Under the pieces are notes generated by a model. That model saw only the letters and a list, made by a program, of their open reading frames with translations, did not search any database and was not told the DNA's origin. A stretch of DNA of 29,245 nucleotides, from positions 1 through 29,245 of IMG/VR virus record IMGVR_UViG_2778261122_000007, one strand, 5' to 3'. Positions 1 to 29,245 of the stretch are shown here, one piece after another. Position numbers and translations under genes: made by a program. The first letter of the stretch is position 1. Each line of letters begins with the position of its first letter. Source of the DNA: a virus (taxonomy: Duplodnaviria > Heunggongvirae > Uroviricota > Caudoviricetes).

Positions 1-567
1 TATCGCGTCCTCAACAATGAATTTTGTGATGCGGTGCCTGGTGCCTCCAGGTGACGTTAACCAGTTAACAATTAACGCCGGATACAGAGAATCCACCCAT
101 GACACTGTTTTTGGTTTTAACTGTTCCGCGTGCGCTCAGCCGCATTCACCGCATCACAAAATTCACTTTAAAAAGGGCGGCAGAGCAGTCACGGAGTAAA
201 ACTGATACCGCCAAACGTCACCAGAAAATTGATAACAGAGGGCGTTGCAGCGGGGTTGTCACTTAAGCGTATGGTCAACCTGACAACCCGGTGTCCTCAA
301 CGGGGAAGGAATAACCCCGCCATACTTACCGTCGCGCCATTTCGCGGAGTGCCACAACCGGAAGCGCACGGTCGAAGAAAATTTAACGACAGACTATCTA
401 TGAACCAGCAACCTCGCCGTGCGCTTTCGCGTTATGCTCTGACTTTTCAGGGAAATATCCTTTCAGTAAACTGTCAGTGCCGGATGCTGACCCGTGTCCG
501 GCGCACGCACTCCACCTCACCCGTGGAGAACTCCTTAATTACCAACCTTAGCTTCGTTGGTTAGCTA

Positions 568-786
568 TTAACGCGGGTATGTAATCATTCTGGCAATGCT
601 TAATGCCGCTGCTTTTTCCAGCCTGGTGATATCCTGCTCCAGAGCGGACAGGTTTTCAGCCTGCTTAGCCCTGGCTTCATTGGCCCATTTCAGATCCTGC
701 GCTGCATTAATTTTCTGGCGCATCCACTCATAAAGTTCATCATCGGTATAGTCTGGCGCGATGATGATGGGTTCTCGTTTCTGCAT
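568..786 (-). CDS. hypothetical small protein (72 aa), early-left operon
   Basis: Intact ORF from the track; AGGAG Shine-Dalgarno immediately upstream of the ATG on the reverse strand (787-800); ordinary codon usage; same orientation as the repressor. No family recognised. Confidence 0.5.
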   Translation of the reverse strand: MQKREPIIIAPDYTDDELYEWMRQKINAAQDLKWANEARAKQAENLSALEQDITRLEKAAALSIARMITYPR

Positions 787-857
787 GTCGGCTCCTTGTG
801 GTTAGCGTTGCCTGCTTTTAACCACGTCAGGCGAGGTGGTATCCTCTGAGGGGGCTG

Positions 858-1214
858 TTACTCGAGAGGAAATTGGTTATGAATACAATCAAGTTTTCTT
901 GCCCAGAATGTGGTGGCGAAGTCTTTGACACATCCTTTAAGCCGCAGGGCTCTGACAGTTTCGCGGGAGCCATCTGCAAAAATTGTGGTCACCTTGTAAC
1001 TGAAGATGAGTCCTCGCAGTTCGATGACGAAATCGTTGACAATATCTTCGGTGCACTCACCAGAGACTTTCTGAAGTAAAGGCGCATACCGCTTAGTTAC
1101 CGCTCTGATAACTCTTACCTGTCCGGCAATGGCGCTGATATCAATATAAAGCGCCATCGCTGTTTCTTTGCTGATCCCTGGACGCCTTCCATTCTGATGT
1201 TTGACTTCGCCCAC
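858..1214 (-). CDS. hypothetical protein (118 aa), possible first gene of a leftward PL-like operon; overlaps and may be mutually exclusive with 879-1079 (+)
   Basis: ORF from the track; GTG start at 1214 preceded by GAGGA; lies downstream of a candidate leftward promoter/operator at 1395-1445; contains several AGA/AGG/GGA codons, which weakens the call. Confidence 0.3.
   Translation of the reverse strand: MGEVKHQNGRRPGISKETAMALYIDISAIAGQVRVIRAVTKRYAPLLQKVSGECTEDIVNDFVIELRGLIFSYKVTTIFADGSRETVRALRLKGCVKDFATTFWARKLDCIHNQFPLE
879..1079 (+). CDS. small zinc-ribbon protein (67 aa; CPECGG ... CKNCGH)
   Basis: ATG at 879 with GAGAGGA Shine-Dalgarno at 864-870; two CxxC pairs about 27 residues apart, typical of a zinc ribbon; clean codon usage. 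Fully overlapped by the antisense ORF 858-1214. Confidence 0.4.
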   Translation: MNTIKFSCPECGGEVFDTSFKPQGSDSFAGAICKNCGHLVTEDESSQFDDEIVDNIFGALTRDFLK

Positions 1215-1394
1215 TGAGAAATCCTCTGTTTCCCCTTAACGCCGGGGTAGCGGAACAAAAACCTGCTGCATAGTTATTAAAGTTGAACCCTGCCGTCATG
1301 TTCTTACGCCTCAGGCTGGCTACTTAACCCCTGACCACTGCCGGGTAACTCGAAGTATTGCCCTGCATTCTGTGGGGCGGGGTGGGTGGCAGGT

Positions 1395-1445
1395 ATATAA
1401 TGTACTTTGCGTTCATTGTTGTAAAGTACTTTTAGTACATTTTGT
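1395..1445. promoter_or_regulatory. candidate OL/PL-like operator-promoter region downstream of the repressor gene
   Basis: AATGTACT at 1399-1406, its inverted copy AGTACATT at 1434-1441 and AAAGTACT at 1423-1430; TATAAT/TATATA at 1394-1400 readable on either strand; the same ATGTACT motif recurs at 1960-1966 and 1984-1990 on the other side of the repressor. Confidence 0.35.
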
Positions 1446-1515
1446 GTGTAAAAAAATGAGATGGGATAAAGTGAAGCACAAACCCGGAGGAAGGCACTAC
1501 CGGATTTATGCTGGT

Positions 1516-1935
1516 TTAAGAGGCTTTTTGTTTTTTCTTTCGTGCTAACTCTTCGTAAATTGCATTGTACTTCTGTTTTTTCTCTTCAAGAGTTTTTAAA
1601 AGTTCATCTGTCTCACTGTCAGGGAGCTCGTCCAGAAGGTCAATGATGATTTTTTGTCTTGGATTTAACTCCTGATAGAAACGTACCTGTCCACTTTCTT
1701 CTGTATCCTCTCCCAAAAGATAGGTTGGTGTTGTTCCTATTAGTGTTGCTAATTCCCTTAATTTCTCCCGGCGAGGAATTGTTTCGCCATTAAACCATTT
1801 GCTAACCGCTTTTGGTGTTAATTTCATTCGACGGGCAATTTCTGCCTGCCTTCCATGTTGTTCATAACCAGCGTTTTCACAGGCTAGCGCAAGCCTACTG
1901 GCGAACTCTTTACGCGCTTTATCTTCATGAACCAT
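1516..1935 (-). CDS. prophage repressor, XRE-family helix-turn-helix (DicA/CI-like)
   Basis: 139 aa; HTH segment (MKLTPKAVSKWFNGETIPRREKLRELATLIGTTPTYLL) followed by an acidic/coiled C-terminal tail, the same architecture as DicA as I recall it; divergent from a Cro-like gene. Confidence 0.85.
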   Translation of the reverse strand: MVHEDKARKEFASRLALACENAGYEQHGRQAEIARRMKLTPKAVSKWFNGETIPRREKLRELATLIGTTPTYLLGEDTEESGQVRFYQELNPRQKIIIDLLDELPDSETDELLKTLEEKKQKYNAIYEELARKKKQKAS

Positions 1936-2014
1936 AAGTTCAATGATATTCGCTCTTGAATGTACTGTCAGTTCTGTTATAGCATGTACTCAAAGTTCAC
2001 ATTGTGAGGGTGAT
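1936..2014. promoter_or_regulatory. divergent promoter/operator region between repressor and cro-like gene (OR-like)
   Basis: 79-bp gap between divergent genes; direct repeats of ATGTACT at 1960-1966 and 1984-1990; inverted repeat TCACA-TT-TGTGA around 1996-2006; GAGGG Shine-Dalgarno at 2005-2009. Confidence 0.5.
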
Positions 2015-2269
2015 ATGAACCAGAAAACACTTGAAGATGTAATCAAAACTGTTCGCGTTGCTGTTGTGGCCGACGTTTGTGGTGTCAGCCAAAGAGCAAT
2101 CTATAAATGGATGGATAACGGGAAATTGCCTCGCACAGAATATACCGGCGAAACAAATTACGCTGAAAAAATCGCTCTTGCATCAAACGGATTATTTTCT
2201 GCCGATGCAATTTTAACTATTGGCAGGAATAAAACTACTACGAAAAAGCTGATGGGAGTTGATTCATGA
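2015..2269 (+). CDS. Cro/DicC/YdaS-family small HTH regulator
   Basis: 84 aa from ATG 2015 (the track ORF starts earlier at 1943); GAGGG Shine-Dalgarno 5 nt upstream; HTH-like segment CGVSQRAIYKWMDNGKLP; divergent from the repressor. Confidence 0.75.
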   Translation: MNQKTLEDVIKTVRVAVVADVCGVSQRAIYKWMDNGKLPRTEYTGETNYAEKIALASNGLFSADAILTIGRNKTTTKKLMGVDS

Positions 2270-2691
2270 AAATCAAGCATGAACACATCCGCATGGCGAT
2301 GAATGACTGGGCGCGTCCTGATGGTGAAAAAGTTCCGGCAGCTGGAATAACCCAGGCTTATTTTGAGTTGGGTATGACGTTTCCTGAACTGTACGACGAC
2401 AGCCATCCGGAAGCCCTGGCTCGCAATACCCAGAAAATTTTCCGCTGGATAGAGAAAGACACCCCTGATGCAGTTGAAAAAATTCAGGCGTTGTTACCAG
2501 CGATCGAAAAGGCAATGCCACCTTTGCTGGTGGCCAGAATGCGCAGCCACAGTTCAGCTTATTTTCGGGAGCTGGTGGAGACGCGGGAGCGACTGGTGAG
2601 AGACGCTGATGATTTTGTCGCAGTGGCAATCGCCGGTTTCAATCAGATGAACCGTGGTGGCCCGGCAGGAAATGCTGTGGCAGTACATTGA
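2266..2691 (+). CDS. YdaT-like protein (CII-like regulator/toxin family of Rac-type prophages)
   Basis: 141 aa; start overlaps the upstream stop (ATGA); N-terminus MKIKHEHI and C-terminal ...VH match my recollection of Rac YdaT; position after the cro-like gene is as in Rac (ydaS-ydaT-ydaU). Confidence 0.65.
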   Translation: MKIKHEHIRMAMNDWARPDGEKVPAAGITQAYFELGMTFPELYDDSHPEALARNTQKIFRWIEKDTPDAVEKIQALLPAIEKAMPPLLVARMRSHSSAYFRELVETRERLVRDADDFVAVAIAGFNQMNRGGPAGNAVAVH

Positions 2692-2762
2692 CTGACAATA
2701 GCCATATCGAATCGCTTCCGGCAACTCGTGAGTAAAAAGATTCGGTATCAGAAGAGGTGAGT

Positions 2763-3833
2763 ATGGCTAACGCCTGGCTCAGATTATGGCATGACATGCC
2801 AAATGACCCTAAGTGGCGAACAATTGCCAGGGTGTCAGGGCAGCCAATTGCAACAGTGATGGCAGTGTATATCCACCTCCTGGTGAGTGCGTCACGAAAT
2901 GTCACGCGAGGTCACATTGATGTCACGACAGAAGATTTGGCAAGTGCGCTCGACGTGACAGAAGAGGTAATTGATTCAATTTTGCAGACGATGCAGGGGC
3001 GGGTACTTGATGGTGATTTAATCACTGGATGGGAAAAACGCCAGGTGCTTAAAGAGGACAACGGCAATATTTCGCAAACCGCAAAATCTCCTGCAGAGCG
3101 CAAGAGGGCGCAGCGAGAGAGGGAAAGAAAGCGGGAACAAAATGGCGATTGTCACGGCGCGTCACGAAATGTCACGCACATGTCACGACGAGTCACGACA
3201 GATAAAGATACAGATAAAGATACAGATCAAGAAGATCAAAACACTATGGTCCATGGCGTAAAAAACGCCACGAACCAGGCAGGGGATGTTCAGACCGTCA
3301 ATCCTGGTCAGCCAGCAGGCACGACACCGGAAGCCGATTCAGCGTATGCGCTGAAAGCCGATTCGGGCGCTGTGCAGCAGGCGATGACCGCAGGGTCGGA
3401 GCAATCACACCAACTGCAGCAGCCTGAAGCCGATTCCGCCATTCAGCGGGAAGCCGATCGGGTAGTCCCGAAAAACACCGGGCAGCCTGTGGGACGAGTG
3501 GATTATCCGGATGTGTTCGAACAGATCTGGCGGGAGTACCCGTTGCGTGCCGGGGCAAACCCGAAGAAATCCGCTTTCAGTGCCTGGAAGGCCAGATTAC
3601 GCGAGGGGGTGCCACCAGAGGCCATGCTGGATGGCGTGAGGCGTTACGCAAGATACCTAGCGGTTACCGGGAAAACGGGAACGGAATTTGTTCAGCGGGC
3701 GACGACGTTTTTTGGACCGGACCGGAATTTTGAAAACCCCTGGTTGCTCCCGGTAAGCGGCACGAACAACCAGCGTTGTGTGAATCATATTTCTGAACCG
3801 GATACCGAAATTCCGCCGGGCTTCAGGGGGTAA
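2763..3833 (+). CDS. replication initiation protein (lambda O / YdaU-like), with internal iterons
   Basis: 356 aa from ATG 2763 (GAAGAGG Shine-Dalgarno; the track begins at GTG 2757); position after the cro/cII-like genes; contains two GTCACG iteron arrays and an adjacent tandem repeat, as lambda O contains its origin; basic/acidic low-complexity linker. Confidence 0.7.
   Translation: MANAWLRLWHDMPNDPKWRTIARVSGQPIATVMAVYIHLLVSASRNVTRGHIDVTTEDLASALDVTEEVIDSILQTMQGRVLDGDLITGWEKRQVLKEDNGNISQTAKSPAERKRAQRERERKREQNGDCHGASRNVTHMSRRVTTDKDTDKDTDQEDQNTMVHGVKNATNQAGDVQTVNPGQPAGTTPEADSAYALKADSGAVQQAMTAGSEQSHQLQQPEADSAIQREADRVVPKNTGQPVGRVDYPDVFEQIWREYPLRAGANPKKSAFSAWKARLREGVPPEAMLDGVRRYARYLAVTGKTGTEFVQRATTFFGPDRNFENPWLLPVSGTNNQRCVNHISEPDTEIPPGFRG
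2889..2959. repeat. iteron array 1: GTCAC(G/A) at 2891, 2901, 2911, 2922 (10-11 bp phasing) plus an inverted copy at 2954-2959
   Basis: Counted directly from the sequence; the 19-mer GCGTCACGAAATGTCACGC at 2889-2907 is repeated exactly at 3159-3177. Confidence 0.75.
3151..3197. repeat. iteron array 2: GTCACG at 3151, 3161, 3171, 3182, 3192 (10-11 bp phasing)
   Basis: Counted directly from the sequence; five helically phased copies; encodes the repeated RNVT/RRVT peptide motif in frame. Confidence 0.75.
3201..3228. repeat. tandem repeat GATAAAGATACA (about 2.3 copies), A/T-rich, immediately after iteron array 2
   Basis: Seen directly (gataaagataca gataaagataca gatc); encodes DKDTDKDTD; its position matches the A/T-rich unwinding element next to the iterons in lambda ori. 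Confidence 0.6.
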
Positions 3834-3873
3834 GTGTTTATTTCAGCTCATGAGGTAATTATCAGGAGGAGTT

Positions 3874-4299
3874 GTGGCAAAAGTTTTTACACAAGAAGAG
3901 CGGGAAAAAATTAAAGGGCAGGTTGTTGAACTTGTACGCCAGAGTGGGCGCGAGACGTTACGGCAACTGGAAGCCAAGACAGGTGCGACAAGATATTTGA
4001 TGAGTGTTCTCGCCAGAGAGCTGGTTGCCAGTGGCGATGTATACAATTCTGGCTACGGGTTATTCCCGTCTGAACAGGCTCGTAAAGACTGGCAAAACGC
4101 CCGCAAAAAATTATCGAGGGCAAAGCTGAAGAAACCGGTTGTGGTTGATCCGGACCTTATGTGGTCATTACCAGATGGAGAAATACGTCGCTACGACAGG
4201 CACCTGAATATAATCTGTCGCGAGTGCCGGGAGAGCGAAGTTATGCAGCGCATACTGGCATTTTATCAAGGAAATGTTAGGTATTTTAGACGTTACTAG
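3874..4299 (+). CDS. hypothetical protein (141 aa), possibly winged-helix-like
   Basis: ORF from the track with AGGAGG Shine-Dalgarno upstream (3862-3867); sits where a helicase loader (lambda P / DnaC-like) would be expected but is far too small and has no ATPase motifs. Confidence 0.55.
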   Translation: MAKVFTQEEREKIKGQVVELVRQSGRETLRQLEAKTGATRYLMSVLARELVASGDVYNSGYGLFPSEQARKDWQNARKKLSRAKLKKPVVVDPDLMWSLPDGEIRRYDRHLNIICRECRESEVMQRILAFYQGNVRYFRRY

Positions 4300-4527
4300 A
4301 TTAAAGAGCATTAGTTCAGATGTGAATTGACATTTTCATGGCGCAGGGTAGAGCTAGCGTGGTAGTTTTCTTTGTGCCAGAAACGGCATTTGCAAATATG
4401 GCCATGCGCTGTCACTTAGAGAGGAGCACAGGATTTACCTGTGCTCAAGTTCAATAGTAAAGATGAAAATATTATGAAGATGGTGGGGGAAATGTAACTG
4501 CAGTAATACTTTGTGCAAAAGTAGTAA

Positions 4528-5034
4528 TTATTTCTTTGCAGCCAGAATCAGGCCGTCAAGCCACTCCTGGTGACCATTGAGCATTGGGTTCGGACGAGTA
4601 TTTGCCAGGTCTTTTGCTGGAACTCCGTTCTGCGTTTCCTGTGTCAGGATACGGAGTCTGTTACCCGAGAGTTCCTCCAGTAGCCACGCATGATGAACAT
4701 CTAGGCGTTGTACAGTATCTTTTTCACCGGACCATCCGTGCCATGCCAAACGAGCAGGTTTACCTTCAGTAGGTGGAATAAATTCCACGACCTGAGCTTC
4801 AACCGGAAATCCAAATGTGCTGAAGTAAAAGCGCACGCCATTTTCCAGCTCCGGACCTTTATTGTTATAAAAGCGCACATCTGCTGAATTTTTATAGTAT
4901 TCCGGCCATAGTAATGGCTGACTAAGGAGTGGCCAAACATCATTGATGTTCAGACCGGAGATGATCATTTCATTAGACACAAAGTTATCAGTAAATCCCG
5001 GAACAAAGCCTTCTGGCCAGTGAATAGCGTTCAT
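4528..5034 (-). CDS. SRPBCC (Bet v1-like / polyketide cyclase-like) family protein
   Basis: 168 aa from ATG at 5034 (GGAGG Shine-Dalgarno on the reverse strand; the track ORF starts at TTG 5046); aromatic-rich composition typical of SRPBCC ligand-binding folds; family assigned by recognition, not by search. Confidence 0.7.
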   Translation of the reverse strand: MNAIHWPEGFVPGFTDNFVSNEMIISGLNINDVWPLLSQPLLWPEYYKNSADVRFYNNKGPELENGVRFYFSTFGFPVEAQVVEFIPPTEGKPARLAWHGWSGEKDTVQRLDVHHAWLLEELSGNRLRILTQETQNGVPAKDLANTRPNPMLNGHQEWLDGLILAAKK

Positions 5035-5169
5035 AAATGCCTCCAATTGCGGTAGTTAATTGTACTGGGTTTGCTGCGTTACGACCGCAACACGATGGCA
5101 GTGATTATTAGCGCAATGAAGTTATAAGGCGAATTATGATTACTTATAATCTTAATAAGATAAATTATA

Positions 5170-6078
5170 TCAGGAGCCAGTATCTTGGCTAACTTCTACG
5201 CATAAAGCCCGAATCCACTGATGGCTAGGGTCACGATGAGTTCGTTCATGCCAGGCCATACTCTTGGTAAAGCCCGGAACTTTCAGGGGCAAAGGGAGTA
5301 TGATTAGATCGTTGTTAGTCAGGACCATGCGGTGGGGGACAACAGCGATCATATCAGTCACTTGCAATATATCAGGAACTACTTGAAAACTATTAACTGA
5401 CATGCCTACTCGTCGTGTCAGACTGAGCTTAGCCAGTGCTTCATCTGTAACACCGGAGAAGCTACCTTCTGAAGACACCAGAATATGTTCCTGTTTGCAA
5501 AATTGTTCGAGAGTCATTTCTGAATTCGCTGACAACGGATGATTCCGTCGTGCTATGCAAACATAATCTTCTTCATAAAGTGCTCTGCCGTGCAGCTCTC
5601 CGGGAGTGGTTTGTGGTGTTACCAAAGCCAGATCAACTTCTCCCTGAGATAACTGCTGATATATTCGTTTATTGTCTACAGGCCGCACAGAGATTTTAAT
5701 ATTCGGTGCTCGATGTTTCAGCGCAGCCATCAATGGGACAACAACAGCCTTAACTGCATAGTCCGTTGCGACAATGGTATAAGTTAGTTCTGCCGTCATG
5801 GGGTCAAATTTACTTGGTTTCAGCAGAATCGCGATATCGGTGAGAATTTGTTTTACCGGCATAGCAAGCTCTTTGGCACGTAGTGTGGGAACCATACCGT
5901 GACTGGTGCGAACAAAGAGAGGATCGCAAAAATAATCACGTAATCGAATAAGCATGCCACTGACAGCGGGCTGCGTCAGGGAGAGTCGCTGCGCAGCCCG
6001 AGTCACGCTTCCCTCATCCATTAACGCATCAAAGGTCTTAAGTAAGTTAAGGTCGAGGGTTTTGATATCATTTTTCAT
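5170..6078 (-). CDS. LysR-family transcriptional regulator
   Basis: 302 aa; canonical LysR N-terminal HTH (LNLLKTFDALMDEGSVTRAAQRLSLTQPAVSGMLIRLRDYF) followed by a substrate-binding domain. Confidence 0.9.
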   Translation of the reverse strand: MKNDIKTLDLNLLKTFDALMDEGSVTRAAQRLSLTQPAVSGMLIRLRDYFCDPLFVRTSHGMVPTLRAKELAMPVKQILTDIAILLKPSKFDPMTAELTYTIVATDYAVKAVVVPLMAALKHRAPNIKISVRPVDNKRIYQQLSQGEVDLALVTPQTTPGELHGRALYEEDYVCIARRNHPLSANSEMTLEQFCKQEHILVSSEGSFSGVTDEALAKLSLTRRVGMSVNSFQVVPDILQVTDMIAVVPHRMVLTNNDLIILPLPLKVPGFTKSMAWHERTHRDPSHQWIRALCVEVSQDTGS

Positions 6079-6409
6079 AATGAGGTCACCTGACAGATAT
6101 AAAAATGTTGATTGAGGCTAATTGCCCCGATGAAGGTTGTCGAGGGGAACCAGGAGTTTTTTCTTTTGGGTGATTTCCATTGCTGGATAGTTCCCTTGTA
6201 CAGATAAGTCCGTTCTTCGCACAAAGCGGACTGGAAGGTTAGCTTGAGTCGGACTTTGCGTATTAGAAGAAGTGCTGGTGGTGACTGGTTCTTGAGCCCC
6301 ATTTCCCCAGAAAAAATCAGAGAAACTATACCCAATAGTTGTATTGATTCACTGACGAGACGGCCTCATATTGATAGGGACTAGTGTGCATCCAATACAG
6401 GAGGTTGTT

Positions 6410-6499
6410 GTGCTGGTTCTCAAATGTGCGCTGGCTATTGCGGCTGTAATGGCAATTTATTGTCTTTCTGTTGTTCTTATGGATCGCCTTTCTGATTGA
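6410..6499 (+). CDS. candidate small hydrophobic membrane peptide (29 aa; MLVLKCALAIAAVMAIYCLSVVLMDRLSD)
   Basis: Not in the ORF track (shorter than 60 aa). Strong CAGGAGG Shine-Dalgarno at 6398-6404, 5 nt before GTG 6410; single predicted transmembrane helix; lies upstream of hok. Confidence 0.35.
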   Translation: MLVLKCALAIAAVMAIYCLSVVLMDRLSD

Positions 6500-6653
6500 T
6501 TTCATATTGGCGAGGTAACGGTAGTTAAGTAGAATTGCTGCGGGTGCTTGAGGCTATCTGCCTCGGGCATGAACACCAACGGCAGATAGAGAAAAGCCCC
6601 AGTTAACATTACGCGTCCTGCAAGACGTTTAACATTAATCTGAGGCCATATCT

Positions 6654-6713
6654 ATGCGACACATAGAGATTAGCCTCTTACGGACCGAAAGGTCAAGGAG
6701 AAGCAGGCTATGA
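6654..6713 (+). CDS. mok-like leader ORF (19 codons) translationally coupled to hok
   Basis: ATG 6654 to TGA 6711-6713; the stop overlaps the hok start (ctATGa). Classic mok is longer, so this is an inference. Confidence 0.3.
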   Translation: MRHIEISLLRTERSRRSRL

Positions 6714-6865
6714 AGCAGCAAAAGGCGATGCTAATCGCCCTGATCGTCATCTGTTTAACCGTCATAGTGACGGCACTGGTAACGAGGAAAGACCTCTGCG
6801 AGGTACGAATCCGAACCGGCCAGACGGAGGTCGCTGTCTTCACAGCTTACGAACCTGAGGAGTAA
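6710..6865 (+). CDS. hok: Hok/Gef-family type I toxin (51 aa), HokD/RelF-like
   Basis: Not in the ORF track. Translation MKQQKAMLIALIVICLTVIVTALVTRKDLCEVRIRTGQTEVAVFTAYEPEE has the Hok signature (TM helix, TRK.LCE.R motif, conserved Cys); matches HokD as I recall it; structured leader upstream and terminator downstream. Confidence 0.85.
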   Translation: MKQQKAMLIALIVICLTVIVTALVTRKDLCEVRIRTGQTEVAVFTAYEPEE

Positions 6866-6933
6866 GAGACCAGGCGGGGGAGAAATCCCTCGCCACCTCT
6901 GATGTGTCAGGCATCCTCAACGCACCCGCACTT

Positions 6934-6960
6934 AACCCGCTTCGGCGGGTTTTGTTTTTT
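6934..6960 (+). terminator. rho-independent terminator downstream of hok
   Basis: AACCCGC-TTCG-GCGGGTT hairpin followed by TTTGTTTTTT. Confidence 0.7.
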
Positions 6961-7032
6961 CCTAGCATTCTGGTTTACAATTCGCACGCCAGCCTGAACA
7001 ACTGGCACCTGCTGCGCCAGCAGAGACAACCG

Positions 7033-7311
7033 ATGGCGCGCGATACCAAATTACACAATTCTAATGATTCTGCCGTCTTTGCCAGCAGGTGCGGACGGCG
7101 TTTTCACGCATTCAAATCAGACTGGTTCCAGCATCCTCCATGCACTGAAGAGCAGGCTGAATGGATAATTCAGTGTTACCGCAGGCGTGGATACGAGGTT
7201 AAGAAAGCTCTTAGTCTCGACTATCGTCACTGGATAATCTCAGTCAGACTCCCTTACTCCGAACGCCCACCGCGTCCGTCCCGCACATTCCAGCAACGGA
7301 TTTGGAGGTAA
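7033..7311 (+). CDS. hypothetical protein (92 aa), rem-like by position between hok and the DUF968 gene
   Basis: The track ORF 6904-7311 spans the hok terminator, so the first ATG after it (7033) is used; the hok-rem-ydfU-Q order is as I recall it for Qin. Start and identity are uncertain. Confidence 0.4.
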   Translation: MARDTKLHNSNDSAVFASRCGRRFHAFKSDWFQHPPCTEEQAEWIIQCYRRRGYEVKKALSLDYRHWIISVRLPYSERPPRPSRTFQQRIWR

Positions 7312-7312
7312 C

Positions 7313-8362
7313 GTGCGGGTATTACTTCGACCTGTTCTGGTACCGGAACTCGGGCTGGTGGTCCTTAAGCCAGGTCGTGAATCCATGCAGGTATTTCACA
7401 ATCCTCGAGTGCTGGTGGAGCCGGAACCGAAAAGCATGTGCGGCCTGCCATCCGGAGTCGTCCCTGCCGTTCGCCAGCCGCTGGCGGAGGATAAATCATT
7501 ACTGCCATTTTTCAGCGATGAGCGGGTGATTCGTGCTGCTGGCGGCGCTGGGGCACTGTCTGACTGGCTGTTGCGTCATGTCAAATCCTGCCAGTGGCCT
7601 CATGGTGACTATCATCACAGTGAAATCGTCATACATCGTTACGGTACCGGCGCGATGGTGTTGTGCTGGCACTGCGACAACCAGCTGCGTGACCAGACAT
7701 CCGAATCACTCGAGCAACTTGCTCATCAAAATCTGTCAGCATGGATGATTGACGTCATACGCCATGCAATGAATGGCACGCAGGAGAGGGAGTTATCGCT
7801 GGCTGAATTATCCTGGTGGGCGGTCTGCAATCAAGTGGCGGACGCGCTTCCGGAGGCAGTATTACGTCGTTCTCTGGGGTTACGTGCGGAAAAAATCCGC
7901 TCAATGTACCGTGAAAGCGACATCGTACCGGGAGAGCAGACCGCCACCAGCATACTGAAGCAGCGCACAAAAAATCTTGCGCCGTTGCTTCACACCCACC
8001 AGCCACAGAACCCAGCACAGGAAAAGCAGGTGGTCAGCATTGCCGTTGATCCGGAGTCTCCGGAATCTTTCATGAGGCGACCTAAACGTCGCCGTTGGGT
8101 AAATGAGAAATATACGCGCTGGGTGAAGACACAGCCGTGTGCGTGTTGTGGTCAACCAGCCGACGATCCCCATCACCTGATTGGTCACGGTCAGGGAGGG
8201 ATGGGAACAAAGGCCCACGATATTTTCACGCTACCGTTGTGCCGGGAACATCACAACGAACTTCATGCGGATCCGCTGGCGTTCGAAGAAAAGCATGGTT
8301 CTCAGGTTGATTTAATTTTTCGTTTTCTTGATCACGCCTTTGCAACCGGCGTGCTTGGGTAA
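7313..8362 (+). CDS. DUF968-family prophage protein (YdfU-like) with a C-terminal Cys/His cluster
   Basis: 349 aa; GTG 7313 preceded by GGAGG at 7304-7308; C-terminus CACCGQPADDPHHLIGHGQGGMGTKAHDIFTLPLCREHHNELH resembles an HNH/zinc-binding motif; position just upstream of rusA and Q. Confidence 0.7.
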   Translation: MRVLLRPVLVPELGLVVLKPGRESMQVFHNPRVLVEPEPKSMCGLPSGVVPAVRQPLAEDKSLLPFFSDERVIRAAGGAGALSDWLLRHVKSCQWPHGDYHHSEIVIHRYGTGAMVLCWHCDNQLRDQTSESLEQLAHQNLSAWMIDVIRHAMNGTQERELSLAELSWWAVCNQVADALPEAVLRRSLGLRAEKIRSMYRESDIVPGEQTATSILKQRTKNLAPLLHTHQPQNPAQEKQVVSIAVDPESPESFMRRPKRRRWVNEKYTRWVKTQPCACCGQPADDPHHLIGHGQGGMGTKAHDIFTLPLCREHHNELHADPLAFEEKHGSQVDLIFRFLDHAFATGVLG

Positions 8363-8374
8363 AAGAGGTTACTG

Positions 8375-8734
8375 ATGCGTATAGAGTTTGTTTTGCCTTA
8401 TCCGCCGACGGTGAATACTTACTGGCGACGTCGTGGCAGCACATATTTTGTATCAAAAGTCGGTGAGTGTTATCGCCGTGATGTGGCGCTTATTGTTCGC
8501 CAGCAGCGGCTGAAATTAAAACTGTCCGGAAGGCTGGCGATAAAGATTATTGCAGAGCCACCGGATAAGCGCCGTCGTGACCTGGACAATATCCTGAAAG
8601 CACCACTGGATGCGCTGACGCATGCCGGACTACTCATAGACGACGAGCAGTTTGATGAAATCAATATTGTGCGCGGTCAGCTCGTTCCTGGTGGGCGGCT
8701 GGGGATAAAAATCACAGAACTGGAGTGCGCATGA
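8375..8734 (+). CDS. rusA: RusA Holliday-junction resolvase
   Basis: 119 aa; DKRRRDLDN motif and overall similarity to E. coli RusA; located in the nin-like region before Q. Confidence 0.9.
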   Translation: MRIEFVLPYPPTVNTYWRRRGSTYFVSKVGECYRRDVALIVRQQRLKLKLSGRLAIKIIAEPPDKRRRDLDNILKAPLDALTHAGLLIDDEQFDEINIVRGQLVPGGRLGIKITELECA

Positions 8735-9420
8735 ATAACCAGTATTTACAGTTTGTGCGTGAGCAGCTCATTATCGCCACCGCTGATTTGAGTGGGGCAA
8801 CAAAAGGTCAGCTTGAAGTCTGGCAGGAGAATGCCATGTTCGATACAGGGCGTTACAGGCGAAAAAAAATCCGGTACCGCGATGAAGTGACTGGAAAAAT
8901 GATAACGCGGGATAATCCACCAATCCCGGGAAAGCAATCGCTGGCGAAGGGGACGTCAATTCCTCTGGTCAGTCCGGTTGAGTTTTCGACATCATCGTGG
9001 CGGCGGGCTGTTCTGTCTCTTGAAGAACATCATAAAGCCTGGTTGTTATGGTGTTACAGCGGGAGTATTTGTTGGGAATATCAGATCGCGATAACACAGT
9101 GGGCGTGGAATGAATTTAATACTCAATCCGGTACCAGAAAAATTGCAGGGAAAACGCAGGAACGCCTGAAAAAATTAATCTGGCTGGCGGCGCAGGCAGT
9201 AAAAGCAGAACTTTTAGATGGGGAAGGTTATGAATACCAGGAGCTGGCATTACTGGCGGGAGTGACAACTAAAAACTGGTCCAAAACATTTACTCGTCAC
9301 TGGGTTGCAATGAAACACATTTTTCAACGACTGGATAGTGAGGCTTTATTGTTTGTAATGAGAACGCGTTCAAAACAAAAGGCGGCATTTTCAAAGCAAA
9401 GTGTTGCAAAAGTAGATTGA
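8731..9420 (+). CDS. late-gene antiterminator Q-like protein
   Basis: 229 aa from ATG 8731 (overlaps the rusA stop in ATGA; the track starts at GTG 8725); last early gene before the tRNA/lysis region; Q family assigned by position and size, not by a recognised motif. Confidence 0.7.
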   Translation: MNNQYLQFVREQLIIATADLSGATKGQLEVWQENAMFDTGRYRRKKIRYRDEVTGKMITRDNPPIPGKQSLAKGTSIPLVSPVEFSTSSWRRAVLSLEEHHKAWLLWCYSGSICWEYQIAITQWAWNEFNTQSGTRKIAGKTQERLKKLIWLAAQAVKAELLDGEGYEYQELALLAGVTTKNWSKTFTRHWVAMKHIFQRLDSEALLFVMRTRSKQKAAFSKQSVAKVD

Positions 9421-9485
9421 AAGGCATATATTTCATGCAAATCTGATATTTTGCCGATTTTGTACGTGATGGCAAAAGCAAACAA

Positions 9486-9511
9486 AACCCGCCCACAAGC
9501 GGGTTTTTTTG
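9486..9511 (+). terminator. rho-independent terminator after Q (tR'-like candidate)
   Basis: AAACCCGC-CCACAA-GCGGGTTT hairpin followed by a T7 run. Confidence 0.7.
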
Positions 9512-9630
9512 TGCCACTTATCTCGGATAGACATGGTGAATGCGCTGGTGGAGGAAGTAAGGGTAATTTTTAACCAGGTGATTCTTGAATGCTTGCAACA
9601 TTGATTTCGTAACGTTATTATCCTGCGCCC

Positions 9631-9706
9631 GGCCCTTTAGCTCAGTGGTGAGAGCGAGCGACTCATAATCGCCAGGTCGCTGGTTCAAATCCAGCAAGGG
9701 CCACCA
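9631..9706 (+). tRNA. tRNA with CAU anticodon, Ile2 (lysidine) type, ileX/ileZ-like
   Basis: Manual cloverleaf: acceptor GGCCCTT/AAGGGCC, anticodon arm GCGACTCATAATCGC, T-loop TTCAAAT, encoded CCA; very close to my recollection of E. coli ileX. Confidence 0.8.
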
Positions 9707-9707
9707 A

Positions 9708-9784
9708 CCGCCACTAGCTCATCAGGAAAGAGCGTCAACCCTTTAAGTTGAGTGTGCGAGGTTCGAGTCCCCGGTGGCGGTCCA
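9708..9784 (+). tRNA. tRNA-like gene, anticodon loop CCUUUAA (apparent anticodon UUU, Lys); non-canonical C33 and an A-C mismatch in the T-stem
   Basis: Manual fold: acceptor CCGCCAC/GTGGCGG, D-arm GCTC/GAGC, anticodon stem TCAAC/GTTGA, T-loop TTCGAGT, encoded CCA. Identity is uncertain; it could be a degenerate or specialised tRNA. Confidence 0.5.
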
Positions 9785-9786
9785 GT

Positions 9787-9862
<76 letters not shown>

Positions 9863-9865
9863 TAT

Positions 9866-9940
<75 letters not shown>

Positions 9941-10283
9941 GCAAAACGGATGAGGTACAGGTTTTTCAGCACTGGCGTTTTCTCGTGGGGAATGGTCTCT
10001 TCAATATATTGATTGGAACCCCAAACTATAACTGAGGCCAGATATAGTTTCAGTGCTGTGTTTTTTGACAACAGTGGAATAGGGCATTGTCAGTAGGCGT
10101 TTAGCGTTTTTAGAAACTGATTAGGCACTACTCCGGTGTTGTTAACACCATCCAATGAGGTGAACTCTTGTGCGGAGGTGGTTTCATACGTTGTCTGACG
10201 GGAAACCTCGTATCTGGTGTAGGGGCAGATATTTCGGGTGAATCCCGACACCTCAAATATAAAAGATGTATCTACATGCTTTT

Positions 10284-10309
10284 AGCCGCCGCTCCGGCGG
10301 CTTTTTTTA
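10284..10309 (+). terminator. rho-independent terminator between the tRNA cluster and the lysis genes
   Basis: AGCCGCC-GCTCC-GGCGGCT hairpin followed by TTTTTTT. Confidence 0.65.
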
Positions 10310-10427
10310 TTCATGCTGACTTCCTTCATTGTTAGTTATGGTGTTCTAAGGACTTTCTGTAACTGCATTTTCCCTGCACAAATTATTCATATTAACTACG
10401 CCATCCGTTATTTGCGGAGGTGAGGCT

Positions 10428-10643
10428 ATGAAATCCATGGACAAAATCTCAACGGGCATTGCCTACGGCACCTCCGCAGGCAGTGCTGGCTACTGGTTTT
10501 TACAGTGGCTTGATCAGGTCAGTCCGTCACAGTGGGCTGCGATTGGTGTACTGGGGAGTCTGGTTCTGGGCTTGCTGACGTATCTGACAAACCTTTATTT
10601 CAAGATTAAAGAAGATAAGCGTAAGGCTGCGAGAGGTGAATAA
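10428..10643 (+). CDS. S: class II holin / pinholin (phage 21 S-like) with dual start (Met1 antiholin, Met4 holin)
   Basis: 71 aa; [30 protein letters not shown]... is near-identical to phage 21 S as I recall it; GGAGG Shine-Dalgarno upstream; two TM segments. Confidence 0.9.
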
Positions 10644-11140
10644 TGCCGCCATCATTACGCAAGGCTGTTGCTGCTGCTATTGGTGGTGGGGCTGTTGCCA
10701 TAGCGTCTGTGCTCATCACTGGTCCGAGTGGTGACGATGGCCTGGAAGGTGTCAGCTACATACCATACAAAGATATCGTTGGCGTATGGACTGTATGTCA
10801 CGGACACACCGGAAAAGACATCATTCCCGGTAAAACGTATACCGAAGCAGAATGCAAAGCCCTCCTGAATAAAGACCTTGCCACGGTCGCCAGACAAATT
10901 AACCCGTACATCAAAGTCGATATACCGGAAACAACGCGCGGCGCTCTTTACTCGTTCGTTTACAACGTGGGCGCTGGCAATTTCAGAACATCGACGCTTC
11001 TTCGCAAAATCAACCAGGGTGATATCAAAGGTGCGTGTGATCAGCTACGTCGCTGGACATACGCTGGTGGTAAGCAACGGAAAGGTCTCATGACTCGCCG
11101 TGAGATTGAGCGTGAAGTCTGTTTGTGGGGGCAACAATGA
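10643..11140 (+). CDS. R: SAR endolysin (lysozyme, phage 21 R-like)
   Basis: 165 aa; Gly/Ala-rich N-terminal signal-anchor-release helix ([20 protein letters not shown]) followed by a lysozyme domain; start overlaps the holin stop. Confidence 0.9.
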
Positions 11141-11601
11141 GCAGAGTAACCGCGATTATCTCCGCTCTGGTTATCTGCATCATCGTCAGCCTGTCATGGG
11201 CAGTCAATTATTACCGTGATAACGCCATCTCCTACAAAGACCAGCGCGATAAAGCGAAGGAAAAACTCAGCCAGGCGAACGCCACCATCACTGACATGCA
11301 GCAGCGCCAGCGTGATGTTGCTGCACTGGATGAAAAATACTCAAGGGAGTTAGCTGATGCAAAAGCTGAAAATGATGCTCTGCGTGATGATATTGCCACT
11401 GGTCGTCGTCGGTTGCGCATCAGAGCAGTCTGTCAGACCGTGCGTGAAGCCACCGCCGCCTCCGACATGGGTAATGCAGCCGCCCCCCGACTGGCAGACA
11501 CCGCTGAACGGGATTATTTCACCCTCAGAGAGCGGCTGATAATAATGCAAAAACAACTGGAAGGGGCACAGCTATACATTCGTGAGCAATGTCTCAGATA
11601 A
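11137..11601 (+). CDS. Rz: Rz i-spanin
   Basis: ATG 11137 overlaps the endolysin stop (ATGA); N-terminal TM segment followed by a coiled-coil periplasmic domain; Rz1 is embedded in the +1 frame. Confidence 0.85.
11357..11539 (+). CDS. Rz1: Rz1 o-spanin lipoprotein, embedded within Rz
   Basis: 60 aa; lipobox LVVVGC; proline-rich ([18 protein letters not shown]); entirely inside Rz in another frame. Confidence 0.85.
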
Positions 11602-11756
11602 AAACCGGCCAAGGATAATCCGCTGAAGATTCGCCGGTGGCGAAAGAGAGCCAAGGTGTCAACCTACGCTATTTCTTATGATAATGCAACGGACGAAGCG
11701 GGACATATTGGCGCATAACAAATCAGTGCAGGCTAACTGCAGGAAGAACTTAGGGC

Positions 11757-12023
11757 GTGAACGTAGAAAACCTAAGTAACGCACATTACATCTATAACGA
11801 GATGAAAGAGCTACAGCGACAGAAAGGTATACTGGAAAGTGGTGCAGGGCTTGGTGTGACAATCCAGTCTGCCTATCAATATAGTGCTTTTCTTGAGGCC
11901 ATACGCCCGCATGCAGTTGCTGAACTTGACAGCCGTATTGAGGAAAAGAAATCCGCGCTGGTTAATTTGGGTGCTTCCTTCTCTATATACGAGCATAATA
12001 AGGCGGGTTGGAAACCCGCCTAA
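11757..12023 (+). CDS. hypothetical protein (88 aa); doubtful
   Basis: ORF from the track; its 3' end reads through the hairpin at 12002-12020; no clear Shine-Dalgarno noted. Confidence 0.3.
   Translation: MNVENLSNAHYIYNEMKELQRQKGILESGAGLGVTIQSAYQYSAFLEAIRPHAVAELDSRIEEKKSALVNLGASFSIYEHNKAGWKPA
12002..12020. terminator. stem-loop between the convergent 11757-12023 ORF and the YfbU-like gene; likely terminator of the minus-strand gene
   Basis: GGCGGGT-TGGAA-ACCCGCC perfect 7-bp stem; on the minus strand it is followed by UUAUUAU. Confidence 0.45.
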
Positions 12024-12028
12024 AGCAC

Positions 12029-12568
12029 TTAGAAACTGCGTGGAGCTGTGGAAAGAATGGATGCCAGTTCTTCCTTCGATAAATCCCAGCTTCGATTTAC
12101 AGCGTCAATTTTCTTACACTCATCAAGCATTGCGTTATAGAGATGTTCTGTAAGTGAATGAGTATTGGCAATGGGCTGTTTCTGTTCGGGGAAGCGATCA
12201 AATTTCTGATACGCCTCAATGATACTGAAGTAATCGCATTCATTATTACCGTCGAAACCTGGAAGCTGAATTGCCCCATCATGTATTTTTAGATGATGGT
12301 CACGGACTAATTCTTTTTGCTCGTCATCACTAAGTTTCCTGAAAGCATTGGAAAGTCCGCGATACATATTCAAGACAGCAGTAACAAAATCACGATCTTC
12401 TTTACTTGGTTCGTCAACATCCAAATGTGAATATTCGGCCTTGATAACCCAATCATTACCAGATGACACAGCATATTTAACAAGCTGTGGATCAATATCA
12501 GTTTCGATACCTAGGTGGATGGCAATGTCACATAACAAAATGGTATTGATTTTATCTTTAATATCCAT
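12029..12568 (-). CDS. YfbU-family (UPF0304-like) protein; moron between the lysis and packaging modules
   Basis: 179 aa; recalled similarity to E. coli YfbU (VLNMY..L, GFDGNNE versus GFDAATE, FDRFPEQ region); opposite orientation to the flanking phage operons. Confidence 0.6.
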   Translation of the reverse strand: MDIKDKINTILLCDIAIHLGIETDIDPQLVKYAVSSGNDWVIKAEYSHLDVDEPSKEDRDFVTAVLNMYRGLSNAFRKLSDDEQKELVRDHHLKIHDGAIQLPGFDGNNECDYFSIIEAYQKFDRFPEQKQPIANTHSLTEHLYNAMLDECKKIDAVNRSWDLSKEELASILSTAPRSF

Positions 12569-12706
12569 GAGTTAACCCTCTGAAGTAAAAAGTAATATCT
12601 ATACCCGTTGGCTCATGAAGTCTATTGATCTGTCTCATATCAGCAGCAAATCTATTCCATGGAGATACTCAATGCAGGTCACCTTTGATTTATATAAGGG
12701 CGAAAC

Positions 12707-13057
12707 ATGCCAGCACTAATCCCACGCGCCTGCCGTAAGCGTGGATGTGCAGGTACAACCACAGACAGTTCTGGTTACTGCGATAAACATCGTGGCGAAG
12801 GATGGGTACAGCATCAACGCGGACTGAGCCGCCACCAGCGTGGCTATGGCTCGAAATGGGATGCCATACGTGCGCGCATACTGAAGCGTGATAATCATCT
12901 GTGTCAGAACTGCCTGCGCAATGGCAGAGCCGTTGAAGCCAGAACTGTGGACCACATCATTCCGAAAGCTCATGGTGGCACGGATGCAGACAGTAACCTG
13001 CAGACTCTGTGCTGGCCCTGTCATAAAGCAAAAACAGCGCGCGAACGCATCAATTGA
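12707..13057 (+). CDS. HNH endonuclease (terminase-associated)
   Basis: 116 aa; N-terminal Cys cluster and HNH core (DHIIPKAHGGTDADSNLQTLCWPCH); immediately upstream of the small terminase. Confidence 0.85.
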   Translation: MPALIPRACRKRGCAGTTTDSSGYCDKHRGEGWVQHQRGLSRHQRGYGSKWDAIRARILKRDNHLCQNCLRNGRAVEARTVDHIIPKAHGGTDADSNLQTLCWPCHKAKTARERIN

Positions 13058-13204
13058 TAACAGCTCCCATCTGCAGGGGAGGGGCGGGTCAAATCTCTGC
13101 AACCCTGGCTGTTCAGTACCGCCGCCTGACCTTTCCTCGCATCGCCGCAGGTTCGAAAACTTTTTTTTGGAATGTGATTAAATGATTGATAGGTAAAATC
13201 GATT

Positions 13205-13687
13205 ATGTCAGGCCCCCCGAAAACCCCGCCACGCCTGCATTTGATACGAGGCAACCCCTCAAAGCGCCCCGTTAAAGACCCCAAAAAAACCGCTAAAAAG
13301 GATGAAAAAGGTCTCCCTAAAATTCCGCAACATTTAGGGTCGCAGGGGAAGTACTGGTTCAGGCGAATGGCGGAAGAACTGAATGCGGAAGGGATCATTT
13401 CTCAGCTTGATGCGCGTGCACTCGAGTTACTGGTGGAAGCCTACACCGAATACCGGCATCACTGCGAAACACTTGATGCTGAGGGGTATACCTACCGCAC
13501 GGAAACGCAGAACGGTGATGTGCTGATTAAGGCACACCCGGCTGCTGCGATGAAGGCGGATGCCTGGAAGCGGATCCGGGCGATGCTTGCAGAGTTTGGT
13601 ATGTCACCGGCAAGCCGGGCTAAAGTAAATACCGCCGGACCGGATGATGTTGATCCGCTGGCGGAGCTTTTAAAAGCGAGAGACTGA
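13205..13687 (+). CDS. terminase small subunit (P27 family-like)
   Basis: 160 aa; basic N-terminus (PKTPPRLHLIRGNPSKRP); immediately precedes and overlaps the large terminase. Confidence 0.8.
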   Translation: MSGPPKTPPRLHLIRGNPSKRPVKDPKKTAKKDEKGLPKIPQHLGSQGKYWFRRMAEELNAEGIISQLDARALELLVEAYTEYRHHCETLDAEGYTYRTETQNGDVLIKAHPAAAMKADAWKRIRAMLAEFGMSPASRAKVNTAGPDDVDPLAELLKARD

Positions 13688-15444
13688 TGGCAAAAGTGGC
13701 TGACGGGATCCGCTACGCCGAACGTGTTGTTGCAGGAGAAATTGTCGCTGGCGAATTTGTCCGTCTGGCCTGCCAGCGTTTTCTTGATGATCTGAAGTAC
13801 GGCGAAGAGCGGGGGATTTATTTCAGTGAATCCCGTGCGCAGCACATCCTGAATTTCTACAAATTTGTGCCCCATGTGAAAGGGGCGCTGGCAGGCCAGC
13901 CCATTGAGTTGATGGACTGGCATGTATTTATCCTCATTAATATTTTTGGTTTTGTCATTCCGCTGGTGAATGAAGAGACCGGGGAAGTTGTCATGCGCAG
14001 CGATGGCAGCGGACGCCCGGTGATGGTGCGCCGGTTCCGGACGGCGTACAACGAAGTCGCCCGTAAAAACGCAAAATCAACCCTGTCATCGGGTATCGGC
14101 CTGTATATGACGGGGGCAGATGGTGAAGGCGGTGCTGAGGTGTATTCAGCCGCAACCACGCGTGACCAGGCCAGAATCGTGTTTGAAGACGCCAAAAATA
14201 TGGTCAGAAAAGCCCGGTCGACACTCGGGCGGTTGTTTGATTTCAACAAGCTGGCGATTTACCAGGAGCAGAGCGCATCAAAATTTGAACCGCTTTCTTC
14301 GGATGCAAACAACCTGGATGGTCTGAACATCCACTGCGCCATTATTGATGAGCTGCATGCACATAAAACCCGCGACGTGTGGGACGTTCTGGAAACGGCA
14401 ACTGGTGCCCGTCTGCAGTCCCTTTTATTTGGTATCACCACGGCTGGCTTTAACAAGGAAGGGATTTGTTACGAGCAACGCGATTACGCCATCAAGGTAT
14501 TGCGAGGCTATAACAGCGACGTGGAGGGCGCGGTAAAAGACGACTCCTACTTTGCGATTATTTACACCCTCGATGAGGGAGATGATCCGTTTGATGAAAC
14601 GGTCTGGCAGAAAGCGAATCCCGGCCTGGGCATCTGTAAACGCTGGGATGATCTGCGTCGTCTGGCGAAAAAGGCGAAGGAGCAGGTCTCGGCGCGGGTG
14701 AATTTTTTCACAAAACACATGAATGTGTGGGTCACTGCCGAGTCTGCCTGGATGGACATGATTAAGTGGGAGAAATGCGAATATATTGCCCCACGACATG
14801 AGCTGAAAACGTATCCCATGTGGGTCGGCGTTGACCTTGCTCATAAGATTGATATCTGTGCGGCGGCAAAACTCTGGCGAACGGATAACGGGCATGTTCA
14901 TGCCGATTTTAAATTCTGGCTCCCGGAAGGACGGCTGGAACGATGCTCGCGGCAGCAGGCAGAACTTTACCGGAAGTGGGCGGAGATGGATAAGCTGATT
15001 CTGACGGATGGTGATGTTATCGATCATGCTCAGATAAAAAGTGACTTACTGGAATGGATTGGCGGTGAAAACCTGAGGGAACTGGGATTTGACCCGTGGA
15101 GCGCGATGCAGTTCAGCCTGGCACTGGCTGAAGAAGGGATACCGCTGGTGGAGGTTCCGCAGACGGTTCGCAATCTGTCAGAGGCCATGAAGGAAACGGA
15201 ATCACTGGTCTATGCCGGGCGTTTCCATCACAGCAATCATCCGGTCATGAACTGGATGATGTCTAACGTTACGGTAAAACCGGACAAAAACGACAATATC
15301 TTCCCGAATAAATCCACGCCGGAAGCCAAAATCGACGGCCCTGTTGCGATGTTTACAGCAATGAGCCGGATGCTGGTCAATAGTGGTGAACCGGAGCCGG
15401 ATCTGTCTGAACATCTGGTCAGCGTGGGCATCCGCTCACTTTAA
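13687..15444 (+). CDS. terminase large subunit
   Basis: 585 aa; ATPase region followed by a nuclease region (IIDELH Walker B-like); position and size. Confidence 0.9.
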
Positions 15445-15455
15445 CCGAGGTCATT

Positions 15456-15638
15456 ATGTTTCTGATAATTCTCGCGCCACTGGTGGGCGTGCTGGGTGCG
15501 CTTTTGCTGGCGTATGGTGCCTGGCTGATTTATCCCCCGGCGGGTTTTGTTGTTGCCGGGGTGCTGTGCCTGCTCTGGTCGTGGCTGGTGGCGCGATATC
15601 TCGACCGCACACAGTCGTCTGTCGGCGGAGGTAAATAG
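15456..15638 (+). CDS. small hydrophobic membrane protein (60 aa) between terminase and portal
   Basis: ORF from the track; two predicted TM helices ([24 protein letters not shown] / [16 protein letters not shown]). Confidence 0.45.
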
Positions 15639-25463: not shown

Positions 25464-26161
25464 TGCAGGATATACAGCAGGAAACACTGAATGAGTGTAC
25501 AAAAGCGGAGCAATCCGCGCTGGTCGTGCTCTGGGAAGTCGATCTGACAGAAGTCGGCGGAGAGCGTTATTTTTTCTGTAATGAGCAGAACGAAAAAGGT
25601 GAGCCGGTCACCTGGCAGGGGCGACAGTATCAGGCGTACCCCATCCAGGGGAGCGGATTTGAGATGAACGGTAAAGGAGCCAGCGCCAGGCCAACTCTGA
25701 AAGTCTCTAATCTGCACGGCATGGTCACCGGGATGGTGGAAGATTTGCAGAGCTTGGTCGGCGGAACGGTGGTCAGGCGTAAGGTTTACGCCCGTTTTCT
25801 GGATGCGGTGAACTTCGTCAACGGAAACAGCGACGCCGATCCGGAGCAGGAGGTGATCAGCCGCTGGCGCATCGAGCAGTGCAGCGAACTGAGCGCGGTC
25901 AGTGCCTCCTTTGTGCTCTCCACACCGACGGAAACGGACGGCGCTGTTTTTCCGGGACGTATCATGCTGGCCAACACCTGCACCTGGACCTATCGCGGTG
26001 ATGAGTGCGGTTATAGTGGTCCGGCGGTCGCGGATGAATATGACCAGCCAACGTCCGATATCACGAAGGATAAATGCAGCAAATGCCTGAGTGGCTGTAA
26101 GTTCCGCAATAACGTCGATAACTTTGGCGGCTTCCTTTCCATTAACAAACTTTCGCAGTAA
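25463..26161 (+). CDS. L: minor tail protein L
   Basis: 232 aa; strong similarity to lambda L as I recall it, including the C-terminal Cys cluster (CGYSG ... CSKCLSGCKFRNN). Confidence 0.9.
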   Translation: MQDIQQETLNECTKAEQSALVVLWEVDLTEVGGERYFFCNEQNEKGEPVTWQGRQYQAYPIQGSGFEMNGKGASARPTLKVSNLHGMVTGMVEDLQSLVGGTVVRRKVYARFLDAVNFVNGNSDADPEQEVISRWRIEQCSELSAVSASFVLSTPTETDGAVFPGRIMLANTCTWTYRGDECGYSGPAVADEYDQPTSDITKDKCSKCLSGCKFRNNVDNFGGFLSINKLSQ

Positions 26162-26165
26162 TCCC

Positions 26166-26909
26166 ATGACAGAGACAGAATCAGCGATTCTGGCGCACGC
26201 CCGGCGATGTGCGCCAGCGGAGTCGTGCGGCTTCGTGGTGAGAACGCCGGAGGGGGAAAGATATTTTCCCTGTGTGAATATTTCCGGTGAGCCGGAGGAT
26301 TATTTCCGGATGGCTCCGGAGGACTGGCTGCATGCAGAGATGCAGGGTGAGATTGTGGCGCTGGTCCACAGTCACCCCGGTGGTCTGCCCTGGCTGAGTG
26401 AGGCTGACCGGCGGCTGCAGGTGCAGAGTGATTTGCCGTGGTGGCTGGTCTGCCGGGGGGCGATTCATAAGTTCCGCTGTGTGCCGCATCTCACCGGGCG
26501 GCGCTTTGAGCACGGGGTGACGGACTGTTACACGCTGTTCCGGGATGCTTATCATCTGGCGGGGATTGAGATGCCGGATTTTCATCGCGGGGATGACTGG
26601 TGGCGTCACGGTCAGAATCTCTATCTGGATAATCTGGAGGCCACAGGACTGTATCAGGTGCCGTTGTCAGCGGCGCAGCCGGGCGATGTGCTGCTGTGCT
26701 GTTTTGGTTCATCGGTGCCGAATCATGCCGCCATTTACTGTGGTGACGGCGAGCTGCTGCACCATATTCCTGAACAACTGAGCAAACGAGAGAGGTATAC
26801 CGACAAATGGCAGCGACGCACACACTCCCTCTGGCGTCACCGGGCATGGCACGCATCTGCCTTTACGGGGATTTACAACGATTTGGCCGCCGCATCGACC
26901 TTCGTGTAA
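26166..26909 (+). CDS. K: tail assembly protein K (MPN/JAB and NlpC/P60 domains)
   Basis: ATG 26166 within the track ORF 26091-26909; MTETESAILAHARRCAPAESCGFVV... is near-identical to lambda K as I recall it. Confidence 0.9.
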   Translation: MTETESAILAHARRCAPAESCGFVVRTPEGERYFPCVNISGEPEDYFRMAPEDWLHAEMQGEIVALVHSHPGGLPWLSEADRRLQVQSDLPWWLVCRGAIHKFRCVPHLTGRRFEHGVTDCYTLFRDAYHLAGIEMPDFHRGDDWWRHGQNLYLDNLEATGLYQVPLSAAQPGDVLLCCFGSSVPNHAAIYCGDGELLHHIPEQLSKRERYTDKWQRRTHSLWRHRAWHASAFTGIYNDLAAASTFV

Positions 26910-27478
26910 AAACGGGGGCTGAAGCCATCCGGGCGCTGTCCACACAGGTCCCGGCGTTTCGTCAGAAACTGAATGACGGCTGGTATCAGGTGCGCATTGC
27001 CGGGCGTGATGCAGGTGAAACCGAATTATCTGCCCGTCTTAATGAGCCGCTGGCAAATGGTGCCGTGATCCATATCGTGCCGCGTCTGGCGGGAGCTAAA
27101 AGTGGCGGTGTGTTTCAGGCTGTGCTGGGGGCGGCGCTGATTGCGGTGGCATGGTGGAACCCTGTGGGCTGGCTGGGTGCCGCGGCTGTATCGGGCATGT
27201 ATGCGGCAGGGGCCAGTATGATCCTGGGCGGTGTGGCGCAGATGCTGGCACCGAAAGCCAGGACGCCCACGGCAGCAAGTACAGATAACGGCAAACAGAA
27301 CACCTATTTCTCGTCACTGGATAACATGGTTGCCCAGGGCAATGTTCTGCCTGTTCTGTACGGTGAAATGCGTGTGGGGTCGCGGGTGATTTCGCAGGAA
27401 GTCAGTACCCGTGATGAAGGGAACGATGGGAATATAGTGGTTATAGGGCGACAGGTATACAACAGCAGACATCTGTGA
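26807..27478 (+). CDS. I: tail assembly protein I
   Basis: 223 aa; MAATHTLPLASPGMARICLYGDLQRFGRRIDLRVKTG... is near-identical to lambda I as I recall it; overlaps the 3' end of K. Confidence 0.85.
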   Translation: MAATHTLPLASPGMARICLYGDLQRFGRRIDLRVKTGAEAIRALSTQVPAFRQKLNDGWYQVRIAGRDAGETELSARLNEPLANGAVIHIVPRLAGAKSGGVFQAVLGAALIAVAWWNPVGWLGAAAVSGMYAAGASMILGGVAQMLAPKARTPTAASTDNGKQNTYFSSLDNMVAQGNVLPVLYGEMRVGSRVISQEVSTRDEGNDGNIVVIGRQVYNSRHL

Positions 27479-27523
27479 GAACCCTCTTTGCATGGAAAAA
27501 TTGTTCAATGGTTATGGCGTAAG

Positions 27524-27547
27524 GGTAAGGGGGCTGCTCCCCTTACC
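27524..27547. terminator. perfect 9-bp stem-loop between convergent I and sodC; candidate bidirectional terminator
   Basis: GGTAAGGGG-GCTGCT-CCCCTTACC; no strong U tract on either side. Confidence 0.45.
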
Positions 27548-27554
27548 AGATTGA

Positions 27555-28082
27555 TTATGGAATGATGCCGCAGGCTATTCTCGCCCCGCCACCGCCGAGT
27601 GGCTCAGGATGGTCATGATGGTTGTCACCGCCTATGTGGATCATGAGAGAACGCCCGCCTATCTCTTGTAACCCTGTCAGTTTCGGTGCGAGTACAGGAT
27701 AGTTCGCCTTTCCATCATGAGTCACATACAGCGCAGGGAGATCACCGAGATGTCCGTCAGGAGACCAGGGGCCAAGATGCTTCCCGGTTTTTTTCGGGTC
27801 AAAGTGACCTCCTGCCGATAATGCCGCGACAGGTTTCCCGTCTTTCAGTGCCGGAGCGCAGTTTCCGTTCTCGTGTACATGAAAACCATGAATACCTTCG
27901 GGTAAAGAGTGAAGATCCGGAGTGAACAGCAGACCATAGGTCGTCTCCTGGACAGTTATTTTTCCAATGCTCTGTTCTTTTCCATCAGCATTCACAAGGT
28001 TCATCGGGACTTCTTTTGTGGCTGCGTATCCACACGATGATGCTGCCAGCATTGCAATGGCAGCAATAACGTTACATTTCAT
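27555..28082 (-). CDS. sodC: periplasmic Cu,Zn superoxide dismutase (prophage-borne moron)
   Basis: Start taken at ATG 28082 (GAGGG Shine-Dalgarno; the track ORF begins 4 codons earlier); signal peptide [20 protein letters not shown]; metal-ligand His motifs ([39 protein letters not shown]) typical of SodC. Confidence 0.9.
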
Positions 28083-28219
28083 AAAACCCCTCATTAAATC
28101 CTGTTAACAGACTGAGTTCGCTGCTTGCAGGAAAACAAGCAGCATTTCGATGATATCGCGCAAAAGTTATGCAATGTGGCTATTGCTGTGATTAATCATA
28201 TCAATCATAAGAGAGCATT

Positions 28220-29245
28220 ATGGGTAAAGGTGGCGGTAAAGCACGTACTCCGCATGAAGTGAAAGATAATCTCAAATCCACGCAGTTACTGAGTGTGATC
28301 GATGCCATCAGCGAAGGGCCGATTGAAGGTCCGGTGGATGGGTTAAAAAGCGTGCTACTGAACAGTACGCCGGTGCTGGACACTGAGGGGAATACCAATA
28401 TCTCCGGTGTCACGGTGGTGTTCCGGGCAGGTGAGCAGGAGCAGACTCCGCCGGAGGGGTTTGAATCCTCCGGCTCCGAGACGGTGCTGGGTACGGAAGT
28501 GAAATATGACACGCCGATAACCCGCACCATCACGTCGGCAAACATCGACCGTCTGCGTTTTACCTTCGGTGTGCAGGCACTGGTGGAAACCACTTCAAAG
28601 GGTGACCGGAATCCGTCGGAAGTTCGCCTGCTGGTTCAGATACAGCGTAACGGTGGCTGGGTGACGGAAAAAGACATCACCATTAAGGGCAAAACCACCT
28701 CGCAGTATCTGGCCTCGGTGGTGGTGGATAACCTGCCTCCGCGCCCGTTCAATATCCGGATGCGCAGGATGACACCGGACAGCACCACAGACCAGCTGCA
28801 GAACAAAACGCTCTGGTCGTCATACACCGAAATCATCGATATGAAACAGTGCTACCCGAACACGGCACTGGTCGGTGTGCAGGTGGACTCGGAGCAGTTC
28901 GGCAGTCAGCAGGTGAGTCGTAATTATCATCTGCGCGGGCGCATTCTGCAGGTGCCGTCGAACTATAACCCGCAGACGCGACAATACAGCGGTATCTGGG
29001 ACGGAACGTTAAAACCGGCATACAGCAACAACATGGCCTGGTGTCTGTGGGATATGCTGACCCATCCGCGCTACGGCATGGGGAAACGTCTTGGTGCGGC
29101 GGATGTGGACAAATGGGCGCTGTATGTCATCGGCCAGAATTGCGACCAGTCGGTGCCGGATGGCTTTGGTGGCACGGAGCCGCGCATCACCTGTAATGCC
29201 TGGCTGACCACACAGCGTAAGGCGTGGGATGTTCTCAGTGATTTC
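28220..29245 (+). CDS. J: tail tip / host-specificity protein J, N-terminal 342 codons (3'-truncated at window end)
   Basis: Absent from the ORF track because it has no stop codon in the window; from ATG 28220 the translation MGKGGGKARTPHEVKDNLKSTQLLSVIDAISEGPIEGPVDGLKSVLLNSTPVLDTEGNTNISGV... closely matches lambda J as I recall it. Confidence 0.9.
   Translation, partial: MGKGGGKARTPHEVKDNLKSTQLLSVIDAISEGPIEGPVDGLKSVLLNSTPVLDTEGNTNISGVTVVFRAGEQEQTPPEGFESSGSETVLGTEVKYDTPITRTITSANIDRLRFTFGVQALVETTSKGDRNPSEVRLLVQIQRNGGWVTEKDITIKGKTTSQYLASVVVDNLPPRPFNIRMRRMTPDSTTDQLQNKTLWSSYTEIIDMKQCYPNTALVGVQVDSEQFGSQQVSRNYHLRGRILQVPSNYNPQTRQYSGIWDGTLKPAYSNNMAWCLWDMLTHPRYGMGKRLGAADVDKWALYVIGQNCDQSVPDGFGGTEPRITCNAWLTTQRKAWDVLSDF

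Follow-up and report, generated by a model that had tools for sequence, protein, structure and literature searches.

We analyzed a 29,245-nt stretch of viral DNA (hereafter the window, meaning the whole stretch), which is a lambdoid E. coli prophage, at the junction between an HNH endonuclease gene and the terminase genes. The features of this junction and of the genes that follow it are given below, with positions counted from the first letter of the window.

12707-13057, + strand: HNH endonuclease gene, 116 aa, stop codon at 13055-13057
13058-13204, no strand assigned: non-coding interval between the HNH and TerS genes, predicted cos region, 147 nt, with a block structure kept in 31 distinct relatives
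13076-13093, + strand: G-box, GGGGAGGGGCGGGTCAAA, on the side of the predicted cut that would be packaged last; mean pairwise identity 0.74
13094-13119, + strand: 26-nt spacer, ending in a conserved (G/T)AC before the predicted cut; identity 0.50 (over 13094-13116)
13117-13129, + strand: predicted cut region; mean pairwise identity 0.855
13120-13129, + strand: predicted cohesive-end 10-mer, CGCCGCCTGA, placed by register match to the cos sites and record ends of relatives
13140-13168, + strand: cosB-like box, CATCGCCGCAGGTTCGAAAAC-T8 (T8 at 13161-13168), +11 to +39 from the predicted top-strand nick; aligned in relatives as a CAYCRCCGCAGGTTAGAAAAC-T6-8 box with mean pairwise identity 0.86
13190-13207, + strand: TerS ribosome-binding region (weak AGG) and ATG; relatives have ATTAATAGGAG-N8-ATG here
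13205-13687, + strand: small terminase TerS, P27 family, 160 aa (Pfam Terminase_4 PF05119, E 4.5e-26; phrog_83, E 4e-55)
13687-15444, + strand: large terminase TerL, 585 aa, with ATPase and nuclease domains (PF03354 and PF20441)
15638-16879, + strand: portal (PF04860, E 5e-108)
16821-17507, + strand: S78 prohead protease (PF04586, E 1e-31)
17522-18727, + strand: HK97-fold major capsid protein (PF05065, E 3.5e-79)

Portal, S78 protease and HK97-fold capsid genes follow the terminase in this order, and the packaging genes are all intact open reading frames. Judged by gene context, this is an HK97-type packaging/head module. TerL is 29% identical to HK97 gp2 (over 444 aa) and 38% identical to phiP27 L36, with a range of 36-38% over phiP27 and SfV; PF03354 and PF20441 match both the window TerL and HK97 gp2. 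The lambda gpA and gpNu1 terminase families gave no Pfam match, the only families matched being TerL_ATPase, TerL_nuclease and Terminase_4. Holin, endolysin and Rz/Rz1 genes lie upstream of the HNH gene. Of 5426 complete E. coli genomes, 981 carry the 1.2 kb that surrounds the HNH gene and the predicted cos, mostly at 95-99% identity.

Several other features of the window were observed along the way. Between the lysis and HNH genes lies a 179-aa open reading frame on the minus strand (12029-12568) with a YfbU domain (PF03887, E 1.5e-10; phrog_6084); the DNA around it is AT-rich (32-43% GC), and we take it for a probable moron. The lysis cassette is immediately preceded by four consecutive tRNA genes (9631-9940, + strand), for Met(cat), Lys(ttt), Thr(tgt) and Gly(tcc). 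The early region carries a DicF antisense RNA (175-226, - strand, 76.7 bits) and the sok antitoxin RNA of a hok/sok-type locus (6542-6712, + strand, 101 bits). A predicted membrane protein of 60 aa is encoded between TerL and the portal (15456-15638, + strand; phrog_502, E 7e-27).

A first-pass annotation of this DNA had put forward the gap between the HNH and TerS genes as the candidate cosN/cosB region. It gave the gap as 147 nt with a T8 run, and both details are exact: the HNH stop codon ends at 13057, the TerS ATG starts at 13205, and the T8 run at 13161-13168 is one of only two in the whole window. Taken from the window sequence alone, the motifs in the gap do not rise above chance; they are significant because they are conserved in relatives, and only through that. 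We compared 33 related loci from other Enterobacterales (genera including Proteus, Serratia, Xenorhabdus, Morganella, Pantoea, Erwinia and Klebsiella), in which TerS is 49-73% identical to that of the window. For the block alignment we used the last 150 nt before TerS in 31 distinct sequences, and conservation is given as mean pairwise identity. The cut region and the 13140-13168 box hold the two motifs quoted in the first-pass annotation and the T8 run, which coincide with the most conserved non-coding blocks among the 33 relatives; this supports the proposal of a candidate cosN/cosB.

In the TerS gene, identities at codon positions 1, 2 and 3 are 0.78, 0.82 and 0.49. Compared with 0.45-0.49 at TerS third positions, the blocks (0.74-0.86) show the constraint of codon positions that determine the amino acid, and the spacer is approximately neutral. 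As read from this alignment, the non-coding blocks are under purifying selection. Spacer length is fixed in the 31 relatives, with a lone 1-nt gap in one of them (L027). At the predicted cut the sequence reads (G/T)AC and then CGCCGCC, and the junction of (G/T)AC with CGCC is nearly invariant in the 31 relatives, while CGCAGGTT in the cosB-like box is invariant in all of them. Two further observations concern the flanks of these blocks. Directly after the T-run, nearly all relatives outside E. coli (L007-L039, about positions 1466-1476) have a GGGGnnCCCC palindrome; the window has GGAATGTGA in its place, at 13169-13180. In the first 20 TerS codons (13205-13264), third-position identity is 0.72, versus 0.45 in the rest of the gene (30 relatives), which suggests, on sequence comparison, an extra constraint at the DNA or RNA level that extends into the coding sequence.

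Comparing the gap with the cos regions of relatives, a check that the first-pass annotation had proposed, gave an alignment in a single register to phiP27, SfI, HK97 and Pm34. Five independent sources share this register: (i) in the phiP27 record, a 10-nt cos-site, CGCCCGCCCC, is annotated in the interval from the HNH gene to the TerS gene, and it aligns to window 13120-13129; (ii) the SfI 10-nt end, TGCCCGCCCC, comes from direct sequencing of virion ends (PMC3636060), and in the SfV sequence this 10-mer is preceded by GGAC; (iii) the HK97 record has ...GACCGCCGCCAAA at its right end (in longer form ...ATGACCGCCGCCAAA) and GTTTGAATTT at its left end; (iv) the linear record of Proteus phage Pm34, which matches the window in TerS type and cosB box, has ...GGAC at its right end and CGCCCCCTTA at its left end (read TerS-forward, it ends ...CCTAGGAC and starts CGCCCCCTTACC...); and (v) a 42-kb IMG/VR contig (L123) stops at ...CCCAGGAC, i.e. 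after GGAC. In each case the order is (G/T)AC, then the 10-mer, then the rest. The 10-mer sits at the right end of the HK97 record and at the left end of the Pm34 record, as expected from a 10-nt staggered cut.

Given this shared register, nicks are predicted at 13119/13120 on the bottom strand and at 13129/13130 on the top strand. HK97 virion ends carry 10-nt 3' overhangs (PMC9410871, PMC11331095), and by carrying over this length and polarity we expect a 10-nt 3' overhang here as well. The window 10-mer differs from those of phiP27 and SfV by an indel and by the last three bases. We infer that the window prophage is cut at exactly these bonds, and we regard the exact 10-mer, and likewise an overhang of 3' polarity, as likely.

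Two phage records were considered as sources of physical ends and set aside. In phage Evi (LR597642.1, L166), whose TerS is 100% identical to that of the window, an inverted TerS fragment replaces cos: at 1450-1600 of the record, the inverted 5' region of TerS stands in for all of cos and for the final third of the HNH gene, and the sequence is normal from the T8 run onward. In other respects the record is nearly identical, and the probable origin of this rearrangement is a misassembly where the physical ends of the genome lie. In phage Fraca (LR597645.1, L042), positions 1-130 of the record are a TerL-coding fragment fused to a cosB-like box (CTCTTTTCACATCGCCGCAGG), and the start of this record is an assembly artefact or that of a permuted record.

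The G-box is common to phiP27 and SfV, and a degenerate form is present in HK97 at the same distance from the cut. An exact 16-mer of the G-box, GGAGGGGCGGGTCAAA, occurs once in the window and in at least 121 stretches of viral contigs, almost all of them between HNH and TerS genes; among the matches listed, the surrounding HNH and TerS types come in many combinations. Of the 65 distinct viral downstream sequences among the same matches, 52 have the dinucleotide AC at offset 40-41, counted from the 16-mer start, which puts the cut 42 nt after that point. Five loci carry about 700 nt of inserted DNA between the HNH gene and the G-box, and the G-box is still beside the cut. Because it stays with the cut despite these insertions, the G-box belongs to cos and is not a 3' untranslated element of the HNH gene.

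These observations also bear on whether cos lies in the gap but is nicked elsewhere, for example in the G-box or beside the T8 run, or with another overhang length or polarity. The window 10-mer is identical to no mapped one, the relationship of its TerS and TerL to those of phiP27, SfV and HK97 is distant, and in 8 of the 65 distinct viral sequences (among the matches listed) the AC is one or two nucleotides nearer to the 16-mer, which gives 40 or 41 nt instead of 42. However, the five independent sources place their ends in one register after (G/T)AC, Pm34 does so with the TerS type and cosB box of the window, and the (G/T)AC-CGCC junction hardly varies among the 31 relatives. We consider displaced nicks, or a different kind of overhang, improbable.

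With the cut placed at the 10-mer, the two sides of cos can be compared between phages. Relative to phiP27, the window HNH protein is 89% identical, TerL 38% and TerS only 20%, and DNA similarity to phiP27 ends at window position 13126, inside the 10-mer. Directly after their 10-mers, phiP27 and SfV share the right half T5-7-A-YACCCGCGAAA. The window is without this sequence and has CCTTTCCTCGCATCGCCGCAGGTTCGAAAAC-T8, which goes with a TerS that is 20-24% identical to theirs; the HK97 right half is CTAACCCGATTTTTTT. The right box varies with TerS type and the left half is constant, the pattern that one would predict for a left half devoted to cleavage and a right half devoted to TerS. Hybrids exist among viral contigs (e.g. 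...GGGACCGCCCGCCAACCCTTCCTCGCATCGCCGCAGG), in which a phiP27-like left half (the spacer and CGCCCGCC) is joined to a right half of the window type. From these natural left/right hybrids, it follows that the cos 10-mer acts as a mosaic joint.

What the G-box does is a more tentative matter. It may serve as a cosQ-like signal that positions cleavage or terminates packaging, although we would not bet on it at even odds. With the same reserve, we suggest that it could be a new and widely shared cos element of HNH-assisted phages, read by the HNH/TerL machinery and not by TerS: a ruler that would set the cut 42 bp (four helical turns) downstream, a counterpart of lambda cosQ, in a modular cos whose halves recombine freely at the 10-mer. 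Recombination between a cleavage half (HNH gene, G-box, spacer and cut) and a recognition half (cosB box and TerS) would explain the mix-and-match of HNH and TerS types. The tail of the G-box occurs in two variants (TCTCTG and GTTCAG); when these were compared with HNH, TerS and TerL clades, within-class and between-class identities barely differed for all three proteins. A string search of the literature did not find the G-box string, and the HK97 literature that we found places the TerS site downstream of the cut and discusses nothing upstream of it. What is mildly new, a modest novelty, is that the G-box is conserved and keeps its distance from the predicted cut in phages with very different TerS types.

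The cosB-like box is unique in the window, with 0 occurrences expected by chance. It is found only alongside TerS of the window type; TerS proteins of the phiP27/SfV and HK97 types have other boxes at this place. The minimal site of HK97 TerS spans +15 to +29 and consists of C:G pairs next to an A-tract, disruption of which abolishes binding (PMC11331095). The window box joins G/C-rich bases to A4-C-T8, as the HK97 site does, and for this reason we assign it, by analogy, as the predicted small-terminase binding site; we favor this assignment somewhat over its being something else. The T-run starts at +32 in the window versus +24 in HK97. The likeness to the HK97 A-tract is only positional, because the two TerS proteins are not detectably related and their structural match is not significant. 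Sequence similarity between the window TerS and HK97 gp1 is undetectable (BLASTP E 8.4), and gp1 is without a Pfam match. An AlphaFold model of the window TerS (pLDDT 69) had HK97 TerS (6Z6E/8POP) as its top TM-scores, at 0.33/0.47 with E of about 1, which is not significant; the value of 0.47 is normalised to the target. PF05119 matches the TerS proteins of the window (E 4.5e-26), phiP27 (E 4.6e-23) and SfV (E 2.3e-21), and those of phiP27 and SfV are 49% identical to each other.

The composition of the gap fits its earlier description only in part. As a whole it is not GC-rich (49%, against 51% for the window); it is bipartite, and the description holds for the first 93 nt (62% GC at 13058-13150), while the last 54 nt (13151-13204) are 26% GC. 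The short dyads named in the first-pass annotation lack inverted symmetry: what repeats is CGCCGC, in direct orientation, at 13120 and 13143. A search for inverted repeats of at least 6 nt found none linking the two quoted motifs within the gap, and their sole complementarity is the 5-bp ACCGC / GC(A)GGT.

These properties matter for a second explanation, that the blocks are late-operon signals for transcription, translation or RNA function (a terminator, promoter or leader) with no part in packaging. A T8 run and a ribosome-binding region do lie just upstream of TerS, and third-position identity is unusually high in the first 20 TerS codons (0.72). Against such signals, a scan of the gap found no terminator-like site and no plus-strand promoter-like site. 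The gap folds no better than shuffled sequences (z +0.5 as RNA, +1.3 as DNA), RNAalifold gave -6.7 kcal/mol with a covariation term of -0.7 and no conserved covarying structure, and an Rfam search matched no family within the gap. Moreover, the ends of genome records fall within this region. We therefore think it very unlikely that the blocks are regulatory signals alone; parts of the gap could have a regulatory role that coexists with cos.

The description of the upstream gene as an HNH endonuclease adjoining the terminase was borne out. Its product matches Pfam HNH PF01844 (E 7e-17) and phrog_144 'HNH endonuclease' (E 6e-41), and TerS starts 147 nt after the gene. The catalytic motif residues are D82-H83...N97...H106, the zinc site CxxC...CxxC is C66/C69/C102/C105, and the N-terminus has an additional C9/C14/C25/H28 motif. 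At the amino acid level the protein is 89% identical to phiP27 L34, 73% to SfV orf53 and 37% (over 70 aa) to HK97 gp74; its best solved structure is the GVE2 HNH protein (5H0M), matched over the full length with E 3.5e-14. All 33 related loci, from many genera, have an HNH homologue upstream of TerS, in agreement with the claim that this position is a trait of HK97-like cos phages. HK97 gp74 binds TerL and stimulates the cos cut (PMC9410871, PMC13595911), which requires gp74 (PMC13595911), and it is already established that terminase-adjacent HNH proteins aid cos cleavage (PMC13595911, PMC12967558). We predict from these matches and this synteny that the window HNH protein is an accessory nuclease of the terminase and the functional counterpart of gp74.

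The gene could instead encode a selfish homing endonuclease, in which case its place beside the terminase would be incidental and the gap ordinary intergenic DNA. HNH domains are found in homing enzymes, and several phage records label the homologue 'homing endonuclease'. However, the gene keeps its position upstream of TerS in all 33 loci and lies beside the G-box in most of the viral matches listed; the matches are to HNH proteins of the packaging type, full length (GVE2 5H0M) or partial (HK97 gp74); the context shows neither intron nor intein; selection acts on the non-coding blocks; and gp74 is needed for the cos cut (PMC13595911). Homing is therefore a highly implausible account of the locus. 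Headful (pac) packaging, or a defective remnant whose site is out of use, has no positive point in its favor and is just as implausible, given that TerL matches only one sequence among solved structures, the cos-type HK97 large terminase (6Z6D, E 1.6e-35), that relatives have defined, discrete ends, that the packaging genes are intact, and that the element recurs at mostly 95-99% identity in 981 of 5426 complete E. coli genomes, although the prophage could be defective elsewhere.

We conclude that the gap is the predicted cos of a lambdoid E. coli prophage with a packaging/head module of the HK97/phiP27 kind, and we put this reading, with the mechanism proposed below, at a probability of about 0.8, a figure that mostly reflects the placement of cos in the gap. 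Judged from the aligned sequences, it is very likely that cos lies within 13058-13204. In the proposed mechanism, the P27-family TerS would bind the 13140-13168 box (CGCAGGTT...AAAAC-T8) on the concatemer, just downstream of the cut, and would then recruit or arrest TerL. The TerL nuclease and the HNH protein would nick twice, 10 nt apart, around CGCCGCCTGA, producing 10-nt 3' cohesive ends. Packaging would proceed to the right, starting at TerS and passing the head, tail and lysis genes before the HNH gene, and would stop at the next cos. The G-box (13076-13093), 42 nt before the cut and packaged last, might help to position or trigger this terminal cut, in the manner of lambda cosQ. Which protein binds which block of cos is something that we infer. 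The HNH-cos-TerS layout is the expected and ordinary one for this type of phage, and the interpretation in the first-pass annotation was right.

The value of this reading is a testable cut prediction, at base-pair level, for a very common type of E. coli prophage. It would be useful for prophage annotation, for virion and transduction sequencing data, and for building cos plasmids. For the packaging field, it offers the hypothesis that the cut is set by a G-box at a fixed distance, independent of which small terminase is present.

Among known systems, HK97 shares with the window the order HNH - cos - TerS - TerL - portal - protease - capsid, the Pfam families of TerL, a homologous HNH protein, and a T/A-tract downstream of the cut. 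The left half of its cos reads GGGCAGGGGGGGGGATCAAA, a 26-nt spacer, and GAC before CGCCGCCAAA; that of the window reads GGGGAGGGGCGGGTCAAA, a 26-nt spacer, and TAC before CGCCGCCTGA. The two differ in the small terminase, gp1 being unrelated by sequence to the Terminase_4-type TerS of the window, and in the sequence of the TerS site, which is CTAACCCGATTTTTT in HK97. In addition, the window HNH protein has an extra N-terminal CCCH motif and is without the helical insertion region of gp74.

The Stx2e phage phiP27 and the Shigella phages SfV and SfI are closer on the left side of cos. An identical G-box, the spacer length, the 10-mer register and the TerS family (PF05119) are common to phiP27, SfV and the window, whereas the 10-mers differ (CGCCCGCCCC in phiP27 and TGCCCGCCCC in SfI, versus CGCCGCCTGA), as do the right halves (T5-7-A-YACCCGCGAAA versus CATCGCCGCAGGTTCGAAAAC-T8). 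Proteus phage vB_PvuS_Pm34 (KY420199) shares with the window its TerS type (about 63% identity), the cosB-like box and the G-box, and the bottom-strand nick is predicted at exactly the position where the linear database record of this phage has its ends. It differs in host genus, in its 10-mer (CGCCCCCTTA), and in carrying the GGGGAACCCC palindrome, which the window is without.

The cosQ-cosN-cosB arrangement of lambda offers a more distant parallel, with an upstream element that is packaged last, a nick site, and a downstream TerS-binding region beside the TerS gene. Lambda has 12-nt 5' overhangs, a gpNu1/gpA terminase, no HNH protein, and an IHF site. It thus differs from the window in terminase family and overhangs, and its cos has no sequence similarity to that of the window. 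Finally, GVE2 has a thermophilic Gram-positive host, unlike the window prophage, but its HNH protein (5H0M) matches the window protein over the full length, including the N-terminal cysteine motif, and is likewise encoded beside the terminase.

Follow-up and report, generated by a model that had tools for sequence, protein, structure and literature searches.

Genomic context of sodC

The window, i.e., the complete stretch of 29,245 nucleotides analyzed here, represents a lambda-like E. coli prophage. It contains DicF, a repressor-like HTH gene, hok/sok and Q, and furthermore four tRNAs, lysis genes, HK97-type head genes and lambda-type tail genes. The plus strand carries all late genes, with the tRNA cluster and the lysis, head and tail genes following downstream of the late-gene antiterminator Q (8725–9420, plus strand; Pfam Phage_antiter_Q, 5.6e-91). 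Between tail assembly gene I (26807–27478, plus strand; Lambda_tail_I, 1.1e-24) and the tail tip/host specificity gene J, whose 5′ part (28220–29245, plus strand; FNIII-A_GpJ, 1.2e-42) runs off the window, lies a gene in antisense orientation to the late operon. This gene, sodC (27555–28082, minus strand), codes for a Cu,Zn superoxide dismutase (SOD) precursor of 175 amino acids, as identified by Pfam Sod_Cu and by its similarity to the structure 1eqw. The ORF list and the profile search thus bear out the initial annotation, which had placed an antisense sodC between I and J.

According to the ORF list, the 175 codons of sodC extend from an ATG at 28082 to a stop codon at 27555–27557. A Shine-Dalgarno sequence, GAGGGG (28092–28087, minus strand), is situated 4 nt before this ATG and is kept in every sodC allele compared. 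An alternative start at the in-frame ATG at 28094 was rejected, because sister alleles have lost one nucleotide between the two ATGs, which puts the upstream one out of frame; PGAP likewise annotates a CDS of 528 nt, which starts at 28082 and not at 28094.

Neither the gene nor its arrangement is new. The encoded protein is identical to RefSeq WP_042343756.1, which is annotated as sodC at the same position in the prophages of E. coli Z1323HEC0477 and TUM14697. Over 1101 bases, they show one and five differences from the window, respectively, and the RefSeq neighbors of the gene are a ‘tail assembly protein’ and gpJ. The gene, its place and its orientation are therefore already annotated, homologs have been characterized experimentally, and the arrangement is known.

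The SodC protein and its predicted localization

The sodC product matches the Pfam profile Sod_Cu (PF00080) with an E-value of 1e-32 and 113.8 bits (cut-off 28.9), covering profile positions 3–133 of 133. Its closest solved structures are those of Salmonella SodCI, 1eqw and 6d52 (approximately 4e-60; 3.6e-60 for 1eqw), followed by the enzymes of Yersinia, Haemophilus and Actinobacillus and by the monomeric E. coli SodC. The window SodC was aligned with five E. coli alleles, the Fels-1 homolog and SodCI of Gifsy-2. All seven metal ligands are retained and also align with the ligand motifs of 1eqw: H68 and H70 of the HxH motif (the Cu-only histidines), H93, which bridges Cu and Zn, the Zn ligands H102, H111 and D114, and H149 as the fourth Cu ligand show no variation in the alignment. 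The loss of metal ligands, which the initial annotation had named as a refutation, was thus not observed. The disulfide cysteines C75 and C171 and the active-site arginine R168 are invariant, too. Between sodC alleles dN/dS ranges from 0.09 to 0.16, and the gene is therefore under purifying selection. By all these features of its sequence, the sodC of the window is an intact Cu,Zn-SOD gene. SOD activity has been demonstrated for SodC-F1 of E. coli O157, which is 86% identical (PMC2569942); from this identity, the window SodC is presumed to be a dimer like SodC-F1.

The initial annotation also assigned to sodC a Shine-Dalgarno sequence and a signal peptide of its own, and both were found: besides the GAGGGG motif, the gene encodes a leader (28082–28023, minus strand) that combines two types of processing site. 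Firstly, it satisfies a PROSITE-style lipobox rule with Cys17 (codon 28034–28032, minus strand). Secondly, an A-x-A-like signal peptidase I site follows residue 20 (GYA|A). The same two sites exist in SodC-F of O157, which divides between the periplasm and the membrane fraction owing to its lipobox (PMC2569942). By analogy, the window SodC is probably periplasmic and possibly in part lipid-anchored. In one sister allele (WP_086590367.1) a tyrosine occupies the position of the lipobox cysteine, and lipidation is therefore not essential in this family.

Boundaries of the insertion and effects on the flanking tail genes

A prophage of EC12 lacks sodC but is 92–94% identical to the window on either side of the insertion. 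According to blastn, homology between the two ends at position 27420 and restarts exactly at the ATG of J, so the segment without counterpart spans 27421–28219; the region between these break points measures 799 bp in the window vs. 94 bp in the EC12 prophage. The core of the cassette, which is common to the O157 prophages (query positions 42–727 of the O157 match), extends from 27520 to 28205. Phage 434 and PhiR46_1 also lack sodC at the I-J junction, and in these two phages as well as in the EC12 prophage the I-J spacer is only 60 bp long and holds a terminator-like hairpin (AAACCGCC..GGCGGTTTT). The claim that I and J are contiguous in lambda is thus correct in substance, but the short spacer that separates them carries a terminator-like structure of its own.

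The left junction affects the C-terminus of gpI, which reads ...VIGR* in Fels-1 and in phages lacking sodC, whereas every E. coli sodC carrier examined has ...IGRQ... (...VIGRQA* in O157 and ...VIGRQVYNSRHL* in the window). From this difference it follows that the insertion removed the stop codon of I. In the window, the junction creates an 8-residue C-terminal extension of gpI, QVYNSRHL (codons 27452–27475, plus strand), and 76 nt separate the end of the gpI gene from the sodC stop codon. As judged from these termini, the left junction is common to the O157 and window lineages. At the opposite side, the right end of the cassette provides the ribosome-binding site of J, GAGAG (28211–28215, plus strand).

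The cassette also differs from its surroundings in composition: its GC content is 48.6%, with dips to 42–51%, compared to 56–58% in the flanks, and GC3 of sodC is 0.46 vs. 0.59–0.68. Absence from a closely related prophage, deviating composition and antisense orientation between the plus-strand genes I and J support the proposal of the initial annotation that sodC is a cargo gene (‘moron’) at the I-J junction.

Upstream region of sodC

The spacer between sodC and J comprises 137 bp. No consensus sigma-70 promoter was found on either strand between 27300 and 28400, nor did the same scan identify one in the O157 and pZH49 alleles. A laxer scan revealed two conserved minus-strand -10-like elements with poor -35 hexamers. 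The first candidate, TATCAT (28155–28150, minus strand), sits within a nearly invariant block, GATATCAT, and a transcript initiated there would start at the edge of an 8-bp palindrome. The second is an extended -10-like element, TGATATGAT (28203–28195, minus strand), whose counterparts in O157 (TGGTATTAT) and str144 (TTGCATAAT) retain -10-like character. It is overlapped by a 24-nt imperfect palindrome (28182–28205) with the perfect core TGATTAATCA (28189–28198), and this block is the best conserved of the upstream region, with 38–39 of 40 positions kept in comparison to three other alleles. Another conserved palindrome, the 10-bp CTGTTAACAG at 28101–28110, would belong either to the 5′ UTR or to the promoter region. 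Taken as a whole, the spacer of the window shares 76% identity with that of O157, whereas about 46% of the synonymous sites are estimated to differ between these alleles (dS 0.71); the spacer is therefore constrained.

The 8-bp palindrome at 28120–28143, GCTGCTTG-N8-CAAGCAGC, had been noticed earlier as a possible regulator site in the sodC promoter region. Its arms (28120–28127 and 28136–28143, spacer of 8 nt) are indeed perfect, but only in the allele group formed by the window, L001 and L098. Other alleles contain a central C·C or U·C mismatch, the pSCU111 copy is degenerate, and 16 of 100 shuffled versions of the window gave matches with at most three mismatches, so that the palindrome alone is not beyond chance expectation. 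Could it nevertheless be an operator through which a dimeric regulator controls sodC? Its perfect arms lie 38 nt upstream of the start codon, most alleles retain the outer CTG/CAG and inner TTG/CAA triplets, and by eye TTG-N8-CAA resembles the frame of FNR/CRP-type sites. However, the block is less conserved than its neighbors GATATCAT and TGATTAATCA, and perfect symmetry is restricted to one allele group. Boxes for FNR, Fur, PhoP, Zur, MarA/SoxS and IHF were compared by eye with the upstream palindromes at the level of consensus sequences, and none matched well enough to be convincing. Equally, the palindrome could fold into a hairpin close to or at the mRNA 5′ end, or be without function. 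Hence, we regard an operator as rather unlikely, although of the alternatives considered in this study it is the one that fares best. If TATCAT were the -10 element, the sodC mRNA would have the palindrome right at its 5′ end, a position at which hairpins are known to stabilize transcripts.

The 3′ stem-loop and transcription across the cassette

A stem-loop of 9 bp with a 6-nt loop (27524–27547, minus strand) begins 7 nt past the sodC stop codon, between the convergent 3′ ends of I and sodC. As stated in the initial annotation, it is perfect: the arms GGTAAGGGG (27524–27532) and CCCCTTACC (27539–27547) are 100% complementary. Among six distinct alleles all aligned arm positions pair, including one G-U and two compensatory pairs (G-C to A-U in str144 and pZH49); when the alignment is slid by one to three columns, pairing drops to 43–74% and compensatory changes disappear. 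With six sequences only, this covariation is supportive of the structure but not conclusive. The hairpin accompanies sodC into plasmids and other non-phage contexts and therefore belongs to the sodC cassette.

While the stem conforms to that of a Rho-independent terminator, the window hairpin precedes CUUACGCC on the sodC strand and thus lacks a U-tract. Neither strand has a T-run after the stem (sodC strand, CTTACGCC; late strand, AGATTGAT), and the terminator scan of the window did not flag the hairpin. It is therefore not a canonical terminator in the window allele. The homologous hairpins of O157 and pZH49, in contrast, are succeeded by the T-rich TTTATTCC and by TTTAATC, respectively, and were flagged as terminator-like on the sodC strand; that of pZH49 was flagged on both strands. 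Moreover, I of O157 is followed by an additional segment of approximately 115 bp. It contains a further terminator-like hairpin on the minus strand, which faces the sodC transcript, and this segment is missing in the window. Rfam searches of the whole window at the gathering threshold and of 27400–28300 at E ≤ 1 identified no RNA family in the sodC region.

Other explanations for the hairpin could be discarded. It is not a dispersed mobile repeat, as its exact pattern occurs in 71 IMG/VR contigs, of which 42 are sodC 3′ ends and the other 29 contain unrelated stem-loops in unrelated metagenomic phages. A role as a site-specific recombination signal was rejected because escaped copies of the cassette have differing ends: the pSCU111 copy breaks directly past the sodC stop codon and lacks the hairpin, and pPSJ-22 retains a stub of I. 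A plus-strand terminator-like match inside sodC (27768–27783) is regarded as incidental, since it corresponds to the codons of the conserved motif FDPKKTGKH and about 0.9 hits are expected by chance.

Without a terminator tail on the hairpin, sodC transcription may extend into I in antisense. Taken further, the loss of the U-tract and the absence of the O157-type back-up terminator could mean that lysogens produce a long antisense RNA through I, K and L, and that the cassette, including its nest of conserved palindromes, serves as a regulatory device as well. If this were true, convergent transcription could damp leaky expression of tail genes, or the antisense RNA could interfere with superinfecting relatives, as described for the antisense RNA STnc6030 of the Salmonella prophage BTP1 (PMC7067206). 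We consider this additional role improbable.

A still smaller likelihood is assigned to the hairpin being a bidirectional intrinsic terminator that insulates the two convergent units, in which case J would need a promoter of its own within the cassette. The GC-rich, perfect and conserved stem and the pZH49 hairpin flagged on both strands would fit such a function, but the stem of the window lacks the T-run on either strand, escaped the terminator scan, and no promoter-like site was detected by the scans on the plus strand upstream of J. Furthermore, J follows directly downstream at the same short spacing in 42 of 42 phage contigs, and Q is encoded upstream (8725–9420); as established for lambda, Q-modified polymerase ignores intrinsic terminators. 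The hairpin is better understood as an element of the sodC mRNA 3′ end, presumably weakened as a terminator in the window allele and harmless to late transcription.

Proposed function in lysogens and during lytic growth

In our opinion it is very probable that the cassette constitutes a self-contained accessory unit, which provides a lambda-like prophage with a periplasmic enzyme of the SodC-F/SodCI type and operates as follows. Judging from the layout of the locus and from the homologs in O157 and Salmonella, sodC would be transcribed leftward in the lysogen from its own weak, non-consensus promoter within the 137-bp sodC-J spacer. After translation from the GAGGGG site, the product would be exported via the Sec pathway, and the precursor would either be cut by signal peptidase I after Ala20 or be lipidated at Cys17. 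The mature enzyme would remove superoxide of extracellular origin. The stem-loop 7 nt past the stop codon would make up the mRNA 3′ end and either terminate or stabilize the transcript. During lytic growth, the order of the genes suggests that RNA polymerase modified by Q and arriving from upstream would traverse the cassette in antisense to sodC. As the hairpin has no T-run on the late strand, the polymerase would continue to J, whose translation would then rely on the ribosome-binding site that the cassette provides at its right end.

Comparison with other phage-encoded and chromosomal sodC genes

The nearest characterized homologs are SodC-F1 and SodC-F2 of E. coli O157:H7, encoded by prophages CP-933R and CP-933V at the same I-J position and on the opposite strand, as in the window. 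They share 86% amino acid identity with the window SodC, and identity is 82.5% over a 686-bp cassette that comprises the 3′ hairpin as well as the upstream region. O157 also shares the left junction, with gpI reading ...IGRQ..., but its allele is distinct (dS 0.71), the 8-bp upstream palindrome is not perfect, and the common hairpin possesses the T-rich tail that is missing in the window. The O157 sodC genes are expressed in log phase and anaerobically, independently of RpoS (D’Orazio et al., 2008; PMC2569942), and a 299-bp upstream fragment is sufficient to express them (PMC2569942). SodC-F is a dimeric, partially lipid-anchored enzyme that protects against H2O2 (PMC2569942). Phage-borne periplasmic SodC helps both Salmonella and O157:H7 to withstand oxidative attack, and a lysogen carrying the window allele therefore probably gains the same protection.

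That the expression and protective function of the O157 homologs (PMC2569942) would not extend to the window gene, leaving a decaying remnant or silent passenger without function in the lysogen, is hardly credible: its non-consensus promoter and the rarity of its allele (2 of 5426 complete genomes at ≥99%) could point in this direction, but the ORF is unbroken and retains all catalytic residues, dN/dS is about 0.1, the upstream region is more conserved than synonymous sites, and the cassette was kept after it had moved to plasmids.

In Fels-1, STM0924 is likewise positioned between the I and J homologs on the opposite strand, and its product is 61% identical to the window SodC. We take this gene, whose record says hypothetical protein, to encode SodCIII. 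Unlike in the window, gpI of Fels-1 has the normal ...IGR* end, the lambda-type hairpin (AAACCGCC..GGCGGTTTT) is still found just before J, and the flanking non-coding DNA cannot be aligned with that of the window. As the junctions of Fels-1 are built differently from those of E. coli, a separate insertion event at the same I-J junction is suggested.

The virulence factor SodCI of Gifsy-2 (1eqw), the top solved structural relative of the window SodC, is 57% identical. Its gene is also antisense to a lambdoid tail operon, but it occupies another junction, between M/Lom-like genes and L, and its regulatory DNA is unrelated. In lysogens, sodCI of Gifsy-2 is strongly expressed while the lytic genes are silent (PMC7067206).

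A more general parallel exists with the lambda morons bor and lom (Hendrix-type ‘more DNA’), which are accessory genes situated among essential late genes, deviate in composition and are expressed independently of the late operon. In contrast to these, the sodC of the window is oriented against the late operon, and it takes the place of the complete 60-bp spacer between I and J. Related prophages carry a lom homolog after J.

The chromosomal SodC of E. coli (1eso) belongs to the same enzyme family (2e-56) but is far more distant in DNA. Accordingly, blastn yielded matches in only 695 of 5426 genomes, and the chromosomal sodC copy was therefore not detected by these searches. Chromosomal SodC shares 61% identity with SodC-F; it is a monomer, depends on RpoS and is not lipidated (PMC2569942).

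Distribution of the cassette

By blastn with a coverage of at least 80%, 569 of the 5426 complete E. coli genomes carry the sodC cassette. Most of these contain the O157 allele (82.5% identity), whereas only two of the 5426 match the window allele at ≥99%. The order I, antisense sodC and J recurs in O157:H7 prophages, an Stx2a phage and Fels-1. Among close relatives in IMG/VR, I and J are on the strand opposite to sodC in 41 of 42 contigs, and the 42nd contig stops before I.

The sodC of the window marks the prophage as cargo-carrying, as had been proposed, and leaves the current understanding of such genes unchanged. It adds modestly to it with the precise boundaries of the insertion, the loss of the I stop codon and the replacement of the J ribosome-binding site, and with the different construction of the I-J insertions in E. 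coli and Fels-1. A further small addition concerns the spread of the cassette beyond phages. Copies reside on the plasmids pPSJ-22_1, pSCU-111-2, pZH49-3 and others, with 36 PLSDB records in total. The cassettes on plasmids and at non-phage chromosomal sites still have the initial codons of J ahead of sodC, and some of them also a stub of I. Because of this J stub the plasmid and island copies must stem from a prophage, which indicates a phage-to-plasmid transfer of the cassette. Lastly, the matches listed in a scan of species-representative genomes are chromosomal sodC genes of Pseudomonas and Serratia with 59–72% identity, which did not inform on the non-coding parts of the cassette.

Mobility of the sodC cassette

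The sodC cassette has moved from prophages to conjugative plasmids and genomic islands. Plasmid copies are found on pPSJ-22_1 (L002, positions 6001–7183) and in the plasmid records L093 and L095, and further copies occupy non-phage chromosomal sites (L011 and L094); in PLSDB, 36 plasmids match the cassette. All of these escaped copies have kept, upstream of sodC, the initial codons of the tail gene J (the reverse complement of ATGGGNAAAGG), and the pPSJ-22_1 copy additionally retains a 3' remnant of tail gene I. The non-prophage cassettes adjoin insertion sequences, namely IS66, IS5, IS3, and IS110.

Insertion sites in E. coli and Salmonella prophages

At the left junction, the gpI encoded in the window carries an eight-residue C-terminal extension, QVYNSRHL (codons 27452–27475, within 27449–27478), because the insertion took away the ancestral stop codon. 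Among the sequences compared (the window, L006, L009, L097, and L005), gpI ends in RQA* in the O157 sodC carriers and in IGR* in sodC-less phages and in Salmonella Fels-1 (L005). As in the window, the sodC homolog of Fels-1 lies at the I-J junction; there, however, the lambda-type hairpin AAACCGCCTCTGGGCGGTTTT is retained immediately upstream of J (L005, about 3845–3990, reverse strand). Since this hairpin still precedes J, the arrangement suggests that sodC entered Fels-1 independently of the insertion in E. coli. The Salmonella prophage Gifsy-2, in contrast, uses the M/lom-L junction instead of I-J.

Terminator-like and palindromic elements around sodC

The prophage of E. coli O157:H7 (L006) differs from the window by an additional segment of approximately 115 bp between I and the hairpin shared by both alleles at the 3' end of sodC. 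This segment contains a strong terminator-like hairpin, GCGGGATTTTTTCGCTTTT, on the sodC strand (L006, 2846–2872), a back-up terminator that the window allele lacks. On the plus strand, which is that of the late transcript, a terminator-like stem followed by a T-run is present within sodC (27768–27783). This site is probably incidental, since it lies in the codons for a conserved motif, FDPKKTGKH, and chance alone would yield about 0.9 hits of this kind in the region.

The region upstream of sodC contains two palindromes besides the one listed in the initial annotation. One, with the core TGATTAATCA (28182–28205), is the best conserved block and overlaps an extended -10-like element; the other is CTGTTAACAG (28101–28110). 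No regulator was identified for either palindrome in this upstream region.

Other putative cargo and RNA genes

A LysR-family regulator (5170–6078) and a 172-aa ORF, both on the minus strand and antisense within the early region, possibly constitute a further cargo module (4528–6078). The ORF had no Pfam match; a related record gives its product as polyketide cyclase. An antisense ORF on the minus strand (12029–12568), 179 aa long and containing a YfbU domain, separates the lysis genes from the HNH/terminase genes. This locus looks like a variable cargo slot, since the closest related prophage, that of E. coli Z1323HEC0477, holds a GNAT acetyltransferase gene there instead. The TUM14697 prophage (L098), one of two near-identical sodC-bearing prophages, also carries the type I cytolethal distending toxin genes cdtABC (20066–22166), located 3' of its tail fiber genes; the window itself ends inside J.

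RNA genes of the window comprise the DicF sRNA (175–226, minus strand), the sok antitoxin RNA of a hok/sok module (6542–6712, plus strand), and, downstream of the late antiterminator gene Q, a plus-strand cluster of four tRNAs (CAU, Lys-UUU, Thr-UGU, and Gly-UCC; 9631–9940). The CAU tRNA was assigned to Met by ARAGORN, whereas PGAP assigned its homolog to Ile.
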